Made by a program: the position numbers and the translations under genes
Notes under the pieces: model-generated
The model's database searches: none
Seen by the model: the letters and a program-made list of their open reading frames with translations, nothing else
Told to the model about the DNA's origin: nothing
Source of the DNA: a virus
Reading direction: 5' to 3' (one strand)
Length of the DNA stretch: 64,000 nt
IMG/VR virus record: IMGVR_UViG_3300045988_117450
Coordinates: 28,684-92,683 of that record
Part shown: in pieces, positions 1-64,000 of the stretch
Numbering within the stretch: position 1 is the stretch's first letter
How the letters are laid out: every line of letters starts with the position of its first letter

Positions 1-182
1 ATAACATTCACCAGAAGTGTCCTCAGTATTTCTTTGTAAAATACGTGAAGGAAGCTGTTCAGGAGCGTCTTGATCAGATGAGGGATCCGTACATGAGAGG
101 GATGGATATTACGCCCAACAATAACGATAAGTTTAGTAAGTTGAACGATTTTTTGCAAAAGCTTTATGGCAACAGACAGTAA
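1..182 (+). CDS. 3' end of an upstream gene (partial; stop TAA at 180-182)
   Basis: Open frame from the window edge (codons start at nt 3) ending ...LNDFLQKLYGNRQ*; overlaps the ATG of the next gene. Confidence 0.5.
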   Translation, partial: NIHQKCPQYFFVKYVKEAVQERLDQMRDPYMRGMDITPNNNDKFSKLNDFLQKLYGNRQ

Positions 183-3100
183 TGTAAATAGATATAATCC
201 TGCTGCTAAAACCACTTACGAAGATGTGGCAAGGCAAAGGAAATTAGCCGAAGAAGAAAATTACACTCCGGCTACATTACCAGAGACGACAACGCCTCTG
301 GTTCCTAATTATATGCCGGGAGAGGGCGTGTATGCTCAACCTGAATTTCCAGATTATGCATCAAGGATAGCTGCTGCCGAATACGAAGAACCGTATATAG
401 CCAAGGAGATAAGCAACAGCTATTCGGAGGCACTGGCTCGTAACAGCTACAGGGGGGCTACACCTGCCCCGCCGCCTCTTAATCCCTATGGACCGAAGGT
501 AAGTATCCGTGAAAGTCATCAGATGGGTAATGATGGGGTATGGCGCACAAAATATCCCAATTATATCCCAGGTATAAATAATGAGGATTATTATGCCAGA
601 AGGCAAAGTGGTTGGAGTAAGTTTTGGAATGGTGTAGGTAAATTTGCCTTAAAGTCTGCATTGTATGGGGCCCAGGGAACTATATCATTACCCGACAAGC
701 TTATTAATATGGCATCTGAGGGAAGTTATAAGGCAGCTTTGAATACGAACATGGATAAGTTTGTTGGTGATCTTGATCAGCGAATAGACATGCTTCTTCC
801 ACATTATTACAAGAAAGAAGTAGAAGATTACAATTTTGGTCAGAAGCTTTTTAAGGATACTGGTAATTTTTTATGGAATGACGTCCTTGGCAACGGAATG
901 TCTTTTACCGTAGGAGCCATGATATCAGCATACATGACCGGAGGACTGGGAGTTGGTTCATTAGGTAACATAGGCGCAAAATTAGGTGGAAGAGTCGGAG
1001 CTAAGCTGGCAGCAAGACAAGCTGCCAATAGAGGTATAGGAAGTCTCAAAAGTGTGTTTAACGACTATGTAAGGAAAGGAGTTGCTACCGGGAGGAATGT
1101 AGGAGAGGCTGCTAAGACCATGACGTTGTTGGCTACCAGTGCCGGCTTTGAGTCATCGGTTGAAGCAAATTCTTTTATGAAACAATCCGAATCCGACTTC
1201 AAGGATTATTATCGTAAAATTTATGGTCGTGATCCTAATGCTGAGGAAATGGCTGTTTTTCGTAATTCTAATGCTGATGTAGGTAGTGCGATATTTGCAG
1301 CTAATATGGGTATAGTAGGATTGTCCAACTGGCTCTTGTTTGGTAAATACATAGGATTAGGAGGAAAGGCTATACCAGGACTGGAAAAGAAACTTAATAA
1401 GCATCTATTTGGATTAGGGACGGAAGTTACAAAGCCAGGAGAGATGGCTATTAAGATAACCAACCCTAACATAGGACAGAAGATAGCTGGTAATGTTTTC
1501 AATATCATGAAAAGACCGGTGTCTGAAGGCTTATGGGAAGAAGGGTCTCAAGGTGCTGTCCAGAACACGGCTGAAGAATATGTTAAGTCAAGATATGACA
1601 ATGTGGCTATGAATGGAGCCGTCGATGTTCTTGATGCTATTTCTGACGGATTTAAAAAACAATATACGTCTAAAGAAGGATGGACTGAAATAGGAATCGG
1701 TGCTATTATCGGTTCTTTATTCGGCATGAGAGAAGGCTTCTTTGGGGTAAAAGAGTATAGTAATAGTCAGATATTACTGGAGAGGCAGGTGGATGAATAC
1801 AACAAAGCATCTTCTAATCTTAATACGGCGGCTTTGAATACGTTGAAGAAGTCAATGAGTTTAGGTCCGCAAGTTCGTTCTGATGTTCAGTCTATGACCG
1901 GTAAGGAACTTGATGATGCTATGTTTGAAAAGATGTCTATTGATAATCAAATGGGGACCTTAGAGGATTCGGCTGAGAATTTCAGGCAGATGGTTGATAT
2001 GATGCCTATTTCAGAAATAGCTGAAGCTAATGGGATGTCTTTAGAAGAGGCAAAGAAGTACAAGGACTCTATTATTGATAATTATAATAATCGTCTTTCT
2101 GATTTCAGATCTGCTCAGAGTTTTGCTGAAGATCTTATAGGTGATGACTCTAAGATTGAATTTAGGAAATACGTGGCTCGTAATGCCTTCCTTGGTCTTC
2201 AATCAGAATCAAGGATGAAAGACATAGCTTCTGTCATAGAAACGCTTTCGGGACAGCCTCGCGTGGCAGATGCGCTAAGTACGTTCTCCCGGCTGTCGGA
2301 CAGAGCGAGGGAGCGGGCGATGGCTATCCGTGGCATACGATCAAGGATAGAAGAACTTGAATCCGAAATAGAAGATCTTGCCACCCGTCCTCGTAACGTA
2401 GATGGAAAAGACCCACAAGCTGAATCTATACAACGAAAAACCAAAGAATTGGAAGATCTTAGAACCAATTACAATAATTCGTTGTCTGAGTTATCAACGT
2501 TAATAGGAAAAGAGTTTTCGATAGAAGAGTTGGTAAGTAAAACCGAATCTGTTTTATCATCACCTCTTTCTCCTATAAGCTCACAAGATGTAATAGAGGC
2601 TTATGATACGCTCGTGGCTTTTGATGATTATTTCAATGTAAAATCAAGACAAGAAAAGGAGTTTACAGCTAAAGATAAAGCCATGAGATCCTTGGTAAAT
2701 GAATACCGTAGGAGTTTGATAGACTATAGGAATATGAATAACTTCTTGTCTAAGATGCTTGATAAAAGATTCTTAGCCGAGGAAAACAGAGGATTTTTAA
2801 AAGCGTTGTCTTCTTTATGGTCTACTCCTTATAAGGAGGATGACAAGGTTCCTGATTTTGCAGAGCCTAATAAAGTTGGTGAATATGATACTGACGAGGT
2901 GGTAGATCAGGCTATGTCAGAAGGTAAGATTTCGGAAGACGAAGCTTGGACTATCAAGGCATTTATGCACGCACTTGATAAAGTAAGAGAAGATAGGGTG
3001 AAGGAAGCGGAAGATAATATAAAAGAGTCGCCGCTTACGGAATCTGTATCGGATGAAGATTATGAAGCTGCTATGGATAACCCTATTATGGTTCCAGTCG

Positions 3101-6100
3101 TGAGGCAGTCTATAATTGATAAATTATATACAGGAAATGCTGATCTTCTTACTGCAAGGGAAAAAGATGTGTATGATAAACACAAACAAGATTTTGATGA
3201 TTATGTGTCGTCTTTAGGTGACAGTCCTATTAATCTCATAAAATCATTATCCGAAAGGGCTGATAGGCTTACAAGTCCAAGATCTGTGTATGAGGAAAAC
3301 AAGACCGTTATTGATATGGCTAAATCAAATTTGGAACCAGATCAAAGACAGGAACTTGATGATGCTATTTCTTCGTATGTGGATATAATGAACAGACGGG
3401 ACAAAGGGGAGAAAGTTGACGAAGATAAGCTTGCCGATTCGGTATTTACCATAGAAGATCTTGGCCAGGTTGGAAACATCACGGATCTTCTTCCTTATAT
3501 CGAACAAAACAGGATTATTGATAAAGGTCGTATCTCTGAATCTACGTTGAGTAATTTTGGGGAAGATGATGTTAATATAGATTCTCTTGTAAATGAATTA
3601 GACGAATCCGATAATACGCCGGGAGCCAACATAGATAGTGCCCAGAATCCAGAGACGTTGATGGTAAGAATAATATCCAATGATGGCAATGAAAGGTATG
3701 AAATTGCAGGTCTTAGAGCTGACAAATTTGTATCTTCGATAAAATCATTGGTTCCTATTCAAATAAGTTCTGAAACGAACGCTAATGGCACTAAAAGGTA
3801 TTCCCTTAACATAGGTGGAGAAACAGCTAATATAATGGAATTGCCTTATCATGCAAGATGGTCTATAGACAAAGAATCGGCTCGTGTTCTTAACCGTTAC
3901 ACAGATGTGTCTATTCAGGACGTGGGTAATTCATATTCTTTGGTTTATAAGCGTCTTGATTCAGACGAATTGGTTCCGTACAGAACAGGTGTTGGATTCG
4001 GAGAGAATGAAGTAGATAAAATAGATCAGGAAGCATTATCTTCTTTGAAGAAAGGAGATAAGGTTAATCTTGAGATAGATGTCAATGATACTTATAATCA
4101 GTCTCTTTTTACCGAATATGATAACGCTGTTCAGTCCGGAGATAGAAATAAAATAGAATCTGCCGAAAATAAGTTGGTATCCAATATGGTTATCAAGGTC
4201 ATGAGTGGAAACAGATTCGTTTCTGTTGTAAAAGCTGACACGGGTGGCATAGATGGTATAAGTAAAATAAGGAGAACGGCCTTTAATAAGTGGAAGAAGG
4301 ATGCTGGTCGGTCGGCCACCATCAACGTCGGCACACATGTTGTTGCCCAGACCCTTCCCGGAAGACCGGTGTTTAACATGAGAGTAAATGGACAAGGATA
4401 TGGACAAGTAGAGAATCTTCCTATTACCGAAAAAGGAGCTGAAAAAGTATCTGATGTGGGGTATGTCTTAAATGGCAAAGTCGTGCTTAAGAACGGTTCT
4501 AAATACACAGGATTCCCATTTGCTTATTCTATATTAAACGATAAGAAAAACAATTACAAAAATGTAAGAGTTCCGGTAGTTGTCATCAAAGGCAAAAACG
4601 GTCTTAATTATCTTTTCCCGGTTAGTCTACGTTCTGTGGAATCAGAGGAAGGAAAGAAATGGATTTCTTTTATAGATATGCTGCTTGAATCCGGTGACTC
4701 TGAATTGTTACAGATGGGTCAAGATGACATACAAGATCTTAATGCGTATCTAACCAAGTTAGGTCTTGATCCAGCTTCGTATCAAGTATCGTATTTGAAT
4801 CCTATTTCAGGGCTTAGAAAAGCTCGTGAGGCTATAGAAAAATTATCTATGGTTCCTGATGTTGTTAAGTGGGTAGAAGATGAAAGTAGGAGTGTGAAAG
4901 ACATTGTGACGTCTGAGGTAGAATCTGGAATAGATTTCGAAGGTGAGATGTTTGTTGCTCCTAAGATCAGGATTCAGTTTGGTAAATCATCTTCCGGACC
5001 TAAATCACTTATAGAAGATGATCTCCCTTTCTCCGATGAGGGTAAGACCGTTACTTCCAAGGAAGATGTGGATATTTACGAAGAGGAAATGCCAGAGGAA
5101 GACCCTGTCCGGGGGACTCGGCCGGCGCCACCAGCTCAGCCGGCTCCTGCGGCACAAGCTGCGCAGTCTTTACCTGGCAAGAAGCGTACCTCCAGGAAAA
5201 ACTTCTCTCTTATGTTAAACGAAATAGAATCTCATATAGAAAAAGAAGGATTGCCGCCTTATGCTAATATTTTTGATTTTATAGCAAGGAAGATTGTAGG
5301 AGGCGATTTGAGGTTTCTTCGTGAGAGAGGTAATCCAAAAAGTCTTAAGGAGGAAATGGGATTAGAACCTAAAGGAACAGTAGGTGATAAAATATCCACT
5401 CCTTCTAAAAAGGGAGGTAAGACCTTAGAAGAATATGTTTCTTGGCTTCGTTCTCAAACGGATCAGGTAGTAGCGGATTATGTTGGTCCAAGATCTGACG
5501 AACAAATTATATCAGAGTTGAAAAACTTTTTGAAATATATTAATTTTGTTCCAAGCAAGGCTTTGAATTATTCTCTTAGAGTCAATGGCATGGATACCCT
5601 AAAAGAATATGGCACAAAAGAGGAAGTAGAAAAAATGGAATCTGACATCAATAGTTTGGTTTCTGAAGTTTTGTCTACGGTGGATAACCAAACTGTAGAA
5701 GATGTTTCTACTGCAATAGAATCAAACAACTTGCCTGCCATATGGGGGCCCGTGGAAAGTCTTGATATGACAAACGAGGAAAAAATAGAGTTTTTGAATA
5801 ACGTAGCAGATTTCCTTAGTGGCATTCCAGAGTATGATGCTGTTGTGGAGTCTATAGAGTCAGAATCAGATAATATTTTAAATGATGGGAAAGAAGGAAG
5901 TGCAGAAGGCGGTGCAGTACGCACTGAGGAAGATGGCGATAAAAAGGGAGATGGAAAAAGCGAAGGACAACCCAGAGATGATGGCAAAGCTGAGGGAGAT
6001 GTCTATTTACCTGGATCTGAAGAAGGAAGAGTAGATAACTATAGGAAGAACGGAGATAAGTTCTCTGATATTGCCGAAGTTACTTTATGGTTACTTAGAA

Positions 6101-6810
6101 GGGCTGCCGGCATAACCTCTATTCAAGAAGGAGATGAGATTTATGTAGAAGGAGATGAGGTTAATAATATCATGACTGATATGGAATCCAGATATGGGAT
6201 AGATACTATTGCCCATAATCATACAGTTAAAGCTATAAGGAGCCTCAATAACGTGTCGGGATATAAGGTGGAATACGGTTTAACCTTTATGACTTACAAT
6301 CCTTTTATTAGAATATCCAATCCAAAGCAAGAGTCTAAGGCTGTAAAAGATAAACCTTATATAGCCGAAGAAGTGTTTCCTCCGATATCAAGGGTAACAT
6401 CTCCTTATTTCTTGTATGGCGGTAACGAAGCATATACATCTGTTCCGGCTAAGGTAGAATCTATACCAGAGAAGATAATAGCTCGTAATGGCATTAAATT
6501 TGGCATGAGTGTAACTGAGCTAACCAAATTAGGATACAAAAAAGCTGGTGGAAACTGGATATACAAATTCTACATGAACTCAGGTTTGTATGATTTGTAC
6601 AACATCAACACCGGTGAGGCGTTCAGGGCTAAACCCGATCTTGGAGTTAAAATAAGTTCCAGTGAATTTATACGTTCCTTATTACAATCTGGAAGAGAAA
6701 TACAGAACATGATAAGAAACATGAGTCAGGAAGAGATAGACAGGAATAAGAATCTTGTAAAAAATTCTGATAATTCAGATTCTATAAATGAGTTAAATAA
6801 GGAGTGTTGA
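166..6810 (+). CDS. giant hypothetical protein (2214 aa); probable virion, tail or ejected protein, function unknown
   Basis: 6.6-kb ATG-initiated ORF. Gly-zipper/TM-like segment around residues 235-300, long coiled-coil stretches, acidic low-complexity region (EEDGDKKGDGKSEG). Carries in-frame GC-rich islands (2251-2335, 4300-4372, 5101-5200). No recognisable catalytic motif (no DxDGD). Confidence 0.6.
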   Translation: MATDSNVNRYNPAAKTTYEDVARQRKLAEEENYTPATLPETTTPLVPNYMPGEGVYAQPEFPDYASRIAAAEYEEPYIAKEISNSYSEALARNSYRGATPAPPPLNPYGPKVSIRESHQMGNDGVWRTKYPNYIPGINNEDYYARRQSGWSKFWNGVGKFALKSALYGAQGTISLPDKLINMASEGSYKAALNTNMDKFVGDLDQRIDMLLPHYYKKEVEDYNFGQKLFKDTGNFLWNDVLGNGMSFTVGAMISAYMTGGLGVGSLGNIGAKLGGRVGAKLAARQAANRGIGSLKSVFNDYVRKGVATGRNVGEAAKTMTLLATSAGFESSVEANSFMKQSESDFKDYYRKIYGRDPNAEEMAVFRNSNADVGSAIFAANMGIVGLSNWLLFGKYIGLGGKAIPGLEKKLNKHLFGLGTEVTKPGEMAIKITNPNIGQKIAGNVFNIMKRPVSEGLWEEGSQGAVQNTAEEYVKSRYDNVAMNGAVDVLDAISDGFKKQYTSKEGWTEIGIGAIIGSLFGMREGFFGVKEYSNSQILLERQVDEYNKASSNLNTAALNTLKKSMSLGPQVRSDVQSMTGKELDDAMFEKMSIDNQMGTLEDSAENFRQMVDMMPISEIAEANGMSLEEAKKYKDSIIDNYNNRLSDFRSAQSFAEDLIGDDSKIEFRKYVARNAFLGLQSESRMKDIASVIETLSGQPRVADALSTFSRLSDRARERAMAIRGIRSRIEELESEIEDLATRPRNVDGKDPQAESIQRKTKELEDLRTNYNNSLSELSTLIGKEFSIEELVSKTESVLSSPLSPISSQDVIEAYDTLVAFDDYFNVKSRQEKEFTAKDKAMRSLVNEYRRSLIDYRNMNNFLSKMLDKRFLAEENRGFLKALSSLWSTPYKEDDKVPDFAEPNKVGEYDTDEVVDQAMSEGKISEDEAWTIKAFMHALDKVREDRVKEAEDNIKESPLTESVSDEDYEAAMDNPIMVPVVRQSIIDKLYTGNADLLTAREKDVYDKHKQDFDDYVSSLGDSPINLIKSLSERADRLTSPRSVYEENKTVIDMAKSNLEPDQRQELDDAISSYVDIMNRRDKGEKVDEDKLADSVFTIEDLGQVGNITDLLPYIEQNRIIDKGRISESTLSNFGEDDVNIDSLVNELDESDNTPGANIDSAQNPETLMVRIISNDGNERYEIAGLRADKFVSSIKSLVPIQISSETNANGTKRYSLNIGGETANIMELPYHARWSIDKESARVLNRYTDVSIQDVGNSYSLVYKRLDSDELVPYRTGVGFGENEVDKIDQEALSSLKKGDKVNLEIDVNDTYNQSLFTEYDNAVQSGDRNKIESAENKLVSNMVIKVMSGNRFVSVVKADTGGIDGISKIRRTAFNKWKKDAGRSATINVGTHVVAQTLPGRPVFNMRVNGQGYGQVENLPITEKGAEKVSDVGYVLNGKVVLKNGSKYTGFPFAYSILNDKKNNYKNVRVPVVVIKGKNGLNYLFPVSLRSVESEEGKKWISFIDMLLESGDSELLQMGQDDIQDLNAYLTKLGLDPASYQVSYLNPISGLRKAREAIEKLSMVPDVVKWVEDESRSVKDIVTSEVESGIDFEGEMFVAPKIRIQFGKSSSGPKSLIEDDLPFSDEGKTVTSKEDVDIYEEEMPEEDPVRGTRPAPPAQPAPAAQAAQSLPGKKRTSRKNFSLMLNEIESHIEKEGLPPYANIFDFIARKIVGGDLRFLRERGNPKSLKEEMGLEPKGTVGDKISTPSKKGGKTLEEYVSWLRSQTDQVVADYVGPRSDEQIISELKNFLKYINFVPSKALNYSLRVNGMDTLKEYGTKEEVEKMESDINSLVSEVLSTVDNQTVEDVSTAIESNNLPAIWGPVESLDMTNEEKIEFLNNVADFLSGIPEYDAVVESIESESDNILNDGKEGSAEGGAVRTEEDGDKKGDGKSEGQPRDDGKAEGDVYLPGSEEGRVDNYRKNGDKFSDIAEVTLWLLRRAAGITSIQEGDEIYVEGDEVNNIMTDMESRYGIDTIAHNHTVKAIRSLNNVSGYKVEYGLTFMTYNPFIRISNPKQESKAVKDKPYIAEEVFPPISRVTSPYFLYGGNEAYTSVPAKVESIPEKIIARNGIKFGMSVTELTKLGYKKAGGNWIYKFYMNSGLYDLYNINTGEAFRAKPDLGVKISSSEFIRSLLQSGREIQNMIRNMSQEEIDRNKNLVKNSDNSDSINELNKEC

Positions 6811-6812
6811 GT

Positions 6813-7322
6813 ATGAGAAGGAGATACGAAGATACTTCAAGTCTTGTTTCTTACCAGTTGAAGACCAATCAGCAGGGGGATATAGAGGTTTATGTTGATG
6901 ACAGATTTGTTGGAAACGTAAGTGAAGGAGTTTGCAACTGGAGGGATATTGAATACAAGAGCAAGGTTACTATATCTTTGAAGGGAGTAGAGAATAAGGC
7001 TAAAACTTCAAATAAAAGAGTTGGTCCTTATTGTCATATTAATAGCATATTTGGAGGAAATGAATCTTATCATGAAGGTCCAGATAGTAATATTAAAAAG
7101 AGTCCGGTTACTACCTTTATAATGTATTGCTATGACATACTCCCATCGCTAAAGCAAACGGGATTCTTGGATACAAACGCAAGAAACCCCGATATTACTA
7201 TCGTTGGAATTACTCTTACTTTCCAATTCGGAAATGCCCTTCCGAAGTATATTACGGGCTGCAAGAATATCACGGTCGTTGATGGCGCCGCACGACGGGC
7301 ACACCCACGTGCGGTCGCGTAA
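6813..7322 (+). CDS. hypothetical protein whose 3' end is disrupted or replaced by an IS insertion (native portion about 6813-7132)
   Basis: ORF track gives a GTG start at 6804; ATG at 6813 with AAGGAG 9 nt upstream is the likely start. From 7133 the frame runs into antisense of the tnpB 3' end / IS right end. Confidence 0.45.
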   Translation: MRRRYEDTSSLVSYQLKTNQQGDIEVYVDDRFVGNVSEGVCNWRDIEYKSKVTISLKGVENKAKTSNKRVGPYCHINSIFGGNESYHEGPDSNIKKSPVTTFIMYCYDILPSLKQTGFLDTNARNPDITIVGITLTFQFGNALPKYITGCKNITVVDGAARRAHPRAVA

Positions 7323-8370
7323 CGACAGACCTTTATTAATGCAGCCGCATTCACAAGTTTTGGAAGAAGGATACCATTTATCAATCTTATGTACTATCAC
7401 TCCATACTTTGAAGCAACATACGTAAGTTTGTCAATAAAAGAAGAGTGACTAAGATCGGAAACTTTCTTTCCCCACAAACGTTTCATTCCTTCAATGTTT
7501 AGATCTTCAATGAAAATATAATCATATTGTTTGCATAACTGATGTGCTAACTTCCATTGAAAATCTGATCGAAGATCGTTTATTTTACGATACGTTTGTT
7601 GTAGTTCAAACAGTCTCCTTCTTCTATTGTTGGAGTCCTTCTTTGCATTAGAAAGCCGTTTGTTTAGTTTTCTAATCTTGTTTTGATATTGTTTGAAGAA
7701 TAATGGAGACCCAATTTTGCTACCATCACTTTTAGTTAGATAAGTTTTCAGTCCAAAATCCAATCCGATAGATGCACCATCATGTGTCTTTCTATAAGAG
7801 TTTGTAGGATTATGATCTGTAACTATAATCAAACTAAAACGGGAACAGGTTTCTCTAACTATTCTAATTTGTTTAACATTACCTTCGTAGACTCTACTAT
7901 ATGAGAATCTAAATCGTTTCTTTCCTTTGTTAATTGTTAAACAATTCCCATTCAGGGTAAACCCTCCTTGTTTAAAAACAAAAGAGTTAAAACAAGAAGC
8001 TCCCTTAAACTTAGGTGGTCTCTTTGATTTTCTTTTAAAGAAACGGTTATAAGATTCATCAAGACGTTCAAGTATTTCTTGTGTTGTTTGAGAATGAAGA
8101 AGATTTCTTTTAATTCTTTTGGTAAAATGTTTCTTCATTTTACCAACTGAGATATATTTTCCAAACAGTTTGTAATACCTACGTTGTAGGGCTAAAGCAT
8201 GATTCCACACAAAACAACATTCGCGAAGTATCTTGTCAAGATACTTCGTTTTCTTTGAATGATAAATGTTGTATTTGTATGAAATCATTTTTTTTATCTG
8301 TAATTTTGATTCAAAATTAATCAAACCAATTCATCCACTTACTAAAGCATGGTGGTTTTGTTGGTTAAAT
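7133..8370 (-). mobile_element. IS200/IS605-family tnpB-only element, copy 1 (full length, about 1238 bp)
   Basis: Ends defined by comparison with the second copy at 33611-34176: identity starts at ATTTAACCAACAAAACCACCAT (left end, revcomp of 8349-8370) and stops at GGGAGTATGTCA (right end, 7133-7144). Both copies have TTATGAT adjacent to the left end. No tnpA. Confidence 0.75.
7149..8324 (-). CDS. tnpB: TnpB / IS605 OrfB-family RuvC-like RNA-guided endonuclease (likely true start ATG 8288, 379 aa)
   Basis: RuvC-I GLDFGLKTYLTKSDG, RuvC-II IFIEDLNIEGMKR, zinc finger CECGCIN...CPSCGAIN, RuvC-III DRDILAARNI. TAatTTTG -7 box inside the left end at 8312-8319 (minus strand). Confidence 0.85.
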   Translation of the reverse strand: MINFESKLQIKKMISYKYNIYHSKKTKYLDKILRECCFVWNHALALQRRYYKLFGKYISVGKMKKHFTKRIKRNLLHSQTTQEILERLDESYNRFFKRKSKRPPKFKGASCFNSFVFKQGGFTLNGNCLTINKGKKRFRFSYSRVYEGNVKQIRIVRETCSRFSLIIVTDHNPTNSYRKTHDGASIGLDFGLKTYLTKSDGSKIGSPLFFKQYQNKIRKLNKRLSNAKKDSNNRRRRLFELQQTYRKINDLRSDFQWKLAHQLCKQYDYIFIEDLNIEGMKRLWGKKVSDLSHSSFIDKLTYVASKYGVIVHKIDKWYPSSKTCECGCINKGLSLRDRTWVCPSCGAINDRDILAARNILRKGISELESKSNSNDSNIGVSCVCIQESRLL

Positions 8371-8398
8371 TATCATAATTTCTATTTTTATAATATCT

Positions 8399-10678
8399 TT
8401 GTCTAAAATATTTATCACTATGGGTGTCAAATGTCAGATAGAAAAGAAGGGAAATAAAATAGAACGGGTTGAGGCTCCTAACGGGGAGCCTTCCGTTCTA
8501 TATGAAAGTGCATTAAAAGTATTGGGAGATAGCGAGCGGGCTCTTCAGGTATGGGCGAAGGCTTACACTCCTGATTTTTTATCGTATTACGGTCATTGGA
8601 ATAACCCTGCCCCTGGGGATATGTTTAATACAGACTCCAATGGCGAACCTCTTTTGGATGACGTACTGTCGTATATGAAGCGTCAAACTTATTTTGCCGA
8701 TCCTCTAACGGATCAGGATGTTAAGGATGTAAGAGATTTTCTTTTATCTACCTATGGTGTTTATACGGCACCATCATTATCCAACATCATTCTTCATTAT
8801 TTTTATGTAGATGGTAGTTTGATACTGAATGAGCAGAATTTAAGAAGATCAGGCTTGTATAATGAAACAGAGATAAGTAGAATCTTATCTGACCCTTCTG
8901 TTCTTAATGAAGTTTCGACATCCATGAGGAAGTTATTGGATTATTCCAATAACGAACATGATAGGGAAAAAGATAATTATTTTATGTCTATTGACTATCA
9001 GTATGGTCCTATTGTTTACAAGGAGGGAGTGTTTAACCAATTTGGTAAAAAAGTACCATATAATCCTTCTGAGCTTTATTGGGCTATGTGCAAAGCAGTA
9101 GGCGGCATAAAAAACTTTTCTGAATCTTCATCCGCTTTTGAATCGTTGAGGAACCTGTATCCTGAGCTGGTCGAGAAATTTGTTTCTGATAAAAAATTTG
9201 CTGAATCTATGTTTGATGAGTTTTCATCTATGGAAAAGATGCCGGTAATAAACATAGAAGGCGATGATGTGGTAGAAGGAAAGAAAAGGTCTTTATCTAA
9301 GCTACAAGACCTGTCTTATTATAATCCCGGTAAAATAGAATTTTTAAGAGCTCGTATATCAGCTTATTTAAATAGGGCTAACGCTGACACCGAATCTGAT
9401 TTAAGAAGCATGATATGGGATATAGAAGAGGCTTGTATGTGGTTTGGCATAGATATAATAGGGGCGTCAGAGACTTATGATGGTACAGAAGAATCTTTGG
9501 CTAAGATAGATAATTTGATGCTGGATCTTGATATTTATGTGGCCAGGCACAATGATGTGAATTATGCTCCTACGCTGGCATCTTCTATAGACGATGTTCT
9601 TGGTGATAGTACAGATTATTATTTTGGATCGTTACCAGAGAATATGGATAATTTGAATATCGTTTATTCTGAATCCGATATAGATCCAGTAGAAGCATTT
9701 GAGAAGCACTCATTGCTTAAGGTGGAAGATAATCTATATCAAAGAATCTATAAAGATGATCTTAATAAGATGTATCAAATATCAACGGTGCTGGCTAAAC
9801 ACTATCTAACTTACTTCCCTGCTAAAATATATCCTGAATCTTGTTTTAATAATGGGGTTTTGGACAAGGAGAAAGTATGGAATGTAGATGATAATACGCT
9901 CATGGATTCTATTAAAAAATATGTCAGATCGTTCATGGATTCCCAGAACACGGAGGCCATGATAATGACCAGGCTGGCGTTTGGGCACCCGGCGGTACTC
10001 GACGTTTCTTACGTGGATGTGGATCGGGAGTATAGTCGATATATGAGCAAAAAACAAGATAGCGAAAACCCATTATCCTTATTCGATTTATACCAATCTT
10101 ACCTTGACAACAAACTCCATAAAACAAAATTATATGATAATGCCTATAAGTATCTTGACTTCAAACCTGGTCCATCTTTGGGTCTTATTTCTGGTGATCT
10201 TGATATTTTGAAATCAATAGAATTATCTTTATCTGGAAAAGATCGGTCAATGTTGTTTGATTATAGCATGACCAGCACCGACCCTTCTTTATCAAAATTG
10301 TTTTATTTAGAGAGGTATGACTCTTCGTATGCCGGGAATGATTTTGAACACTATTTTTACACCAGGCACCCGTATTTGTTAAAAGAAAAATCGGGTCCTA
10401 ATATCGTAGAGCAAGATGGTGTTATAACAGCCGAAGGTATTTATGATAATTTTATAAGAGTAGGTAACAAGATCTGGACTAAAGTAAGCGAGAGCAGTTC
10501 CGGATCTATCTACCAAAATCTGACAGGGACCGAATCGGAGGTGAAATACGATTCTACTCAGAAGGCTAAGACAGTAGAAACCGATTACGCTCCATACCAA
10601 AACAGATCCGGTCTGACGCAAGACATGACTGTAAGCAAGTCTGAATTAGGTGATCTTAATAAATTAGAATGTAGGTAA
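8399..10678 (+). CDS. large hypothetical protein (likely ATG start at 8420, ~752 aa)
   Basis: Long ORF; TAtcTTTG -7 box at 8387-8394; terminator hairpin after the stop. In-frame GC-rich island 9966-10030. Confidence 0.6.
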   Translation: MSKIFITMGVKCQIEKKGNKIERVEAPNGEPSVLYESALKVLGDSERALQVWAKAYTPDFLSYYGHWNNPAPGDMFNTDSNGEPLLDDVLSYMKRQTYFADPLTDQDVKDVRDFLLSTYGVYTAPSLSNIILHYFYVDGSLILNEQNLRRSGLYNETEISRILSDPSVLNEVSTSMRKLLDYSNNEHDREKDNYFMSIDYQYGPIVYKEGVFNQFGKKVPYNPSELYWAMCKAVGGIKNFSESSSAFESLRNLYPELVEKFVSDKKFAESMFDEFSSMEKMPVINIEGDDVVEGKKRSLSKLQDLSYYNPGKIEFLRARISAYLNRANADTESDLRSMIWDIEEACMWFGIDIIGASETYDGTEESLAKIDNLMLDLDIYVARHNDVNYAPTLASSIDDVLGDSTDYYFGSLPENMDNLNIVYSESDIDPVEAFEKHSLLKVEDNLYQRIYKDDLNKMYQISTVLAKHYLTYFPAKIYPESCFNNGVLDKEKVWNVDDNTLMDSIKKYVRSFMDSQNTEAMIMTRLAFGHPAVLDVSYVDVDREYSRYMSKKQDSENPLSLFDLYQSYLDNKLHKTKLYDNAYKYLDFKPGPSLGLISGDLDILKSIELSLSGKDRSMLFDYSMTSTDPSLSKLFYLERYDSSYAGNDFEHYFYTRHPYLLKEKSGPNIVEQDGVITAEGIYDNFIRVGNKIWTKVSESSSGSIYQNLTGTESEVKYDSTQKAKTVETDYAPYQNRSGLTQDMTVSKSELGDLNKLECR

Positions 10679-10721
10679 TTTTCATGTAATATAATTAGTT
10701 TTTTACATTTACACTTCTGGG

Positions 10722-10752
10722 AGTGAGGCTTGTGAAAGTCTCACTTTTCTTA
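10722..10752 (+). terminator. rho-independent terminator (10-bp stem with one G.U, GTGA loop, T-run)
   Basis: AGTGAGGCTT-GTGA-AAGTCTCACT followed by TTTTCTT immediately after the stop of 8399..10678. Confidence 0.55.
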
Positions 10753-11372
10753 TATATGCACGTATATCAGCAACATACAAGAAAAGTCAGACTTTCGTTG
10801 TTTTTGGATTATTTTCATTAAGTTTGCAATATTAGTTTCAGGAAGGGATTATGGAAAAAGGGAAAAAGTAAGAACGGAACGTAACTAATAACGGTAGGAA
10901 ATGAGAATCAGTACCATCAAACGTAACAACAGCATTCATCTTATGTATAAAGACATTATGAATGATTTAGGTCAATTAAGAACTGTAGTTTCAAAATCCT
11001 ATATTTATAATCTGATACGAAATCAAACCGGATTAAGTATCAGAACTATATCCCATGTCTTGAATCACACAAAAGAACAGGATACAGATTCTTTGTGAAA
11101 AGCGTACATTTTCATACATTTGTGTATTCTTTAGTTTTTAGATTTAAGTTTTTTCATGGTATTAGTTTAGAGATCAGGGCTCGCAGTGATGCGGGCCCTG
11201 GTTTGATTTACAGCGCTTTACCCAAAATGGGAAAAGCGTAAGTTTCTGATTATCAGGTTTTCACCTTAAATGGGGAAAATTAATTATTGTGTATTATACT
11301 TCCGTTTTTGCTGAAAATACTTCTCTTCTATAGGAAATAAACACACCTGTATTCCACTCTACAATCATGATC

Positions 11373-11402
11373 TTTGTTACGTGCTTCATGCACGTATGTT
11401 TA
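11373..11402 (+). promoter_or_regulatory. Bacteroidetes-type promoter (-33 TTTG, -7 TAtgTTTa) with a perfect 7-bp-arm palindrome TACGTGC-ttcat-GCACGTA (11378-11396) between the two elements; candidate operator
   Basis: Motif spacing matches the TTTG / TAnnTTTG architecture; ATG at 11423 about 20 nt downstream. Confidence 0.4.
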
Positions 11403-11422
11403 ACAATTAAATACTATAAATT

Positions 11423-12430
11423 ATGGGTGGTGATAAAATCGTCCTTTTAGATGGAGCTGGGGCTAACGGTGGTGGTGCAGCCGCTAACGGTCTTCTTTCA
11501 ATGATTCCCGGCATGTTTGCTAATTTAATAGGTGGTAATAAAATGGATCCGAATCTGGTAGCGGCTTTGATGAACGGTCGTAACAACCAGGACGGTTTCG
11601 GTGGGGCTAACGGTTGGTGGCTCTGGATAATTGTTTTGTTCTGGCTGTGGGGTGGACGCGGCTTCGGTAACGGTTTTGGAAATGGCGGTGATTGTTGCGC
11701 CAATGGTTTACCCGCTCAGTTGAATAACGATTATGGTCGCGAGCTTCTGATGCAGGCAATTCAAGGTAATCGCAGTGCCATAGATCAGATCGCTTCTGCT
11801 TTGAACTGTTCTACTACTCAACTTCAGAACGCTATCTGCAACGTACAGGGTGCTATTGATAAAGTAGCTGGTCAGGTAGGTATGACTTCTCAGGCTGTTA
11901 TCAACGCAGTTCAACAACAAGGTTGTGAAATCGGAAATCAAATCAGCTCTTGCTGCTGCAATCTGAGTTCGTTGATCAATCAAAGCACTTGCCAGACTCA
12001 GGGAATGATTACTCAGCAAGGTTTTGATAACCAGCTTCGCACGTTGGAACAAACCAATATCTTGCAGAACGGTCTCAACCAAGGTCTGGCTAACAATCGT
12101 GAGCAAGCTACAAGCCAATTCAATATCTTGTCTGCGAAACTTGACGCTCAAACCGTTATGATCAACGACAAATTCTGTCAGTTGGAAATGAGGGAGATGC
12201 AGAACACTATTGCTCAACTTCGTGAAGAAAAAGCGGCTTTGACAGCTTCGGCATTATCTCAGCAACAAACCCAGAATATCGTTGGTCAATTACGCCCGAC
12301 GGCCGTCCCAGCCTACCCCTCTTGTTCTCCTTACCAGGCTTATTCTTGGGGACAGGTATTCGGAGGAGGTTGCTGCAATAACGGATGTGGATGTAACAAC
12401 GGATGTTGCAATAACAACGCTGCTGTCTGA
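11423..12430 (+). CDS. Gly/Asn/Gln/Cys-rich membrane-anchored hypothetical protein (335 aa)
   Basis: ATG start; N-terminal Gly/Ala/Asn-rich region; Trp-rich TM helix WWLWIIVLFWLWGG; Q/N-rich coiled segment with scattered Cys; C-terminal GGGCCNNGCGCNNGCCNNN tail. Confidence 0.6.
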   Translation: MGGDKIVLLDGAGANGGGAAANGLLSMIPGMFANLIGGNKMDPNLVAALMNGRNNQDGFGGANGWWLWIIVLFWLWGGRGFGNGFGNGGDCCANGLPAQLNNDYGRELLMQAIQGNRSAIDQIASALNCSTTQLQNAICNVQGAIDKVAGQVGMTSQAVINAVQQQGCEIGNQISSCCCNLSSLINQSTCQTQGMITQQGFDNQLRTLEQTNILQNGLNQGLANNREQATSQFNILSAKLDAQTVMINDKFCQLEMREMQNTIAQLREEKAALTASALSQQQTQNIVGQLRPTAVPAYPSCSPYQAYSWGQVFGGGCCNNGCGCNNGCCNNNAAV

Positions 12431-12453
12431 TTTTATTAAGAGAGGAGGCTAAT

Positions 12454-12867
12454 ATGGCTTGTGTTTCTAAAATAGGATCGTTGTATGAGATGGTTACGAA
12501 GAATGTTATTGTCAGTACGACAAATACAATCTTCGGTATTAACCCACGGGCTTGGATCGCCCTTCCGTGTGAGGGTCTTATCCTTCTTAAGATAAGGCAA
12601 GTAGTCCCCACAGCCGGAAGTGCTCTACCGGTACAGATTGCGGTCCCGGCAAACAGCACAGTTTCAACAGTAGGAGCCGACACCTGTTGCCCGGTTACGG
12701 GAGTGAATGTCGTGAACCCTATTAACGTAGCTGTCACGGGTGATGCTATGGTAAATGGCACAGAACGCCTTCTGTACTTCAATAAAGTTCGTGGCGTGTT
12801 AAGATTAATGGATTGCTGTGTTCCAGTAGCGGCAGCCCAGGCGTCTGAAACTAAGGTAAGCAAATGA
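12454..12867 (+). CDS. hypothetical protein (137 aa), locally GC-richer gene
   Basis: Strong AGGAGG RBS 8 nt upstream of the ATG; co-directional with neighbours. Preferred over the overlapping antisense ORF 12207..12863. Confidence 0.55.
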   Translation: MACVSKIGSLYEMVTKNVIVSTTNTIFGINPRAWIALPCEGLILLKIRQVVPTAGSALPVQIAVPANSTVSTVGADTCCPVTGVNVVNPINVAVTGDAMVNGTERLLYFNKVRGVLRLMDCCVPVAAAQASETKVSK

Positions 12868-12938
12868 TTTTTAGTAGGGTGATAAACCTGGTCATAGGGA
12901 CTATCACCCTATTTTTCTAACAGATAAATATTTCGGTC

Positions 12939-13427
12939 ATGTTTTCAGATTTAAAGAAAGGGTTTCAGGTACATACCCTTGATACTAATACAGTACCTAA
13001 ATACGAATTGGGAAGAGTGGTAGCCGTATCGGAACCAAGATACCTTCCTCCGCAGCCTGGACAATACCAGACCATGCAGACGCGCGTGGTGGATCTTACA
13101 GTGGAGCTTACAGGAGAAACCAAGACCTATACAGTTCCCGAATCCCAGAATGTGGCTAAAGCAATGGGAATAACATTGTCTACAAGCATAGATCCTATTA
13201 TGAATGAATTGAATGCTATAAAAAACACCAGTCAGGAAATAATAGATAGCGTAGATACTCATCGTGCAAAGATCGAAGCTTGTGAATCCATATTGGAAGA
13301 AGTTAACCCAGCATTTAAACAGACAAGAGAGCAAGATCGTAAAATAGCTGGTATAGAAAATAAGGTTAATGATCTTACTGATTCATTTGAAGATTTAAAG
13401 AAGTTGATTGTAGAACGTTTGAAATAA
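12939..13427 (+). CDS. hypothetical protein (162 aa)
   Basis: ATG ORF in the co-directional block; C-terminal coiled-coil-like region. Confidence 0.5.
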   Translation: MFSDLKKGFQVHTLDTNTVPKYELGRVVAVSEPRYLPPQPGQYQTMQTRVVDLTVELTGETKTYTVPESQNVAKAMGITLSTSIDPIMNELNAIKNTSQEIIDSVDTHRAKIEACESILEEVNPAFKQTREQDRKIAGIENKVNDLTDSFEDLKKLIVERLK

Positions 13428-13434
13428 GTATAAT

Positions 13435-13806
13435 ATGATAGTATATGATTTAAATTCAGGGCAAAGAGAATATCCTGGATATGACGAGATAGAAGATAGA
13501 CGAGGCAGAGGTCGTAGTCGTCGTTCTGATGGGACGTACATGGGTTACGGACATGGATTCCTTCCTCCTTATGACCATTATGGTATGCATGAAAAAATGA
13601 AAGAGATGGAAGAACGCGAAAACGAGTTGGAAGAAAGAGAAAGAAGACTCGAAGAACGCGAACGCCGTCATGAAATGGAGGACCGGGAATACCGGAGGAT
13701 GGGTTACGAATCTTACCCGACCGATTATTATGGAGACGACAGATACTACGGTGATGGTCCCCAGATGCGTAGAGGTAGGGGAAGAGGTCGTGGTCGTTCT
13801 TATTGA
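13435..13806 (+). CDS. Arg/Gly- and Glu/Arg-rich low-complexity protein (123 aa); possible nucleic-acid-binding or internal virion protein
   Basis: RGRGRSRRS near the N-terminus, RRGRGRGRGRSY at the C-terminus, central EMEERENELEERERRLEERERRHE. Confidence 0.5.
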   Translation: MIVYDLNSGQREYPGYDEIEDRRGRGRSRRSDGTYMGYGHGFLPPYDHYGMHEKMKEMEERENELEERERRLEERERRHEMEDREYRRMGYESYPTDYYGDDRYYGDGPQMRRGRGRGRGRSY

Positions 13807-13899
13807 GGAGCAGACGCAGAGGATCCAGCTTATCAGAAATATGTAGACACTTACGGCTATCATTTCTCTAATGAACTTGCTGACGAAGCGGTTAAGAAA

Positions 13900-14193
13900 A
13901 TGGTTAACGTCGATGGATCTAAAAGGATCTGGAAGCAGTCGGAGATAAAAGATATTTTTGAAAAGTGCGGAGCGAAGAAGCCGGATAAAGCGACATGGGG
14001 CGATGTCCAATATGTCTTTGCAATGTACTATTCGGATGGCTTCCCGAAGATCTTCAAATGTGAGAACGAGCTGGTGAAAGCTACGTTAATGTATTTGAAT
14101 GATCCGGATGCCCCCGAAGGAGTAGCCTTTATAAGATGGCTTGCCGTGCAAGATTACCTCGGCGAAAAAATAAGCTGGAAGGATCTAACCTGA
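13900..14193 (+). CDS. hypothetical protein (97 aa)
   Basis: ORF in the co-directional block. Confidence 0.4.
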   Translation: MVNVDGSKRIWKQSEIKDIFEKCGAKKPDKATWGDVQYVFAMYYSDGFPKIFKCENELVKATLMYLNDPDAPEGVAFIRWLAVQDYLGEKISWKDLT

Positions 14194-14360
14194 GATCCAG
14201 ACCCAAGTCCTTCCGGCGGTGCGGGAGCCATAGTAAAAAATATGATTCCCGCATTCCCGTTTTTCCCGAAAGGGAATAAAAAGAATAAAAAATATGATAC
14301 CGGTCGGCGGGCAATAGAATACCCGTGGCCGGTTTGTTTTTATAGCATTTTTTTTCGGAC

Positions 14361-14537
14361 ATGAATACAGCGCATGAATCTAAGTCGAATAAGACTCTTT
14401 TGCATATAATAGGAGAACTAATAGGTGTGCCAAATACGGTTATAGATACGGCATTGCACGATCTGAAAGACAAAATAGATAAAGATCCTCAATATAAAGA
14501 CATTAAAAAATGGCTTGAGTCTTTGCCTAAGATCTGA
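14361..14537 (+). CDS. small hypothetical protein (58 aa; below the ORF-track cutoff)
   Basis: ATG ORF MNTAHESKSNKTLLHIIGELIGVPNTVIDTALHDLKDKIDKDPQYKDIKKWLESLPKI followed directly by terminator 14559-14595. Confidence 0.35.
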   Translation: MNTAHESKSNKTLLHIIGELIGVPNTVIDTALHDLKDKIDKDPQYKDIKKWLESLPKI

Positions 14538-14558
14538 CTATGTTTTATGCTTGATACC

Positions 14559-14595
14559 AAACCCGATATACTTTAACGTATCGGGTTTTTATTTT
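14559..14595 (+). terminator. rho-independent terminator (perfect 10-bp stem AAACCCGATA / TATCGGGTTT, 10-nt loop, T-run)
   Basis: Perfect inverted repeat 14559-14568 / 14579-14588 followed by TTTTTATTTT. Confidence 0.65.
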
Positions 14596-14662
14596 AATTT
14601 ATATTGTTTTATTTTAAATCTAATTAACTCATGAATGTCGTGTATAATCATAGAATTGTAAC

Positions 14663-14670
14663 TATATTTG
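14663..14670 (+). promoter_or_regulatory. -7 box TAtaTTTG (Bacteroidetes-type promoter) for the downstream tnpB
   Basis: Exact TAnnTTTG match 18 nt upstream of ATG 14689. Confidence 0.4.
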
Positions 14671-14688
14671 CCTTTAAATAATTAAACG

Positions 14689-15831
14689 ATGCATAAAGCT
14701 TTCAAATACAGAATATATCCTAATAAGTCTCAGAAGGTGTTGCTTTCTAAGACTTTTGGATGTATCCGTGTAATTTGGAATGCTAATGTCGAATCTTTCA
14801 ATTCTTATGATAAGGATAGTAATCCTAAACCTAAAATCATTATTAAATCTGATTTAATAATCGACAAGCCGTGGTTGAATGAAATCTCTGCCGCTGCTAT
14901 ACAACAAAAGATAAGGGATTTTCAAGAAATTACCAATCAGTTTTTCTCTAAAACAAGAAAGAAGAAAATAGGCAGACCTTCTTTTAAAAAGAAATCTGGA
15001 AACCAATCTTATAGATTACCTAATCAAAAATTCTCATTAAAAGACAATAAGATAAGATTAGAGAAAATAGGATGGGTTAAGATATCTATTGATAGGAATA
15101 TACCTGATAATTCAAAGATGTTGTCATATACGATATCAATGAATTGCTGTGGTCAATATTTCGTTTCTATTCTTGTTGATGTTGTTATACCGAATAAGGG
15201 AAAGACTGGTAAATCAGTCGGAATAGATTTAGGATTGAAATCTTTTGCTACATTGTCTGATGGAGTTGTGATTGATAATATCAAGTTTTTCAGAGAGAAA
15301 CAATCTGAAATAGCTAAAATACAAAGACATTTAAGTAGAAAGAATAAAGGAAGTAACAGACATAGAAAGAATAAAATAAAAATAGCAAGATTGTATAACA
15401 AGATTGCTAATAAGAGAAACAACTTTCTTCATAATGTTACCACTTCGCTTGTAAATAATTATGATGTTATTTGTATAGAAGATTTAAATGTTTCTGGAAT
15501 GTTATCGAATCACAAATTAGCTAAAGCTATATCCGATACAAGTTTCTCAATGTTTAGAAGCATGTTGGAATACAAATGTAATTGGTATGGAAAAGAACTT
15601 GTCGTAATAGACAGGTTTTATCCATCATCAAAAACATGTTCCAAATGCGGATGGAAGAAAGAAGACTTAACTTTATCAGATAGGGTTTTCAAGTGTGAAA
15701 ATTGCGGCATTGAAATAGATAGGGATTTGAATGCTGCAATAAATATACAGAGGGTAGGAGTTGATATCCTCTATAATCGGATGCAGAGGGATGAGGTTAC
15801 GAATCTCAATGAAGCGTCTATAATGGAGTAG
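14689..15831 (+). CDS. tnpB: TnpB / IS605 OrfB-family RuvC-like endonuclease, second distinct family (380 aa)
   Basis: RuvC-I GIDLGLKSFATLSDG, RuvC-II ICIEDLNVSGM, zinc finger CSKCGWKKE...CENCGIEI, RuvC-III DRDLNAAINI. No tnpA nearby; element ends not delimitable from a single copy. Confidence 0.85.
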   Translation: MHKAFKYRIYPNKSQKVLLSKTFGCIRVIWNANVESFNSYDKDSNPKPKIIIKSDLIIDKPWLNEISAAAIQQKIRDFQEITNQFFSKTRKKKIGRPSFKKKSGNQSYRLPNQKFSLKDNKIRLEKIGWVKISIDRNIPDNSKMLSYTISMNCCGQYFVSILVDVVIPNKGKTGKSVGIDLGLKSFATLSDGVVIDNIKFFREKQSEIAKIQRHLSRKNKGSNRHRKNKIKIARLYNKIANKRNNFLHNVTTSLVNNYDVICIEDLNVSGMLSNHKLAKAISDTSFSMFRSMLEYKCNWYGKELVVIDRFYPSSKTCSKCGWKKEDLTLSDRVFKCENCGIEIDRDLNAAINIQRVGVDILYNRMQRDEVTNLNEASIME

Positions 15832-15864
15832 TAATTATTATGTTTTACTATAAAATTTCCAACT

Positions 15865-16092
15865 ATGGAAAATAAAGAAGATTACATTGGGTACGAAGAT
15901 CAAGAGCTGTGTAACCAATATTACAAAGAGGCGGAGGCCATAAGACAAAAGCAGGACTGGCCTCGGCTTAGGGCTGTCGCTGCTCCGGCAAAGGGAACGC
16001 CATCGCCCGGCTGGGGACAGCTTGGACGTGGAAATGATGTCCGTGTTAAGTACGTTAGCATCAATTCAGGATTAGGAGGGGATAGGTTATGA
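15865..16092 (+). CDS. hypothetical protein (75 aa)
   Basis: ORF starting 33 nt after the tnpB stop; contains a GC-rich island at about 15945-16040. Confidence 0.4.
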   Translation: MENKEDYIGYEDQELCNQYYKEAEAIRQKQDWPRLRAVAAPAKGTPSPGWGQLGRGNDVRVKYVSINSGLGGDRL

Positions 16093-16307
16093 CTGTAGAA
16101 GAATTGGCTAATAAAAGATATGGTGGCGAATTTGTTTTCATGCTTGGTCATTTGGAAGGTGTAACAAGATTTGTTTTTGAATGTTTCGATCCCAGACCTG
16201 ATCACGAAGGTAAAAATACTTATATGGTTTCCTATTTTGATAAGCGCATCCGTAGAAGAGATGTGGTGGATGTACCGTATTATATGAATGTTTCAGCGAA
16301 ATCATGA
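16089..16307 (+). CDS. hypothetical protein (72 aa)
   Basis: Start overlaps the upstream stop (ATGA-type coupling). Confidence 0.45.
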   Translation: MTVEELANKRYGGEFVFMLGHLEGVTRFVFECFDPRPDHEGKNTYMVSYFDKRIRRRDVVDVPYYMNVSAKS

Positions 16308-16507
16308 AAATGCTACTTTTAAACGTACCTTCCTTCTCTGGTAAGATAGTTTCTACTACCTGGATTAAAGCTGTAAGGGATTTCCAATCCAGATCGAAGG
16401 CAGAAAGAGACTTGTATTGTTCGGTTTGTGGATGTACAGGAGGGTGTAACTTGTGCGATGATGTAAGTAAATATAGGATTTCAGAACAACTAAAATATTA
16501 TAGATAA
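16304..16507 (+). CDS. hypothetical Cys-rich small protein (67 aa)
   Basis: Start overlaps the upstream stop; CSVCGCTGGCNLC motif. Confidence 0.45.
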   Translation: MKMLLLNVPSFSGKIVSTTWIKAVRDFQSRSKAERDLYCSVCGCTGGCNLCDDVSKYRISEQLKYYR

Positions 16508-16508
16508 T

Positions 16509-17138
16509 ATGGTTAGAATCGCATATTTCGGAACCGATGGCTGCCCTGGTCATCACGTTATTCCAATACGAGGTAAATTCACGGAAGAGGATGTTAAGGT
16601 AATAGAATCTATAGATTGTGATGATTTCTATAAGGTGTTTGACGTTATGCGTTTTAAGATAGCTGAGTTTAAGGGATGGACGATATTGGGAATCCCTGCA
16701 AGCTTAGACGATCATAGACCTGGAAGCAAAACTGTTATCTTCATAGAAGGCAAAGCCAACGAATCTAATTTTGTGGAAGTCATACAAGAGTTTCCTTTTC
16801 TTGAAAAGAAAGTAAAGAAGCTTATTAAGCTATATTATGATAAAGAGTGGTTTGTAACGGGCAAAATAAATCAAGATCTGTCTAATAAGGAGCAGTTTCA
16901 ATTTACGTTAGATAAGGATGATGTTATTAACATGATTAGGGGAGTCGATTTAGATCCTTATTCTGATGTGGCGAATGAAATGGAGAAAATCGGATTGGGA
17001 AAATCATTTGATTCTTCATATGATGGCCCCACATGGTCTTGGTTTGTTAACAAAGTAGATATTTGGCAGAATGATGCATGGGATGGTTTTTCTGCTGAGT
17101 TCTTATGGGATTTGTATTGTAGGATAAAGAAAGTATAG
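16509..17138 (+). CDS. hypothetical protein (209 aa)
   Basis: ORF in a tightly packed co-directional cluster. Confidence 0.5.
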   Translation: MVRIAYFGTDGCPGHHVIPIRGKFTEEDVKVIESIDCDDFYKVFDVMRFKIAEFKGWTILGIPASLDDHRPGSKTVIFIEGKANESNFVEVIQEFPFLEKKVKKLIKLYYDKEWFVTGKINQDLSNKEQFQFTLDKDDVINMIRGVDLDPYSDVANEMEKIGLGKSFDSSYDGPTWSWFVNKVDIWQNDAWDGFSAEFLWDLYCRIKKV

Positions 17139-17161
17139 TAACAATTAATTTGAAATAAATC

Positions 17162-17917
17162 ATGGGATTAGACGATTTTAAAAAAGATGTAATTAGAGTG
17201 ATGACAAAAGAAGAGTTCGAATCAACGATCAATGAAGATATTAGATTCGTTGAAGGATTAAAGCATTTTTTTAAAAATGATGATGCTACGAGGGTAGTGA
17301 AACATATCGAGTCCGTATTAGAAGCATCAGTGGACTACTATTACTCGAATCATCCTGAACCTGAAGCAGAATCAGGAGACATGGGAGAAGTTTCTGATGG
17401 ATACCATACTTTCAATGAATTGTATCGGTACCGCATGTTGTATAACGCCGCCTTCTTTAATCTATTAGCCAGAAACGGACAGGTTGAAGTTTGCAAATCA
17501 AGGAGACACAGCGACGGAGAAAAATGCTTTGGTTCTGATGACTGGTTTATTGTGATGGCGATCCTACCTACCGGTCAGGTATCTAATCACTATGAAAGCA
17601 AATACTGGGATTTGTTTAATGTTCCTGAAAGAGAAACCGCTTTCGAATACGATGGCCATACACCAAATGAAGCTGCTGATAGGATAGAAAAGTACCTTAA
17701 GTTGCCTTGTTACGGTATGACGTTTGAAAAGGCTTTGGAATCACTCAAATTGGGTCACAAGATAAAGAGAACTGATTGGGGTGAAAAGTATATCCAGATG
17801 TTTGTTTTGGATTCTAACATAACTTTATTAATGGTAGATACAGATCAAAAGTCGGCAACAGAATGGAACCCTTCTAATAACGATATAGTGTCTAACGACT
17901 GGATAGTATTACAATGA
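17162..17917 (+). CDS. hypothetical protein with a C-terminal DUF2829 (Tad2-like) domain (251 aa)
   Basis: C-terminal ~65 aa MTFEKALESLKLGHKIKRTDWGEKYIQ...WNPSNNDIVSNDWIVLQ matches the DUF2829 signature (F.EAL.ALK.GKK..R..W, C-terminal DW.I.) from memory. The N-terminal ~185 aa is a separate unknown domain. Confidence 0.5.
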   Translation: MGLDDFKKDVIRVMTKEEFESTINEDIRFVEGLKHFFKNDDATRVVKHIESVLEASVDYYYSNHPEPEAESGDMGEVSDGYHTFNELYRYRMLYNAAFFNLLARNGQVEVCKSRRHSDGEKCFGSDDWFIVMAILPTGQVSNHYESKYWDLFNVPERETAFEYDGHTPNEAADRIEKYLKLPCYGMTFEKALESLKLGHKIKRTDWGEKYIQMFVLDSNITLLMVDTDQKSATEWNPSNNDIVSNDWIVLQ

Positions 17918-18189
17918 GTTTATTTGTATGTTCAAAATGTGGCTGTATAGATAATACAGCCACGTCCTGTTACTGGGCTCTTATAAGACCTTGTATAAAT
18001 CGTATCTACGATGAATCGCTAAAGGGATATGAAGGTAAGCCTCTTTGTTCTGAATGTGCTGCTATTGAATATGATAAGGAAGACCAACTGGTGGTGGTTC
18101 CTGGAACGTGGCACGGTAAGTTCAAGAAAGAATGGCCTACTGAAGAAGAAAAGAAGCATATTGGTAAAAATGGTATTTTAAATTATTGA
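17914..18189 (+). CDS. hypothetical zinc-ribbon-like protein (91 aa)
   Basis: CSKCGC...CSEC cysteine pairs; start overlaps the upstream stop. Confidence 0.45.
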   Translation: MSLFVCSKCGCIDNTATSCYWALIRPCINRIYDESLKGYEGKPLCSECAAIEYDKEDQLVVVPGTWHGKFKKEWPTEEEKKHIGKNGILNY

Positions 18190-18192
18190 TTT

Positions 18193-18498
18193 ATGTGTGA
18201 TAAGGAAATTGTTATATGCGCAGCTATCTGGGTTAAAGATTACAAGAATAAGCCTCACGGTCCAATAAATATACCATCCGGAACCGTATTTTGTGGATTG
18301 AGACACTGTTCTATAATATCGCAACTTGCTGCATACGGCATAGCCCATAAAAACCGTAGTATTCAAGGATTTTTGACAAGCAAGAACCGGTTTCTAACAA
18401 GAGAGGAAGCATCTGAACTTGTTAGAAACAATAATCAAGAAATGGTAGTAGATAGGAATGCCATTAGAGAACAATTGTATTCGGAAGATTTATATTAA
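18193..18498 (+). CDS. hypothetical protein (101 aa)
   Basis: ORF in the cluster. Confidence 0.45.
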   Translation: MCDKEIVICAAIWVKDYKNKPHGPINIPSGTVFCGLRHCSIISQLAAYGIAHKNRSIQGFLTSKNRFLTREEASELVRNNNQEMVVDRNAIREQLYSEDLY

Positions 18499-18514
18499 CT
18501 AAAAACAAAATAAT

Positions 18515-18871
18515 ATGGGATTTAGAATCAGAAAGTCAATCTTTTATGATATGATGGACGGCAATCAGTTAGAGTACGAATCTGACAACAAGAATTTAGA
18601 TCATATCACATTTAAAGGTGATGGCAAAGAATCTTTTTCATTTAACAGAGTTCTTGTTGAAAATTTAATTGAGACATTTGAGACCATGCAGGATATATAC
18701 TCCGATAATTATAGGCTTAAGGTTTATACTGGTAATTGCATAATTCAATTGAACGCAAATCCAAAGGACCCCAGTAAATCCTTTTTTGACGTATATGATA
18801 GAGATGAGATGAAATTGATATACGGAATAAAGATCAGTATTCTGAAAGAAATGTTTGGCATATGCATATGA
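18515..18871 (+). CDS. hypothetical protein (118 aa)
   Basis: ORF in the cluster. Confidence 0.45.
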   Translation: MGFRIRKSIFYDMMDGNQLEYESDNKNLDHITFKGDGKESFSFNRVLVENLIETFETMQDIYSDNYRLKVYTGNCIIQLNANPKDPSKSFFDVYDRDEMKLIYGIKISILKEMFGICI

Positions 18872-19191
18872 TTACTAAACAAGATATACAAGCAGCAGCA
18901 TCGTATATTTTCCGAAGCAGTTTTGTCTCAGAAAACCAGGCAAGGAAAGTAACGATAAGAGCCGGTAATAAAGCTACCAAGAACCTTGTCAAGACCTTCA
19001 GAGGAAAGTTGTTTAAGAAGGCTTTTGGAAGAGCTCGTAGAGGAAAGGATATCAGTTCTTTTGAAAGACAAGAAAAAGAAAGTGGTTTTAATTTCCTTTA
19101 CAATCTTAATAATAGTCGTATGCGAAGCGGTCATATTATAATAGACGGAATTGGTCTGTTTAAACAAATAATCTATGAAGTTCAACATTAA
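18862..19191 (+). CDS. hypothetical basic protein (109 aa)
   Basis: Start overlaps the upstream gene. Confidence 0.4.
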   Translation: MHMITKQDIQAAASYIFRSSFVSENQARKVTIRAGNKATKNLVKTFRGKLFKKAFGRARRGKDISSFERQEKESGFNFLYNLNNSRMRSGHIIIDGIGLFKQIIYEVQH

Positions 19192-19357
19192 AGGTAAAAA
19201 AGCTGATATTCGTTTAGGCAGAGGTCTGGCGAATCAGATTAAAATAAACAAAACCATCCCAACGTCTCATAAACCAAAAGAAGAACGTAGAATGATGTTT
19301 ATTTGTGGTGATGATATTGCTTCTCTTATAAAGCGGTTTGAAAACGAATCAAAGTAA
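19175..19357 (+). CDS. hypothetical basic small protein (60 aa)
   Basis: Ends just before terminator 19363-19397. Confidence 0.35.
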   Translation: MKFNIKGKKADIRLGRGLANQIKINKTIPTSHKPKEERRMMFICGDDIASLIKRFENESK

Positions 19358-19362
19358 AAAAA

Positions 19363-19397
19363 AAGTCGGACATGTATCTTGTCCGACTTTTTTTATA
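19363..19397. terminator. rho-independent terminator (AAGTCGGACA / TGTCCGACTT, 7-nt loop) flanked by an A9 run upstream and a T-run downstream
   Basis: Perfect 10-bp inverted repeat 19363-19372 / 19380-19389; the A-run/T-run symmetry would let it act in either direction. Confidence 0.6.
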
Positions 19398-19407
19398 TAT
19401 TTGTGGC

Positions 19408-19731
19408 ATGACAAAAGGTTATTATTGGATACCACAAACAGATGAAACGTTAAATGGCAGAAGCTATTACGTGGCTAAGATAGTAGGGGATATCACGTTT
19501 GATACTAAACGAAAAAGAATCGTATTTCAAGCTGATAGGTATTTCCCTGTAGGATCTGTTTTTCATTTTACGCACAATTGCTTCAATTATATCATAACTT
19601 GCCGACTTCGTAAGCCTGGGCTGTGGTATGAGGCAAGGAGGGAAGACTGCGGACCTATTGGACCGGATGATGTGGAAAGGTTCGAATCGGGAAGGTTTAT
19701 TCATAGAAATGGGTACAAATACAATGCATAA
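19408..19731 (+). CDS. hypothetical protein (likely start ATG 19408; the ORF track begins at 19372 inside the terminator stem)
   Basis: The listed ORF begins within the hairpin; the internal ATG giving MTKGYYWIPQ is more plausible. Confidence 0.4.
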   Translation: MTKGYYWIPQTDETLNGRSYYVAKIVGDITFDTKRKRIVFQADRYFPVGSVFHFTHNCFNYIITCRLRKPGLWYEARREDCGPIGPDDVERFESGRFIHRNGYKYNA

Positions 19732-19780
19732 GCGTAACTTGACGATTTGCGTCAGATTATAATTTTTTTTCATATTATTT

Positions 19781-19822
19781 TTAAGCCATCAGACTGAGAA
19801 GTTAGATGGCTTAATTTTTTAT
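19781..19822 (+). terminator. rho-independent terminator (TTAAGCCATC / GATGGCTTAA, 14-nt loop, T6)
   Basis: Perfect 10-bp inverted repeat followed by TTTTTT, downstream of 19408..19731. Confidence 0.55.
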
Positions 19823-19841
19823 GATATGCTTGATTTTTGGC

Positions 19842-19849
19842 TACCTTTG
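19842..19849 (+). promoter_or_regulatory. -7 box TAccTTTG for giant gene 2
   Basis: Exact TAnnTTTG match 23 nt upstream of ATG 19873; short leader. Confidence 0.4.
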
Positions 19850-19872
19850 TCTCATAACAAAAATGTTTTATC

Positions 19873-22800
19873 ATGGTATCAACGTGTATTATTAAAAGAG
19901 ATAATAAAAAGAAAGTTGTTTCTGTCTCTACCAGATCAGGGGACAGGTCTATGTTATTCGATAAGATAGCATCTATTCCTCTTATGGAAAATAGGGAACG
20001 GGCTACTACTGTTTTTAAAACCGTATTTTCTAATAAGTTCTTAAAGGCTTTTGGTGACTGGAGAAGGAATGTGCCTATCAACAAACAGGCTTACAATAAG
20101 GTAAAATCTAACATCGGCCTTATTCCAGAGACCTATAGAGAAAGGGTGCTGGATAAGGCTTCTAAGATGAGCAACCCTATTCTTGTGTCGAAATCAGATG
20201 CACCTTATGGGATTCAAGAATCAGGCTTTGGATTCTATAGCCAAGATCTGGGTGATAATATTATGTTGGTGGATGCTATGGTTCCGTCAAGGATCTCCGT
20301 GCCGGAAGAACCAGGAATAGACTCAGGGCAGTATCTACAAGATGCTATATCTTCGGACTTCACTCCCGTATCTATGGTACAGGATAATGATGTTAATTAT
20401 ATGGTTATAAAAGACGGTCTTAAGATATTTAGTCCAGAAGAGCTACCAGAAACAGATTCTAATCCTGTGGGTGTAACGTATCAGACTGGAGAACCTCGTT
20501 TGTTTTTTATGAATGATCGTAATCAATTATTTGAAGATTACGGAGAAGCTCTTCGCTCTGGCGGGAATGATATCAGAATAGGATTCTTATCTGGCACCGT
20601 TCAAGAATCTGCCTGGGATGGCGTGGCAGACATTACTTACAAGGCTGGAAAGTATGTCCTTAACAACCCCAAATCTTTTATACCTGTTATGACCGCCTCT
20701 GCTTCCACTTCTTTATCAACAAAAGGTGGGATAATAAACTACCTTATAAAGAAAGGTCTTTTGTCAGGATCCAAGATATTCGATCCGGAAACAAGAAGCT
20801 ATTATCTTACAGGAGAAGGACATGCAGGACAAATTAGACTTTTCAATTCAGCCTTAGCTTATACCGAACTTCGTAATCATTTCAGTTCTGATGTTTCCAT
20901 GAATGATCAAGGCATGATAACCATAAATTCATTGGATAATAGTAAGGTGACTATGAGACTCGCCACCGGAGGAACAGAAAGAGTTAGCAAGGAGCAGATA
21001 AAGAGCGATCTTAAGTCTGGAAGATACAATGAATTGGATGCTAAATACGATCACTTTGATGCGCTTGTAGTTTCATTTATATTAGAAGACAATGATCTTT
21101 ATGCTGATACTAAAGCTAAGATAGTATCGGATTATAGCCAAGAGGAACGTAATCAACGAAATTCTATTGTTGAGATACTGAAAACGCTGGGCGTTAGTGT
21201 CGTTGGCATGACCGATTATATAGAGAAGTACCAAACTAAATACGGACACGAACCTTCTGCTAAAGCATTGGCGGATATTGCCAATAACGTAATAGCAGTC
21301 GGTGAAGATGCTACTTTGTCTGACTTAGTAGAAGAAACAGCCCACTTCCTTGTAGAGGCGTACAGAGATCAGAATGCTGTTGAATCTGTTTTGCAAGACG
21401 TAGAAGGCACTGAAGAATGGAATCAGTATGCAAATCAGTATTATAATACATACGGTAAGGTATATGAAGGAACTGAACTTGACAATGTAGTTAGGAAAGA
21501 AATTCTTGGAAAGATCCTTGCCAGGGAGATGCAGGACAGAACGGCGCCCATAGAGCCCACCTCCTTCCTGGGACGCGTCCGGCAGCTTCTCTCTGGAATC
21601 GTAAACTGGCTTAAATCAGCTTTATCTACCCAAAGACAAGATTTGAATAACGTTATTAAAAACATTCGTGATCTTGCTATTACCGACATAGATAAAGGAT
21701 TTGATACTTCTCTTTTAAAGGATAATGATTTTACATTATACTCTCTTTCCTCTATGAACAAGAACAAGTTTCTTGAGTCTAAGATCCGGGCATTGAGAAA
21801 AACATTGAGAGACTTACGTCAGATAAGCTCTGATAGGGCTGTAACTACATCTATGACCCTTGCTCAACTTAAGACCATAGAAGATAAGATAAATAAGGTA
21901 GAGACCGAAATAGACAAAAATGAGATGGCGGCTGCCATGAATAGCATGATCTCCACAGCCGAAGCTCAGGTCAGATACTTAAGCAATGTAGTAAATACTA
22001 TCCTTCATGGTGATACCAAAGACGGTAAACTTCATTTCAATACCAATGATCGAAAGAACGTAGATATTATCAACAATCAGGTTCTTCCGATCATGAACGA
22101 TCTTCGAGGATATATCCGTAACAGAAGTACCGAATTTGACGAACGTGAAAAGCAAGATTATACAAATAGGATCAATACCGTCATTGCCGACATCAATGGT
22201 ATTCAGTCTGATATTAAATCAGTACAAGATCTTGATGAAAGTACGTTGCTTGACAAGTTAATGAACGAACTTCATGTGCCGGCAGATAAGGTAAAGAAAG
22301 TAAAAGAGTTCTTTGATAAAGTCCAACACGATGTGTCCTGGATAAGTAGGTGGTTTGGTATATTAGAACATTCTTCCAGCCCGTTTAATAACGCTCTTGG
22401 AGCTATGATTGCCAAAGACAATTATAATGCGATGGTGAATGCCCAGCCAGCCATATCCGACTTCCTGGCATATGCGAAAAAACATGGTTTCAATAAATCT
22501 GAATTTGAAAAACTGCTTCAGAAAGTAGACGGCAAGACTTCTAATTATCTTCGTAGTGCTCTTGATATGGCTAAATACGATCGTAATAAGAAGCTGGCGC
22601 AGATGCGAGCGTTTGCAACTGCCATGAACATAGAGATATCAGAAGAAGAAATCAATGATGTGGTTGACAATAACCGTAATTATGTGTTTAAAAGAGAAGT
22701 AGTTGACAAGGACGGAAATACGGTTACTGAGAACGCTAAATTCAAACCTTCTTCTGATAGGGTTAATACCGACATCTTTACCATCGAGCAGGAAAGGATT

Positions 22801-25800
22801 TATACAGAACAGATGGAGAAGTGGGATGCTGAAAATTCAGAACTGGAATTTAGTGAAAGTTATGCCACAAGAATGGAATCCATATACAAAAAGGCTGAAG
22901 AAGAATTGGGGTATCCGGTTTCTCAAACAACTAAAGAATATCTTAATGCTCTTTCCCGGCAAAAACGGATATTGAGGCAACCTTTTATTGATAGCAATGG
23001 TAATTTTGATGAAGTTGCTTACTTCAAGAGCAGTAATTATGAAGAAGAAGGACTGCTTCGTAAACAACGTAAGGAAGCAGCTTCAGAATACATATATGTA
23101 GGAACCAGAAGAGTCGATAAAACCGGTGATCAACTCAAGATGGCTAAAGAAATACAAGCTATAAATGAAGTATGGAGAAAAGAATCAAATAATGTTACTA
23201 ATGCCGTATCAGAATCATTTTTGGAAAGATTGAGAACGATTCAGCGTGAGTCTGGAGGGGAGGCTGCACTGAGAACGCTTATGTTAGGAGGACACCTGGC
23301 TTTTAATGATCAGTTTTGGAATGATATAGAGTCAGATCAGTCGGCACGCACCGAATCAAACAACAAGGCTTCGTATCTTAAAATGGCGCATGATATCATT
23401 AATTCTACGACAAGTGATAGAGATGCGACAGACGTAGAAGCTATTGTGAAAGATATAGAAAAAAACAGGGCTATCATCAAGGAAATAATTGGGAATAACC
23501 GCGATGTGGCTGACATCGGAGAAATCAATGAAGCGACATTTACCTCATCTGAAAGAGATGCTTTTAGGGCTGCATCTGAAGCTATTGAAACCGACTACGC
23601 TATTTTAATAGATTATGCTAAGATGGTGGGTCTTGAAGATATTGATAAATACCTTACTAAAAGCAGTAAGGCTGAAAACGAAGTCAATCAATCTTATTTA
23701 AATGCTCTTGCTGACTCCAAGGAAGTGGAATGGAAGTTTGTGCAACGTCATACTACGGCAAAGAAAGCAAAAAGGATTCAAGCCTTAAGGGATAAACTAT
23801 TTAAGGCTGCTGATAACCGATATTTGTTTACTGTATCTGAAACCAACTACTTGTCAGAAAAGCTTGGAATAAGCAAAGAATTAGACGGTAGAGATTTTAG
23901 GAATGCTGTCAATACTAAGATGGCCAGCTTGTTTTTAAATAACACAAGAGAATCAGGTATAGAAGAGGCTAATGCTATTGTTAATGAATTTGCCAGAAGT
24001 CAAGTCTTTTCATATTACAAACGCATGGCTCCTACCGGATATGCGGCTATGCTTGGTAAAATAGGTCGAGGTGAGATAGACGTGGCACAGATGGTTAAAG
24101 ACGTACAGAACGGGACATCCACACAAGATTATGGTATGAATATATCGTACCTGTCTTTCGACCCTGCAAGAGCGTGGGTGGCTGAATCTGAAGCTGAAAA
24201 TAGCGGTCGTAACCCAGATTATGTAAAAGATCATGGGTATGGTTATCGTATGCCCAAGAAGAGCCTGTATCGTGATGAATCGTATTTCAATGACTTCGGC
24301 ATTAGATATGATGCTGATGGTAATGAGATTGCTACTAAAAACGTAGAGCAATGGAATATGATTCAAAAACTTAAGGAAATAAAAAGACAATCCCTTTCCT
24401 TATACAAAGAGCAGAGCCCCAATTTGTATGCTATTCCACAGATATCCAAACAAGATATAGAACGTATGGAGGGATTGGGTATCAACTTCAAAAATACGGT
24501 TCGTAATTTTGTATCAGATCTCTGTCTGGACAGAGTAGACGATTCTCTATACGGTAAAACCAGACAAGGGGAAGTATATGATCCAGAAGATAGGATTAGG
24601 TCTATACCTAAATACTACATATATGAATTAGAGAACCAAGATGACGTATCTCATGATTTTGGTTATTCTTATTCGATGCTTATGATGCAATCATCGTTAT
24701 ACAACGAAAAGCAGAAGTCTATAGAGCTTGCCCAAGGACTGGAGCAGATGTTACTGAATAAGCAATTTGAAGGCGGTAAGAAAGCTGAGGCAACTCAAGC
24801 ATACCAGATGTTTAGAGACTTCTTTAATGACCATTATTATGGCATTAGGATGAACACCAAGAAACTTACGGTTAACATCGGTGGATACACGATAGATCTT
24901 ACAAGAATTATGATGGCCGTTGAAAGGTTTATGTCGGTCATGAACTTAGCGCTGTCCCCGTTTGTGGCAGCTACCGGCGCTCTGACAGGTCATATTAACC
25001 TCATCATGGAATCTGCCGTAGGACAATATATAAGCAAAGATTCCCTTAAATATGCATCGGCTGAGTTTTCACGTCTTGCGCCATCTTGTATAGCAGAAAC
25101 CGGAGACATAGATAGAAAAAGCAAATTATATGTCATAGGTGAGAGAATGGGGATATTCAATATCCGAAATCGTATGTATGGTGCCGGATATAATAGGGTG
25201 GCCCGGACCTTAATGCGTTCACCGATGTATGCTTTTATGGAAATCATGAACTACCCTCTTGATCCGCAGGTTATGATCGCTACTATGGATAACGTTCGTT
25301 ATTACAAAGGTCGGTTCTACACGTTCCAGGATTTCAAGATGGAAAAAGAACGCAATAAAGAACAGAGCACCATAAAAAGAGAATGGGATGCATTAAAAGA
25401 TCGTACTTTATGGAGTATGGTAGATGTCGTAGACGGCAAGGTGGTTGTGAAACCAGGATCGGGTGTTACTGTTGAGGAGGTTGAAACTCAGATGGCTATA
25501 ACCCGAAATCAGGTTCGTAGCCTGTCTCAGATATGTAACGGATCTTTGAATGAAGAAAACCGGACCGCCGCATCCCGCAACTGGATAGCCAGGTTCATGA
25601 CTGCCCACCGAGGATGGCTGGTGCTGGCGGCTCAACGTCTGTGGAAAAGAAGGGGATTCAATTTCCAGACAATGCAAGAAGAGGAAGGGCTGTCAATTAC
25701 GTTAAAGAATATGATAGCTAAAACATTTAGCTTAGCTTCCGAGCCTGGTATGAAAAATATCATAGATGCCTGGAACGAAAATAAAGATAAGATGGGTGAG

Positions 25801-26289
25801 GTGGAAAAGACTAATCTTAAACGCCTCAGTGTTTATGCCGGCACGTTCCTCATCATGCAGGCCGTGTCTATGCTTCTTGCCGGATGGCGTGATGATGATG
25901 AAAACGAGGAAAGCTGGCTTACTCAATTCGGATCCTATGTAGGATTCAGAACCATAAATGAAATAGCATCTCAGATGCCGTTTATTATGGAGCTTAATGT
26001 GGTGGATATCATTAATGACCCTTTTGTTATGGGACGGAAACTGAAGGATCTCACCGATCTCAGGAACTACTCACTTGATAAAGTAACATCTGGTACATAC
26101 AAAGGTGAGTCTAAGTTATTTAGACAACTCGCTAAACAGACGTTTATCAAACAATGGTATAACATTAAGACGCCGGAAGACGTAGCACGTGCCTATAACT
26201 GGTGGCAGCAGACGAACAACAAGTCAATGATGTTTTTCATCGGTGCCACTCCTGATTCAGAAGGAGACGATGATGTGAGCTACAAGTAG
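19873..26289 (+). CDS. giant hypothetical protein (2138 aa); probable virion, tail or ejected protein, function unknown
   Basis: 6.4-kb ATG ORF, coiled-coil-rich, contains in-frame GC-rich islands (21530-21596, 25558-25645); terminator 26427-26470 downstream. No RNAP DxDGD motif (only YDADGN). Confidence 0.6.
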   Translation: MVSTCIIKRDNKKKVVSVSTRSGDRSMLFDKIASIPLMENRERATTVFKTVFSNKFLKAFGDWRRNVPINKQAYNKVKSNIGLIPETYRERVLDKASKMSNPILVSKSDAPYGIQESGFGFYSQDLGDNIMLVDAMVPSRISVPEEPGIDSGQYLQDAISSDFTPVSMVQDNDVNYMVIKDGLKIFSPEELPETDSNPVGVTYQTGEPRLFFMNDRNQLFEDYGEALRSGGNDIRIGFLSGTVQESAWDGVADITYKAGKYVLNNPKSFIPVMTASASTSLSTKGGIINYLIKKGLLSGSKIFDPETRSYYLTGEGHAGQIRLFNSALAYTELRNHFSSDVSMNDQGMITINSLDNSKVTMRLATGGTERVSKEQIKSDLKSGRYNELDAKYDHFDALVVSFILEDNDLYADTKAKIVSDYSQEERNQRNSIVEILKTLGVSVVGMTDYIEKYQTKYGHEPSAKALADIANNVIAVGEDATLSDLVEETAHFLVEAYRDQNAVESVLQDVEGTEEWNQYANQYYNTYGKVYEGTELDNVVRKEILGKILAREMQDRTAPIEPTSFLGRVRQLLSGIVNWLKSALSTQRQDLNNVIKNIRDLAITDIDKGFDTSLLKDNDFTLYSLSSMNKNKFLESKIRALRKTLRDLRQISSDRAVTTSMTLAQLKTIEDKINKVETEIDKNEMAAAMNSMISTAEAQVRYLSNVVNTILHGDTKDGKLHFNTNDRKNVDIINNQVLPIMNDLRGYIRNRSTEFDEREKQDYTNRINTVIADINGIQSDIKSVQDLDESTLLDKLMNELHVPADKVKKVKEFFDKVQHDVSWISRWFGILEHSSSPFNNALGAMIAKDNYNAMVNAQPAISDFLAYAKKHGFNKSEFEKLLQKVDGKTSNYLRSALDMAKYDRNKKLAQMRAFATAMNIEISEEEINDVVDNNRNYVFKREVVDKDGNTVTENAKFKPSSDRVNTDIFTIEQERIYTEQMEKWDAENSELEFSESYATRMESIYKKAEEELGYPVSQTTKEYLNALSRQKRILRQPFIDSNGNFDEVAYFKSSNYEEEGLLRKQRKEAASEYIYVGTRRVDKTGDQLKMAKEIQAINEVWRKESNNVTNAVSESFLERLRTIQRESGGEAALRTLMLGGHLAFNDQFWNDIESDQSARTESNNKASYLKMAHDIINSTTSDRDATDVEAIVKDIEKNRAIIKEIIGNNRDVADIGEINEATFTSSERDAFRAASEAIETDYAILIDYAKMVGLEDIDKYLTKSSKAENEVNQSYLNALADSKEVEWKFVQRHTTAKKAKRIQALRDKLFKAADNRYLFTVSETNYLSEKLGISKELDGRDFRNAVNTKMASLFLNNTRESGIEEANAIVNEFARSQVFSYYKRMAPTGYAAMLGKIGRGEIDVAQMVKDVQNGTSTQDYGMNISYLSFDPARAWVAESEAENSGRNPDYVKDHGYGYRMPKKSLYRDESYFNDFGIRYDADGNEIATKNVEQWNMIQKLKEIKRQSLSLYKEQSPNLYAIPQISKQDIERMEGLGINFKNTVRNFVSDLCLDRVDDSLYGKTRQGEVYDPEDRIRSIPKYYIYELENQDDVSHDFGYSYSMLMMQSSLYNEKQKSIELAQGLEQMLLNKQFEGGKKAEATQAYQMFRDFFNDHYYGIRMNTKKLTVNIGGYTIDLTRIMMAVERFMSVMNLALSPFVAATGALTGHINLIMESAVGQYISKDSLKYASAEFSRLAPSCIAETGDIDRKSKLYVIGERMGIFNIRNRMYGAGYNRVARTLMRSPMYAFMEIMNYPLDPQVMIATMDNVRYYKGRFYTFQDFKMEKERNKEQSTIKREWDALKDRTLWSMVDVVDGKVVVKPGSGVTVEEVETQMAITRNQVRSLSQICNGSLNEENRTAASRNWIARFMTAHRGWLVLAAQRLWKRRGFNFQTMQEEEGLSITLKNMIAKTFSLASEPGMKNIIDAWNENKDKMGEVEKTNLKRLSVYAGTFLIMQAVSMLLAGWRDDDENEESWLTQFGSYVGFRTINEIASQMPFIMELNVVDIINDPFVMGRKLKDLTDLRNYSLDKVTSGTYKGESKLFRQLAKQTFIKQWYNIKTPEDVARAYNWWQQTNNKSMMFFIGATPDSEGDDDVSYK

Positions 26290-26426
26290 ACGAAGAATAT
26301 TGGGCTTATATTACTACAATATGGCTCTAATATGCTATCTTAGCATTGTCAAAGAGTAGACTATACGTTTTTTTGTTCTTACTTTAAAGGTTATGTAGGT
26401 TTAATTTTTTCTGAAATTGTTTTCTT

Positions 26427-26470
26427 ACCAGTTCTCAGTCAGCGATGATAGAGAACTGGTTTCTTTTGTT
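26427..26470 (+). terminator. rho-independent terminator (ACCAGTTCTC / GAGAACTGGT, 14-nt loop, T-rich tail)
   Basis: Perfect 10-bp inverted repeat 26427-26436 / 26451-26460 followed by TTCTTTTGTT. Confidence 0.55.
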
Positions 26471-26480
26471 ATGAAAAAAA

Positions 26481-26969
26481 ATGCTATCTTGCAAAAAAAA
26501 TAAAATAATGAGAAGAAGGTTTTTGTCATATGATTTATTTCAGACGATAATTCCCGTTTTCGCCGTTAGTATATCTGCACCTCTTTCCACTTGGAAAAAT
26601 GCCGTTCATATACTTACCACAAGATCGAGGGAAAGTGGTGGTATAAATGTTGGAAAATATGCGGTTGATATTGCCAGTTCCAATTACGTGTGTACTATGG
26701 GAGATACCCAGAGTATAGATTGCCATATGACTCCATCCGGTTCCGGCATCAATTGCTATTTCAATAATGGAAATGTCACAGGGGATATTTATCTTACATT
26801 TTATCTGGAGGATGTTCTGTACTATTTCTATATAACAGATAAGACAAACGATTCAGATCTTCGTCCTCAACTTTCTATGGATGTTGATAAATATTTTATA
26901 GATACTATACATATAATAAAGACAATAAGTGATTTTGTTGCACCTGATACTTACTTAAAAGGAATATGA
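26481..26969 (+). CDS. hypothetical protein with an N-terminal hydrophobic/signal-like segment (162 aa)
   Basis: ATG ORF; stop TGA overlaps the ATG of the next (frameshifted) gene as ATGA. Confidence 0.5.
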   Translation: MLSCKKNKIMRRRFLSYDLFQTIIPVFAVSISAPLSTWKNAVHILTTRSRESGGINVGKYAVDIASSNYVCTMGDTQSIDCHMTPSGSGINCYFNNGNVTGDIYLTFYLEDVLYYFYITDKTNDSDLRPQLSMDVDKYFIDTIHIIKTISDFVAPDTYLKGI

Positions 26970-27699
26970 GAAGAAGATTTGAAACATCATTAAAAATATA
27001 TGAATATCAAATAGTTAGCAACTGTATAGGGGGGGGGTAATCATTGATGATGAAATAGTCGGTACCGTTCCACAAAGTGGTGTATTTACCTTTCTTTCTA
27101 TAAAACAACGTCTGGGTTCTATAAGTATCCAAGGAGGAGTCCCATCTAATACAAAAGAGACTATCAGCGAACAAACAGAATCTACGAAAGAGCTTGTAGA
27201 GAAGGATGACATTAAACTTATTATAGGTAGAGTAGAATCTCCTTCTTTAGGTTTTTTGATACGTCTTTATTTGCCTGACCAGTTTACAGTGAGAGAACAA
27301 GAAAAGAAATATGTAACATATCGTGAAATACTATATACTGCTCCTGGTAAAAAATACAATGTAAACAATGATAATCCTATTGTAATGAATTACACCAGTG
27401 AGCAACATGAGTACCCAGATACGATAATAGGAGATCCTGTAGATAAGATCTACGAAACCGGCTCAGATACATCATGGAGTTGCGAACTTGTTGAAACTAA
27501 TATTGAACCAGAGCCTTCTCCTACATCTTTTCAAAATTTGACCCTAACATCAATAGTCAGACCTATTATAACCAGGTTGGGTCAAGGCACTTTATATGCC
27601 ACCTATTCCGCTCATATAAAACTTGAATTATATTCTAAAGCGTATGGAAGTATAGGTGAATATGTGGTAACATCGGAGACAGTTACGTTCGACAATTAA
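26966..27699 (+). pseudogene. gene split by a 1-nt frameshift in a G9 homopolymer (27029-27037). Frame 2 runs ATG 26966 to TAA 27038-27040; frame 1 is open from 27019 to 27699 with no canonical start before TTG 27256.
   Basis: Direct reading: ATG AGA AGA AGA TTT ... AAC TGT ATA GGG GGG GGG TAA. One extra G fuses the two frames into a continuous ~245-aa ORF MRRRFETSLKIYEYQIVSNCIGGGVIIDDEIVGTVPQ...VTFDN. The 79 upstream codons in frame 1 contain no stop and no ATG/GTG/TTG. Confidence 0.6.
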
Positions 27700-27701
27700 A
27701 A

Positions 27702-27746
27702 CAATTCTGCATATAGAATCTATACTATCATCTATATGCAGAATTG
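27702..27746. terminator. bidirectional terminator-like hairpin (perfect 15-bp arms CAATTCTGCATATAG / CTATATGCAGAATTG, 15-nt loop) at the convergence of the plus and minus gene blocks
   Basis: Perfect inverted repeat between the plus-strand stop at 27699 and the minus-strand stop at 27761. Confidence 0.5.
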
Positions 27747-27760
27747 TATATATAACTGCC

Positions 27761-27925
27761 TTAATCATTTGGAATAACTCCCACTACTTCTTCTGTTGCA
27801 GCTTTTTGTTTAACAAAATCTTCTGCCTCATCCCAAGAAGTAGCCCATATTTCACCAGCGTATTTTCGCCCGTTGATTTCAAATTCTGTCAAAAATTTCT
27901 TTTGTTTTTCTTCTTTTGTTTTCAT
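27761..27925 (-). CDS. small hypothetical protein (54 aa; below the ORF-track cutoff)
   Basis: ATG ORF MKTKEEKQKKFLTEFEINGRKYAGEIWATSWDEAEDFVKQKAATEEVVGVIPND, co-directional with the minus block. Confidence 0.3.
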   Translation of the reverse strand: MKTKEEKQKKFLTEFEINGRKYAGEIWATSWDEAEDFVKQKAATEEVVGVIPND

Positions 27926-27981
27926 AACTATAATTTTAAAAAGTGAATAATTAATTGAGATATATAATTATCTTAATTGAT

Positions 27982-28461
27982 TTATAAAAAATGTACCCTA
28001 TCTGTGAAAACTAAACCAATACCTTCTATAATATATCCTACTACAGGAGCTTTGTCAAATTCCTCCTTCGTAGCCCAAGTAGCATTATCAGGCATCAGTT
28101 CCTTAAATGCGTCCGAAACATCACCTTGGCACCAGCAGTTATTTGATACAACAACGCCTTTCCCTTCGATATTGACATACATTTTTCTTCCACCACATCC
28201 AAGGCCATTCCATCCTCTTGGCACGTTTTCCACCATAGGCTTAAGCACCCAGCTTTCACCGTCTATCCTAACCCATCCCGGATCGTCTTTGTGTTTGTCG
28301 TACATATTTTGCCAAAAAGAGCATTCGTAGCACCATCCCTTGTCTTCCATGATAGTTCTTATCTCACACCTTTCAAATCCATCTGCATCCATCGTGTGCG
28401 GAGAATGAGGCTGGTGAGGGGTGCCACATTTCGGACATACGAGTTTTAAATTCTTTTCCAT
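27982..28461 (-). CDS. hypothetical Cys-rich (zinc-binding-like) protein (159 aa)
   Basis: CPKCG...CYEC plus further Cys/His residues. Confidence 0.5.
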   Translation of the reverse strand: MEKNLKLVCPKCGTPHQPHSPHTMDADGFERCEIRTIMEDKGWCYECSFWQNMYDKHKDDPGWVRIDGESWVLKPMVENVPRGWNGLGCGGRKMYVNIEGKGVVVSNNCWCQGDVSDAFKELMPDNATWATKEEFDKAPVVGYIIEGIGLVFTDRVHFL

Positions 28462-28462
28462 A

Positions 28463-28696
28463 TTATTTAATTTTTACGATCTTAATGGAATCTCCTATAT
28501 TGTATTCCCCTTGGTGCCCAACGAATTTTATTAACCTATTACTGTGAGCTATTGAAACTCTTTCGTCTTCACCATAATACATTATACATCCACCACGTAA
28601 AGGTTTTAAATCGTATATAACCCATCCGTCATTAACTTGATTATCATATTTGCATGATGATAATACAAGTGTCATCAATAAAACAAAATATTTCAT
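28463..28696 (-). CDS. small lipoprotein (77 aa)
   Basis: Signal peptide with lipobox MKYFVLLMTLVLSS-C. Confidence 0.5.
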   Translation of the reverse strand: MKYFVLLMTLVLSSCKYDNQVNDGWVIYDLKPLRGGCIMYYGEDERVSIAHSNRLIKFVGHQGEYNIGDSIKIVKIK

Positions 28697-28703
28697 ATTA
28701 TTT

Positions 28704-28895
28704 TCAACATAAAAATTTATAACCTGGTTTTACCGCTTCCGCTTCTTCTTTTGTATCAAACATTAAGGTAGTAACGGCTCCCATGCCATAACAATCGTAA
28801 GACACTTTCACCCACCACCTGAAAATTCCCGATCCGTAATCATCATAATACGGCTCGGAAAGAACCTCTTCTACGTACCCATCTAAGTAATTCAT
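28704..28895 (-). CDS. hypothetical protein (63 aa)
   Basis: ORF in the minus block. Confidence 0.4.
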   Translation of the reverse strand: MNYLDGYVEEVLSEPYYDDYGSGIFRWWVKVSYDCYGMGAVTTLMFDTKEEAEAVKPGYKFLC

Positions 28896-29614
28896 GATCG
28901 TTCCTCCTTATTTTTAGATTCTGCTTCTTCGAGTATGCTAATTACTTTGTCAACAATATCTGAATCGGACATTTTCTCAATAAAAACATCCATCGCCTTA
29001 GTTATGTCATTGGCTTCTTTTTCTTCAAGAGCTATTTCTCCACCGGTAATAGCATCAGATAATGATGTAGATAAGTGTCTTATCTTATCAATGTTCATAA
29101 ACGTAAATGGATTACCACCTTGACCTCCACCCATTTCTTTCATGATCTGATATCCACCTGAGATAAGTCTGCCTGATGTCGTGGCCAAGGAGGATACGAT
29201 AAGGGCCAGGACCGCCGCTTCCGTCCGCTCCTCAGACACACCCTTCGACCACACGGCTGCCCTTATAGCGCCAGCCAGGTTGTCTATGTATGGCATGAGG
29301 CAGTCTTCCATAACTTGTGTTATATCAGCTATAACCTCACTACGCTCTTTATTTATGTAGTAGATAGAAGCATTGTACCTCTTTATCTCTTTGTCCATAT
29401 CATTTAAAAGACGCTTGATATTGTGCTTATACATAGGACTGGTTTTAATTACTTCCTTTAGCTTAAGAATGTAATTATAAGCCTGGTCGTTTACGAACAA
29501 CGTCATGGTCTCAACCGTTGAATGAAGCGTGTTAAGACTGTTAAGAATCTTATCGAAATTGTTTATCAAATAAGCTTTTCTGGCTTTTGCTGCATAGTTA
29601 ATCATCGTATTCAA
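28892..29614 (-). CDS. hypothetical protein (240 aa)
   Basis: ORF in the minus block; contains GC-rich island 29180-29282. Confidence 0.5.
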   Translation of the reverse strand: MNTMINYAAKARKAYLINNFDKILNSLNTLHSTVETMTLFVNDQAYNYILKLKEVIKTSPMYKHNIKRLLNDMDKEIKRYNASIYYINKERSEVIADITQVMEDCLMPYIDNLAGAIRAAVWSKGVSEERTEAAVLALIVSSLATTSGRLISGGYQIMKEMGGGQGGNPFTFMNIDKIRHLSTSLSDAITGGEIALEEKEANDITKAMDVFIEKMSDSDIVDKVISILEEAESKNKEERS

Positions 29615-30119
29615 ATTTTAGATTTTCAAGTTCGTGTATTTGTAACTTAAGAGACTTAATTAAGTCCGTTCTCTGTTCCTCTGCATATTTTAAAGCTTCT
29701 TCTTTACTTTTAAAAGCTTGATACCCCATCGTATAAGGAGTGAACCGGTTAGGGGTGTCGGCTAATAAAGTACCATCATAATCTTCTATTTTAGCTTTTA
29801 CTTTTCTTATCTTACCATCTTGCATACATGTGTCTGTAATCCACACAAATGTATCATACATTTCTTCATATAATTCATACCATTCCGGCTTAGGAAATCT
29901 TAATGTGAATCTAATTTCGGTATCTTTCTCTAAGACATTAATATCATACGCCTCCGGCCACAGTTCTTTTATGCTGTCTTCATCTTCAGCATACGCCACC
30001 AATACAAATGAATTACTGGATTCTGCACTACACCAATATGGATATTTTATAGGCCATTTGACTGGACAGTAATCATTGTTACAGTCATCCTTTCTAATGT
30101 AAAATCTTGCTTTAATCAT
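29598..30119 (-). CDS. hypothetical protein (173 aa)
   Basis: ORF in the minus block. Confidence 0.5.
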   Translation of the reverse strand: MIKARFYIRKDDCNNDYCPVKWPIKYPYWCSAESSNSFVLVAYAEDEDSIKELWPEAYDINVLEKDTEIRFTLRFPKPEWYELYEEMYDTFVWITDTCMQDGKIRKVKAKIEDYDGTLLADTPNRFTPYTMGYQAFKSKEEALKYAEEQRTDLIKSLKLQIHELENLKFEYDD

Positions 30120-30120
30120 G

Positions 30121-30429
30121 TTATTCTACTTTTTTGATTTCGCTTAAATCGTCTTCATGCACCAAATAAGATCCTCTTCCCGGTCTTCCTTCTTTATTAA
30201 CTTCCTGGATTGTAAATATAACTGTTCCAGGACTCATGATTTGCACGCTCTTAAAGAAACCAACAAGAGGCTCTTTCGAACGTTTGTAAAAAACGCTCAC
30301 TTTATCTCCCTTCTTTAACCCATAAACAGAATCGAAATACTCTTTTTTGATTCTATCAATATTGTCTTTATGATTTCTTATAGCACGAAGCTCTTTTTCC
30401 CATAAATAATTTAGCTGTTCTTTTGTCAT
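30121..30429 (-). CDS. hypothetical protein (102 aa)
   Basis: ORF in the minus block. Confidence 0.45.
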   Translation of the reverse strand: MTKEQLNYLWEKELRAIRNHKDNIDRIKKEYFDSVYGLKKGDKVSVFYKRSKEPLVGFFKSVQIMSPGTVIFTIQEVNKEGRPGRGSYLVHEDDLSEIKKVE

Positions 30430-31169
30430 TTCTTTTCCTCCTTGTTTAAAGGCATTAACCCTTTTCCGTGCTTATCATACCACAGCATAGCTATACAGTT
30501 CCATGCGCATTGTGCAAGATGAAAACATCCTGTATCAGAATCCACTCTTTCTCCTTTCATGTATTCTATCAGGTGTCTAAACATTGCAGCGCGGTACCGT
30601 TCAAAGCCGTTGTCAAGATTCTGCCAATTATTAGGACCATATTTCTTGGCTCCGGCATGATAGACTCTTACAATATCCTCAATTTCTTCCATCGGAAGCA
30701 AATCCCATCGTAGTTTATCATCAATGATGTCATTTTTCACCGATTTTCCTTCTTTTTTATTATTTCTTTTTTCTGAACTAACAGGTTCTAATAATTCTAA
30801 GGGCATACAAATCTTTCCCCCTTCATAATATATGACAGCCATAACATCTACATTGTAGACATCTTCCGCCAACTCAACTATAGCTCCTCCAGGAACAATG
30901 TCATCTTTAAAAGAATAATCCTTTTTAACAAAAAGCAATTCTCCTTCTTTGAAAAGGACATCATCATTCTTTAGTATATAATCAACTGGTATATCGATCT
31001 CCATACGACCTTCATACGACAGCGTGGCCTCCTTATCTCCTTTTTTGATATCTTTTTCACACACAACCTTAAGCCCTTTTTTGGCTACTAATGTTTTATA
31101 AGCATGAACATCTTTGTTAATAACCACGCTTTCCCCCTTTGGGATAATAATATCATCCATCTTTTCCAT
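30426..31169 (-). CDS. hypothetical protein with a C-terminal domain resembling the phage dATP/dGTP diphosphohydrolase-like (DUF5664-type) domain (247 aa)
   Basis: C-terminal LRWDLLPMEEIEDIVRVYHAGAKKYGPNNWQNL...RYRAAMFRHL...GCFHLAQCAWNCIAMLWY resembles that family signature as recalled; not verified. Confidence 0.4.
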   Translation of the reverse strand: MEKMDDIIIPKGESVVINKDVHAYKTLVAKKGLKVVCEKDIKKGDKEATLSYEGRMEIDIPVDYILKNDDVLFKEGELLFVKKDYSFKDDIVPGGAIVELAEDVYNVDVMAVIYYEGGKICMPLELLEPVSSEKRNNKKEGKSVKNDIIDDKLRWDLLPMEEIEDIVRVYHAGAKKYGPNNWQNLDNGFERYRAAMFRHLIEYMKGERVDSDTGCFHLAQCAWNCIAMLWYDKHGKGLMPLNKEEKK

Positions 31170-31213
31170 TGTTTTATCGTCTTTTTAATTATTTGATATA
31201 ATAATATAGTCCA

Positions 31214-31579
31214 TCATTTTTCTTTTGCAAAGCGATCAAATTCTTCTCCGCTCATAACAATGCGGTTAATGATAATTATGCCGTTATTGCTATAATCATC
31301 ACTTTTAACTCCCATATCATCAAGCTCCTTCTCTAAGTCTTCAAATGTGGGACCTTTCTTGTCTTTAAAAAATAAAGTAGCATGTACAACCTTTCCGTCG
31401 TTTAGTTTTACTCTCACGGTATAGATATACCCTTTTTCCTCTTCATCCTTTTTGTTGACACCATCAAGGATGCTATTTATCATATCTTTGTCCTCACGTG
31501 ATAGGTTGGATATAGCTATTCTGCCCTTTAATCTAAATACTTCGTTTTCGTTCATGACTTTCTGTTTTATTGTTTTCAA
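31214..31579 (-). CDS. hypothetical protein (121 aa)
   Basis: ORF in the minus block. Confidence 0.45.
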   Translation of the reverse strand: MKTIKQKVMNENEVFRLKGRIAISNLSREDKDMINSILDGVNKKDEEEKGYIYTVRVKLNDGKVVHATLFFKDKKGPTFEDLEKELDDMGVKSDDYSNNGIIIINRIVMSGEEFDRFAKEK

Positions 31580-31838
31580 AATATTGTCTTACGGCTTCTA
31601 TGGCTTTATCATCATCAAAAGCTTCTTCAAACTCCGTATAGAATCTATCTCGTTCCATGCAGAACGTGTTCTTCCCTTCCGGTATAGGACGGAATACAAC
31701 CACCCTCTCTTTGGCGTGGTTGGTTCCTATTATGTTATTATCCAATACGATGGAATATCTTTTTGAACTTTTGTTGATAACAACATCATGTTTAAGACCA
31801 TATAATTTAAGTATCTCTCTTAATTCATTTGTTTCCAT
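31533..31838 (-). CDS. hypothetical protein (101 aa)
   Basis: ORF in the minus block. Confidence 0.45.
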   Translation of the reverse strand: METNELREILKLYGLKHDVVINKSSKRYSIVLDNNIIGTNHAKERVVVFRPIPEGKNTFCMERDRFYTEFEEAFDDDKAIEAVRQYFENNKTESHERKRSI

Positions 31839-31947
31839 TTATATGATGCAAAATAATATCAAAAATAATTAATTCTATTTCATAATCCAAATGAAATATG
31901 TATCTTAGATACATGGTTTGTAAATAGCATTTAATGTATTAAAAATC

Positions 31948-33180
31948 ATGAGATTAGTATATAAGTTTAACATAGGACAAAATGAAAATATATCATCTTT
32001 GTGCAAGATTAGCAACAACTTGTACAACCAAGCATTGTATATTTTCAGAGAAACACTTTCTAAAGAAGATAAGTGGTTATCCTATTTTGAACTTGATGCT
32101 ATCATGAAGAATACCAAGAACTTAGATGGAGACATTAATTACAGATTACTAAAGGCGCAATGTTCTCAACAAGTTCTTCGTATTCTTGATAAAAACATTA
32201 AAGGTTACTACAAATCGGTCCAAGATTACAAGAAAAATTATAATAAGTATAGGGAAAAACCTGGTCTTCCAAATTACAAAAAGAGAGGTTATGAGTTCAA
32301 TTTGTATTACACGAGTCAGAGTTGCAAAATAAAAGATGGGAAAATAATCCTATCAAAAGATATTTCAATACCCATTCCTCAATATGAGAAGTATTCTGAT
32401 TTGATAAAAGATTTCAAACAGATTAGAATAAAACCATTAGCATGTGGATATAAAATAGAAATCATTTATGAGGTAAAAGATGCTGAAGTATCTAAAGGTA
32501 GAGAAGAGAAGATTGCTTCCATTGATTTAGGAATAGACAATCTTGCAACTCTTATCAGTGAAGATTTTACTGTTCTATTTAGTGGCAAATTTGTTAAATC
32601 ATACAATCAATTGTTTAACAAAGCACTTGCTAAATTAAATAGCATAAAGGATTTACAAAAGATAAAAGGAACAACAAAACGAATAAAGAAATTATATTAT
32701 GATAGAGAACAGTACATAGAAGATGTCTTTCATAAAATCAGTAGAAAGATAGTTAATTTACTTATCGATTCCAAGATAACAAAATTAATTGTAGGCTACA
32801 ACAAGGGATGGAAAACTGGAGTAAACATGGGTAAAAGGAATAACCAGAAGTTTACACAAATCCCTTTTGCGAGATTGGTGAGTTACTTAGAATATAAATG
32901 TGAATTAGCTGGTATTGAAATAGTTATTCATGAAGAGTCATATACTTCAAAATGTGATTCATTAGCATTTGAGAAGATAGGAAAACATGAAAACTATTTA
33001 GGAAAAAGGAAGAACCGAGGATTGTTTCAATCCTCGGTAGGAAAACTCATAAATGCAGACGTAAATGGAGCATTAAACATTATGAGAAAAGTAGTCGGTG
33101 ATTCCTGTGAATCAATTCGTAGGATAATCGATAGAGGGTTATTGTTTAACCCGGTAAGGATTACGAATGTATTTTGCTAA
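31948..33180 (+). CDS. tnpB: TnpB-like / IS605 OrfB-family protein, third distinct family (410 aa)
   Basis: RuvC-I SIDLGIDNLATLISED; ...HEESYTSKCDSL...C; C-terminal ADVNGALNIMRK (RuvC-III). IS891/IS1136/IS1341-like architecture. Upstream perfect palindrome ATGTATC-TTA-GATACAT (31884-31900). No tnpA. Confidence 0.7.
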   Translation: MRLVYKFNIGQNENISSLCKISNNLYNQALYIFRETLSKEDKWLSYFELDAIMKNTKNLDGDINYRLLKAQCSQQVLRILDKNIKGYYKSVQDYKKNYNKYREKPGLPNYKKRGYEFNLYYTSQSCKIKDGKIILSKDISIPIPQYEKYSDLIKDFKQIRIKPLACGYKIEIIYEVKDAEVSKGREEKIASIDLGIDNLATLISEDFTVLFSGKFVKSYNQLFNKALAKLNSIKDLQKIKGTTKRIKKLYYDREQYIEDVFHKISRKIVNLLIDSKITKLIVGYNKGWKTGVNMGKRNNQKFTQIPFARLVSYLEYKCELAGIEIVIHEESYTSKCDSLAFEKIGKHENYLGKRKNRGLFQSSVGKLINADVNGALNIMRKVVGDSCESIRRIIDRGLLFNPVRITNVFC

Positions 33181-33238
33181 TAAGTACATTTTGAAACTTA
33201 TAAAGAAATGTAATAAGTTTTATTGAATTTAATATTTT

Positions 33239-33598
33239 TCATAACATTATTCCTTCCAAATTTACTTTAATAGAACCATTTATGGTTTTAATGCTCCCAT
33301 CTATGGTTGAAATCACATCATCTAAATCATTTATAATACTTTCCATGTCATCAACCACCTCCTCCATATCAGTTACAGCCTGATCTGATTCCCAATATCT
33401 TTCTGAGTCTTGTAACGATTCCGGTATATTATCTCTCGCCTCCGTCTCTTCATCTAAAATCATATCAATATCATCTTTGGCTGAATTTATGTTGTGCTTT
33501 AACTCCGATAACTTTGATTTGATGTATTCAAAATCTGTTTTATACTTATTTGCGTTTTTGATAACATCTGATATTTTTTTTCTTCTCTTGTTGTTCAT
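33239..33598 (-). CDS. hypothetical acidic coiled-coil protein (119 aa)
   Basis: ATG at 33596-33598 lies only 12 nt from the left end of IS copy 2, so the native upstream region was displaced by the insertion. Confidence 0.45.
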   Translation of the reverse strand: MNNKRRKKISDVIKNANKYKTDFEYIKSKLSELKHNINSAKDDIDMILDEETEARDNIPESLQDSERYWESDQAVTDMEEVVDDMESIINDLDDVISTIDGSIKTINGSIKVNLEGIML

Positions 33599-33610
33599 GC
33601 TTTTATGATT

Positions 33611-34176
33611 ATTTAACCAACAAAACCACCATACTTTAGTAGGTAGATGAATTGGTTTGATTAATTTTGAATCAAAATTACAGATAAAAAGGAGACTGTT
33701 TGAACTCCAACAAGCGTATCGTAAAATAAACGATCTTCGATCGGATTTTCAATGGGGATTAGCTCATCAGTTATGCAAACAGTATGATTATATTTTTATT
33801 GAAGATCTAAACATTGAAGGAATGAAACGTTTGTGGGGAAAGAAAGTTTCTGACCTCAGTCATTCTTCTTTTATTAACAAACTTACGTATGTTGCTTCAA
33901 AGTATGGAGTAACGATACACAAGATTGACAAATGGTATCCTTCTTCCAAAACTTGCGAATGCGGCTGCATTAATAAAGGACTGTCGTTACGCGACCGCAC
34001 GTGGGTATGCCCGGCGTGCGGTGCCATTAACGACCGTGATGTTCTTGCAGCCCGTAATATACTTCGGAAGGGCATTTCCGAATTGGAGAGCAAGAGTAAT
34101 TCCAGCGATAGTAATATCGGGGTTTCTTGCGCTTGTATCCAAGAATCCCATTTGCTTTAGCTATGGGAGTATGTCA
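33611..34176 (+). mobile_element. internally deleted (566 bp) derivative of the 7133-8370 IS200/IS605-type element, inverted relative to copy 1
   Basis: Left end ATTTAACCAACAAAACCACCAT... and right end ...GGGAGTATGTCA shared with copy 1. About 672 bp deleted between the first 11 codons and the RRRLFELQQ region; a few percent SNP divergence. TTATGAT directly upstream of the left end, as in copy 1. Confidence 0.75.
33657..34160 (+). pseudogene. tnpB: tnpB remnant (lacks RuvC-I and the REC/WED region; retains RuvC-II, zinc finger, RuvC-III and the 3' omega-RNA-encoding region)
   Basis: 167-aa ORF MINFESKLQIK|RRLFELQQAYRK...IFIEDLNIEGMKR...CECGCIN...CPACGAIN...DRDVLAARNI, collinear with the C-terminal 155 aa of the protein at 7149..8324. 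Confidence 0.7.
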
Positions 34177-36538
34177 ACCTATTATAATATTCGATAATCT
34201 TTTCTTTCCTATCTCCCGGTTTTACTGCCATATTCTCAGCCAAGAACCTAAAATACGACACCGGTATGTCTTTGAATCTAATTCCTTCATATTTTCCAAA
34301 CCACATTATTATGCTGTCAAGATCGTCCTCTCTCCTACCATCTCCATTTACGGATTTAAGCGAGGCTGCCCGGCGAAGGATCTCGTCTTTGGTAATAATA
34401 TCACCCATCCTTATATTGGACAGAAGTTGATCTCCGGCAAACATACACCAGCCTTTAGAAGGGAATTGTTCGATTGTCAAGTCTTCTATCCGACCGAAAC
34501 GCCTCATGTTGTCGCAGCAATCAACTATCAGTGCCTCTTTCTTGTCAGGATGGATGCGAACTGCACGGCCTACAATCTGGTAAAATACTGAATATGAGAA
34601 TGTTGGACGCCCAAACATCACACAGTCAAGTTCAGGAAAGTCAAATCCGGTAGCAAGCGTTGAATAATTAAAAACCACCTTCAACTTTCCTTCTTTGAAA
34701 TCGGATATAATTTGCTCTCTTTTCTTTTTGGTTGTTAGCGATGTTACGACACCGGTTATGGCTCCCATCCTGGCATTCATGAACTCTGATATTCTATTAC
34801 ATGATTCGATAGAATCCATACAGACCAAAATGGCTTTACGTTCGTTCATAAGTTGAAGAAGGCGCTTGTAGATAGAGTTGTTTAAGCCATTTCGTACAAT
34901 ACTTTCTTTAATAGATTCGTTGGTGTATTCAGCCCCGGTGCTGTTTAACATCAGAGCCGATTCATCAAACGACCATCGTTCGTACTTAAGTGGACACCAA
35001 AACCCTTGAGAAGTTAGTTCTTGTATCTGAGTCACATGAACTATTTTCTTGAAGAAGTTATGTTCGTCTTTCGTCAGCATATTGAGCTTGCTATAGTTTC
35101 CTTCCAGCATGGAACTGTAGGTTCGGAGGCGGCAGGGAGTGGCGGTGAATCCCAGCACCTTCGCCTCGGGAAACTCGCTCATAAACTCCATAAACTCAGA
35201 ACCTTCTTCAGGAGAATATCCTGAATGACAATTTCCAGAAACAAATGTATATCCTTTATATCTTAGTACTATACATCCAGATGGAACCTCTACGCAATAA
35301 ACTTGTCCGGTGTATTTTTCATATCGTTTATACATAGAGTTAGTGCCTCTTAGTTTTTTGTCTTTTGTTATAAAAAGCCTATAAACATCCGAATATGTTT
35401 CTTTTCTGCCATCCTTTTCAATAGAAACATAACATCCGTGGCCAGCTATTGTGGCTACAGAATTATAAAAATCCACCTGCGTTTTATCGGTCGATGAATA
35501 ATAAAGCATCGTATTCCCTATAATACTGCCGTCCCATAAAGAACACTCTTCTATTACCGATCTTGCTTTTTCGTAAGACATTGGGAATGATATATGATTT
35601 CGAATATCCTTTGTTGTAAACTTTGGCATTCTTACCATAAACCTTCTTCTGTTTTTCGTATTTCCTTCTTTTTCTATTTTTCCTTTAACTTCCCATATCT
35701 CAACGTTTGCATTCTTACATAAATAATGAATCCTTTTTATTTTTCTTTCTTTTGAAAATGAGAAAGATATAATTGTGTCATTTTCGTTTTTGTTATGAAT
35801 ACTTCCATCTGCTTGTGTTGCTATAAACAACCTCTCCATGTCAGATAAGGAATCGCCTTCGCTATCTACACGTGATATCCCTGATACCGGAATGCATTTC
35901 CCAGATTTAAAAGAAGCTTCAGATATTTTCTGTTTATACCATTTACCGTATTTCTTATCATAAAACAAGAAATCATGATTCTTTGTCACTGGAAGATCTA
36001 TTCCATGTTTAATATGAAGTAAACAAATGTCACCATCGTGCGGCTTGTTGATATATCTGATAGGCATCACAAAATCAATAAATCCTTTATCATATTGAGC
36101 TACCCTTACATTTTGTTCTAATTTATTAAATTGAACAAACCCTTTTTCGGTTAATATCTCCACATCTCCAGTAAAACATTCATCTATCAAGATCGTATCT
36201 ATCCCTATATCCTTCAACCTCGCTACATCTTTTTTTATGCTCTTTAATGTTGCATAAGTCATAGCCGACAGTTCCTTTATACCACATGAAGCAGAATATA
36301 TGGTAGGTTTAGAATCGAATGATACGGCCTTTGCATAATTCTGCTCCAGAATCTCTTTTGAGGGCTGTAATACTAATGTTGGTCTATTTATTTCATGTGC
36401 TATCTTGGATATCAGAAGGCTCTTTCCACATCCACATGGAGCTACGATTATGCCAGGCTTTTTAGATCTTCCTGTAAGAAACTTAAGCCCGGCATCTACC
36501 GCCTCTTTTTGGTAAGGTCTAAGTTCAAAGCCCATCAC
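34157..36538 (-). CDS. superfamily-2 DExH (DECH)-box helicase interrupted by a 316-aa intein. Precursor 793 aa, GTG start; mature ~477 aa.
   Basis: Motif I APCGCGKS, Ia LVLQP, II ILIDE|C...|CHSGY (DECH after splicing), III LGFTATP, VI QIVGRAVR. The last ~6 codons and the stop lie inside the IS copy 2 right end (34160-34176). Confidence 0.8.
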   Translation of the reverse strand: MMGFELRPYQKEAVDAGLKFLTGRSKKPGIIVAPCGCGKSLLISKIAHEINRPTLVLQPSKEILEQNYAKAVSFDSKPTIYSASCGIKELSAMTYATLKSIKKDVARLKDIGIDTILIDECFTGDVEILTEKGFVQFNKLEQNVRVAQYDKGFIDFVMPIRYINKPHDGDICLLHIKHGIDLPVTKNHDFLFYDKKYGKWYKQKISEASFKSGKCIPVSGISRVDSEGDSLSDMERLFIATQADGSIHNKNENDTIISFSFSKERKIKRIHYLCKNANVEIWEVKGKIEKEGNTKNRRRFMVRMPKFTTKDIRNHISFPMSYEKARSVIEECSLWDGSIIGNTMLYYSSTDKTQVDFYNSVATIAGHGCYVSIEKDGRKETYSDVYRLFITKDKKLRGTNSMYKRYEKYTGQVYCVEVPSGCIVLRYKGYTFVSGNCHSGYSPEEGSEFMEFMSEFPEAKVLGFTATPCRLRTYSSMLEGNYSKLNMLTKDEHNFFKKIVHVTQIQELTSQGFWCPLKYERWSFDESALMLNSTGAEYTNESIKESIVRNGLNNSIYKRLLQLMNERKAILVCMDSIESCNRISEFMNARMGAITGVVTSLTTKKKREQIISDFKEGKLKVVFNYSTLATGFDFPELDCVMFGRPTFSYSVFYQIVGRAVRIHPDKKEALIVDCCDNMRRFGRIEDLTIEQFPSKGWCMFAGDQLLSNIRMGDIITKDEILRRAASLKSVNGDGRREDDLDSIIMWFGKYEGIRFKDIPVSYFRFLAENMAVKPGDRKEKIIEYYNRLTYSHS
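35231..36178 (-). other. intein with a LAGLIDADG homing-endonuclease domain, inserted at helicase motif II
   Basis: N-terminal block A CFTGDVEIL (Cys1 = residue 121), block B VTKNHDFL (T.NH), LAGLIDADG-like LFIATQADGSI, C-terminal ...TFVSGN followed by +1 Cys (CHSGY); 948 bp in frame. Confidence 0.7.
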
Positions 36539-36911
36539 AATCTATTATATTATTTTTTGAAAGTTCTATTATCGCCTCTTTCAACATCTCCCTTGCTTTA
36601 TTCTCATTATCTTCAAACAGGCATACACTGCATGTAGCACCTTTGGAGGGGTAGTCTCTGTAGGCTTCTGCTCTTTCTACAACGTACTCACAACAATAGT
36701 CGTGACTCATGTCTTTTGCTATACTTATGAAATGATCTTCTCCATCCATCAACACGCAATATTCAGCATCGTTTTCGCATGCAATAACACCTTTGTTTTT
36801 TAAAATGGATAGCACTTTATTTCCAAAAAGTCCAATATAGACCCATATACCTTTCCCTGCATTTTTGTAAAAAATATCCATCCCTTCTTTGATTGTGACT
36901 TTCTTTTCCAT
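36525..36911 (-). CDS. hypothetical protein (128 aa)
   Basis: ORF upstream of, and overlapping, the helicase start. Confidence 0.45.
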   Translation of the reverse strand: MEKKVTIKEGMDIFYKNAGKGIWVYIGLFGNKVLSILKNKGVIACENDAEYCVLMDGEDHFISIAKDMSHDYCCEYVVERAEAYRDYPSKGATCSVCLFEDNENKAREMLKEAIIELSKNNIIDCDGL

Positions 36912-36917
36912 AATCCC

Positions 36918-37232
36918 TTATTTTATATCAGTAATTAAAACATATCTTTCGACAATATCTTCAAGCTCCATAGAACATAACAAACTTGGGCTTTTTCCGT
37001 ACTCGTACAGAGCGTACCCTTCCTTTATATCTAATATCTTGATTATATGCTTGCCTCTTTCAAATGGATCCATGAAGTAGCCTTTGTATTCGTATCTTTG
37101 ACCAACTTTTATTTTGTCGGTCTTCTTCTTCATCTTATACCGATCTATTACCCTGCTTATTTTTATAAGAATCGTTACAAACAAGTATGATAATAAAAAG
37201 ACCGCTGCTCCTGCTATCAATGCTCCTTTCAT
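36918..37232 (-). CDS. small membrane protein (104 aa)
   Basis: N-terminal TM helix ALIAGAAVFLLSYLFVTILI. Confidence 0.45.
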   Translation of the reverse strand: MKGALIAGAAVFLLSYLFVTILIKISRVIDRYKMKKKTDKIKVGQRYEYKGYFMDPFERGKHIIKILDIKEGYALYEYGKSPSLLCSMELEDIVERYVLITDIK

Positions 37233-37398
37233 TGTATTTCTTTTAAGTAGTTAAACCATATATCCTCCAGTCTTTCCTGAAGCTCAAACGCTTTCTTGAA
37301 ATTCCCGCATCTTACAGCAACGTCTCTCATGTATTCTACGTTTATAACTTCCGGATCTTGCCGGTATTTTGTTCTTAACTTTTGAACGTCCTCGTATT

Positions 37399-38418
37399 TC
37401 ATCGTTTTATCTTTTTAGACGGATCCCAATCCGAAGAGAAAGGGCATTCGTTTTTGTTATGTAATCCAAAGTCGCAATAATAACACAGTGCTGACGGGCA
37501 GGGTAGCTTGTTTTGCGAAACAGGCTGGCTTAGGGTGGCACGCCGCTTGCTATACCTGGCTCCTTCTGCTCCCTGGATGTACGCTTGAAATGATTTTACA
37601 CTATTATCTTCAAAATCATACATTTTAGACAAAGTGTCATTTAGCATCTCTATAGATTTTGTTTTACGTTCCTCATCCACCTTAACCTTTTGGTACTGCC
37701 TGGTCCTGGTAAAGAAATAGATGTTCATATCTGGAAGAACTCCACCATATCTTCTATAGATGTAAAATGAATATATAGGATGCTGTAAATTCGTTTCCAA
37801 CTTCTTAGAATCAAAAACCTTATTACCTGATTTCCAATCTATGACATAATGGTGAACTACGTTCTTGCTTTTTATAGCCAGATGAAGGTCTACCGATCCT
37901 ACTATGTACACATGAGTATGAATTACTCCATTTATGTTAACAGGCTTAGGAAGACGGTACGGCAGCACAAAATCTTCTTCGACTCCAACTATGGCGCCGT
38001 GTCTGATAAGTTTCTCACAGGGATTAAGATCACTATCAGCTATCATAAACCTATTCCCGTCTTTTTTAAACAGATCCACAATCCAAGCAAGAAGTTCTCC
38101 AGATTGTTTCATGGCTATCATCATATTTTCCGGTGATTGCCAAGGTATGTCTTCTTGGTAAGCATAGTAACTTATTGCTTCTCCAAGGTCTTTACCAGAA
38201 GGCTGTCTTCCGTTCTTGAAAAAGTATTCCAGTGTCTTATGAATAACCGTACCATAAGACGTAGCTTCTTGTTTTTCTGTAGACCTTTTACCTTCCACAT
38301 AAGTCTTATACCATTTCATTGGACAAGTAAGAAACGTATCTATCTGGGAATAAGATATGGCAAGACGTTTCACACCATTAAACTCCTTATATAGCAAATG
38401 CGTTTCTGGGACCATCAT
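37399..38418 (-). CDS. Cas4-like / RecB-family PD-(D/E)xK exonuclease with an Fe-S cysteine cluster (339 aa)
   Basis: Motif I with Cys SYSQIDTFLTCPMKWY, motif II IVGSVDL, motif III VIDWKSG (DYKTG-like), QhxxY QHPIYSFY, C-terminal CPSALCYYC...C. Contains GC-rich island 37488-37590. Confidence 0.65.
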   Translation of the reverse strand: MMVPETHLLYKEFNGVKRLAISYSQIDTFLTCPMKWYKTYVEGKRSTEKQEATSYGTVIHKTLEYFFKNGRQPSGKDLGEAISYYAYQEDIPWQSPENMMIAMKQSGELLAWIVDLFKKDGNRFMIADSDLNPCEKLIRHGAIVGVEEDFVLPYRLPKPVNINGVIHTHVYIVGSVDLHLAIKSKNVVHHYVIDWKSGNKVFDSKKLETNLQHPIYSFYIYRRYGGVLPDMNIYFFTRTRQYQKVKVDEERKTKSIEMLNDTLSKMYDFEDNSVKSFQAYIQGAEGARYSKRRATLSQPVSQNKLPCPSALCYYCDFGLHNKNECPFSSDWDPSKKIKR

Positions 38419-38774
38419 AAGCTATCGTCTTTAAATCCTTCCGGGTAATATACGACATACTTCTTACCATCTTCTGGTGTCATGGCGAACTGCATGTAGT
38501 TGTTACGATTACGATGTTTGCCATCCAATCCACGTTTCCAATACAGTATCCCGTCTATATCCACATAAGATCGGCCTCGGTCGGCTCTAACTACGTCCGT
38601 GTGCAGCAGATACCCGTCGGAAGACACGATCCACACTTTATCCCCTTTGTTTAAATAGGATATTCTTTTTCTTACAACAACCTTTTTCTTATTATCTAAT
38701 GCAAATTCCTCATCAGTCATACTCTTCATCCTCCTCTTCTTCTGTTTCAAAATCAATTCCATAACACTGATCAT
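38415..38774 (-). CDS. hypothetical protein (119 aa; internal Met may be the true start)
   Basis: ORF between the flotillin and nuclease genes. Confidence 0.4.
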   Translation of the reverse strand: MISVMELILKQKKRRMKSMTDEEFALDNKKKVVVRKRISYLNKGDKVWIVSSDGYLLHTDVVRADRGRSYVDIDGILYWKRGLDGKHRNRNNYMQFAMTPEDGKKYVVYYPEGFKDDSL

Positions 38775-38927
38775 AATGCTTGGTCAGTTCTTCTGGTTCT
38801 AAATCTTGTCCAAAATCCATGTTAAAAATATTGTAATTAGTAAAGCACTGTCCCTGCCGGCAGGAAATCTATAAATGCTGCTTTTGCTTCTTCAATTAGG
38901 CCCAAGTGTAACCTTGGGCCATTGTAT

Positions 38928-40628
38928 TTATTTTTTGTCATCTCCTTTTAACTTCTTTAAAGTATCTGCAATCGGAAGCTGATCAATGACTCCCAATGCC
39001 GGAGCAACGGCCTTAACAACATTGTTAAGGAAATTACCGGTGCTGTTCTGACCGCCGTCAAATACCGTGATATTTCCGAGATTGATGTGCTCGAACGCCT
39101 TAACCTGTTCTCCAGCAATTTCTTTCCACTGATTAACCATCTTGTACTGGATGGCGATCTGAGGATTGGATTCTGCTGCTTCCACCATAGCCTTAAATCC
39201 GTCGGCTTCTGCCATTAACGACTTTTTCTTACCTTCGGCTTCTGCCTCCAGCTTCATCTGAATAGCTTTTGCCTCTGCCTCAGCTTTTGCCAAATGTGCT
39301 GATGCCTCAGCCTCAGCCCGGCGTTTGATCTTCTCGGCCTCGGCATCAGCTTGCAAGATAGCCTCTTCCTTCTGGGTTTCAGCCGGCACAATCTTTTCAG
39401 CCTTAAGCGCAGCCTGAACTTTCTTAGCCTTAGCTTCTTCCACTTCTTTGTCTGCAAGCTCTTTTGCTGTTTTTACAGCCGCTTCCGATTTAACTTTTTC
39501 TTCTCCGGCCTTCTTTTCTGATTGAGCTTTGATAATCTGCAATTCTGATACTGACACAGCAACCTCCTTCTGGGCATTGTTGTATCCTATAGACGCATTT
39601 TTCTCAGCCTCAGCCTTCTTAATCTGAGCTTCAGAGTTTTGTATTGCTATAGCTGCTTCCTTGTCAGCTTCAGCCTTGTTCTTTCCGACTTCTTCCATCC
39701 TTTCAGCCTCGGCTTTATTTACTTCAAGTTCTGCCTTAGATCTTACGATCGCCGATTCCTTGTCGGTTAAAGTTTTTGCGATAACCGCAGCCCTATCTCT
39801 ATCTGCTTGAGCTACACCAATCTGTTTTTCTTTATCGGTTAAAGCCAAAGCTATTTCTTTTTCTTTCTTCGTTTCAGCTACTATTGTTTCCTTTTCTTTT
39901 TCAGTACAAGCAATTTGAATCTCTTGTTCTTTTTTGGTATTAGCCACAGCCGTTTCTTTCTCCTTCTGCTGTACAGCAATCTTAATAGCCCCCAGCTTCT
40001 CCTGTTCTTCGATATTAGCCTGTGCTTCGTTCAGAGCCCTACTTTCAGCCTCCTTACCAAGGTTCATAATATAACCGGCTTCGTCTCTAATGTCACTGAT
40101 GTTGATGTTCAGGAGGTAAAGACCTAACTTGTTAAGCTCGTTATCAATGTTCTTTCTTGCCTTATCCAAAAACTCATCCCTGTCAGAATTAAGTTTTTCG
40201 ATTGTCATTTCAGCAATAATCAAACGCATCTGACCGTAAACGATGTCCGTAATAAGATTTTCAGTAGATTCGGTATCCATTCCCAAAAGTCTTTCTGCCG
40301 CATTTTGCATGATCTCTGGATTTGTACTGATAGCTACTGTAATAGTCGTAGGAACATCTACTCTAATATTCTGAGATGACAAAGCACCGGTAAGCTTGCA
40401 ATCTATTTGCATAGGCTCCATTGACAAAACATCATAGCTTTGAATAATAGGCAAGACAAATGCCGCTCCACCATGATATAATTTCGCCGATTTCTTTTCC
40501 CCACCTGTCTTACCATAAACGACCAAGACCTGATTAGGCTTACATCTACGATACCTTGATAAGACTCCGATGATTGTCAAAATAATCACTACAGCTAAGA
40601 TAGCTGACACGTACATGATTGTTGTCAT
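38928..40628 (-). CDS. floT: flotillin-like SPFH (band-7) domain protein, FloT/YuaG/YqiK family (566 aa)
   Basis: N-terminal TM helix; SPFH core NQVLVVYGKTGG...YHGGAAFVLPIIQSYDVLSMEP...; long EA/AEAE-repeat coiled coil; C-terminal NITVFDGG. Close resemblance to B. subtilis FloT (GGGTFVLPVFQ, KITVVDTGG). Confidence 0.8.
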   Translation of the reverse strand: MTTIMYVSAILAVVIILTIIGVLSRYRRCKPNQVLVVYGKTGGEKKSAKLYHGGAAFVLPIIQSYDVLSMEPMQIDCKLTGALSSQNIRVDVPTTITVAISTNPEIMQNAAERLLGMDTESTENLITDIVYGQMRLIIAEMTIEKLNSDRDEFLDKARKNIDNELNKLGLYLLNINISDIRDEAGYIMNLGKEAESRALNEAQANIEEQEKLGAIKIAVQQKEKETAVANTKKEQEIQIACTEKEKETIVAETKKEKEIALALTDKEKQIGVAQADRDRAAVIAKTLTDKESAIVRSKAELEVNKAEAERMEEVGKNKAEADKEAAIAIQNSEAQIKKAEAEKNASIGYNNAQKEVAVSVSELQIIKAQSEKKAGEEKVKSEAAVKTAKELADKEVEEAKAKKVQAALKAEKIVPAETQKEEAILQADAEAEKIKRRAEAEASAHLAKAEAEAKAIQMKLEAEAEGKKKSLMAEADGFKAMVEAAESNPQIAIQYKMVNQWKEIAGEQVKAFEHINLGNITVFDGGQNSTGNFLNNVVKAVAPALGVIDQLPIADTLKKLKGDDKK

Positions 40629-40660
40629 AACTTTTAAAATTTAATTGTTGATAAAAAAAA

Positions 40661-41149
40661 TTAGATACTTAGTTCTCCTTCTTCGTATTTTATATTCACC
40701 TTGTCACCGTTTTTGTAAGTTTTTCCAGACAAGCATCTTACTCTCATTTGCTCCTGTCTTCCATTTTTCGAAATATTTACCATATAATGATTCTTACCTG
40801 ATCTAAATACTATCTCCACCTCTCTGCCATTTAAATCTTCCGGACATTCGTACACCATTTCTTGCTTTAACTTAAGAAGTAACTTATATACGTAAAACAA
40901 AACGATAAAGAAAAACGACCCTATCACAACCCCTACTAAATGGGAACCCGAAAAGTAGGTAGTCCAGCTATATCCAAGAATAAAATGTGTTATGCCCTTG
41001 AATGATATGATGTCCGACAAAGACATACTTAAATCAGAAGCATTGTCAATATCCGTATCCAGATCAGATCCTAATATCGACAACAAAAACTGTATAACAA
41101 AAGCAAATGATGCTATTAAAGCCATGCATAAAATTATATCATTTCCCAT
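40661..41149 (-). CDS. NfeD-like membrane protein (YuaF/YqiJ-type flotillin partner; 162 aa)
   Basis: 2-3 TM helices followed by a C-terminal beta-rich OB-like domain GREVEIVFRSGKNHYMVNISKNGRQEQMRVRCLSGKTYKNGDKVNIKYEEGE; directly upstream of and co-oriented with the flotillin gene. Confidence 0.5.
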   Translation of the reverse strand: MGNDIILCMALIASFAFVIQFLLSILGSDLDTDIDNASDLSMSLSDIISFKGITHFILGYSWTTYFSGSHLVGVVIGSFFFIVLFYVYKLLLKLKQEMVYECPEDLNGREVEIVFRSGKNHYMVNISKNGRQEQMRVRCLSGKTYKNGDKVNIKYEEGELSI

Positions 41150-41390
41150 GTCCTTCTGTTTTTATTTTGTAAACAAGATCAGTCATATCTTTGATGGTCT
41201 CCATATCATAATCAATAATAACAATATTGAATTTTTGTTCCACCATCATTTCAAGTTCAATTTGATCAAGAGAATCTAATCCAAGTTCTTTAAACGTCAC
41301 ATCTTCTTCGTGAACTATATCCATTTCTGAATTAAGAAACTGAGTAATAATTATATCCTCTATAATCTTTCTGATTTCTACTTTTTCCAT
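41139..41390 (-). CDS. acpP: acyl carrier protein-like (83 aa)
   Basis: Canonical phosphopantetheine-attachment motif LGLDSLDQIELEM (LGxDSLxxVEL) in a four-helix-sized acidic protein; overlaps the NfeD-like gene start by 11 nt. Confidence 0.7.
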   Translation of the reverse strand: MEKVEIRKIIEDIIITQFLNSEMDIVHEEDVTFKELGLDSLDQIELEMMVEQKFNIVIIDYDMETIKDMTDLVYKIKTEGHGK

Positions 41391-42091
41391 TGCTTTCTAA
41401 TTTTGTTAAATAAATACGTTTTTATGTTTTTCAATCGCTCTTTGTCTGTTTCAGAACTTCCGGTAAACAAATAATCCGGATTGCCTTTAGCTGGCGGCGT
41501 AGGCAATTTAGATACGGCAAACAACCAATCCATTTCCTTATTCTTCTTAGACTCCAAATAAGGCTCGGTAGCGATCTTAAATTTTTCAGCTATTAAGTCA
41601 AAGAGCTTTGAATTTTTAAGGTTCATATGAACTGAAAAAGCCTGAGAAGGCGGTTTCCATATGAAGTTACATAAGCTCATTGTGTAATCTCCTGACTCTG
41701 CTATATAAGATTCTGTTACCTGAAGTATGACCTCTTTCTTAAATGAGGTGTTACCCATAAACCAACACAATCTGGATTCCGCTTCTTTTCTGCTGACACC
41801 TATGTCTTTTGAATATGATTCGTACATTCCTATCATAATCTTCAACGTTTCCAGAACCTCGTCCGTCATTTCCGGTGTCTCTATATAATTCACAAAAGAC
41901 GTTCCTTTGTTGGTTAATCTCATCACGCCTGATTTTAATTTCTCAACCAGGCCAAGCTCTATATACCTCCCAGCATCTTCTTCCGGCATGGCTTCGATCA
42001 TAACCGAATCCTTCTGTCTTATGGCAAGAAGATTAGCGAGATCATTAGGAGTCATGTCTGATGCTGCAAGTTGTCTGAAATTGATGTACAT
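41378..42091 (-). CDS. hypothetical protein (237 aa)
   Basis: ORF overlapping the ACP start, same operon. Confidence 0.5.
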   Translation of the reverse strand: MYINFRQLAASDMTPNDLANLLAIRQKDSVMIEAMPEEDAGRYIELGLVEKLKSGVMRLTNKGTSFVNYIETPEMTDEVLETLKIMIGMYESYSKDIGVSRKEAESRLCWFMGNTSFKKEVILQVTESYIAESGDYTMSLCNFIWKPPSQAFSVHMNLKNSKLFDLIAEKFKIATEPYLESKKNKEMDWLFAVSKLPTPPAKGNPDYLFTGSSETDKERLKNIKTYLFNKIRKQWKK

Positions 42092-42093
42092 GC

Positions 42094-42300
42094 CTAATCA
42101 GCTTTAATAAAAATAACATCCTTGTTATCCTCCCTCTCCGTGTGATTACACGGACCTGCAACCACACCCACTGCCCCGCATGTAAAGTAATTAAATATAC
42201 ATCCTTCACATCCTGCATCTGGTGCCGTAGGTTCCACGCATTTTAATCTCACAAGTCCGGCATCAAACACTTCTCCTATTTTAAATTCCTTCTTTTCCAT
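42094..42300 (-). CDS. small Cys-rich hypothetical protein (68 aa)
   Basis: Five Cys (CVEP...CEGC...CGAV...PC). Confidence 0.4.
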   Translation of the reverse strand: MEKKEFKIGEVFDAGLVRLKCVEPTAPDAGCEGCIFNYFTCGAVGVVAGPCNHTEREDNKDVIFIKAD

Positions 42301-42315
42301 ATTTCCTCCTTGTTT

Positions 42316-43071
42316 TTAACTGTTGTATCCTTCTTTGATAATCGAATTTCTACCGGTAGATACCGACTGTCGAAGATCGTCATGTACAGAATCTACCGTA
42401 GAATACTTGTTTCTGGTTGTAAAAATCACTTCCAGCATCTCCTTGTAATCACCTAAAGCCACTTCGTATCTTGGATCCACTTTGGCTTTTCTTTCAGCCT
42501 CGGCATTACTTTTAGCCAGCTCTCGGTCGAGAAGATCTTCTTTGATTCGGTCAGCAATCATATCAAGCTCTTTTTTGATTACTTCGCCGGCTGCCCGAAG
42601 TTGACCTTCTACGTCACCAAGCTGATCTTGGACGGTTCCTATTTCTTTCTTTAAACGATCGTATTCGTTAATCATACCCATATCACCTGCATAGCCGGAA
42701 AAGTCCTTGATTATTCTGGTTCCTTCTTTAAGGAGCTCAATAACTCGTCTTTTGCGTTCTCTGCTTATTAAAGACGGAAGACGATAATTCATATCCGCCA
42801 CCGCCTTGTCGTGTATGGAGTTGATTAAAAACATCTCTCTTTCATCCCCTGCGAACTCAGTAAGAACCAAAAGGAACTTACTTATCAGGTATTCGTTTTC
42901 TTCTATGGTAAGTCTCATACGTTTCTTTTTTTTTAATATACTGACTGTTCTTCCTTTACCTCTTGTTCTTGATCTTGATTGTTCGTAACGTCTTCCACAG
43001 TATAGAGCTTGGGCGGCGTCGGCGGCTGGTTGGGGTTCACGAACTTCGTCCCTCCCTCCCCGTACATCCAT
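42316..43071 (-). CDS. hypothetical coiled-coil protein (true start probably the internal Met giving MRLTIEENEY..., ~200 aa)
   Basis: The N-terminal 51 codons of the track ORF overlap the DnaB-like gene and cross GC-rich island 43018-43108. Confidence 0.45.
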   Translation of the reverse strand: MDVRGGRDEVREPQPAADAAQALYCGRRYEQSRSRTRGKGRTVSILKKKKRMRLTIEENEYLISKFLLVLTEFAGDEREMFLINSIHDKAVADMNYRLPSLISRERKRRVIELLKEGTRIIKDFSGYAGDMGMINEYDRLKKEIGTVQDQLGDVEGQLRAAGEVIKKELDMIADRIKEDLLDRELAKSNAEAERKAKVDPRYEVALGDYKEMLEVIFTTRNKYSTVDSVHDDLRQSVSTGRNSIIKEGYNS

Positions 43072-44066
43072 CCATGCCCCGGCAGGATCTCTGGGTGGAT
43101 TGTATTAGTAAGCTCTTCCATACTAACTTGCCTTACCTTCAGTATATGATGAAACACCAGTCCGGCTGTCCTGAATGATGTTTTGTTTTCAGTTTTAAAC
43201 CGGTCAAGAGTCTGATACCAGTCTTTCCCAAATATCATATACTTATCCAGTCCGTATCTGCGAGGATTATGCAAGCCTATCATTAACGTACATAGTTGCC
43301 CCAGCGTATCAGACTGATAAAAGTCAGAAAGACGGGGAGGCTGCTCTTGAGGGCTTTTTATCCTTCCTTCTATCTCTCTGTTGAATTGGGATATGATGAG
43401 GAAAAATATGTTTTTATACACTAATTTGGCTTCGTTCATAACCGCCACCAAATCATCTATAGCCGACTTAGGATCTAACCCCATTCTTTTTATCAAAGCA
43501 ATATGATCGACTTTAAATATTATAAGACGTTTGTCCTTGTGTCTGGTAGCTATATGATACACAGCCGCCTCAAACTCTTTTACCGTACACGGAGCGTCGA
43601 TGTATATTATATTATTTCTGATTTCACCTTGAAGGATTTCAAACATCCTCATCTCTTCTACTGTATTAGAATCTTGCCTTCTTAATATTTCAGGAGCCCG
43701 TTTTTTCATATCCTGGCTCATTCTACGAAGAAGAAGATCTTGAGGATTCATTTCGAACTCGCAATTGACAAGAAAATAATCTTCTGCCTGCGGGTTGATC
43801 ATCGGATTCATCACATTTTCCAATATCTTTTGGGCCACATACGATTTACCCACAGATGGCCGAGCTCCTATGGCAATAGCATGCTGAGGGAAAATACCTC
43901 CAAGCAAAGCCTCGTCAATATAATCGTATCCGGTTTTAGCGGGGATAAGTTCTCCCCGCCTGTATTTTAAGATATTCTCATACGCCTCTTCCATAACCTG
44001 TTTAGAGGTCTTGAATATCCTTCTTATATCTATCCTATTTGCTATCTCCTCTTGCATTTTTGTCAC
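42933..44066 (-). CDS. DnaB-like replicative helicase, RecA-fold C-terminal domain (377 aa)
   Basis: Walker A GARPSVGKSY, Walker B-like LIIFKVDH, DnaB-C-like arrangement. Confidence 0.6.
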   Translation of the reverse strand: MTKMQEEIANRIDIRRIFKTSKQVMEEAYENILKYRRGELIPAKTGYDYIDEALLGGIFPQHAIAIGARPSVGKSYVAQKILENVMNPMINPQAEDYFLVNCEFEMNPQDLLLRRMSQDMKKRAPEILRRQDSNTVEEMRMFEILQGEIRNNIIYIDAPCTVKEFEAAVYHIATRHKDKRLIIFKVDHIALIKRMGLDPKSAIDDLVAVMNEAKLVYKNIFFLIISQFNREIEGRIKSPQEQPPRLSDFYQSDTLGQLCTLMIGLHNPRRYGLDKYMIFGKDWYQTLDRFKTENKTSFRTAGLVFHHILKVRQVSMEELTNTIHPEILPGHGWMYGEGGTKFVNPNQPPTPPKLYTVEDVTNNQDQEQEVKEEQSVY

Positions 44067-44313
44067 CTTTCGTATCCGACTTGGATCCCCTATTAGCTTT
44101 TACTGATTTATACCTAAGACCGTTCTTGGTATGAGAACAATCCTTGCCTTTCCTCCAGCCCTTGCCCTTCTTCTTGTCCGTTTCGTAGTTTTTACGACCA
44201 AGTTCCCGGCGTTTGGCTTTCTGTTCCGGTCTGGCATTTATCTCCTTGTCTTTTTTAGCCTTTTTCTTCCTGGCTTCGGGATGAGTCCTGTAGTACTCTG
44301 TCGATCTACCCAT
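44035..44313 (-). CDS. highly basic low-complexity protein (92 aa)
   Basis: Lys/Arg-rich throughout. Confidence 0.4.
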   Translation of the reverse strand: MGRSTEYYRTHPEARKKKAKKDKEINARPEQKAKRRELGRKNYETDKKKGKGWRKGKDCSHTKNGLRYKSVKANRGSKSDTKGDKNARGDSK

Positions 44314-44365
44314 GTGCTTATATTTTTTTTGATTAATAATAGCACAAAGATAGGCAATTCGCGCC

Positions 44366-44932
44366 CTATTTCAACCTGCCGTAGCTCATATCAGGATCAC
44401 ACCAAACATATCCGTCTTTCTCATCATGAAGATACTCAGGACATCCCCTGCATGCACTACTCCCTGACACTATTTGATTATTCTTATTAGGACACTTATC
44501 TCCAGGTTTATGCCATTCTATCCTCGAACCTGATCGTTCTTTATTTATATGACAGAACTGAAAGACTTTCCCCATCGTCTTCTCACCGAACATGCCTATA
44601 TGCGTATATTCTTCCGGTATAGAGAGAAATTCTGATAAATCTTTATACATCCTTTCCTGTTCTTCCGGCGTAGACCACAGTCTGTCAAGTTCGGCATGGA
44701 CTCTTATTTTAAGAGACCTTAGTGATGGGCCCGCAAGCCGGCCTTTAGCTTTTCCCTTATTCGGCCCTGATTCATGAACACCGACATAAGCGTTGCATGG
44801 TTTACACATCATAACCATCCCTAAGCCTTTTCTGCTATATATTTTATCGGCATTGACCAACTCGGTTTCTCTTCCGCAATAAGGGCAAATTTCGCCTCTT
44901 AAAATCCGTTGTTGCCGCACATTGAGTTCCAT
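44366..44932 (-). CDS. zinc-ribbon-containing hypothetical protein (188 aa)
   Basis: CPYCG...CKPC and C-terminal CRGC motifs. Confidence 0.5.
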   Translation of the reverse strand: MELNVRQQRILRGEICPYCGRETELVNADKIYSRKGLGMVMMCKPCNAYVGVHESGPNKGKAKGRLAGPSLRSLKIRVHAELDRLWSTPEEQERMYKDLSEFLSIPEEYTHIGMFGEKTMGKVFQFCHINKERSGSRIEWHKPGDKCPNKNNQIVSGSSACRGCPEYLHDEKDGYVWCDPDMSYGRLK

Positions 44933-45174
44933 ACTCTATCCTTTTGTTTCTCTTTAAACTTTTCATACAAACTGCTTTCAGTTTCCATTTCCGAGATCTC
45001 CACCTCTACGTCCTCTCTTTTGAAAATTACTTTCTTGGCTGTAGGATACGCACATTTAGAGATACGAATAGCATTACGAATAGCATAAACAAAATACGTT
45101 TCTGGTGATGATTCGATCACCACTACCTCGTTTAAAGTGTTTTTATAATTTTCCATGTTATCTACTTGCTTCAA
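44899..45174 (-). CDS. hypothetical protein (91 aa)
   Basis: ORF in the minus block. Confidence 0.4.
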   Translation of the reverse strand: MKQVDNMENYKNTLNEVVVIESSPETYFVYAIRNAIRISKCAYPTAKKVIFKREDVEVEISEMETESSLYEKFKEKQKDRVWNSMCGNNGF

Positions 45175-45511
45175 TTACATACCCTGGATTATCTTCACAT
45201 GCCTCTTTGTATTCGATAAGAAACTTAAGAAATGAATCATAAGACCCCCATCCATTTTCTGGTTCGTATCTCAAAAGACTCTTTCTCTTGGATATCATAA
45301 TATATATACCTTTTGTGAGTATCTTCGCCATCTCTTTGGTATCTATTTCCCTACCCAATTCTTCCGGTCTCCAAACATAATCGTACAGCGTTTCTTTATT
45401 TTCTGATACGAATATTTTTTGTGCCATCTTGTTCATGTTGTGGGTGATGTTTGTAACCCATTTACGATCCTCTTCTTTCTTCTTGCTCTTAATATAAACG
45501 TCCAGGCTCAT
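45158..45511 (-). CDS. hypothetical protein (117 aa)
   Basis: ORF in the minus block. Confidence 0.45.
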   Translation of the reverse strand: MSLDVYIKSKKKEEDRKWVTNITHNMNKMAQKIFVSENKETLYDYVWRPEELGREIDTKEMAKILTKGIYIMISKRKSLLRYEPENGWGSYDSFLKFLIEYKEACEDNPGYVIEASR

Positions 45512-46502
45512 AATATTTTTCTTTTACTTTATTATTAATTATCAAATCTGCCACATCATCTCCGTCTCCTACATTTTCAACATTTTGAAGATAGTCCGAT
45601 ACTTTTATCCTTGACTTCATCATCATCCCATCTATCTTTTTACTCCATGTGTCAAATGCTTGTCCTTTGTCCGGAAAAGCTACAGTCTTTCTATCTTTTA
45701 AAACATCTATCACTTCCGGTCTTAAATTCTGCAACCCACCGGTAGCTACAAACAACTCATCTGGTTTATTCACGGCGCATATAATAGCCGTCTTTTCTGA
45801 CTCCACCAAATTAACTACCTTATCCGGATACTGGCTTAGAAGATGTTCTCCAAACAGGCATTGTCTAAACAAGAAGTCTCTTGCATGCAACGAGTGATAA
45901 AACATGACATGAGGTCGCTCATTGTCACCATCTTTTTCCTTCACTCTTTTTACATCAATCTCATTCCCCTGGCTGTCGGTCTTTATGTAAAAATCCATAA
46001 TCTTGCCGGTTCTACATACAAAGTCCTTATCTATCTGCCAGAATATACAACACCCTTTCCATCCCCATAAGTCCATTGTTCCAACATGATACCTTCTAAA
46101 CACGTCAGATACCCTTTCTTTTCCCCATAGAGACGATAAAAACCTAAATACAGTATTTCTATCATCTGGAACCACAGTCCTCTCAAACTCGCTAAAAGGT
46201 ATGTAATTTATAACATCAGGGTTTACAGGAGGACGATAAGCTCTTATGCATTTATTTCCTGAAATCCAAAGATCTTTATCACCTACATCCTTGCCGGTAG
46301 GTCGTTTATCGTAACCGCAAGTCCGTTCATGATCGCATCTTCCGAACTCGTTTCCAACAACCTGACCGGTCGCCACATCAATATAAGGGGTAAGGCACCG
46401 GCTTTTCCCGCAAGCCGGGCAGGTTAGCTTCATTCGGCTCCTGCCAGGCCTGCGGTCAAGTTGAAACCGAGGTACGTTTTCGTATTTTCTAAAATCAAGC
46501 AT
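45489..46502 (-). CDS. putative DNA primase-like protein (N-terminal zinc ribbon plus TOPRIM-like core; 337 aa)
   Basis: CPACGK...CDHERTC zinc-binding motif; later LVESEKTAIICAV ... VATGG ... AFPDKG resembling TOPRIM E/DxD elements; located between the helicase and nuclease genes. Confidence 0.4.
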   Translation of the reverse strand: MLDFRKYENVPRFQLDRRPGRSRMKLTCPACGKSRCLTPYIDVATGQVVGNEFGRCDHERTCGYDKRPTGKDVGDKDLWISGNKCIRAYRPPVNPDVINYIPFSEFERTVVPDDRNTVFRFLSSLWGKERVSDVFRRYHVGTMDLWGWKGCCIFWQIDKDFVCRTGKIMDFYIKTDSQGNEIDVKRVKEKDGDNERPHVMFYHSLHARDFLFRQCLFGEHLLSQYPDKVVNLVESEKTAIICAVNKPDELFVATGGLQNLRPEVIDVLKDRKTVAFPDKGQAFDTWSKKIDGMMMKSRIKVSDYLQNVENVGDGDDVADLIINNKVKEKYYEPGRLY

Positions 46503-46524
46503 CCTTAGCTCCTCTCATTGCTTT

Positions 46525-47853
46525 TTATATCATGAATCTTTTAGACATTTCCTCTGCAATATCATATACAACCGTATGATCTTCTTCATTGTACGGCTTA
46601 TTGATATTCAACACTCCTTTTCTCACTTTGAACTTCTTATCTTTTCTAAGGTGATTCAACATACCTTGTTGGAACACACAGTCCGCCTTTTCAAGTGCCA
46701 CACTGTCTTCTGTCCATTCTTTCAGCGTATATCCTTTACTGCTCGTGCTTTTTGGAGAAAAGTTCATAATACGTGCATCAATGCCATACCATGCTTTAAC
46801 CATTCTTCTTTCAGCTTCCAATTGGAATGCATATGATTCCCATATTCCTCCCGATTTAAAGTCAAGAATGACCACTTCTTCTTTTTCCACTTCTCTTACT
46901 TCCTTCTTCGGATCACCTTTTTTGAACTGTCCGGTAGCCCTTTGATATACGGCTCCAAAATAACCTTCTTCTTTGTATTTGAATGTCATTTTAACCATCG
47001 CATCAATAGGTGTTGCTACAAGGTAATCCTCTAAAGAAAGGATTCTTTCTATCATCATCGGTTTCACCTTGTAATCAGAACAGAATTTGGCAAACTTCAT
47101 GACCCTGACAATCATATCGTCAAGATCATCTATGCTATTAAAGAACCGATCAAGATTTTTCTTGGATATCTTCAGCTTGCCTTCTTGCACTGTCTTAACT
47201 ACAAAGCTTCTATTTAAGACCATATCTCTACCTGTTAGGTACAATCCGTATAAGTAGTGCATGATCGTTCCCTTATCGGCTTCATACTGCGCTACCTCTT
47301 CTGGATTGCGACCAAGCATCTTCATCTCTTGCTTCCATTCCTGAAGTGCCGTCTTATCATCTACATACCCATCTTTGATTAAAGTTGTTACCGAAGCATA
47401 TATCTTAGCCGTCCCATCATCCATCTTTCTTACATAAAAACGATTATCGTCTAATGTCAATCTTACGAATTTGGGTGTCTCAATCTTCTTCAACTCATCA
47501 CAGATATAAAACGGCTCTAACGTTTCCTGGTTTTCTGTAAACGGATTCGAGTCTTCTTCTCCAGGGTTAGGAGCGGCTTCCTCCGCCGGAGCTTCCGGTT
47601 CCTTCTTCTGGGCCTGCTCTGGCTCAGAAGCCGGCTCTTCAACTACTGGAACCTGTCCGCCTCTTTCTGCTATGTCTCTGTTCTTTATTAAAGACATAGC
47701 TTCCTTTTTTAATTGCTCCGGTGTTTGATTAGGATCTGATACTGACATCACAACATCGTTCATTCTAAACAACGTATTTCCTTCTCCTTCCACCATAGGT
47801 ACAAACCCTAAATCTATTAATATTTTAATCTTTTCTTCTATCATACCTATCAA
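46525..47853 (-). CDS. PD-(D/E)xK-superfamily nuclease (RecB/YqaJ-like exonuclease candidate) with an acidic low-complexity N-terminus (442 aa)
   Basis: VVILDFKSGG (DxK motif) and downstream QLEAE; N-terminal EEPASEPEQAQKKEPEAPAEEAAPNPGEED. Confidence 0.45.
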   Translation of the reverse strand: MIGMIEEKIKILIDLGFVPMVEGEGNTLFRMNDVVMSVSDPNQTPEQLKKEAMSLIKNRDIAERGGQVPVVEEPASEPEQAQKKEPEAPAEEAAPNPGEEDSNPFTENQETLEPFYICDELKKIETPKFVRLTLDDNRFYVRKMDDGTAKIYASVTTLIKDGYVDDKTALQEWKQEMKMLGRNPEEVAQYEADKGTIMHYLYGLYLTGRDMVLNRSFVVKTVQEGKLKISKKNLDRFFNSIDDLDDMIVRVMKFAKFCSDYKVKPMMIERILSLEDYLVATPIDAMVKMTFKYKEEGYFGAVYQRATGQFKKGDPKKEVREVEKEEVVILDFKSGGIWESYAFQLEAERRMVKAWYGIDARIMNFSPKSTSSKGYTLKEWTEDSVALEKADCVFQQGMLNHLRKDKKFKVRKGVLNINKPYNEEDHTVVYDIAEEMSKRFMI

Positions 47854-48343
47854 TTATTTCAATAATCAACCTACCTCTTTCCTTGATCATTCCTCTGCTT
47901 TCCATATCCAGTACCTTCTTTACCGCATACTTCCACACAAAAGGAAATTCTGTTTCAAGTTTATCAAATTCCATCCGGTCAAGATACATGTCGAATACCG
48001 TATGCTCCGATTCATGAAGGAAAACTATATTATCCCTGCAAGTAGCAACCGACTTATATATCCTTTTCGGAAGTATGTGACAGACGTTACATACTGTAGG
48101 AAAATGAATAGCTTTACCAGTCATAGACATTCGAATAGTACTCAACTCCTCCAACATAAGACGAAAAAACCCGGATAAATCCGGGTTCTCTAACTTTTTC
48201 TTCTTGCTGCTGTTTTTAATGGATGTAATTCTGTCTTTTTTCTTCGGATTCAACTCTTTGCTCCTGCAAGCCTGGCATAAGCCATGACTTCTTATCATCA
48301 CTTTTCGTCCACATCTTTTGCAGACGTACAATTTCTTTTCCAC
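47825..48343 (-). CDS. zinc-ribbon plus HNH-like (His-Me finger) protein (172 aa)
   Basis: CKRCGRK...CQAC; CNVCHILPKR...DNIVFLHESEH resembles the HNH core (H-ILPK ... N ... H..H). Confidence 0.4.
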   Translation of the reverse strand: MEKKLYVCKRCGRKVMIRSHGLCQACRSKELNPKKKDRITSIKNSSKKKKLENPDLSGFFRLMLEELSTIRMSMTGKAIHFPTVCNVCHILPKRIYKSVATCRDNIVFLHESEHTVFDMYLDRMEFDKLETEFPFVWKYAVKKVLDMESRGMIKERGRLIIEIIDRYDRRKD

Positions 48344-48528
48344 TTTTTATACTTCAATACAAGTGATATAATCGAAAAGGATACTGCCGTTAAAGATAAC
48401 GTATATGGTACGTTCATTAACCATCTTGGCACTTCTTCTGTCTTGATCACTATCAGCAAAGTAGCACCTGCTACTACCAATAATACAATTGCCATCGCAA
48501 GTGCTACACGGGAAACAACATCACTCAT
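48298..48528 (-). CDS. small membrane protein with two TM helices (76 aa)
   Basis: VALAMAIVLLVVAGATLLIVI and LSLTAVSFSIISLVL. Confidence 0.4.
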   Translation of the reverse strand: MSDVVSRVALAMAIVLLVVAGATLLIVIKTEEVPRWLMNVPYTLSLTAVSFSIISLVLKYKKWKRNCTSAKDVDEK

Positions 48529-48991
48529 CAGTTTTCTTTTCTCCCAATTTTTCTACACCTTTTTGCAGATCGTATTTAAATACTTCAATGATTTTCGTTT
48601 CTGCAATAGACTCGCAATTCCAGTCGCCCAACGTACCTTGCATCCCCTTAGTTAACACAGCCTCAGCATCTTTTGGATTGCCGGCCTGGACATACATATA
48701 GCATGGCGTTTTCTTTTCTTTACCTTTCTTTTCATCCAGTGTAATGTAATTAACCTTACACTTATACCAGTACTCAGCTTCTCCGTTGAAGAAGATTTCC
48801 GACACTTTAATAGGGTTAATTTTTACAACCTCGAAAGAATTGTACAAATCTTTAAAGATTTCCAACGATCTTGATTCTGCCTCTGTATAAGACAAGGCAT
48901 CTACCAAATACTTTTCAGTTACTTTCTTTTTTTTGCCGTTCTCGATATTATCAATCTCGGCTTTTACCGTAATTTCAAACCAGCGATTCAT
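48521..48991 (-). CDS. hypothetical protein (156 aa)
   Basis: ORF in the minus block. Confidence 0.5.
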   Translation of the reverse strand: MNRWFEITVKAEIDNIENGKKKKVTEKYLVDALSYTEAESRSLEIFKDLYNSFEVVKINPIKVSEIFFNGEAEYWYKCKVNYITLDEKKGKEKKTPCYMYVQAGNPKDAEAVLTKGMQGTLGDWNCESIAETKIIEVFKYDLQKGVEKLGEKKTDE

Positions 48992-49002
48992 TGTATTAAT
49001 AT

Positions 49003-49278
49003 TTAATTAGTTGATTTCTTTCCTTTCTCTATACTGTTTTTAAATCTTTCAGAACACCACTGCAAAACGTCCATCATCATCATCTCATTATTAGATAAGA
49101 TACCTTTTATAACTAACGCCAATTGATGCTGTGACATTCGTTGGCTCATATCAAATCTTCTTTCCTCTTCATTTACTATCGTAGCCACGAAATACTTACA
49201 CCCCTCCAAATGTGTCAGGGCTTCAATCATGGCTTCTTTAATCTCTTTTTCTTCCATCCTGTTTGTTTTTTTGGACAA
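49003..49278 (-). CDS. hypothetical protein (91 aa)
   Basis: ORF in the minus block. Confidence 0.45.
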   Translation of the reverse strand: MSKKTNRMEEKEIKEAMIEALTHLEGCKYFVATIVNEEERRFDMSQRMSQHQLALVIKGILSNNEMMMMDVLQWCSERFKNSIEKGKKSTN

Positions 49279-49334
49279 AGATATGTCTTTTGATAATAAA
49301 AAAGATTTTAAATAACTTAATTTAGCTTATTTTT

Positions 49335-50000
49335 TTACTCTTCTGGCTCAACTGGTATGGACATGTTGAACTTTTTCCTGATAAATACCTCTGTTTCTTC
49401 ATTAAACGGATAAGCCTCCTTAATGAAATTCATAGCCACCTCCATGTCGCCATCTGCTATATCCTTATACCTCTCAAAGATGCCAACCATGTCGTTGTTA
49501 TATGAACGCTCTTGTTTTATATTGTACACGTATTTCAATACCCTATCTTTGATTTCATTGGCTTTTTTCACGGTGTCATTGAAGGTATTTATACTTGTCA
49601 ATTCAGGGTTTTTATTTTTCTCATCTATCTTATTAAACTCTTCCTCGCTATATCCTGTTTCTCCTTTAACAGCCGGGCAAACACCCTCCTTCATGATCCA
49701 AAACTGTTCATACGATCCTGCCAGATATCTCGATTCTGTTTTAAATGCATTATACTTGACAAGCAAATTGGCCACCTCAGTTGCACCTTCTATGGTTCTA
49801 AAACCGATGCCGATATCTTTTAATACAAATAATGGAACTCCTGTTTTGGGGTACGAGATTTCTTTTTTGTTCTTTATATTCCAGTTTTTAGCTTCAATTG
49901 GAATACCTTTATTAGCAAGCTCTTTGTCTATATACAGACTTATGTCTTCGTCTGTCAATGCCGTAATCTCATCTCTGCTTAAATCAAAAACTGTTTTCAT
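49335..50000 (-). CDS. hypothetical protein (221 aa)
   Basis: ORF in the minus block. Confidence 0.5.
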   Translation of the reverse strand: MKTVFDLSRDEITALTDEDISLYIDKELANKGIPIEAKNWNIKNKKEISYPKTGVPLFVLKDIGIGFRTIEGATEVANLLVKYNAFKTESRYLAGSYEQFWIMKEGVCPAVKGETGYSEEEFNKIDEKNKNPELTSINTFNDTVKKANEIKDRVLKYVYNIKQERSYNNDMVGIFERYKDIADGDMEVAMNFIKEAYPFNEETEVFIRKKFNMSIPVEPEE

Positions 50001-50200
50001 TTTTCTTTATTTATTAGATTAAACAACTTACTTCTTTGTTCAGGCTCCGTATATTCCACCCATATATCGGCTGCCACATTCCTCAGAAATTCCATAAAGT
50101 CTTGACGATCCCTGTATTCAGCAGAATCAATTTTCTTCACAAAACTTAGGATTTCCTTTAACATCTTGTTGTTTTCTTCAAGAAGTTCTCTGTCGGTCAT
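49997..50200 (-). CDS. hypothetical protein (67 aa)
   Basis: Start overlaps the downstream gene stop. Confidence 0.4.
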   Translation of the reverse strand: MTDRELLEENNKMLKEILSFVKKIDSAEYRDRQDFMEFLRNVAADIWVEYTEPEQRSKLFNLINKEK

Positions 50201-50221
50201 GATCTTGTGAAAATATATTAT

Positions 50222-50569
50222 TTAACACAAAATAGGTAGTAAATCATCTATGTACGCCCAACTCAAAATCTTGTCATAATGGCAAGATTTTACCCATTCA
50301 TATTCAGAACGCCAATCAATACAAATGCAGACATTTCCGTCTCCATCCATGTGTTCAACCAAACAATCCTTTCCCAGTTCAGCTATGTCACATGGTTTGT
50401 GCCACACTGAGTTTATGCGCCATTCTGCACCTGTTATGAAGTCTTCACGGCAATTATCCTTGCGTAGAACATAATCGTCTGCATCCACTTCTTTGAGAAC
50501 GCTTCTCCGAAAATGTGTTTTACCTATGGAATAATCTTTTGCTGCTTTTTCAATATCTTCTCGTTCCAT
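50222..50569 (-). CDS. hypothetical protein, member of a two-gene paralog family (115 aa)
   Basis: Shares RINSVWH and WAYIDDLLP motifs with 50847..51413. Confidence 0.45.
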   Translation of the reverse strand: MEREDIEKAAKDYSIGKTHFRRSVLKEVDADDYVLRKDNCREDFITGAEWRINSVWHKPCDIAELGKDCLVEHMDGDGNVCICIDWRSEYEWVKSCHYDKILSWAYIDDLLPILC

Positions 50570-50850
50570 TATTCATCTCCTTTCTCTTTGTCTTTAATTA
50601 AGTCAATAACATATTCGGTCCCAGTGTCAAAGCCCTTACTATAACCTTCTTCATATCCACTATCCTTAATACCTTTGTAGTAAAACGACCCAACACACAA
50701 GGCAAAGCCTATAGTGATCAATACCATTCCTAATCCGAAAAATGGATAAGCAAACGATATATGAAACGGCTTAAATTGGATTGATACGCCTGATGTAAGT
50801 GCGAATATAAATAAGAGAGAACAGGCCATTTGAAGTATTATCTTAATCAT
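50569..50850 (-). CDS. small membrane protein with two TM helices (93 aa)
   Basis: Two hydrophobic helices; sits between the two paralogs. Confidence 0.45.
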   Translation of the reverse strand: MIKIILQMACSLLFIFALTSGVSIQFKPFHISFAYPFFGLGMVLITIGFALCVGSFYYKGIKDSGYEEGYSKGFDTGTEYVIDLIKDKEKGDE

Positions 50851-51413
50851 TCCTTGCCTCCTTTCGGTATCAAATCTTCAATGTATGCCCAACGGATAAT
50901 TTCGGCTTTTTTATAAAAATTATCCCAATCCATTGAATCAGAGATTACGTTAAATCTGTCATTCTTACATTGAGTAAGATATTCCCTTTTCCTTTCCGGG
51001 CATTCTTTCACATCATGCCATACTGAGTTAATATTAGTCCGTGAATTAAACTCATTCCATCGCCTTGCTATCTCATTGCAAAGGACATTGGAACTTTCCA
51101 CATCTCCCAAATGGATTTCTGCTATTTGGTAGTTCATGCCATCTTTGATACAAAGTTCTGCGTCCAATTCATCGGGACCCAACACACGCTTCCCTCTTGC
51201 CGGAATACATATCAGTTTCAATGTATCGGTGTCAAATTCGCCTTTTGCGTATGCCCAATTCAATTTTATTTTTGTCATTTCTTTACCTCCTTGATAAATG
51301 ATTTGTAATACTTGCAGTTCTTGGCAGATTTCCTTGCTGTTATTCTCCGTTGCAGAGCTTTGCAGTACATCTGACAGTTCGGGCAAGCCTCGTAGTGTAC
51401 ACATTCGCTGCAA
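50847..51413 (-). CDS. hypothetical protein, paralog of 50222..50569 (true start probably Met at about 51278)
   Basis: NINSVWH and WAYIEDLIP motifs; the N-terminal extension in the track overlaps 51275..51604. Confidence 0.45.
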   Translation of the reverse strand: MQRMCTLRGLPELSDVLQSSATENNSKEICQELQVLQIIYQGGKEMTKIKLNWAYAKGEFDTDTLKLICIPARGKRVLGPDELDAELCIKDGMNYQIAEIHLGDVESSNVLCNEIARRWNEFNSRTNINSVWHDVKECPERKREYLTQCKNDRFNVISDSMDWDNFYKKAEIIRWAYIEDLIPKGGKE

Positions 51414-51604
51414 TGCCTTTCGTCAGCATTTCCGAGGATGTAGGCAATTTCTTCATCCTTGCTCATGTTTTCCGGCTTCCCCTTTGCTTCCTCACGTAAT
51501 TCGGAAATAATTTTATCAACTTCGGGGTTCGGGGCTTCGTATATCTGTTTCAATCGAAGTGCCTCTGACTTAATCCCCTTGAGAACTTTCTTGCTTATTT
51601 TCAT
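51275..51604 (-). CDS. hypothetical Cys-containing protein (109 aa)
   Basis: HCSECVHYEACPNC motif. Confidence 0.4.
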   Translation of the reverse strand: MKISKKVLKGIKSEALRLKQIYEAPNPEVDKIISELREEAKGKPENMSKDEEIAYILGNADERHCSECVHYEACPNCQMYCKALQRRITARKSAKNCKYYKSFIKEVKK

Positions 51605-51608
51605 TGTT

Positions 51609-51893
51609 CTATCCTTTCATTCTGCCTAAAAAGGCAAGTTTTAAAACATCGAACTCTTTCCCAATTACCGCAAACTCCAACATTGCGTTATCATCTGCAA
51701 GGTCATTAACTCTTAACACGGCATAACTTTCTCCTGATTCGGTTTGATAGGTGTCCAATTCAACAGAACTGATTATACATTCATCATTGCTCTTTCGGAA
51801 GAAACTATCAAGACTTTTGAGGATATGATTTTTCAAATAATCATCACCTATTGCAGCCGCAATCTTATCCTGCTTTCTTAATGCGTACCTCAT
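51609..51893 (-). CDS. hypothetical protein (94 aa)
   Basis: ORF in the minus block. Confidence 0.4.
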   Translation of the reverse strand: MRYALRKQDKIAAAIGDDYLKNHILKSLDSFFRKSNDECIISSVELDTYQTESGESYAVLRVNDLADDNAMLEFAVIGKEFDVLKLAFLGRMKG

Positions 51894-51987
51894 AGTTTAC
51901 TTTATTTATGCAATCATTTTACGACGAATCAGATTTATATTCTTTTTCACCAGTTTTACTATCTGATCGTGATACTCGCTTACGCCG

Positions 51988-52461
51988 TTACAGAAGGATC
52001 GGGACTGGACGATATCCAGTGTATTCAAGTTTACCTCTATCGTCTCCAATCGTTTTCCAGCCGTGTCCTTTGCCGATAATATCAGGCATTCCGGCCGTCT
52101 GTAGTATCCGTTCTGATATACGCAAATACTTCATTGCCACAGACATACCACTTCTTTTAACGTGATATATTCCATTTTCTACCGGATGCAGAGGAGCACC
52201 ATAATGATTACAACAATGCAACGGTATGAATTTAGCTAATTCTGGGCAGTGTTTTATAATCACATCGTGATAGCAACCACTCAAGTATTCTTCGTATATT
52301 CCATATTTGTTTTTCCATCTAATATCGGCTATTATACTCCAGTCGCATATATTGTTATGACAATCGTCGTTCAACGATACTGTGGTTCGTATTCTATATT
52401 CGTTTCCGTTTTCTGTAAAGAATTTTGTACTTGAATAAATTAGTTTGTTTGCAGTTTCCAT
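51988..52461 (-). CDS. hypothetical protein (157 aa)
   Basis: ORF in the minus block. Confidence 0.45.
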   Translation of the reverse strand: METANKLIYSSTKFFTENGNEYRIRTTVSLNDDCHNNICDWSIIADIRWKNKYGIYEEYLSGCYHDVIIKHCPELAKFIPLHCCNHYGAPLHPVENGIYHVKRSGMSVAMKYLRISERILQTAGMPDIIGKGHGWKTIGDDRGKLEYTGYRPVPILL

Positions 52462-52472
52462 ATTATTTTAGT

Positions 52473-52709
52473 TTAATCATTATACTTGTGAAAAATAAAA
52501 TCGGCACAATTTCCCGCTATATTATTAGCGTCATTGCACCGATAAAATCCTTCTGTTTCCCAGTCTACATCTACGGGATATCCTTCTGCTTGTTTCAAGA
52601 AATTATTAATTTCCTTTTCTTCTTCATCCGATAAACCAGTATAATCACCATTTATCAGAGCACAAGCCCAATAAGCCGGAAGCCTGTATATTATTATCTC
52701 TATACTCAT
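52473..52709 (-). CDS. hypothetical protein (78 aa)
   Basis: ORF in the minus block. Confidence 0.4.
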   Translation of the reverse strand: MSIEIIIYRLPAYWACALINGDYTGLSDEEEKEINNFLKQAEGYPVDVDWETEGFYRCNDANNIAGNCADFIFHKYND

Positions 52710-53098
52710 AACTTCATTAGTTTACAATGACAATCTTCAAATACAGGGACCAAACCCTGCTCTTTGAAATATGCGGTCGCTATTTTAAAAACGTACAAGG
52801 CAGGTCTTTCCTGGATATTTTGTTGTGTTTTATAAAGAGATATTGGTTGGCAAACATAGAATTTCTCATTACCAAGACATCCAAAAACTCTATCCATTGT
52901 AATTTCATTACAATTAGTACCACCCAGCATAATTAAATCGCATCCGGTCTTTCTGGTTCCCAAAATAAATATCTTGTTCTTGTTTTCAGGAAGCATAAAT
53001 ATTTCCTTATCAATCTTAAACCAATCACTCTGGCAACTTTCTACATCCCGGAGAACAATCTCATCAATCTCACGGGCATATTCTTCTTGTGTTTTCAT
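52706..53098 (-). CDS. hypothetical protein (130 aa)
   Basis: ORF in the minus block. Confidence 0.45.
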   Translation of the reverse strand: MKTQEEYAREIDEIVLRDVESCQSDWFKIDKEIFMLPENKNKIFILGTRKTGCDLIMLGGTNCNEITMDRVFGCLGNEKFYVCQPISLYKTQQNIQERPALYVFKIATAYFKEQGLVPVFEDCHCKLMKL

Positions 53099-53109
53099 AA
53101 GGCATATTG

Positions 53110-53580
53110 TTAATAATGATAACTGAATACGTTTCCTATTTTAATGACTGTTCCAGGCTTTAAACCTTGAACCCATTCTATTAGTGTTATTGGGTATTCT
53201 ACAATATATCCCGAATATGAATCAATGTAAAAACGATATGGGTATCCACAAATCCCATATTTTACTGCATTAATAATATTATGTTTAGTCATACTTTTGT
53301 CAGCATTCATTTTATCTACCTCATTTTGTATAGCACGTATCCAGTCTACTTTTATATCCTCTACGTTACCATCGTAGACAATTTCATCATCAATCTCCCC
53401 CTTGTCAAATATTTTACCAAGACAAGGGTCATTTAGTAAATCCTTAATCTCTCTATTTCTGTCACATTCTTGTATTTCTTCCATGTAATCTATAGATGTG
53501 TCATTATAGGAGATTTCCTCATCCATGTATCTCCCTGTATATTTTGACTTTTCTTCTAATTCAAATATTATTCCATTCAT
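53110..53580 (-). CDS. hypothetical protein (156 aa)
   Basis: ORF in the minus block. Confidence 0.45.
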   Translation of the reverse strand: MNGIIFELEEKSKYTGRYMDEEISYNDTSIDYMEEIQECDRNREIKDLLNDPCLGKIFDKGEIDDEIVYDGNVEDIKVDWIRAIQNEVDKMNADKSMTKHNIINAVKYGICGYPYRFYIDSYSGYIVEYPITLIEWVQGLKPGTVIKIGNVFSYHY

Positions 53581-53592
53581 AAAGCATTTTTT

Positions 53593-53952
53593 TTAAATGT
53601 AGTTATATAATTTCTGAATAAAATCACTCATGGCATCAGCATGTTCTCTAAGGTCATACCAATCCATTTTATCAACTTCCCAAGGTCTATTTTCCTTTAT
53701 ATATGGATAAGATATATCGGTGTCTCCTATCTTCAAATTAATCAACTCATCTATTATCGACTCAGGTTTACCGATGATAAAATACCAATACATTTCTCCC
53801 TTATCGTATTCTTCCAATTCGTTATTCCAAAACTCTTCTGACGTCATAGAAGGGCATTCACTTACTAACTTTTCCCAAGCATTACTGTTCTTATTTTTAG
53901 ACCAATATACTTTTTTATTCTGTTCTGTGATAGGAATTTTTGCTATTTTCAT
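53593..53952 (-). CDS. hypothetical protein (119 aa)
   Basis: ORF in the minus block. Confidence 0.45.
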   Translation of the reverse strand: MKIAKIPITEQNKKVYWSKNKNSNAWEKLVSECPSMTSEEFWNNELEEYDKGEMYWYFIIGKPESIIDELINLKIGDTDISYPYIKENRPWEVDKMDWYDLREHADAMSDFIQKLYNYI

Positions 53953-53965
53953 ATTTGCATAAATT

Positions 53966-54379
53966 CTAAAAGAAACTCCAACAATATGTTACGATAAATT
54001 CTCCCATCCCGTATTCAGCAAGCTGCTTAAACGATTCTATTCCATTACAATAATAAAAAACATCATCATTATCATCATCGTTGATACTCAGCGATAGTTT
54101 GATTGTCGTTCTTTTATCGTCTCCTGTCCCTTTCCATACAATCTGACATTCTACGTATTCAGGCTCCCTACCTGTTCTTTCTATAAATTCATGAAACCTT
54201 AAATCAATTTCATGTTTGACTTCTTCAATGTCGGATATTATCACCTCGTTTTCACAATCCCCGCAAATAGCATGCGCGAAAGATCCATCAAAATAATCTA
54301 TTATTTTTCCGGTATTCGGATTTACTATGGCTTCACAGGCAACATTTGTTCCACCACATCTTGTACATATATATCCCAT
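53966..54379 (-). CDS. zinc-ribbon-like hypothetical protein (137 aa)
   Basis: CTRCGG...C...CGDC. Confidence 0.45.
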   Translation of the reverse strand: MGYICTRCGGTNVACEAIVNPNTGKIIDYFDGSFAHAICGDCENEVIISDIEEVKHEIDLRFHEFIERTGREPEYVECQIVWKGTGDDKRTTIKLSLSINDDDNDDVFYYCNGIESFKQLAEYGMGEFIVTYCWSFF

Positions 54380-54381
54380 AA

Positions 54382-54774
54382 TTATCTGTTTTTAAAATGT
54401 TCAATAATTTCATCTACTGTAGCCTTACGCCATGTAATACAGCCCGCGTCTCCCCTGAACCGGAACTCTTCGCATTTTACCCACCTGTCTCCTGTGGCGT
54501 CCGTCACTATCAGCCATTGACCTAAGTCAGTATTATTTGCTAATGCTGCTATAGCCAGAAACATATCATTATTGGTTCCACAATCTATCCATCCTTTATC
54601 CTTCCATGCTCTTGCTGATTTTTCTTGCAATTCCATGTATTTTAATATTTCTGGATTTGTGACTATGCAATTAGCTCCTTTTTCTTTCACCAGCCAACGA
54701 TATCTTAATGATATGAGGCTTTCTCTCAATTCTTTGGTGTTCTTTCTGATAATACACCCTCGTGATCTCCCCAT
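54382..54774 (-). CDS. hypothetical protein (130 aa)
   Basis: ORF in the minus block. Confidence 0.45.
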   Translation of the reverse strand: MGRSRGCIIRKNTKELRESLISLRYRWLVKEKGANCIVTNPEILKYMELQEKSARAWKDKGWIDCGTNNDMFLAIAALANNTDLGQWLIVTDATGDRWVKCEEFRFRGDAGCITWRKATVDEIIEHFKNR

Positions 54775-54778
54775 CTCC

Positions 54779-55621
54779 TTATTCTTTCAAGTTATGTTCT
54801 TCCATTATTTCTTCTATCAATTCGTCTGTTTCCATATAATATCCCCAACAAGAATCAATCTCTTCCCATTCTTCTTCCTCTTCATCCTCCCTGGATTCAT
54901 CTTCGTATTTCTTGACAAATTTCACTTTCTTTTCAAGCACATACCCCTTTACATCTCCCCACATCCACATACCTATGGATTTCACTTCATCATCAATCAA
55001 TTTATCAATTTGGGTTTCCCAATCGGAAGTATTATTACTAACCATTTTTGTGTACCTTTCCTTTGTACAAAAAGCTATACCTTCAATATAATCTCCTTGG
55101 CAATATCCTCTTGTGGACCATTCTTTGACAAATATATCCTTACCTAAGTTTGAAAGAATCTGAATCAATTCTTCTCGTTCCAAGTCTTCTATAAATTCAT
55201 ACGTATAATCATACGTGTAAAGATCTGATGGAGAAATGCTAAAAATTTCTTTATATCCCTTATGTTTAGTGTGTTGGTAATTGTCATACCATTCTAAATA
55301 CCGCATTTTATCATGGTTATCATATCTCATTCGATAACCGTCAATCTTGCCTTTCTTAAAATAATTCAGCAAGTCTTTCCATTCAACATATTCACTAATA
55401 AGTTTATGTAGTGCATCTATAAGTGAGTGTCGGCTATCTCCGTATTTACCAAACACTTCTCTCCAATCGCACACATCTTGCAGTCGAGATAAATCGCTAT
55501 ATTCCCATAAGAAACATGCTGCCATATCCCAACTTTCACAAGGACATGCACTGTCAGTATCATAGTATATTTTTATACGATAATTCCCTACTTCTTTTGT
55601 TGTGATAAGTCCGTCTTCCAT
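54779..55621 (-). CDS. hypothetical protein with an acidic C-terminus (280 aa)
   Basis: ORF in the minus block; EDEEEEEWEE tail. Confidence 0.5.
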   Translation of the reverse strand: MEDGLITTKEVGNYRIKIYYDTDSACPCESWDMAACFLWEYSDLSRLQDVCDWREVFGKYGDSRHSLIDALHKLISEYVEWKDLLNYFKKGKIDGYRMRYDNHDKMRYLEWYDNYQHTKHKGYKEIFSISPSDLYTYDYTYEFIEDLEREELIQILSNLGKDIFVKEWSTRGYCQGDYIEGIAFCTKERYTKMVSNNTSDWETQIDKLIDDEVKSIGMWMWGDVKGYVLEKKVKFVKKYEDESREDEEEEEWEEIDSCWGYYMETDELIEEIMEEHNLKE

Positions 55622-55632
55622 GTCTTTATATT

Positions 55633-56091
55633 TTAAATAGTTCCTAACTTTTTATCAATAAATTCATCTATTTCATCATAGTATGATCCATCAAAATCAC
55701 AATTCCCATATTTCTCTGTAAACTCTTTAGCCCACTCTCGAATGATGTTAAACGCCTGTCCCCTGCTATACCCTTTTGGTCCTGTTAGATACTCCACAGC
55801 TTCCACCGATAACTCTTGTAGATTTCGTAAGTAATTCAAACCTATGCTATATGGTAGCTTACCTACTTCTATACATACATGATGACCTTGTTTAAAGGTA
55901 TCCTGTAAATCTTCCAAACTTTCTATCAATGACTCGGACTCATCATCTACTCTCACCTTGTATAACTCAAAATCTTCATTTTCTGCCGACACCCATATCT
56001 TGTAGGCTTTTTCGTTGGACAATCTTTTCCAAACAAATCCGTCACTGAATACAATTAGGCTACCTGTTACTATCGTATTTTTCATAATCAC
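55633..56091 (-). CDS. hypothetical protein (152 aa)
   Basis: ORF in the minus block. Confidence 0.45.
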   Translation of the reverse strand: MIMKNTIVTGSLIVFSDGFVWKRLSNEKAYKIWVSAENEDFELYKVRVDDESESLIESLEDLQDTFKQGHHVCIEVGKLPYSIGLNYLRNLQELSVEAVEYLTGPKGYSRGQAFNIIREWAKEFTEKYGNCDFDGSYYDEIDEFIDKKLGTI

Positions 56092-56094
56092 TTT

Positions 56095-56409
56095 CTAATC
56101 TGTTACTCTGTAATAATAATCAAGCTCTTCTCCCTTAAAGTTGTTCATGGCATACTCGTCAGCTTCCCGCCACAACCGGTCATACAATGCAGCCAGTTCA
56201 CGATTGCTTTCATAATGCTGCCAGATTTTATGATTCAATACCAGCGTCAATTCTGTAAAGAACTTATAATCGTCTTTCCATTCATTAAACGCTCTTTTGT
56301 AGGTATCTTTGACACCTGCTATACCATACTTGTCGGCTATGCTGAAATCTCCCCAAAAGGTGGTTATTAGGTCATAGCCGTTCTCCTGCATAAATTCTTT
56401 GAATGTCAT
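56095..56409 (-). CDS. hypothetical protein (104 aa)
   Basis: ORF in the minus block. Confidence 0.45.
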   Translation of the reverse strand: MTFKEFMQENGYDLITTFWGDFSIADKYGIAGVKDTYKRAFNEWKDDYKFFTELTLVLNHKIWQHYESNRELAALYDRLWREADEYAMNNFKGEELDYYYRVTD

Positions 56410-56420
56410 AAACTATTATT

Positions 56421-56888
56421 TTAGGTATATAATTGCCTTATCTTATTAATGATCTCTTCCTTAAATTCGTAATACTCATATATACGACCTTTGTAGTCAG
56501 CTATCATTTCTTCAATCTTACTTTCGGATGCCCATAACCCATAATACACATAGCAATCCGATAATCTATCTACTGAAGAAACACCAATCAACATCATTTT
56601 GGAAAATGGATTTCCCTCTTTTTCCAATTCTTCTCTTGCTCTCTCTGTCACCGCATCCCACCATTGCCCTTCACACTTCTCTATCTCTCCGTTGTCAAGT
56701 ACGATATCGAACTTTCTACCTCCGAAAGCTTCTCTTCTCTCATTTCTCTTTGCAAGGAAATCATAGAATATACCTCCTATCCTTCCAATAATGGTATCAT
56801 CTCCGTACTTTGTACTAATTTTATCAGGCATTTCATCGAAGACGAGGTACTTATAGTCTCCTGATTCAACTACGTATAATAAATTCAT
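56421..56888 (-). CDS. hypothetical protein (155 aa)
   Basis: ORF in the minus block. Confidence 0.45.
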   Translation of the reverse strand: MNLLYVVESGDYKYLVFDEMPDKISTKYGDDTIIGRIGGIFYDFLAKRNERREAFGGRKFDIVLDNGEIEKCEGQWWDAVTERAREELEKEGNPFSKMMLIGVSSVDRLSDCYVYYGLWASESKIEEMIADYKGRIYEYYEFKEEIINKIRQLYT

Positions 56889-56899
56889 GATCTATTCCT

Positions 56900-57379
56900 T
56901 TAGATGTAAGTTATGCCGCCAACCTTAATCTGCATTATATCGTTTTCAAGCATAATGAAATTATTTTGTTTTATGGATCCAAATATCAATCCATATACAC
57001 TTACCGTATTAAACAGCCTAACAGTGTGAAAATCTTCATTTAGCTTTACTCTGTTTTTATCCCAATATCCCAAATCGTTGATAGTTATAGGGAATCCTCC
57101 TATGTTGTTATACCTGTAGTAATTGTTTTTATTGAAAACTATTTTCTTTATTAATAGGTTCCCGACGCTTTTCATGTTGAATCCGGACAACTCTATCTGT
57201 TCTGAAATATAATTAATCAAATTATTATGATACGTGTTTGGCTTATCTTCTCTCTTGTCAATGATTTTCTTCCATTTCTTCGTTAGTGGAACCATAATAT
57301 CCATATATGTATTAAATACTACTATGGTGGGACATTCTTCTTCAAACTTAGTTAAATCTTCTACTCTCATAATTATCAA
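56900..57379 (-). CDS. hypothetical protein (159 aa)
   Basis: ORF in the minus block. Confidence 0.45.
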   Translation of the reverse strand: MIIMRVEDLTKFEEECPTIVVFNTYMDIMVPLTKKWKKIIDKREDKPNTYHNNLINYISEQIELSGFNMKSVGNLLIKKIVFNKNNYYRYNNIGGFPITINDLGYWDKNRVKLNEDFHTVRLFNTVSVYGLIFGSIKQNNFIMLENDIMQIKVGGITYI

Positions 57380-57711
57380 ACTTTTGCATTATCATACAAT
57401 TCTCTTGTATATGGACTGTATATTGTTCCAGATTCTACTGCCCCTGGCTCTACGGCCATCAATCCTACACCTACCTCATAATACAATTCAAGGTCTATTG
57501 GCATCATCGCCTCCTTCTTTGCTTCTTCTTCGCTTAAGCCGGAAAGCATCAAACATTCTACTTTGTTTGCATATGCAATAGGAAACCTCTCTGGATCTAA
57601 TCTTACTGAAATTATTTCAGCATCCTCTGCACTATTAAGAACTAACTTATTTTTCATATTTATATTGTTTTCGCTGTTCACTATCTGATTAATATATGGG
57701 CCTGGCCACAA
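57376..57711 (-). CDS. hypothetical protein (111 aa)
   Basis: ORF in the minus block. Confidence 0.45.
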   Translation of the reverse strand: MWPGPYINQIVNSENNINMKNKLVLNSAEDAEIISVRLDPERFPIAYANKVECLMLSGLSEEEAKKEAMMPIDLELYYEVGVGLMAVEPGAVESGTIYSPYTRELYDNAKV

Positions 57712-57748
57712 ACAGCCAGGCTGACCTCATGCCAGGGCGGGCTCCGCC

Positions 57749-57937
57749 TTACTCTGGCTGTTCCACCCACTCCCTGTATCCCACGTTAAAACCAATAGGA
57801 TCATACCTTTTGATCATAGTGCCATAATTCTCTCTACCGCAATACCTGTTCTTTCCTCCAATGATCCATGCCTCATCGTCTCTATCTGGAGATATTGAGT
57901 TAAGATACTTCTCATAATCTTTTCTACTCTTTCCCAT
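57749..57937 (-). CDS. hypothetical protein (62 aa)
   Basis: Followed on the minus strand by the GC-rich hairpin region 57706-57748. Confidence 0.35.
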   Translation of the reverse strand: MGKSRKDYEKYLNSISPDRDDEAWIIGGKNRYCGRENYGTMIKRYDPIGFNVGYREWVEQPE

Positions 57938-58292
57938 CTTTGTCTTGATTTAAGCAATAGTTAATAAAATAAGCAACCTGTTCATTTTCCCCTGGATTGC
58001 TATAATCATAAAAAGTCATATCAGTATAATCCAGCATGACTACACGAAAATCGTTTTTTTTGACATACACTTCCGTTAAATACATAGAATTTCCATCAAT
58101 TTCTATTATCACTGGAAACTGATCATCAAAGTCAAACGCGTTATTAGCTTCTTGCCATTCTTTAAACTCTTTAAATTTTAGCTTTACGCTTCCACCGTTC
58201 TCCGTTAATGCTTCTTTGATGTACTTTAATCTTTTTGCATTCAGATTGACCTCCGCTTCTTCTATTTCTTTATACAATTTATTTAGATCCAT
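57924..58292 (-). CDS. hypothetical protein (122 aa)
   Basis: ORF in the minus block. Confidence 0.45.
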   Translation of the reverse strand: MDLNKLYKEIEEAEVNLNAKRLKYIKEALTENGGSVKLKFKEFKEWQEANNAFDFDDQFPVIIEIDGNSMYLTEVYVKKNDFRVVMLDYTDMTFYDYSNPGENEQVAYFINYCLNQDKDGKE

Positions 58293-58379
58293 ATTCCATT
58301 ATATTTATGTTGTCAAATTTTTCTTTTATAATATCCAAGACACCATACTCGTTTGTTATCATAGCATGCTTTCCCGGCT

Positions 58380-58631
58380 TCATTCCTTTATTCTACTTAT
58401 TTTTAAATTGTTGTTCTTACAGTATTCCTTTAGCCAACTATCCGTTAAATAGCGATTGACTCTATCATATTTCTTTTTCGGACCCTTGCTCCAGAATTTC
58501 CATTCGTTTGTAATATCGTTCCCATATTTATCAAACCAATAGATATAATATACTACGTTACCGTATAAATCCACTTTGTTTCTCTCCTGTATGATTACCT
58601 CGTAAGGCATTTCCTTGTCTCTTTTCTCCAT
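58380..58631 (-). CDS. hypothetical protein (83 aa)
   Basis: ORF in the minus block. Confidence 0.4.
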   Translation of the reverse strand: MEKRDKEMPYEVIIQERNKVDLYGNVVYYIYWFDKYGNDITNEWKFWSKGPKKKYDRVNRYLTDSWLKEYCKNNNLKISRIKE

Positions 58632-58705
58632 CTTTATCCTCCTTTCTTAAAAAAAACGACACCTATCTTCACAGACCAGTGCCGGTAACTAACTTACATG
58701 GAAAA

Positions 58706-59116
58706 CTACTTAACCTCAACTAATTCTACAGAGTTGTAGAATTTAGTGAAGCTACCAACAAATTCTCTTATATTATTGTATTCTTCTGGTCGTTTTCTGT
58801 TACCGTCTTTTACATAATTTACCCACAGTCTATCCTCTATGTTCTTAATCGCATTCTCTATCGTAAATTCGTCGCTGACGCTCATTAAACACGAAGACCC
58901 GGTTTTCTTATGTGGTTTATATATCCTTGAAAAAGACCACATTTTTATTCTATCATATATATATCCGTTGTTGGGATAAACGAATCCTATCCGGCTGTCA
59001 CCTTCTTTGGCGTAAAATACACCCGGCTCCTTTCCGCCCTTTCTATATACCACAAATCCTTTTTCTTTTAGGATCTTAACTACTTTATCTAATTTGTTTT
59101 CTACGTTCATTTTCAT
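58706..59116 (-). CDS. hypothetical protein (136 aa)
   Basis: ORF in the minus block. Confidence 0.45.
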   Translation of the reverse strand: MKMNVENKLDKVVKILKEKGFVVYRKGGKEPGVFYAKEGDSRIGFVYPNNGYIYDRIKMWSFSRIYKPHKKTGSSCLMSVSDEFTIENAIKNIEDRLWVNYVKDGNRKRPEEYNNIREFVGSFTKFYNSVELVEVK

Positions 59117-59567
59117 GCAAAAATTTAAAAACGACCCTCATTATATCTCCAAAGTTCTCCACCTTAACCCACTCATTAGCCACTGCTCTAAGTACAGACG
59201 TTTCGTATGTTGGAACATTGTCTTCTTCAATCATCTTACAGGAAGCCAGAACTCCTTCGGTCGGCTTTAGTCCACGGTCATGCAGCTCGCAGAGACCGTC
59301 TGGCCGGCGGAATGCGCACCACCCGTCTTTCTCTGTCGGCTGGATCATCGCTATTGGTTTTTCCTTCACTGCAAGATACCCTACCATCCACATTGTTTCT
59401 TTTAACCTATCAGCGTATCCGGCATCTATGATAGCCTCTATGTCTTTTGGCGTACCAATACAAGGAACCTTACACATGTTCTTGCATTTATCACATGTAC
59501 AAGGTTGCTCCCATCTATTATGATCTATGCCTACCAACTTCTTTATCCGTTCTACTTCCTCTTTCAT
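59085..59567 (-). CDS. Cys-rich hypothetical protein (160 aa)
   Basis: CTCDKCKNMCKVPC plus further Cys (WCAFRRPDGLCELH); possible metal-binding. Confidence 0.45.
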   Translation of the reverse strand: MKEEVERIKKLVGIDHNRWEQPCTCDKCKNMCKVPCIGTPKDIEAIIDAGYADRLKETMWMVGYLAVKEKPIAMIQPTEKDGWCAFRRPDGLCELHDRGLKPTEGVLASCKMIEEDNVPTYETSVLRAVANEWVKVENFGDIMRVVFKFLHENERRKQIR

Positions 59568-59568
59568 G

Positions 59569-59850
59569 TCACACTTCTTTCGTTAGTTTATCATAATATG
59601 CTTTCAATTCCGGTGAAGCATATTCCATAAATGCCTCAAATAAACATGGTACTTCTACTATCGCGTATATAGCGCACCCTTTCATCGTTGAAAGCTGTTC
59701 AAGATCATTACTGTACAGGCACGTAACATAAGCACCTACATTAAATACATGTAAATCTATCCTTACGTATTCCATACATAAAGATAATGACTTAAACAAA
59801 TCCTTTACATCATTCTTATCAAAGAGTTCTACAAATTCTCTCAATTTCAT
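59569..59850 (-). CDS. hypothetical protein (93 aa)
   Basis: ORF in the minus block. Confidence 0.4.
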   Translation of the reverse strand: MKLREFVELFDKNDVKDLFKSLSLCMEYVRIDLHVFNVGAYVTCLYSNDLEQLSTMKGCAIYAIVEVPCLFEAFMEYASPELKAYYDKLTKEV

Positions 59851-60230
59851 CTTACTACCCTTTCCACGTGTTTAATTAATACTACTGCCATCCCTTTGCC
59901 GGTTTTTATCGCACATTCCGATCCTTTTATCCATTCTACACATCCTACATACTTTTCTGTAGAATGAAAACCTGGATTGTATTTCCCGGATGTACTAAAC
60001 TCTACCGTATCCCCTACCTTCAGATCCTCAAAAGCAATAGCCCATGTGGTCCAAATTCTATCATGTCTTCCAGGCTGAATGGCTCCGATTACGCCTTTCT
60101 TACGACCGTTTTTTATTGCCTTTAGTATTATCTTTCTATCACCTTCAATAAGGCTGCAAAAACGCCCATAAAAGGTCAAATCAACCTGTTTTCCTCCTAT
60201 TTCTTCTCTTATTTTTGTTATTCTGTTCAT
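59847..60230 (-). CDS. hypothetical protein (127 aa)
   Basis: ORF in the minus block. Confidence 0.45.
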   Translation of the reverse strand: MNRITKIREEIGGKQVDLTFYGRFCSLIEGDRKIILKAIKNGRKKGVIGAIQPGRHDRIWTTWAIAFEDLKVGDTVEFSTSGKYNPGFHSTEKYVGCVEWIKGSECAIKTGKGMAVVLIKHVERVVR

Positions 60231-60474
60231 TTTCTGATTTTGTTTTATTTTTTTCTTTGTTTTTTCTATCTTCTATAGAAGATGATAATAACATTATCTT
60301 TTCTATGTTACTTTTTGACTGTAAAAAAGAATCGCATTTCATTACTACTACGATCTTCTTAAGTTCCCCATTATCATACAGCGATACACGCATCATGTTT
60401 TGCGCCTCGTCCACTATCAGACCTGGAGTAGTCTTAGCCATTTTGCGTAGCTTATTATACTCCGGTCTTTCCAT
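60181..60474 (-). CDS. hypothetical protein with a basic C-terminal tail (probably starts at an internal Met)
   Basis: KNKEKNKTKSENEQNNKNKRRNRRK tail. Confidence 0.35.
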   Translation of the reverse strand: MERPEYNKLRKMAKTTPGLIVDEAQNMMRVSLYDNGELKKIVVVMKCDSFLQSKSNIEKIMLLSSSIEDRKNKEKNKTKSENEQNNKNKRRNRRKTG

Positions 60475-60739
60475 TTCCTCTGTTTATTACTCTATAGTAT
60501 TTATCTTTATCTCCCTCTTCCAACTTCTCCAAATAGAAAATTCCATCATGCAAATGAGACAAACAAAACCTGTATCCGTATTTCTGTGTTCTTCTTACAT
60601 GATCCCGCAATCTTATCTCTTCACTTTTGTCTTGTACTTTGATTTTAATACTGTCTCCTTCTTTGATTGTGTATAAAATAGTTTGAATCTCTTCTTTTTT
60701 CATCTTATAAAATATTTTAACGGCAGCACCTATACTCAC
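60455..60739 (-). CDS. hypothetical protein (94 aa)
   Basis: ORF in the minus block. Confidence 0.4.
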   Translation of the reverse strand: MSIGAAVKIFYKMKKEEIQTILYTIKEGDSIKIKVQDKSEEIRLRDHVRRTQKYGYRFCLSHLHDGIFYLEKLEEGDKDKYYRVINRGNGKTGV

Positions 60740-60766
60740 GCACCACTACTGCCTTATGTTTAACAA

Positions 60767-61576
60767 TTAAATACTTAACTCTTCAATGGTCAAGCCTTTT
60801 TCTTTTGCCCATTTTAACATCGAGCATAATTCTGTTTCTGATTTATATTTCGGATCACGCCACGCCCATCCGAATTTATCCAGGACATGATGATATAATT
60901 CGTCGGCCTTCGCTGTGTAAACGTCTTTGAATAAATATTCCGAACCTTCTGGTATAAGTGTTTCTATTGTTGCAAAATCAGAATACGACAAACATTCGTA
61001 AGCATGTCCTGTTATATCATTCCACGCTTTTTCGGCTTCAAATCCAAATTCTTTTACAAAAGCCAAAATTAGATACATATTTAATAATATTGTTACATCA
61101 TATCCCGAATCCGACTTCTTTTCTATTATTTCCTTTTCAAATTCCTTTAAATCATCAGGTCCTAAAAAGATGTATCCTGATACTGACCGATTATTGGCTT
61201 CCGCATACTTCTTGCATTTATCATCATTGACAATCTTACCAATGTTAGATAACATCTTTTGCCTCCATTCATCACAAAATTCTACCTCCACATTCATCCA
61301 ATCAGTATAATAATTGTATTCTCTCGGATGTCCGACCGATGTTACCTTTATGTTATTCACGCCATATCCGTAAAGGCGTTCACTTACCTCATTCGCCCAT
61401 TCCTGTACAAAAGGAATAAACTTATTGCAATAAGAATCAAAATCAAAATCCGATTCTTCCTCATATTCCGGCATCTCTTCATAATCCTGTTCAAAGAAAT
61501 AGCGAGGATCTGCTATTGTTTCATAGAAACTTACGTTAATGAAACAAAACTCGTTGGTTGTCGTTTTTAATATCAT
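60767..61576 (-). CDS. hypothetical protein (269 aa)
   Basis: ORF in the minus block. Confidence 0.5.
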   Translation of the reverse strand: MILKTTTNEFCFINVSFYETIADPRYFFEQDYEEMPEYEEESDFDFDSYCNKFIPFVQEWANEVSERLYGYGVNNIKVTSVGHPREYNYYTDWMNVEVEFCDEWRQKMLSNIGKIVNDDKCKKYAEANNRSVSGYIFLGPDDLKEFEKEIIEKKSDSGYDVTILLNMYLILAFVKEFGFEAEKAWNDITGHAYECLSYSDFATIETLIPEGSEYLFKDVYTAKADELYHHVLDKFGWAWRDPKYKSETELCSMLKWAKEKGLTIEELSI

Positions 61577-61827
61577 AGCTTTTTGTATTTACGTACATTT
61601 TTCTTGCCATAGAATCTACACATGGCACGAATCTGACTATAAAATACTTTTGTCCTCCTGGCCTCAAAGTATTTAAACATCTCTTCATTCCCTGTTTCCC
61701 ACACGTAATCCGTTTGAGAACTCATGCGATCTTTCTCCTTGCGTGAATAATGGTAATATGATACCACAACACGTTTCATACCATTCTTTACAGGTACGAT
61801 ATTTACGTCTATACTATTCTCTGTCAT
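61573..61827 (-). CDS. hypothetical protein (84 aa)
   Basis: Start overlaps the downstream stop. Confidence 0.4.
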   Translation of the reverse strand: MTENSIDVNIVPVKNGMKRVVVSYYHYSRKEKDRMSSQTDYVWETGNEEMFKYFEARRTKVFYSQIRAMCRFYGKKNVRKYKKL

Positions 61828-61936
61828 ATTATTATTGTTTTATGCATTATACAAATACAAAGAGCGCATACCTTCACAGGCCGGCGCTCCTTTCAATAAA
61901 AATGAAAAAACTAACATTAACATAAAAATACGTTTT

Positions 61937-62164
61937 CTACTTCTTATGTTTTAATCTTTTAATAGCATCCTTTCTTGAGTATGCCATTACTTTAGTACCA
62001 TTAATATCAAATTCTTTTTCTGTTCTGACAATCTTTTCTCTTCTATATGTAGATTGCATTCCTTTTCCCCTTTTAGTATTTAGCACAAAGGCATCATCTC
62101 CGCACATTGCAGCTAATATCATAGGGAGCAACAGACCTCTGTATTTCATATTTTTCCTCCGCAA
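61937..62164 (-). CDS. small secreted or lipoprotein-like basic protein (75 aa)
   Basis: N-terminal signal-like GLLLPMILAAMCG. Confidence 0.4.
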   Translation of the reverse strand: MRRKNMKYRGLLLPMILAAMCGDDAFVLNTKRGKGMQSTYRREKIVRTEKEFDINGTKVMAYSRKDAIKRLKHKK

Positions 62165-62376
62165 TTATTATATCTACCATATTCGTTTCTTCCATCATTC
62201 CGTATTTCAAAAATCATCTTCTTATGATCTTTGCCTGGTAACTTATCCTTAACAGCCGATATTACACCAGCTATAGACGTAAAGCCTGAATCCGTTATTG
62301 AACATAGTAATAATCCCCTGTCATCGCTGGTGCTTATCGCTGACGCCTTTATAATATCATTCTTATATATTCTCAT
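62146..62376 (-). CDS. hypothetical protein (76 aa)
   Basis: ORF in the minus block. Confidence 0.4.
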   Translation of the reverse strand: MRIYKNDIIKASAISTSDDRGLLLCSITDSGFTSIAGVISAVKDKLPGKDHKKMIFEIRNDGRNEYGRYNNCGGKI

Positions 62377-62397
62377 AACTTTTTTGTTTTATTGTTT

Positions 62398-62495
62398 GTG
62401 AGATGCCCAGAATCGAACCAGGACCGGTACATACATGCCGGCACGCCGCGTCATCCCCCTATATGATACAGAAATAGGCATGCCTATCCTCACGA
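62398..62495 (-). ncRNA. tRNA-like 3' fragment A: T-arm (CCTGG-TTCGATT-CTGGG) plus acceptor-stem 3' strand CATCTCA, inside a GC-rich intergenic element; no matching 5' half located
   Basis: Plus strand reads TGAGATG-CCCAG-AATCGAA-CCAGG (62399-62422), the reverse complement of a canonical T-loop with the G53/C61 pair; the complementary 5' acceptor strand TGAGATG is absent within 130 nt. Confidence 0.4.
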
Positions 62496-62552
62496 ACCGA
62501 CATGCCAAAACCCAAAACTTAATTTGATGAATAAAATAGATTAACAAAAATA

Positions 62553-62867
62553 CTATTCTAATTCTTTTATAATATCTTTCACAATATTCAGCCTTACCTC
62601 CTTCGTTTCTGGACTAAGACAACCAAACCACCCATAAAACGTTCTTGTTTCCTCTGGTTCTGTGGCCATACTTATCTTCTCCTCCAATTCCGGGAAATAT
62701 ATTCTCACCATTTCGTCTGAACGAAACTCATAGATATTTTTATGTGTTTTGAAATACATAAACACTACATTTCTTAACGCAACACATATGTATTCCCCAT
62801 CCTCTAACCTATCAATCATCTCATATACCTTTTCCCATATGAATAATCGCTCTTCTTTTGTAAACAT
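62553..62867 (-). CDS. hypothetical protein (104 aa)
   Basis: ORF in the minus block. Confidence 0.45.
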   Translation of the reverse strand: MFTKEERLFIWEKVYEMIDRLEDGEYICVALRNVVFMYFKTHKNIYEFRSDEMVRIYFPELEEKISMATEPEETRTFYGWFGCLSPETKEVRLNIVKDIIKELE

Positions 62868-62881
62868 ATCCTTCTTTATTT

Positions 62882-63349
62882 TTATGGTATTATTTGACTG
62901 TATGCAGACTTTTCCATGTACACAACACTATGCTCCTGTCCAAGTATTTTCTTTTCTGCCTCTTTCTTTATCGCACAATATCTCCCTGTACGATACGGAT
63001 TCTTTTGATCTGATCCATCCTCGACTTCGATAATAAAACAGCCTCCGTCATCTATTATCTTTTTGCAATCGTCACATACTCCGCCCGTGCATATATGATG
63101 CGGCGCCTGACCTTTGATATTATTTCCTAATAAAGCAATCCCCATCTCTTCGCCACATATCATGCAGACTTCTATAGACGGATTCAATCCGTGCTCTGGG
63201 TGTAATGTGATACCATCTTTCATTTTCTTTCCTCCTTTGTTTTTAATGTTGTGTGAGATCGCCGGAATCGAACCGACCTGCTGCACCATGAATCCCATAA
63301 AGCAAACGCTCCGATCTTCGCAGACGGGAGCGTTCTGTCTAAAGCACAA
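62882..63349 (-). CDS. Cys-rich hypothetical protein (probable start Met at 63223 with AGGAGG upstream; ~113 aa)
   Basis: CMICGEE...C..C..C motifs; the N-terminal extension in the track runs into tRNA-like element B. Confidence 0.45.
   Translation of the reverse strand: MCFRQNAPVCEDRSVCFMGFMVQQVGSIPAISHNIKNKGGKKMKDGITLHPEHGLNPSIEVCMICGEEMGIALLGNNIKGQAPHHICTGGVCDDCKKIIDDGGCFIIEVEDGSDQKNPYRTGRYCAIKKEAEKKILGQEHSVVYMEKSAYSQIIP
63252..63340 (-). ncRNA. tRNA-like 3' fragment B: T-arm (GTCGG-TTCGATT-CCGGC) plus acceptor 3' strand GATCTCA; no matching 5' half located
   Basis: Plus strand reads TGAGATC-GCCGG-AATCGAA-CCGAC (63253-63276); shares the ...ATCTCACA-AACA-T tail with fragment A. Confidence 0.4.
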
Positions 63350-63565
63350 GAAAATTAATGAAGAAAATTTTTCTCACTTACGACATAGCATCTAAAATAG
63401 CTATCAACACTATTTCTATGACAAGCATAATAGAGAATGTCTTAAATATCTTTTTCATATCTCCTCCTTTTTTATCTGTTCTTTTCACGTTCCACAATAA
63501 ACTGTTCCGGCTCTGCTCCGACCTACGCCCTACCTACAACCGCAGGCCTTAACCCAAGGCGCCGC

Positions 63566-63835
63566 CTACTCCCCCTCTATGGCAGCCTGTTCGTACCTAC
63601 AAATCCGGTCTCCATCTACGCAACTATCGCTATGTGATAACGAACATTCATCCTTATAACAATCATAAAAAACACACTCCTCACAACTGTAATCCCTAAC
63701 TTCTATAAAGCTAACTACCTTAGCATATACTATACCATCACTGCCTTCTATTCCTCTTACCCCAAAAATGGAACCTTCTACTTCTTTACTTAAATCTAAA
63801 TCGGGTGCAAAATCATATACGTTCATATTGTCCAT
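63566..63835 (-). CDS. hypothetical Cys-containing protein (89 aa)
   Basis: ORF in the minus block. Confidence 0.4.
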   Translation of the reverse strand: MDNMNVYDFAPDLDLSKEVEGSIFGVRGIEGSDGIVYAKVVSFIEVRDYSCEECVFYDCYKDECSLSHSDSCVDGDRICRYEQAAIEGE

Positions 63836-63850
63836 ATTTTAATTGTTAAA

Positions 63851-64000
63851 CATTTCACTTACTACTAACCCATAGAATGCTGTTTTAAACTACCAATCTA
63901 TTGAATTTTGTGGGAAAACCTACAGAATACTGTTTTAAAACTCTGATCTATTGAATTTTGTGGGAAAACCTACAGAATACTGTTTTAAAACTCTGATCTA
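63851..64000. repeat. 50-bp tandem direct repeat array (two perfect units 63901-63950 and 63951-64000, plus a degenerate upstream unit 63851-63900); the array runs off the window end
   Basis: Unit TTGAATTTTGTGGGAAAACCTACAGAATACTGTTTTAAAACTCTGATCTA repeated exactly; the preceding 50 nt match it partially (CCCATAGAATGCTGTTTTAAACTACCAATCTA). Confidence 0.8.

Follow-up and report, generated by a model that had tools for sequence, protein, structure and literature searches.

The window, the 64,000-nt stretch of viral DNA analysed here (64 kb, 37% GC), belongs to an epsilon crAss-like phage (proposed genus Epsilonunovirus) of a kind abundant in the human gut. The gene order flanking the locus under study is the same as that of csAssE-Sib, whose genome is described in PMC11054128, and the giant structural proteins of the two phages share 95.8% identity across the full length (100%) of the window's protein. 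This conserved 2138-aa virion structural protein (19873..26289, + strand; phrog_37651, E 2e-76), which is distantly related to structural proteins of the Cellulophaga phages phi17:2 and phi4:1, precedes a variable cassette slot. An imperfect hairpin (26427..26460) separates the giant gene from the small cassette genes; its 15-nt arms are 87% complementary, and a T-rich stretch follows it. Next is a 153-aa ORF that, like the gene of interest behind it, begins with MRRRF (26508..26969, + strand), for which the true start is likely ATG 26508 rather than 26481; this ORF is restricted to the window's own clade, and its csAssE-Sib homologue is found at 110324-110773. The gene of interest follows as the last of a long late/structural block, and 2 nt past its stop we observe an inverted repeat (27701..27747; 17-bp stem without mismatches, 13-nt loop), which sits where the convergent late (+) and replication (-) gene blocks meet and is probably a bidirectional terminator. 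A scan of the window for consensus promoters and terminators was uninformative and did not call this repeat because of its AT-rich stem, and a tRNA scan of the window gave 0 tRNAs.

In the window, the gene is split into two segments at a run of G. The 5' segment (26966..27040, + strand) starts at ATG 26966-26968, which on re-reading overlaps the TGA (26967-26969) of ORF 26481..26969 as ATGA, and it consists of 24 codons, MRRRFETSLKIYEYQIVSNCIGGG, followed by a TAA (27038-27040) directly after the G run. The run comprises exactly 9 G (27029-27037, + strand) and covers codons 22-25 of 244. The -1 frame is open from 27019, just after a TAG, and holds 79 codons without ATG, GTG or TTG ahead of TTG 27256. 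Within this frame, the 3' segment (27037..27699, + strand) spans 220 codons, from GTA 27037 to the TAA at 27697-27699, and encodes the remainder of a conserved N-terminal module as well as a variable all-beta body. These coordinates agree with the preliminary description of this DNA, as does its proposal that one added G creates a continuous ORF, although the resulting length is 244 aa rather than the ~245 claimed. In the window's sub-family, it is G10 that restores the frame; we refer to the in-frame state as ON and to the out-of-frame state, including the G9 of the window, as OFF.

The G run exceeds chance expectation by its length, its codon usage and its conserved position. It is the sole G or C run of at least 7 in the 64 kb window, where the next longest is 6. 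GGG is the least used Gly codon (11.8%), such that three consecutive GGG codons have a probability of ~0.0016, and the other two Gly-Gly-Gly tripeptides of the window are made up of GGT or GGA codons. The polyG tract is kept at the same codon in >100 related loci. With nine G at 27029-27037, it has the size expected of the homopolymer in a contingency locus (~8 or more, within an ORF). In such loci the repeat is usually located at the 5' end of its ORF, a pattern that this gene follows.

The fused protein

The long fused form had been proposed to be the functional one, and the homologues bear this out. We find 118 homologues, of which ~100 are full length (240-247 aa) and read NCIGGGV through a G10 tract. 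The 24 residues of the window's 5' segment form the N-terminus of full-length homologues (P0001-P0020); in the homologues this head is conserved and contiguous with the body, and the downstream ORF is without an independent start. The protein consists of a conserved ~60-residue N-terminal module, which holds the tract, and exchangeable, fast-diversifying Ig-like beta-sandwich domains. The AlphaFold model is all-beta (pLDDT 93.7), and the matches in a fold search are Ig-like, adhesin or pilin domains. Profile searches of PHROGs, Pfam, PADLOC and PDB gave no match for the target protein or its 153-aa neighbour, the target protein was unmatched by tblastn against 50,697 phage records, and neither homology to a known receptor-binding or tail-fibre protein nor the specific fold of one was found in these comparisons. 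The product is a non-essential, Ig-like protein that is probably on the virion surface. It would most likely serve as a dispensable, surface-exposed virion accessory with a putative part in host interaction, for instance in auxiliary receptor binding or as an adhesin/decoration protein.

Tract-length variation among relatives

To describe the tract in related phages, we used an IMG/VR set, which consists of the best 80 of 94 tblastn matches and thus favours intact copies, and a set of ENA assemblies; the two overlap partly (one 78,708-bp contig, for example, is present as both L136 and L004). At the same codon, the relatives carry G8, G9, G10, G11, G12 and interrupted alleles. Among the best 80 of 94 IMG/VR loci, we observe G8 in 15, G9 in 28, G10 in 26 and G11 in 2, in addition to interrupted tracts. 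When the window is counted, 77 loci from these best 80 of 94 can be classified, with 35 in frame and 42 out of frame, the latter divided into 30 with a -1 shift and 12 with a +1 shift. The ENA assemblies, scored by tract, comprise 14 in-frame and 20 out-of-frame loci; at ≥10x coverage, there are 9 OFF and 2 ON contigs, two of the OFF contigs having 150x and 154x. A G15 allele in one locus (L094) was not counted as tract variation, as its context is rearranged and it may be an assembly join. Noncoding A/T runs of 8-10 nearby vary in length too, which suggests that homopolymer instability is general in these phages wherever selection permits it.

The preliminary description had raised G9 versus G10 as a possible ON/OFF switch by slipped-strand mispairing, a suggestion that gains strength from relatives that range from G8 to G12, are out of frame in over half of cases and in some instances have otherwise identical genes. 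The window gene is 100% identical to those of two relatives (L015 and L020) over ~890 nt apart from G9 versus G10, while a G10 gene (L032) is otherwise identical to three G8 genes (L064, L065 and L068). In close pairs (≤3 differences, n=46), the tract allele differs in 31. Such frame-breaking length polymorphism in otherwise unchanged genes is expected of a contingency locus. When mapped from consensus assemblies, the ON/OFF state changes at least 17 times on a 59-taxon flank tree, compared to a random expectation of 18.9, and at least 13 times on the gene tree (55-59-taxon trees). At the same time, the run is retained in at least 5 sub-families with bodies that are 35-40% identical or unrelated, and it is thus preserved against the codon and composition bias reflected in the 11.8% usage of GGG. 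Considering its use of the rarest Gly codon, its unique run length and its retention across sub-families, the polyG tract itself looks selected.

Selection on the gene

The gene downstream of the tract is maintained and diversifies rapidly. Its inferred substitutions (251) include 0 stops, compared to 9.0 expected under neutrality (P = 1e-4), and its length variants are multiples of 3 only. The dN/dS of the gene is 0.5-1.0, whereas that of the neighbouring giant gene is 0.04. In the major family it is ~1, a value that is also expected from relaxed constraint, and among ON-ON pairs it is higher (1.65). Changes at codon positions 1, 2 and 3 number 112, 78 and 61, respectively, and this excess of first- over third-position changes, along with the ON-ON value, points to positive selection rather than neutrality. 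Transitions (G>A, C>T, T>C and A>G) account for most of the substitutions, with a rate per A of 0.25 versus ~0.6 per G or C. Mutagenesis by a diversity-generating retroelement (DGR) was considered as the source of the amino-acid variability and rejected, as the changes are without adenine bias and the DGR of this group is located elsewhere.

Alternative explanations

The preliminary description allowed for a homopolymer sequencing error, in which case the true tract would always be in frame and G9 would be a miscall. Long G runs are indeed error-prone on several platforms, and the tract lengths here come from consensus sequences alone. However, out-of-frame tracts account for 55-60% of assemblies, include two-base differences (G8) and are present in the contigs at 150x and 154x coverage. 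As a control for assembly error, we used the integrity of the adjacent giant ORF in place of A/T homopolymers, which were dropped because the only long ones are noncoding and themselves variable. The giant ORF is unbroken in 75/75 loci (241 kb), with 0 frameshifts and a homopolymer content across those loci of 75 A7, 119 A6, 13 G6 and 6 G7. Separately assembled contigs that are identical or nearly so also match in tract length (L064/L065, L029/L047 and L058/L059), and different runs that were assembled independently in ENA and Logan (L096 and L097) gave the same OFF allele. An error in the tract is therefore very improbable as the source of G9. If the alleles are real, the out-of-frame ones could still be expressed through recoding, with RNA polymerase slipping on the G run or the ribosome shifting at GGG GGG beside the TAA, such that G8, G9 and G11 would yield some full-length protein and tract length would tune the dose. 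The context is prone to slippage, as G9 lies directly before the stop and the P-site tRNA-Gly re-pairs perfectly in the -1 frame, and expression of OFF alleles would explain why the downstream frame is intact and selected in the out-of-frame assemblies, which make up over half of the total. Yet fast, reversible switching of the DNA accounts equally well for the intact frames, and ~45% of genomes are in frame and require no shift. Because both -1 (30) and +1 (12) alleles occur among the best 80 of 94 IMG/VR loci, no single programmed ribosomal frameshift can serve both. In addition, a function for the 24-aa product of the zero frame is unlikely, and the RNA of 27038-27130 folds at -10 kcal/mol whereas its shuffles average -14.1, making the fold weaker than 192/200 shuffles (z = +1.44). 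The programmed -1 ribosomal frameshift that had also been entertained for this locus was thus rejected, with an out-of-frame arrangement that is not conserved and no stimulatory structure 5-9 nt downstream of the tract. Efficient transcriptional slippage, for its part, is documented mainly for A/T runs; the unconserved DNA arrangement argues against a programmed form of it, not against leaky expression. Taken together, recoding is an improbable explanation.

Plain gene decay, in which frequent breakage of the G run in a dispensable gene would leave recent pseudogenes as OFF alleles without adaptive switching, is likewise unlikely, although several observations lean toward it. The gene is absent from csAssE-Sib, the closest complete genome, and three ENA copies are decayed, one with a 307-nt deletion (L138) and two with second frameshifts (L116 and L120). 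This absence and these copies indicate that the gene is dispensable and that the OFF state may in part reflect plain loss. The dN/dS of ~1 in the major family and the length variation of noncoding A/T runs also fit with decay. Nevertheless, the downstream frame is intact and free of any other lesion in 42/42 OFF IMG/VR loci (from the best 80 of 94) and in ~15 of the 18 evaluable OFF ENA loci, as expected of a contingency locus, where the OFF allele has an otherwise intact, selected ORF. The lack of stops, the restriction of indels to multiples of 3, the predominance of position-1 over position-3 changes and the elevated ON-ON dN/dS all speak against decay as well. Furthermore, if a hot spot built from the rarest Gly codon were costly, synonymous change would be expected to remove it, yet the run is kept across sub-families with unrelated bodies, and the tract states are scattered over the tree in a manner that would require repeated regain in addition to loss.

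Discussion

The occurrence of 8 to 12 G at the same spot in related phages suggests that the run is most likely an on/off switch, and we consider it likely that the polyG tract is a fast and reversible mutational contingency locus of a rapidly diversifying accessory protein. Slippage of the polymerase on the G run while the phage DNA is replicated would add or remove one G. With G10, the frame would be kept and the full protein made (ON), whereas with G9, as in the window, or with G8, G11 or G12, translation would end after 24-45 codons (OFF). If slippage is both frequent and reversible, as the distribution of alleles among consensus assemblies suggests, reversals would occur within a lineage and phage populations would be heterogeneous and keep yielding both types. 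Either type could then become the majority in a given gut, and the presence of the protein may benefit the phage on some hosts while carrying a cost on others.

In the same phages, another late gene of the MRRRF type, a Gly_rich_2 gene, is preceded at a distance of 17-20 nt by a second variable G tract (G7-G11; csAssE-Sib position 63256). This raises the tentative and rather doubtful idea of an epsilon crAss-like "phasome," in which at least two polyG tracts would control exchangeable MRRRF late proteins and tract length would set their dose by degrees instead of only turning them ON or OFF. If a phasome exists, progeny would carry differing combinations of virion accessories, a counterpart to the phase-variable capsules of Bacteroidota hosts; if dose control exists, the out-of-frame alleles, which are the natural majority, could be weakly expressed via polymerase or ribosome slippage.

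DGRs are the known answer to the need for diversification in epsilon crAss-like phages, to which a conserved polyG switch would add a further and far simpler device, acting on a fast-diversifying accessory protein. Automatic annotation will label this gene as broken or truncated in most genomes, and several truncated database entries already exist. The proposed switch is directly testable with existing metagenomic reads.

Comparison with known systems

The switch mechanism is already known from Campylobacter and T-even phages, and we found no report in the literature of a polyG switch in crAss-like phages. In the Fletchervirus phages of Campylobacter, intragenic polyG tracts of ~8-12 reportedly undergo length changes that shift the frame (Sorensen et al. 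2021), with the reported outcome of mixed phage populations that differ in a host-interaction protein, a form of bet-hedging against variable host surfaces. The locus described here similarly has a frame-shifting intragenic polyG run in a phage gene. It differs in belonging to a Crassvirales-like lineage with a presumed Bacteroidota host and an AT-rich genome with one or two long G runs, whereas Fletchervirus genomes are reported to carry several. Hosts of the Bacteroidota type are known to phase-vary mostly by invertible promoters, not polyG. Moreover, the present case comes from comparative metagenomics, and its protein is a putative accessory rather than a demonstrated receptor-binding protein. 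Both PMC12823448 and PMC10877375 cite the paper on hypermutable polyG tracts in these Campylobacter phages (Sorensen et al. 2021, Cell Rep 35:109214).

In T2, T4 and other phages, homopolymers within ORFs undergo reversible +/-1 frameshifts that serve in bet-hedging (Gomez, Barrick, Waters 2025, bioRxiv 10.1101/2025.10.21.683753). At these contingency loci, frameshifts arise 10^3-10^4 times as often as point mutations; the loci are mostly A runs of 6-9 at >100 sites per genome, with mutant frequencies in stocks of ~1e-4 to 1e-3 and under-representation in tail-fibre genes (10.1101/2025.10.21.683753). Our locus shares with these the placement of a homopolymer within a phage ORF, but it is a single dedicated G9-G10 run that is conserved across sub-families, and its out-of-frame allele is the consensus in over half of natural populations.

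Campylobacter, Haemophilus and Neisseria have phase-variable surface genes with polyG/polyC tracts that are turned ON and OFF by slipped-strand mispairing. As in these bacterial contingency loci, the repeat is near the 5' end of the ORF and is kept against codon bias, switching would occur by slipped-strand mispairing, the target gene is fast-evolving and probably environment-facing, and interrupted, "locked" alleles are occasionally observed. Unlike them, it is found on a viral replicon with phage-encoded replication proteins, and the switch would act on the virion or late-gene content of the progeny instead of a cell surface. At programmed -1 frameshift sites, such as that of the lambda G/GT tail chaperone, the out-of-frame layout is fixed in homologues and both products are used. 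The present gene resembles G/GT in being a late gene with two overlapping frames joined at a slippery homopolymer, but its layout varies (in frame, -1 and +1), its short product has only 24 aa, and no stimulatory structure follows the tract.

Finally, the DGR of epsilon crAss-like phages targets a C-type-lectin receptor-binding protein (csAssE-Sib 43837-45894) by adenine-specific mutagenesis (PMC11054128). The gene described here differs from this target in having ordinary, transition-dominated substitutions with no A bias, while the phage group is the same, as is the apparent purpose of diversifying a host-interaction protein.

The split gene and its fused product

The switchable gene, a late ORF whose frame is set by a polyG tract, is the last of a ~90-kb plus-strand late/structural block and is followed by a perfect 17-bp hairpin (27701-27747) that lies before a convergent replication block. 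As the preliminary description had stated, its ATG at 26966 and the TGA of the preceding ORF share two bases (ATGA), and its frame reads MRRRFETSLKIYEYQIVSNCIGGG and then ends at a TAA (27038-27040) directly after a run of nine Gs (27029-27037). No stop interrupts the -1 frame between 27019 and the TAA at 27697-27699, and this frame contains no ATG, GTG, or TTG over the 79 codons preceding TTG 27256. One additional G yields a single ORF of 244 aa, close to the ~245 aa first estimated. This G9 is the sole G or C run of at least 7 in the 64-kb window (GC 37%), whose other runs reach 6 at most. Of the Gly codons, GGG is the least used (11.8%), and the other two Gly-Gly-Gly tripeptides are encoded by GGT or GGA.

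The earlier suggestion that the long fused form is functional agrees with its homologues: a search of 5.8 billion proteins returned 118 matches to the fused product, of which ~100 span the full length (240-247 aa) with ...NCIGGGV... across the tract, corresponding to G10. Judged by these homologues, the fused form is the gene. Several shortened database entries start exactly where a gene caller would begin in an out-of-frame genome, among them one with MYRGGV... and a 147-aa form identical to the window's TTG 27256 ORF. Conservation across sub-families covers the first ~60 residues, including the tract, while the remaining ~180 are 35-40% identical between sub-families or unalignable (homologous proteins P0112, P0115, and P0118); on these alignments, the protein is therefore modular, with a conserved head and exchangeable bodies. 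An AlphaFold model from a 69-sequence alignment is confidently all-beta (pLDDT 93.7, pTM 0.64) and places the tract-encoded Gly22-24 around the loop joining the first two strands.

Phage identity and gene neighborhood

The giant gene (19873-26289, plus strand) encodes a 2138-aa virion structural protein (phrog_37651) that is 95.8% identical to its counterpart in csAssE-Sib (OR575929.1, 151 kb, human gut), an epsilon crAss-like phage of the proposed genus Epsilonunovirus (PMC11054128). More distantly related are the structural proteins encoded by the Cellulophaga phages phi17:2 and phi4:1 and by the crAss-like phages cr118_1, cr52_1, and cr56_1. Because the window is allied to this epsilon crAss-like phage, a Bacteroidota host is likely. 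The csAssE-Sib homologue of the giant ORF is annotated as two overlapping CDS (103085-103930 and 103830-109487) and is also matched by tblastn in two pieces, possibly because that record contains a frameshift or splits one gene in its annotation. csAssE-Sib does not carry the switchable gene, and different small ORFs fill the equivalent slot.

The upstream ORF (26481-26969), which likely starts at ATG 26508 rather than at 26481 and then encodes 153 aa, is confined to the window's own clade and partially deleted in three loci (L014, L016, and L022); in most relatives, the switchable gene directly follows the intergenic region. Two A8 runs (26474-26481 and 26493-26500) upstream of ATG 26508 range in length from 8 to 10 among relatives. 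The phage genome contains two inserted TnpB/IS605 OrfB-like ORFs (14689-15831, phrog_506, E 1.7e-126; 31948-33180, phrog_506, E 1.2e-42), and csAssE-Sib has such elements at different positions.

Tract-length variation

Pattern and alignment-based scans covered 80 IMG/VR loci (the best 80 of 94 tblastn matches) on gut phage contigs of 80-155 kb. Located at the same codon behind TGY ATA, the tract is G8 in 15 loci, G9 in 28, G10 in 26, and G11 in 2, and interrupted alleles also occur (G5AG4, G6AG3, G5TG4, G7AGG, G8AGG, G8AAG, and G6C). Across 77 loci including the window, 35 are in frame (ON) and 42 out of frame (OFF), with 30 of the latter needing -1 and 12 needing +1. The in-frame length is G9 and the broken length G8 in a sub-family with TGTTATG after the tract. 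Gut metagenome assemblies from ENA, whose sources are partly shared with IMG/VR and whose loci were selected solely by a 21-nt pattern at the tract, gave 14 loci with an in-frame tract and 20 with an out-of-frame one; one tract in this set is G12. Nine of the ENA contigs with a stated coverage of at least 10x are OFF and two are ON; the OFF group includes contigs at 150x and 154x. Logan assemblies from two different runs have one G9 OFF allele in common. Two IMG/VR loci (L067 and L086) join a csAssE-Sib-like 5' end (MRRRFQIGMG) via G5 or G9 to a major-family body, and a Logan contig (L094, ERR7341099) joins the mid-part of the 153-aa ORF via G15 to a body; these junctions may have arisen by recombination at the run or during assembly.

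The strongest single result is that otherwise identical genes can differ at the tract. Apart from G9 versus G10, the window matches L015 and L020 at 100% over ~890 nt, a span that takes in the whole ORF with 100 nt of upstream and 60 nt of downstream sequence; likewise, L032 (G10) matches L064, L065, and L068 (G8), and L025 (G10) matches L044 (G6AG3). The tract allele differs in 31 of 46 locus pairs with at most 3 gene differences. ON/OFF changes number at least 17 on a neighbor-joining flank tree (59 loci, 6,814 columns; 18.9 expected under shuffled states) and at least 13 on the switchable-gene tree (55 sequences; 17.4 expected). From the tract-only differences and these counts, we therefore estimate that the tract mutates about three orders of magnitude faster than an individual nucleotide position, probably in both directions. 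Nearby non-coding A/T runs of 8-10 vary in length as well, which indicates that these phages are generally unstable at long homopolymers where selection permits. In one ENA contig (L120, 28.7x), the G tract is in frame and the gene is broken ~25 codons later at a poly-A run (Lys-Lys-Lys).

Selection on the gene

The ~220-codon downstream frame is intact in 42/42 OFF IMG/VR loci, a set biased to good tblastn matches, and about 15 of the 18 evaluable ENA OFF copies are otherwise intact, the decayed ones including L138, with a 307-nt deletion, and L116 (1.4x coverage), with a second frameshift. All length variants in the major sub-family are multiples of three. The amino-acid sequence nevertheless evolves very rapidly, with dN/dS at 0.50 for the window's clade and 0.99 for the major family (ON-ON pairs 1.65, OFF-OFF pairs 0.80) versus 0.04 for the neighboring giant gene. 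Substitutions at codon positions 1/2/3 number 112/78/61, and the changes cluster in a few blocks, around residues 166-175 and 196-205, the latter within a long coil of the AlphaFold model. Mutagenesis of this gene by a diversity-generating retroelement (DGR) is rejected, since transitions dominate the major sub-family's spectrum and adenine bias is absent; the DGR of csAssE-Sib targets a C-type-lectin receptor-binding protein encoded at another place in that genome (PMC11054128).

In the same genomes, dS is 5-7 times lower in the switchable gene (0.02-0.06; window 27037-27699) than in the giant gene (0.18-0.25; 19873-26289; L014-L093), and the window's gene is identical to that of L020 although the flanks differ by 2.1%, which suggests recent spread of the cassette between phage lineages via recombination. 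Because the gene closes the structural block, its product combines a conserved head with exchangeable bodies, and selection on it is diversifying, we infer that the protein is best viewed as a virion accessory that is dispensable and exposed at the surface. Candidates are an auxiliary receptor-binding protein and an adhesin/decoration protein similar in principle to Ig-like decoration proteins.

Mechanism and alternative explanations

Because random assembly error would also scatter ON and OFF states, three controls were examined. The giant ORF is unbroken in 75/75 loci (241 kb with 75 A7, 119 A6, 13 G6, and 6 G7 runs), tract length agrees between separately assembled identical or near-identical contigs (L064/L065, L029/L047, and L058/L059), and high-coverage contigs are mostly OFF. 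The homopolymer sequencing error raised in the preliminary description is thus very unlikely. That a dispensable gene is simply decaying at a mutational hot spot is also improbable, if less so: stop codons are missing where expected (0 versus 9.0 under neutrality among 251 inferred substitutions in 55 major sub-family sequences, P = 1e-4), there is a signature of positive selection, a run of the rarest Gly codon is retained across sub-families, and repeated regain would be needed.

Programmed ribosomal frameshifting as the design, another option proposed earlier, is rejected: the arrangement is not conserved, OFF alleles of both -1 and +1 kinds are seen, and the RNA 3' of the tract folds worse than shuffled sequences (z = +1.44). 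Leaky expression of OFF alleles through RNA polymerase or ribosome slippage is doubtful. The proposed G9/G10 ON/OFF switch by slipped-strand mispairing instead fits the tract-only allele differences and the G8-G12 range, and the run is probably a polyG contingency locus. Replication slippage would add or remove Gs; an in-frame length would allow the protein to be made, and other lengths would stop translation after 24-45 codons. Both states would be continually regenerated, and either could come to dominate a gut population.

A second polyG tract

A non-coding G11 (csAssE-Sib 63256-63266; L099:13256-13266), outside the window, is the sole G/C run of at least 7 in the 150 kb of csAssE-Sib scanned. 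It lies 18 nt upstream of the ATG of a 240-aa Gly_rich_2 (PF21722) gene starting MRRRF; across csAssE-Sib and its relatives, the spacing is 17-20 nt and the protein 240-260 aa. The tract is G7 in one, G8 in two, G9 in eight, and G10 in two of 13 IMG/VR relatives (L101-L113), and in L109, the Gly_rich_2 gene is broken by an A6-to-A7 change. These genomes have no other long G runs, and each of the two is placed at a small late gene starting MRRRF, which argues that they are functional elements rather than accidents. MRRRF (ATGAGRMGRMGRTTY) opens several small late-block ORFs with unrelated bodies (window 26508 and 26966; csAssE-Sib 63285, 64017, 109702, and 110324) and may serve them as a common linker for initiation or recombination, or as an N-terminal tag.

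Comparison with known systems

Hypermutable polyG tracts were reportedly described in Campylobacter Fletchervirus phages by Sorensen and colleagues in 2021. Passages of PMC12823448 and PMC10877375 cite the Fletchervirus work, and contingency loci have been demonstrated experimentally in T2 and T4 (bioRxiv 10.1101/2025.10.21.683753). A full-text literature search joining crAss-like, homopolymer, and phase variation returned no relevant crAss-like phage paper; neither homopolymer slippage nor phase variation is mentioned in the epsilon-group study (PMC11054128) or in Yutin et al. 2021, whose single use of "frameshift" concerns disrupted RNA polymerase genes in the Zeta group. Together with classical bacterial contingency loci, the Fletchervirus and T2/T4 systems are the closest precedents, and their mechanism is the same as that proposed here. 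Unlike them, this locus belongs to a crAss-like lineage with a presumed Bacteroidota host, has a single dedicated, conserved tract in an AT-rich genome, and is mostly OFF in nature, and in this phage group, a DGR coexists with it.

Follow-up and report, generated by a model that had tools for sequence, protein, structure and literature searches.

A probable recent deletion derivative of a tnpB-only insertion sequence in a human-gut phage, with a predicted omega RNA that could serve a resident TnpB in trans

The 64,000-nt stretch of phage DNA analysed here (the window) carries two related insertions in opposite orientations, a full-length element with an intact tnpB gene and, 25 kb away, a short element that lacks the 5' part of that gene (Table 1). 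The resident full-length copy encodes a TnpB in which Pfam recognises HTH_OrfB_IS605, OrfB_IS605 and Cas12f1-like_TNB domains and which aligns over residues 11-352 with ISDra2 TnpB (8BF8/8EXA; E 8e-29), placing the RuvC triad at D177, E261 and D340. Its right end reads TCAT instead of TCAA, and beside it 252 bp of flanking sequence are absent that are present in phage csAssE-Sib and in the loci L015 and L026. On one side of the short element a helicase gene has its last three codons, and on the other a gene for a protein of 119 amino acids begins; the insertion swaps those last helicase codons (IKA*) for the element-encoded LTYSHS*. Separately, we note an intein-like insert that is found 1 kb from the short copy, within the same helicase gene.

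Table 1. Features of the two elements, in positions of the window; positions on the minus strand run from high to low.
Feature	Position	Strand	Remarks
Short element	33607-34177	+	571 bp, internally deleted, non-autonomous; parent type is a 1243-bp tnpB-only IS200/IS605-family element
TTAT, transposon-adjacent motif (TAM) and TnpA left cleavage site	33603-33606	+	directly 5' of the short element
Left end	33607-33690	+	19-nt spacer, subterminal hairpin, tnpB 5' UTR
Deletion junction	33690/33691	+	672 bp gone, element positions ~85-756 (ATG start, codons 1-222)
tnpB remnant	33691-34160	+	codons 224-379 and stop; RuvC-II E261, zinc-ribbon/TNB domain, RuvC-III D340
Omega-RNA scaffold (predicted)	34037-34177	+	~141 nt; overlaps the last ~41 tnpB codons and the right end
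Right-end hairpin within scaffold	34146-34168	+	
TCAA cleavage site	34174-34177	+	
Predicted 16-nt guide CCTATTATAATATTCG	34178-34193	+	directly 3' of TCAA; equals the 3' end of the opposite-strand helicase gene
Full-length element	8374 to 7132	-	1243 bp; preceded by TTAT at 8378-8375
Resident tnpB CDS	8288 to 7149	-	379 aa, intact; D177/E261/D340
Resident omega-RNA scaffold	7272 to 7132	-	predicted
Resident predicted guide AGCAATACATTATAAA	7131 to 7116	-	directly 3' of the element

A repeat search recovered the relationship between the two copies as two pairs of inverted-repeat arms, 7133-7623 against 33686-34176 (491 nt, 93% identical) and 8291-8378 against 33603-33690 (88 nt, 95% identical), and an ungapped comparison counted 35 scattered mismatches in the 492 nt of the long arm, where the longest exact run is 53 nt. 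The original prediction of an internally deleted, inverted copy was thus borne out by pairwise alignment, the two copies belonging to the same element family. The boundaries were then refined by mapping element ends across the whole family; the element expected at 33611-34176 (566 bp) is there, but its ends were corrected to 33607-34177 (571 bp). In the ENA, the sequence of the short copy is found with 100% identity over 2.8-5.6 kb in contigs of ERZ653091, ERZ653001 and ERZ653689, and the gene neighbouring it is present in seven contigs overall. By coordinate arithmetic, in which the window corresponds to the last 64 kb, a 95,629-bp contig of ERZ653091 spans both copies in the arrangement of the window. 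The short copy is confirmed as a real, internally deleted derivative of this element family.

The deletion junction reads ACAGATAAAAA|GGAGACTG; it is single, and exactly 672 bp of the long copy are absent, in agreement with the deletion of about 672 bp that had been proposed. An A-run microhomology had been proposed for the same point, and the junction does lie inside an imperfect A/G-rich match, but the stretch that is shared amounts to only about 2 nt (AA). The HTH_OrfB_IS605 domain covers residues 3-43 when counted from the ATG at 8288, and in family copies with another left end the shared sequence begins only about 8 nt upstream of this codon. For these reasons the ATG at 8288 is taken as the true start of tnpB, and the deletion therefore takes the start codon together with codons 1-222. 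The first 11 codons, which the short copy had been thought to keep, go back to a mechanically assigned TTG start (8324) that sits in the 5' UTR, the true ATG having been deleted.

What remains of the gene amounts to 156 in-frame tnpB codons within an open frame of 167 codons, with Pfam matches to Cas12f1-like_TNB (1.5e-20) and to part of OrfB_IS605. The native start codon and the RuvC-I residue D177 are absent, leaving E261 and D340 as the sole residues of the triad. Pfam and the mapping of residues onto ISDra2 TnpB (8BF8) agree here with the earlier view that RuvC-II, the zinc ribbon and RuvC-III are kept and that RuvC-I is lost, and because RuvC-I is gone, the remnant would make no nuclease. 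At the left end of the short copy, folding of the DNA places a hairpin at ~33626-33646, with a GCTTTAG-like loop that resembles the loop of the right end, and the 5' UTR contains TAATTTTG (33662-33669), which we take to be a possible Bacteroidota-type -7 box. Matches in a sigma-70 promoter scan were not above the shuffled expectation, with a consensus that may not suit the probable Bacteroidota host.

The closest deposited genome is that of phage csAssE-Sib (OR575929.1, 151 kb, human gut), on which our literature search found no paper; it is collinear with the window and carries neither of the two copies. Its sequence at the insertion site of the short copy (hereafter site 2) is vacant and reads ...CATGCCTTTAT|CTTATTATAATATTCG, and the window carries the 571-bp element exactly after TTAT (L001, 3372/3375). 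A pattern spanning the vacant site found the same vacancy in at least 119 related IMG/VR stretches. There is no target-site duplication: the vacant site has the form ...TTTAT|C(T/C)TATTAT..., and nothing in it is duplicated in csAssE-Sib or in the IMG/VR stretches listed. Searched with patterns for the occupied site, IMG/VR and the JGI metagenomes gave no matches elsewhere.

Two patterns, a 3' one of 29 nt and a 5' one of 23 nt, served to gather loci of the element family from IMG/VR; each matched at least 117-118 stretches, and nearly all of the matches listed are human-gut phage contigs of 80-155 kb. BLAST of the element against the gathered loci gave at least 122 full-length copies of 1243 bp, with identities of 88-94%, and the ~150-kb human-gut phages of this clade carry the family in abundance. 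Among the matches listed, TTAT stands before the left end in all 32 distinct left flanks, and TCAA forms the right end in 55 of 61 distinct right flanks, the others having TCAT or TCAC. At least 61 distinct 3' flanks, and hence insertion sites, were counted among family copies, and they are mutually unrelated. The two ends are asymmetric, with subterminal hairpins that are imperfect and alike, and terminal inverted repeats are absent. The left hairpin, CCACCATRC-TTTA-GTARGTRG, lies 19 nt from TTAT and the right hairpin, CCCATTTGC-TTTA-GCKATGGG, lies 10 nt before the end of TCAA, a geometry shared with IS608; the right-end hairpin also shows compensatory changes in the family alignment.

Among the matches listed, the ORF is intact in 69 of 80 distinct full copies, the D-E-D triad is present in all 68 of the 379-aa copies that were checked, and family TnpB, with a pN/pS of ~0.11 against the window copy, is under purifying selection. 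No tnpA was found in cis in any of the ~120 copies, whose 1243 bp leave no room for one, and a crude regular-expression search gave no HUH-motif ORF in the window. The use of 61 different insertion sites argues for an active TnpA somewhere. A search of GTDB genomes with the TnpB protein identified no TnpA source and returned as the only homologue a 56%-identical protein in a Candidatus Cryptobacteroides MAG, which may be taken as a weak hint of the host. From these sequence features, the element appears to be an active tnpB-only insertion sequence of the IS200/IS605 family with IS608-like ends.

The omega-RNA scaffold was modelled from an alignment (A2) of the last 150 nt of 30 diverse family sequences, which was folded with RNAalifold and then completed by hand to 44 pairs. 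Pairing extends to 97.5% of the cells of this alignment and falls to 36-50% if the partners are slid, and compensatory double changes occur in 10 pairs, for example from GCAAGA/TCTTGC to GTATGG/CCATAC and from CGAT/ATCG to TGCA/TGCA; none of 500 shuffles reached the observed score. The consensus fold occupies element positions ~1103-1243 and is closed by a helix between its 5' end and the bases immediately ahead of the guide. Sequence conservation over element positions 1101-1220 is 0.95-0.985, a value partly inflated by the way in which the copies were found, and Rfam, searched at gathering and at relaxed thresholds, has no family for the scaffold, returning chance matches only.

In the short copy 43 of the 44 pairs of the consensus persist, the exception being a T-T mismatch between columns 126 and 135 in the right-end hairpin, which is common to many full-length copies; its scaffold differs from that of the resident copy at 9 of 150 positions. 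The single-sequence MFE structure of the short copy matches most of the consensus (outer helix, 8-bp hairpin, helix 3 and right-end hairpin), with the inner helices drawn somewhat differently, and its stability is marginal relative to shuffled sequences (z-score -1.96; 10 of 200 shuffles at least as stable). With a fold backed by covariation and nearly all of its pairs kept, the claim that the short copy retains the guide-RNA region held up well.

As for the guide itself, 71 of the 119 related stretches listed (60%) have, at the vacant site, TTAT followed by a perfect 16-mer target, and the other vacant alleles have TC (36 of the 119) or CT (12) at guide positions 1-2. No other TTAT-flanked near-match to the guide of the short copy was found in the window. 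We also considered that the mismatch with csAssE-Sib at position 2, which the guides of both copies show, might mark escape alleles, and rejected this for site 2, where the CC of the window is the commonest vacant allele; the variation there is a conservative Arg/Lys codon polymorphism in the tail of the helicase.

The short copy had been described as a copy of the same element as the resident one, a description that its closest relatives do not support. Full copies in other phages (L104, L004 and L005) match its 3' part at 97% identity, whereas the resident copy reaches 93%; at the left end, the identity is 100% with L143 and L163 and 95% with the resident. The higher identity to copies in other phages indicates that the short copy was acquired independently and was not derived from its neighbour, and its ancestor came from a different sub-lineage. 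Set against 100 distinct family sequences, the short copy has no private bases, and its sole rare base is a synonymous change common to three other copies. Since private substitutions are absent, the deletion is recent.

We consider it probable that the short element arose by recent truncation of a tnpB-only insertion sequence, is non-autonomous, and has an omega RNA that could serve the resident TnpB in trans. The 672-bp deletion removed the tnpB start and the N-terminal 222 codons, RuvC-I included, and left untouched the left and right ends, the hairpins, TCAA, and the ~141-nt scaffold with its guide. The remnant would be mobile only if a Y1 TnpA were given in trans. If it is transcribed from the promoter region retained at the left end, its omega RNA could load into the resident TnpB (7149-8288, minus strand), and the loaded complex would cut TTAT-CCTATTATAATATTCG, which is the vacant-site sequence of most sibling phages. 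After such a cut the remnant could either be restored following its excision or be copied, through recombinational repair, into co-infecting genomes that lack the element. Protein-less elements with omega RNAs used in trans by TnpB are a concept stated by Meers et al. (2023; PMC10055086), and the scheme would be published TnpB homing acting in trans, as proposed for PATEs. We suggest that use of a second guide in trans by the resident TnpB is plausible, because the two copies share the same TAM (TTAT), their scaffolds differ at so few positions, all but one of the consensus pairs are kept, and the resident ORF is intact with its D-E-D residues. Site 2 is occupied in no other sampled phage, however, and any homing drive has therefore not spread.

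It is quite possible, if somewhat short of probable, that the short copy is instead an inert relic, a decaying pseudo-element that is untranscribed, used by no TnpB and due to be lost. It is a singleton, and defective copies make up ~5-7% of the family (5 of 108 by the 3' pattern and 6 of 88 by the 5' pattern, among the matches listed). Some of these relics have internal deletions (L057, L013 and L076), others are truncated at the 5' end (L048, L075, L091, L110, L031 and L131) or at the 3' end (L132/L148, L134 and L129), and every other short derivative or relic has its own endpoints. Because L013, L076 and L110 occupy sites that hold full copies in other phages, they decayed in place. A first catalogue, anchored on the 3' pattern, gave the impression that relics preferentially keep the guide-RNA end, an idea rejected once the count was anchored on both ends: four relics are without the 5' part and four (three of them independent) are without the 3' part. 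Since 3' and 5' losses are about equally frequent among relics, no selection for the guide module is indicated, and its retention in the short copy is most simply explained by the chance position of the deletion. On the other hand, an inert relic sits uneasily with the lack of any private substitution, with an intact 5' UTR, scaffold and pair of ends, and with a compatible intact TnpB encoded 25 kb away; a scaffold that is transcribed would by default be expected to be bound.

A more ambitious reading, which we judge rather unlikely, would make the remnant an extra guide cassette for the resident TnpB, such that one nuclease with two or more guides cuts element-free siblings during co-infection. 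The perfect target in 60% of the siblings listed, the compatible scaffold and the undecayed state of the remnant are all consistent with this. If true, the cassette would allow siblings to be cut at the 3' end of the helicase gene as well as in a gene of the structural region, and would be the RNA-guided equivalent of homing-endonuclease marker exclusion between phages. It would also represent a natural intermediate on the way from one-guide transposon nucleases to multi-guide arrays.

We also think it unlikely that the short copy is a true MITE or PATE, that is, that the 571-bp form itself transposed into site 2 with TnpA acting in trans. In its favour, both ends and both hairpins, TTAT and TCAA are intact with the IS608-like spacing of 19 nt and 10 nt, and no full-length copy was seen at site 2 in IMG/VR or the JGI metagenomes. 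Nevertheless, the exact junction 24-mer ACAGATAAAAAGGAGACTGTTTGA had no matches in IMG/VR viral contigs and JGI metagenome contigs, in an exact-match search that passes over diverged copies; the repeat search found a single copy of the short form in the window; and all other short derivatives of the family have different junctions. An amplified miniature is recognised by the same short form at several sites, and a MITE or PATE by a lack of coding capacity, having just the ends and at most the guide RNA besides, whereas here the short form is seen at one site and still holds 156 tnpB codons in a 167-codon open frame. The label MITE-like that was first given to the short copy does not suit a singleton whose junction is unmatched and whose site is occupied nowhere else in IMG/VR and the JGI metagenomes, and the better description is that of a fresh deletion derivative outside any amplified miniature family.

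Recombination between the two copies, as inverted repeats, might further flip the intervening 25 kb (8375-33606) and so generate genome isomers, which we regard as very improbable. The arms are inverted and 491 nt long, with exact runs of up to 53 nt, and there is a precedent in some cyanophages, in which ~500-bp inverted repeats flank ~30-kb invertible segments (bioRxiv 10.64898/2026.02.14.705889). However, the arms are only 93% identical and come from different sub-lineages, the gene order is collinear with csAssE-Sib both inside the segment and on either side of it, and the ENA contigs with the short copy show it in unchanged surroundings, one of them, of 95.6 kb, spanning both copies. Thus, of the inversion that the original prediction envisaged for the intervening segment there is no sign in csAssE-Sib or these contigs.

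Even less credible is a new role for the protein of the truncated ORF (at most 167 codons from TTG, or 112 from an internal ATG), for instance as a TnpB-derived regulator or a dominant-negative binder of omega RNA. The frame is open to the native stop, and the divergence from the resident copy in the shared tnpB codons is mostly synonymous (19 synonymous and 11 non-synonymous differences; pS 0.19, pN 0.024). We nonetheless rejected selection on the truncated protein, as the low pN/pS is a signal inherited from intact ancestors: bar the one rare synonymous change, the variants are common to intact copies, which indicates that there has been no evolution since the deletion. Moreover, the truncated form is a singleton, it has no native start, and the deletion took the WED/REC parts that bind omega RNA. 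Finally, an assembly artefact or mis-joined duplicate is next to impossible, as had been anticipated, given the 35 scattered differences between the copies, the precise fit of the transposon ends to a TTAT site found vacant elsewhere, and the identical sequence in three separate assemblies.

Regarded as a recently truncated insertion sequence with a guide that could act in trans, the remnant is an ordinary example of a described type, the trans-guide idea having already been published for PATEs. Like PATEs and protein-less IS200/IS605 derivatives, the short copy has both ends with subterminal hairpins and makes no functional protein, and its omega scaffold and guide would need the TnpB of another element. 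Unlike PATEs, it holds 156 tnpB codons, which marks it as a fresh deletion product and not a minimal palindromic element; it is single, with a unique junction and no sign of amplification; and it resides in the genome of a virulent-type gut phage, not in a bacterial chromosome.

The target motif of IS608 is TTAC. As with IS608, ISDra2 and the tnpB-only elements of the IS1341 type, insertion in the present family is 3' of a 4-nt motif, here TTAT, with no target duplication, and the likeness extends to a right end that finishes in TCAA, to hairpins spaced 19 nt and 10 nt from where cleavage occurs, to a TnpB that can be aligned with that of ISDra2 (E 8e-29) and has conserved D-E-D residues, and to an omega RNA that overlaps the 3' end of tnpB. 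The family differs in being without tnpA in the ~120 copies seen, in having a scaffold with no Rfam family, and in using phage genomes as hosts.

In TldRs it is the C-terminal RuvC residues that are lost, the N-terminal parts that bind RNA and DNA being kept, and the genes are conserved and inherited vertically. The short copy resembles a TldR (PMC10705468) in that it is a TnpB derivative unable to cut DNA and lies beside a retained guide RNA, but it is without the N-terminal two thirds and the start codon, and its truncated form is not conserved. There is also a likeness to the homing endonucleases and inteins of phages, in that selfish cutting of the element-free allele in co-infecting relatives, followed by copying of the element during repair, would be expected here too. 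In contrast to those systems, recognition would be RNA-guided and would be supplied by a separate element, and no spread was found.

On its own the remnant matters little, as the literature already describes IS200/IS605 deletion derivatives that keep a guide RNA and presumes that they depend on TnpB in trans. The wider family is the more useful lead, being highly mobile, with at least 61 insertion sites, a fixed TTAT, intact ORFs under purifying selection, and a well-supported guide-RNA fold. Hundreds of natural pairs of vacant and occupied alleles are available, and they offer a convenient system in which to test for TnpB homing between co-infecting phages and for a part played in it by guide-only remnants. 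Within 64 kb, this phage has an intein-like insert and, apart from the remnant, three TnpB elements that are intact.

The right flank of the resident full-length element (window 7116-7132 and 6804-7322, plus strand) has been altered. Beside its right end, 252 bp have been lost that are retained in csAssE-Sib, the closest deposited phage genome, and in L015 and L026, two loci with the element inserted at the same TTAT as the resident full copy. The new right flank starts exactly after a second TTAT (in L026, TTTTTAT/AGCAATACATTA), so that the predicted guide of the resident copy now corresponds to another target beside a TTAT. A gene of ~192 amino acids was cut short by the deletion, and its ORF now enters the element antisense. 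It is possible that the 252 bp were lost through recombination of two tandem copies or in a TnpA-mediated event.

Variation within the element family also extends to the left end. Approximately one-fifth of the family copies, among the matches listed, begin to resemble the element of the window only at position ~79-84, and a different left end is present in IMG/VR loci such as L028, L013, L044, L062 and L080. The family thus combines one kind of tnpB, guide RNA and right end with either of two types of left end. A full-length relative of the element with 75% identity was found in an unrelated human-faecal phage scaffold (L003; MT839900.1 821-1982). Among bacteria, the TnpB protein has its closest homologue, at 56% amino acid identity, in a Candidatus Cryptobacteroides MAG (L186; JBGVNX010000030.1), a weak hint of a Bacteroidales host.

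Two further TnpB genes are carried in the window on insertions relative to csAssE-Sib (see table). The first, in a 1.39-kb insertion, encodes a protein that is unrelated to the resident TnpB (21% identity). Only ~370 bp separate this insertion from the short, internally deleted copy of the element on its right, and the 119-amino acid gene at 33239-33598 is therefore flanked by two IS elements. The second lies in a 1.22-kb insertion; phmmer matched its product to the resident TnpB with an E-value of 8e-43, and no DNA similarity was seen between this insertion and the studied element family.

Further features of the window, by window position
Feature	Positions	ORF	Strand	Description
Third TnpB gene	31845-33235	31948-33180	+	410 aa; Pfam OrfB_IS605 and Cas12f1-like_TNB
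Further intact TnpB gene	14642-15863	14689-15831	+	380 aa; Pfam HTH, OrfB_IS605 and TNB domains
In-frame insert, 945 bp	35231-36175	inside helicase ORF 34157-36538	-	315 aa; missing from csAssE-Sib
802-bp insertion relative to csAssE-Sib	16328-17129	16509-17138	+	209-aa protein

The helicase gene whose 3' end adjoins the short copy has its DECH motif interrupted by the in-frame insert (LIDE/C...GN/CHSG). The first residue of the insert is Cys and the last is Asn, with a Cys directly after, and a Pfam search gave matches to Intein_splicing and LAGLIDADG_3, both below threshold. Very probably, the insert represents an intein that carries a homing endonuclease.

A Pfam search with the 209-amino acid protein of the 802-bp insertion gave no significant match. 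Close to the end of the window and contig, at 63867-63966, two 50-nt direct repeats lie in tandem, with 84% identity.

Follow-up and report, generated by a model that had tools for sequence, protein, structure and literature searches.

A probable bifunctional LAGLIDADG intein splits the DECH box of a RadD-like helicase in a human-gut phage

Inserted between the Glu and the Cys of the DECH box of a phage helicase (DE/CH, the slash marking the insertion point here and below) is a 948-nt block that is very probably a bifunctional intein, composed of a Hint domain and, nested within it, a two-motif LAGLIDADG endonuclease. The block is a genuine yet ordinary case of a well-known selfish element, and phage inteins of the same family have already been described. 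The gene lies in the window, the whole stretch of 64,000 nucleotides analysed here, and its carrier is a tailed phage of the human gut, about 150 kb in size and related to csAssE-Sib; a literature search on phage csAssE-Sib found nothing relevant. Splicing by the window copy, its nucleophile route and its endonuclease activity are what we infer.

The helicase matches the ResIII (1.3e-14) and Helicase_C (4.8e-18) domains in a profile search, and the SF2 motifs GCGKS, DE/CH and FTATP are present in its alignment. Against the RadD equivalog NF053632 it scores 187.9 bits (cut-off 720), and the host protein is, as judged by sequence, RadD-like and not RadD. The true start is probably the ATG at 36535, because homologues begin MGFELRPYQ; the insert spans residues 120–435 counted from this start and 121–436 of the GTG-started ORF. 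The precursor (792 aa) has a predicted mass of 90.9 kDa, its spliced product (476 aa) one of 54.3 kDa and the intein one of 36.6 kDa. Features are given below with window coordinates and strand.

34157..36538, minus strand: RadD/YejH-like SF2 helicase precursor ORF (ResIII and Helicase_C), from translation, profiles and alignment
36179..36535, minus strand: N-extein, with motif I (APCGCGKS) and, at its end, the N-terminal half of motif II (..DTILIDE)
36129..36228, minus strand: N-terminal junction region, with a probable co-conversion tract in its extein part
35231..36178, minus strand: intein, 316 aa, CFTGDVEILT...TFVSGN, in frame and flanked by ..DTILIDE/ and /CHSGYSPEE
35879..36178, minus strand: N-terminal half of the Hint domain (intein residues 1–100), with blocks A and B
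36176..36178, minus strand: Cys1, block A
35975..35986, minus strand: block B TKNH (T65-K-N-H68)
35354..35866, minus strand: LAGLIDADG homing-endonuclease domain (intein residues ~105–275), with both motifs
35804..35830, minus strand: LAGLIDADG motif 1, LFIATQADG (Asp124)
35528..35554, minus strand: LAGLIDADG motif 2, IEECSLWDG (Asp216), absent from the list of the first-pass annotation
35231..35353, minus strand: C-terminal half of the Hint domain (residues 276–316), with blocks F and G, VYCVEVPSGCIVLRYKGYTFVSGN
35294..35296, minus strand: Cys295, block F position 4, followed by Arg306, Gly315 and Asn316
35231..35236, minus strand: C-terminal Gly-Asn
35228..35230, minus strand: +1 Cys
34160..35230, minus strand: C-extein, with the +1 Cys-His that completes DECH, motif III (GFTATP), Helicase_C and a DUF3820/QSregVF_b-like C-terminal tail
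33607..34177, plus strand: truncated TnpB (IS605-family OrfB) element, 571 nt, outside the intein; its insertion point is three codons ahead of the helicase stop, and it supplies LTYSHS and the stop codon

Translation places the 316-residue insert within motif II at 35231-36178, correct to the base as the first-pass annotation had it, and the intein signatures named there (Cys1, TKNH, LFIATQADG, the C-terminal Asn and the +1 Cys) are all found. Within the endonuclease domain lies a conserved K143/R145/K146 patch. At 0.326, the GC content of the insert is lower than that of the exteins (0.412). An Rfam scan of 31500..38500 detected no RNA family, so that nothing supports a reading of the insert as a ribozyme or intron, and the insert is in frame without stops.

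At E<=1e-3 the family to which the insert belongs numbers 3586 cluster representatives (clusters at 50% identity), of which 1528 remain at E<=1e-10, and the full-length block recurs in more than 150 representatives with invariant terminal residues. Both Cys1 and the C-terminal Gly-Asn are present in 157/157 full-length database blocks, or 158/158 with the window copy; the penultimate Gly, flagged earlier as an unusual variant, is a real and invariant feature of the family, and one documented for phage inteins (PMC5050341). The residue at +1 is Cys in 147 database blocks, Ser in nine and Thr in one, with Cys in the window, and DE/ precedes the block in 136 of the 157. Conservation extends to T65 (154/158, 97%), H68 (158/158, 100%), R306 (94%), the endonuclease aspartates D124 (99%) and D216 (97%), and the Cys at block F position 4 (C295; 157/158, 99%), the single exception being member P0007 with Gly. 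At all family positions conserved at >=90% the window copy has the consensus residue.

The block is a complete portable module within unrelated proteins. PHROG profiles for RNR (5e-21) and PhoH (4e-10) match the insert alone, as an internal segment, and in RNR R2 the block occupies each of the two ExxH iron-ligand motifs. Isolated phages carry it in RNR alpha, RNR beta, NadV, TOPRIM primase, ThyX, RtcB, PhoH and a primase/helicase, and the family HMM matches the Bethlehem RDF/phosphoesterase intein (2.4e-28) and the annotated 'intein-containing topoisomerase primase' of Turj99 (9e-57).

None of the canonical assisting residues, namely the block F Asp (F:4), the block F His (F:13) and the penultimate His (G:6), is found in the window copy, which carries Cys295, Gly301 and Gly315 at these positions; the detailed splicing chemistry is therefore uncertain. 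Such residues are frequent in inteins without being obligatory, and AceL NrdHF, too, lacks all three (PMC7891396). Measured against the class 3 (WCT) signature, the window intein has the Cys at F:4 and lacks a nucleophile-free position 1, Trp at B:12 and Thr at G:5. Position B:12 is most often Met (44), Leu (38) or Gln (30) in the family and Phe70 in the window, Trp being absent from the six commonest family residues, and position G:5 among the 158 sequences is Thr (61), Val (34), Ser (32) or Ile (16), with Ser314 in the window.

An unlikely alternative is that the intein splices off the plain class 1 route, with Cys295 taking part either as a thioester acceptor, alternative or relay (a class 1/3 hybrid), or by forming a redox-switch disulfide with Cys1 or the +1 Cys that would gate helicase maturation. 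The near-invariant Cys at F:4 occurs together with Cys1 in the same sequences, which points this way. Class 3 inteins that retain Ser1 or Cys1 reportedly still use the block F Cys, which we do not count as evidence here. Among PDB sequences, the family profile matches the proven class 3 intein AceL NrdHF best (6zgq, E 6e-12; colinear Ser65/His68/Met70), and the family shares with it Met at B:12 (its commonest residue there), Cys F:4, a Pro four residues later, the penultimate Gly and the lack of both assisting His (PMC7891396). The features of the C-terminal half of AceL NrdHF are taken from that paper and not from our own alignment; a PDB search with a 38-residue block F and G consensus gave chance TBP matches and no alignment to this half. 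For the redox switch, one report describes oxidation-induced disulfides at the catalytic Cys of a class 3 DnaB intein (PMC6195587). Set against these points, the absolute conservation of Cys1 argues for its use, whereas position 1 of class 3 inteins drifts (PMC2807308); Trp B:12 is missing and G:5 is variable; the +1 residue is Cys in 94% of blocks but mostly Ser or Thr in class 3 (PMC2807308); P0007 does without the Cys at F:4; and the related Bethlehem RDF intein was treated as class 1 by Kelley et al. (PMC5050341).

We suggest, with considerable doubt, that this very large and mostly unannotated phage clade (at least 3586 clusters, most sampled members being in SF2 DE/CH), which keeps Cys1 and Cys F:4 and has lost all three assisting residues, may be the class 1 stock of AceL NrdHF-type class 3 inteins, with a dual-thioester relay or Cys1–Cys295 redox gating. 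If true, helicase maturation would be conditional in an anaerobic gut phage.

For the bifunctional intein that we favour, the cycle would begin with translation of a 91-kDa precursor; with its Walker B/DECH box split, this protein should lack ATPase activity. An N–S acyl shift at Cys1, aided by Thr65 and His68, would be followed by passage of the N-extein to the +1 Cys, cyclisation of Asn316 without a penultimate His (Gly315 being invariant in the family) and an S–N shift, yielding a 54-kDa helicase with an intact DECH and a free 37-kDa endonuclease. The endonuclease would then cut the DECH-coding site in intein-less alleles of co-infecting phages, and repair would copy the intein, along with a short upstream stretch of extein, into the cut allele.

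The intein reading of the first-pass annotation is supported. Intein-free homologues exist, as the claim that excision restores DECH would predict, and their junction is contiguous exactly as DECH: empty orthologues of 473 aa, 97–98% identical, read ..LLIDE-CHSGYSPEE.., and their DNA lacks exactly 948 nt between GAA and TGT. The absence of the block from such close orthologues, together with its more than 150 full-length recurrences, is far beyond chance. The empty DECH-coding site reads ..TTGATAGACGAA/TGTCATTCAGGA.., with an L001-type form, ..ACCTTATTGATAGACGAA/TGTCATTCAGGATATTCT.., and an L006/L007-type form carrying a cluster of silent changes, ..TTGGTGGACGAA/TGCCACTCGGGGTATTCC.. Within a near-identical gut-phage population the helicase gene occurs as empty, DECH-intein and Walker-A-intein alleles; the inteins at the two sites are unrelated and lie in different alleles, and the Walker A site of the window helicase (motif I, APCGCGKS) is without an intein.

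Between the window and a second intein-bearing allele, L004, the inteins are identical at 940/948 positions (99.2%), and the exteins differ at 105/1410 (92.6% identity; Fisher p 8e-16 against the intein), the window exteins being nearer to those of empty alleles (95–96% identical). This shows, for the two intein-bearing alleles on which the comparative evidence for homing is based, that the intein moved recently and is much younger than the host gene. In the 50 extein nucleotides that precede the insertion (36179..36228), the intein-bearing alleles match each other at 49/50 positions and empty alleles at 46/50; this shared flank is probably a co-conversion tract.

Many inteins lose endonuclease activity once fixed. 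A decaying or domesticated intein, splicing still but with an inactive endonuclease and vertical inheritance only, would fit that common course, and the match of the window intein to LAGLIDADG_3 is sub-threshold (E 0.057). We nevertheless consider it improbable: both LAGLIDADG aspartates and all family-conserved endonuclease residues are intact in the window copy, the intein has diverged far less than its host gene between the two lineages, the co-conversion-like short flank is confined to intein-bearing alleles, and the element is polymorphic and not fixed, the 473-aa empty alleles dominating. The active, mobile intein remains our preferred reading.

Curated profiles score the window intein below their cut-offs, with 21.6 bits for TIGR01445 of NCBIfam (cut-off 24.5) and 14.5 for PF14890 (cut-off 35.8; E 0.03), and PF14890 reaches E<=0.01 in 4/16 family members tested. 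These sub-threshold scores reflect the clade coverage of curated profiles and not missing features; as single-sequence scores in Pfam and NCBIfam fall short, support rests on comparative and structural evidence. A phmmer search of the insert against PDB sequences likewise gave a chance match only (E 1). In an AlphaFold2 model of the intein (pLDDT 91.1, pTM 0.88), helices and strands follow one another as H113-124/E/E/H144-156/E/E and H202-215/E/E/H232-244/E/E by DSSP, the alpha-beta-beta-alpha-beta-beta order of a pseudo-dimeric, monomeric LAGLIDADG core. Foldseek ranks the TliVMA and PhoVMA inteins highest for the model (E 4e-13), with PI-SceI, PI-PfuI and PI-TkoII next and then I-DmoI (TM 0.53–0.60 on target), and mini-inteins such as 6zgq are also among the matches. 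The predicted fold is a Hint domain with a two-motif LAGLIDADG endonuclease.

That this helicase lineage simply carries the 316 residues as an accessory domain which is never excised is scarcely credible, since the missing profile match at a curated threshold is all that speaks for it, while the segment splits the catalytic DECH box, is missing from 97–98% identical orthologues, is predicted to have the Hint and LAGLIDADG fold, and is found at catalytic motifs within unrelated enzymes. A portable module present in RNR R2, RNR alpha, NadV, primase, PhoH and other proteins, it is not the ordinary conserved helicase domain that the first-pass annotation had named as the outcome that would overturn its reading.

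Two side features of the gene had also been proposed. An IS origin of the C-terminus applies only to the last six residues, LTYSHS, which replace IKA; an IS-derived C-terminal domain was rejected, as the tail up to ..EYYNR is conserved in IS-free orthologues. The GC-rich island over motif III is real (35105..35179, GC3 0.80), but its description as recoded did not stand: intein-free alleles share the patch, and therefore no recoding is linked to the intein. Its interpretation as a homing co-conversion tract was rejected too, all alleles sharing it and AT-rich codons lying between patch and junction.

For annotation, the gene is to be read as one helicase and not as a 90-kDa multidomain protein. 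Standard Pfam and NCBIfam thresholds miss the intein clade entirely, and uncalled inteins are probably present in thousands of metagenomic phage helicases, RNRs and primases. The empty, DECH-intein, Walker-A-intein and silent-variant alleles make up a natural system in which homing, co-conversion and possible site immunity can be studied. The clade's catalytic set of Cys1, Cys F:4 and Gly-Asn, shared with the fast-splicing AceL NrdHF, may interest mechanism studies and the makers of ligation tools. Current understanding of inteins is left unchanged by the window intein.

Among known systems, the window intein shares its sequence family with the RDF intein of mycobacteriophage Bethlehem and the cluster A1 TOPRIM-primase inteins (Kelley et al. 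2016, PMC5050341). Like it, they are of ~316 aa, with Cys1, TxxH, Cys F:4, a penultimate Gly-Asn and a nested LAGLIDADG domain, and are inserted at a catalytic motif in a phage host; they differ in identity (~25%), in their host proteins (metallophosphoesterase and primase against SF2 helicase), in the Ser at +1 of the Bethlehem intein where the window has Cys, and in phages that infect Actinobacteria and not gut bacteria. The Bethlehem RDF intein splices, faster with Gly than with His (G316H is slower), and its endonuclease is toxic (PMC5050341).

Closest by sequence among solved structures is the split intein AceL NrdHF-1-1 (6zgq; Hoffmann et al. 2021, PMC7891396), which shares the block B residues 65/68, a non-Trp hydrophobic B:12, Cys F:4 then Pro, the penultimate Gly, the lack of an assisting His and a probable phage origin. 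It has Ala1, is proven class 3, and is naturally split without LAGLIDADG, a GIY-YIG gene lying between its halves, whereas the window intein is contiguous, starts with Cys1 and bears an endonuclease.

In PI-SceI, PI-PfuI and TliVMA, as in the window, a two-motif LAGLIDADG endonuclease is set into a Hint domain (Foldseek E 4e-13 to 3e-8, TM 0.57–0.66 query-normalised), and the life cycle is one of splicing and homing, as we infer for the window. These inteins are 9–13% identical to it, larger (360–540 aa) and canonical in their His-Asn C-terminus, and their hosts are archaeal and yeast V-ATPase, RNR and polymerase genes. Novikova et al. (2016, PMC4760082) describe inteins at the P-loop or Walker B of replication and repair ATPases, SF2 helicases among them (SNF2/HepA, Ski2-like, RecG and UvrD); these resemble the window intein in occupying an ATP-binding or hydrolysis motif, with several sites possible per gene, but that survey covered cellular genomes, and the window case is a RadD-like helicase of a gut phage.

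Splitting the DECH box (motif II) of a RadD-like SF2 helicase is a block of 316 residues, of which the location and every feature quoted in the first-pass annotation are borne out by coordinates. A second LAGLIDADG-like motif is added here to those it had listed; the flanks are read from the translation, and the remaining short features were each checked by coordinate.

35231..36178, minus strand: intein block, 316 aa, residues 121–436 of the GTG-started ORF, preceded by ..DTILIDE and followed by CHSGYSPEE
36176..36178, minus strand: Cys1
35975..35986, minus strand: TKNH (block B)
35804..35830, minus strand: LFIATQADG, LAGLIDADG-like motif
35528..35554, minus strand: IEECSLWDG, second LAGLIDADG-like motif
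35231..35236, minus strand: Gly-Asn, intein C-terminus
35228..35230, minus strand: +1 Cys

The insert is AT-richer than its host gene (GC 0.326 versus 0.412; GC3 0.26 versus 0.42). The host ORF (34157..36538, minus strand) encodes a 793-aa protein if the GTG start is used; as homologues begin MGFELRPYQ, the ATG at 36535 is the likely start, giving 792 aa and 90.9 kDa. The exteins, the helicase parts flanking the intein, have Pfam matches to ResIII (1.3e-14) and Helicase_C (4.8e-18), and also match PHROG 16 'DNA helicase' and, at 2.4e-55, far under its equivalog cut-off, the RadD/YejH model NF053632. The gene lies within a replication/recombination module, adjoining a PD-(D/E)XK nuclease. The nearest annotated genome, that of the human gut phage csAssE-Sib (Caudoviricetes, 151 kb), carries an 'ATP-dependent DNA helicase' without the insert. 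Also annotated in csAssE-Sib, beside an acyl carrier protein gene, is a flotillin/Band_7-like protein, which in the window (38928..40628, minus strand) has 566 aa and a long Ala/Glu/Lys-rich coiled-coil region.

Taken as a single sequence, the insert falls below curated intein cut-offs (TIGR01445 intein_Nterm, 21.6 against 24.5 bits), its sub-threshold Pfam matches to PF14890 (E 0.03) and LAGLIDADG_3 (E 0.057) being suggestive, and phmmer against the PDB gave no match. The case for an intein therefore rests on presence and absence, portability, a conserved core and the fold, and on these the interpretation is supported. The conceptually spliced helicase retrieved 1894 homologues, the best of which, with 96–98% extein identity, have one of three lengths: 473 aa where the insert is missing (clusters with as many as 1906 members), 794 aa where the window's insert is present (P0112, 169 members) and 817 aa where there is an insert of another kind. 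Proteins of 473 and 817 aa align as ..LL(I/V)DE-CHSGYSPEE.. with no gap residue, and the DNA of empty alleles lacks exactly 948 nt between GAA and TGT; the junctions give a contiguous motif II, and the intein reading survives the refuting comparison named in the first-pass annotation.

The block also occurs in unrelated hosts. As an internal segment, the insert alone matches PHROG families of ribonucleotide reductase (RNR; 5e-21) and PhoH (4e-10); its database relatives include other SF2 helicases, where it is placed after DE, and RNR R2 proteins carrying it at both ExxH iron-ligand motifs (FME/C...N/CVHAKSY and ARDEA/C...N/CHMNG; slashes mark block boundaries). Exhaustive searching recovered 3586 cluster representatives at E<=1e-3 (1528 at E<=1e-10), and among the best 150 nearly all matches span query residues 1–316, internal to a longer protein. 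All 157 full-length database blocks begin with Cys and end in Gly-Asn, followed by Cys (147), Ser (9) or Thr (1); DE precedes 136 of the 157, the remainder lying in P-loops, RNR motifs and elsewhere. In isolated phages, blocks of at most 34% identity sit in RNR alpha and beta, NadV, TOPRIM primase, ThyX, RtcB, PhoH and primase/helicase proteins. Two copies of the family occur in each of the single metagenomic proteins P0257, P0145, P0162, P0165, P0233 and P0261: in P0257 (1294 aa) both lie within residues 102–747, separated by two extein residues (..FSGN/SE/CYDKETQI..), and in P0261 they occupy the P-loop and DE/CQ.

Conserved across the family are the block A nucleophile C1 (100%), block B TxxH residues T65 (97%) and H68 (100%), D124 (99%) and D216 (97%) of the first and second LAGLIDADG motifs, C295 at block F position 4 (99%), R306 in the block F/G region (94%), and the terminal G315 and N316 (both 100%); wherever conservation reaches at least 90%, the window copy agrees with the consensus. 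An AlphaFold2 model of the intein, built from ten sequences (mean pLDDT 91.1, pTM 0.88), finds as its top Foldseek matches in the PDB the homing-endonuclease-containing inteins TliVMA and PhoVMA (E 4e-13 to 5e-11), followed by PI-SceI, PI-PfuI and PI-TkoII, and then by I-DmoI, a free-standing LAGLIDADG enzyme with two motifs, and mini-inteins.

By analogy with class 1 splicing, Cys1, helped by T65 and H68, would undergo an N–S acyl shift, Cys+1 would effect trans-thioesterification, Asn316 would cyclise, and an S–N shift would restore the DECH peptide. Because the Walker B/DExH box (motif II) is interrupted by the intein, the precursor should, given what this motif is known to do, be inactive until spliced. 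The unusual absence of a penultimate His had been recognized at first pass, and Gly proves invariant here (158/158, window copy included). It is no obstacle. The Bethlehem RDF (phosphoesterase) intein, a family member (family HMM, 2.4e-28), splices with Gly; its endonuclease is toxic, and changing its Gly316 to His slows splicing (Kelley et al., PMC5050341). With their HMM matches, the annotated Turj99 'intein-containing topoisomerase primase' (9e-57) and the insert of Staphylococcus phage Romulus RNR-alpha (1.6e-84) are members too.

Between the window and L004, a locus from another metagenome with the same intein, the intein is identical at 940 of 948 positions (99.2%) and the exteins differ at 105 of 1410 (92.6% identical; Fisher p = 8e-16); the window exteins are nearer to empty alleles (95–96%). 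The 50 nt just upstream of the insertion match at 49 positions between the intein-bearing alleles and at 46 against empty alleles, and distal N-extein identity between the two is only 90.3%. An intein younger than its exteins, with a shared flank, is the trace expected of homing with a short co-conversion tract and points to present mobility; this evidence is comparative and comes from two alleles, which falls short of proof.

Occupying the Walker A motif of many near-identical 817-aa alleles (P0023–P0111 and others; loci L006, 3001-5454, and L007, 2078-4531) is an unrelated 344-aa intein (APCG/CHAKGY...FIHHN/SGKS), with a Pfam Hom_end_hint match and a canonical His-Asn/Ser end. In the window copy this site (APCGCGKS; 36428..36445, minus strand) is empty; the more distant homologue P0001 has inteins at both sites. 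L006 and L007 show six silent changes in the eight codons 3' of the empty DECH site (TGC CAC TCG GGG TAT TCC CCG GAG) and three further changes directly 5' (region equivalent to window 35207..36199), with identity there of 80–84% versus ~94% across the gene; these may represent an endonuclease-resistant target or a conversion patch. The intein-free locus L001 carries, a few genes downstream of the helicase, a free-standing NUMOD4 and HNH_3 homing-endonuclease gene (5879-6508, plus strand), not seen at that position in other related loci.

Two further claims of the first-pass annotation hold in part. The C-terminus was called IS-derived: only the last six residues are IS-encoded, and the rest is conserved in orthologues as far as ..EYYNR (orthologues end ..EYYNRIKA*, the window copy ..EYYNRLTYSHS*). 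At this position the insertion is absent from related phage contigs.

33607..34177, plus strand: truncated TnpB/IS605-OrfB element, 571 nt, three codons before the helicase stop
33657..34160, plus strand: TnpB remnant ORF, 167 aa (PF07282, 1.5e-20; Cas12f1-like TNB domain)
33595..33606: displaced ATA AAA GCA TGA (IKA*), still present
31948..33180, plus strand: full-length TnpB, 410 aa, 400 nt beyond the truncated element
35105..35179, minus strand: GC3-rich patch, helicase codons 454–478 (25 codons; motif III, GFTATP)

The GC-rich island over motif III, called recoded at first pass, is likewise real (GC3 0.80 versus an extein mean of 0.42; a GC content reached by just 0.5% of 80-nt windows across the 64 kb), but as all alleles share it, empty ones included, it has no link with the intein.

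Block F position 4 is Cys rather than Asp in 157 of 158 members, position 13 is usually Gly rather than His, and G:6 is always Gly. Class 3 inteins obligatorily use a block F position 4 Cys as nucleophile (PMC2807308), and the family profile's best PDB sequence match is the AceL NrdHF class 3 split intein (6zgq, E 6e-12), with the same block B residue numbers (65, 68). AceL NrdHF, as its authors describe it (PMC7891396), begins with Ala1, carries an 'MCT' triplet (Met70, Cys124, Thr144), has Pro128/Gly129 following that Cys and Gly145 as its penultimate residue, and lacks both assisting His. Apart from Ala1, these traits recur in the window intein, whose residue 70 is Phe and whose G:5 residue is Ser314. 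Across the family Cys1 is invariant, Trp is not among the six commonest residues at B:12 (158 sequences), G:5, Thr in class 3, is variable, and the +1 residue is mostly Cys, which counts against class 3. With the class 3 signature lacking, the intein is filed as class 1, and it seems improbable that Cys295 joins in catalysis or serves as a redox switch.

Phage inteins without the penultimate His have already been described (PMC5050341), and members of this family are already annotated as inteins. Mildly new are that the clade escapes curated profiles, that it proves very large in metagenomes and, among sampled members, concentrated at DE/CH, and that it is tied to the AceL NrdHF class 3 intein.
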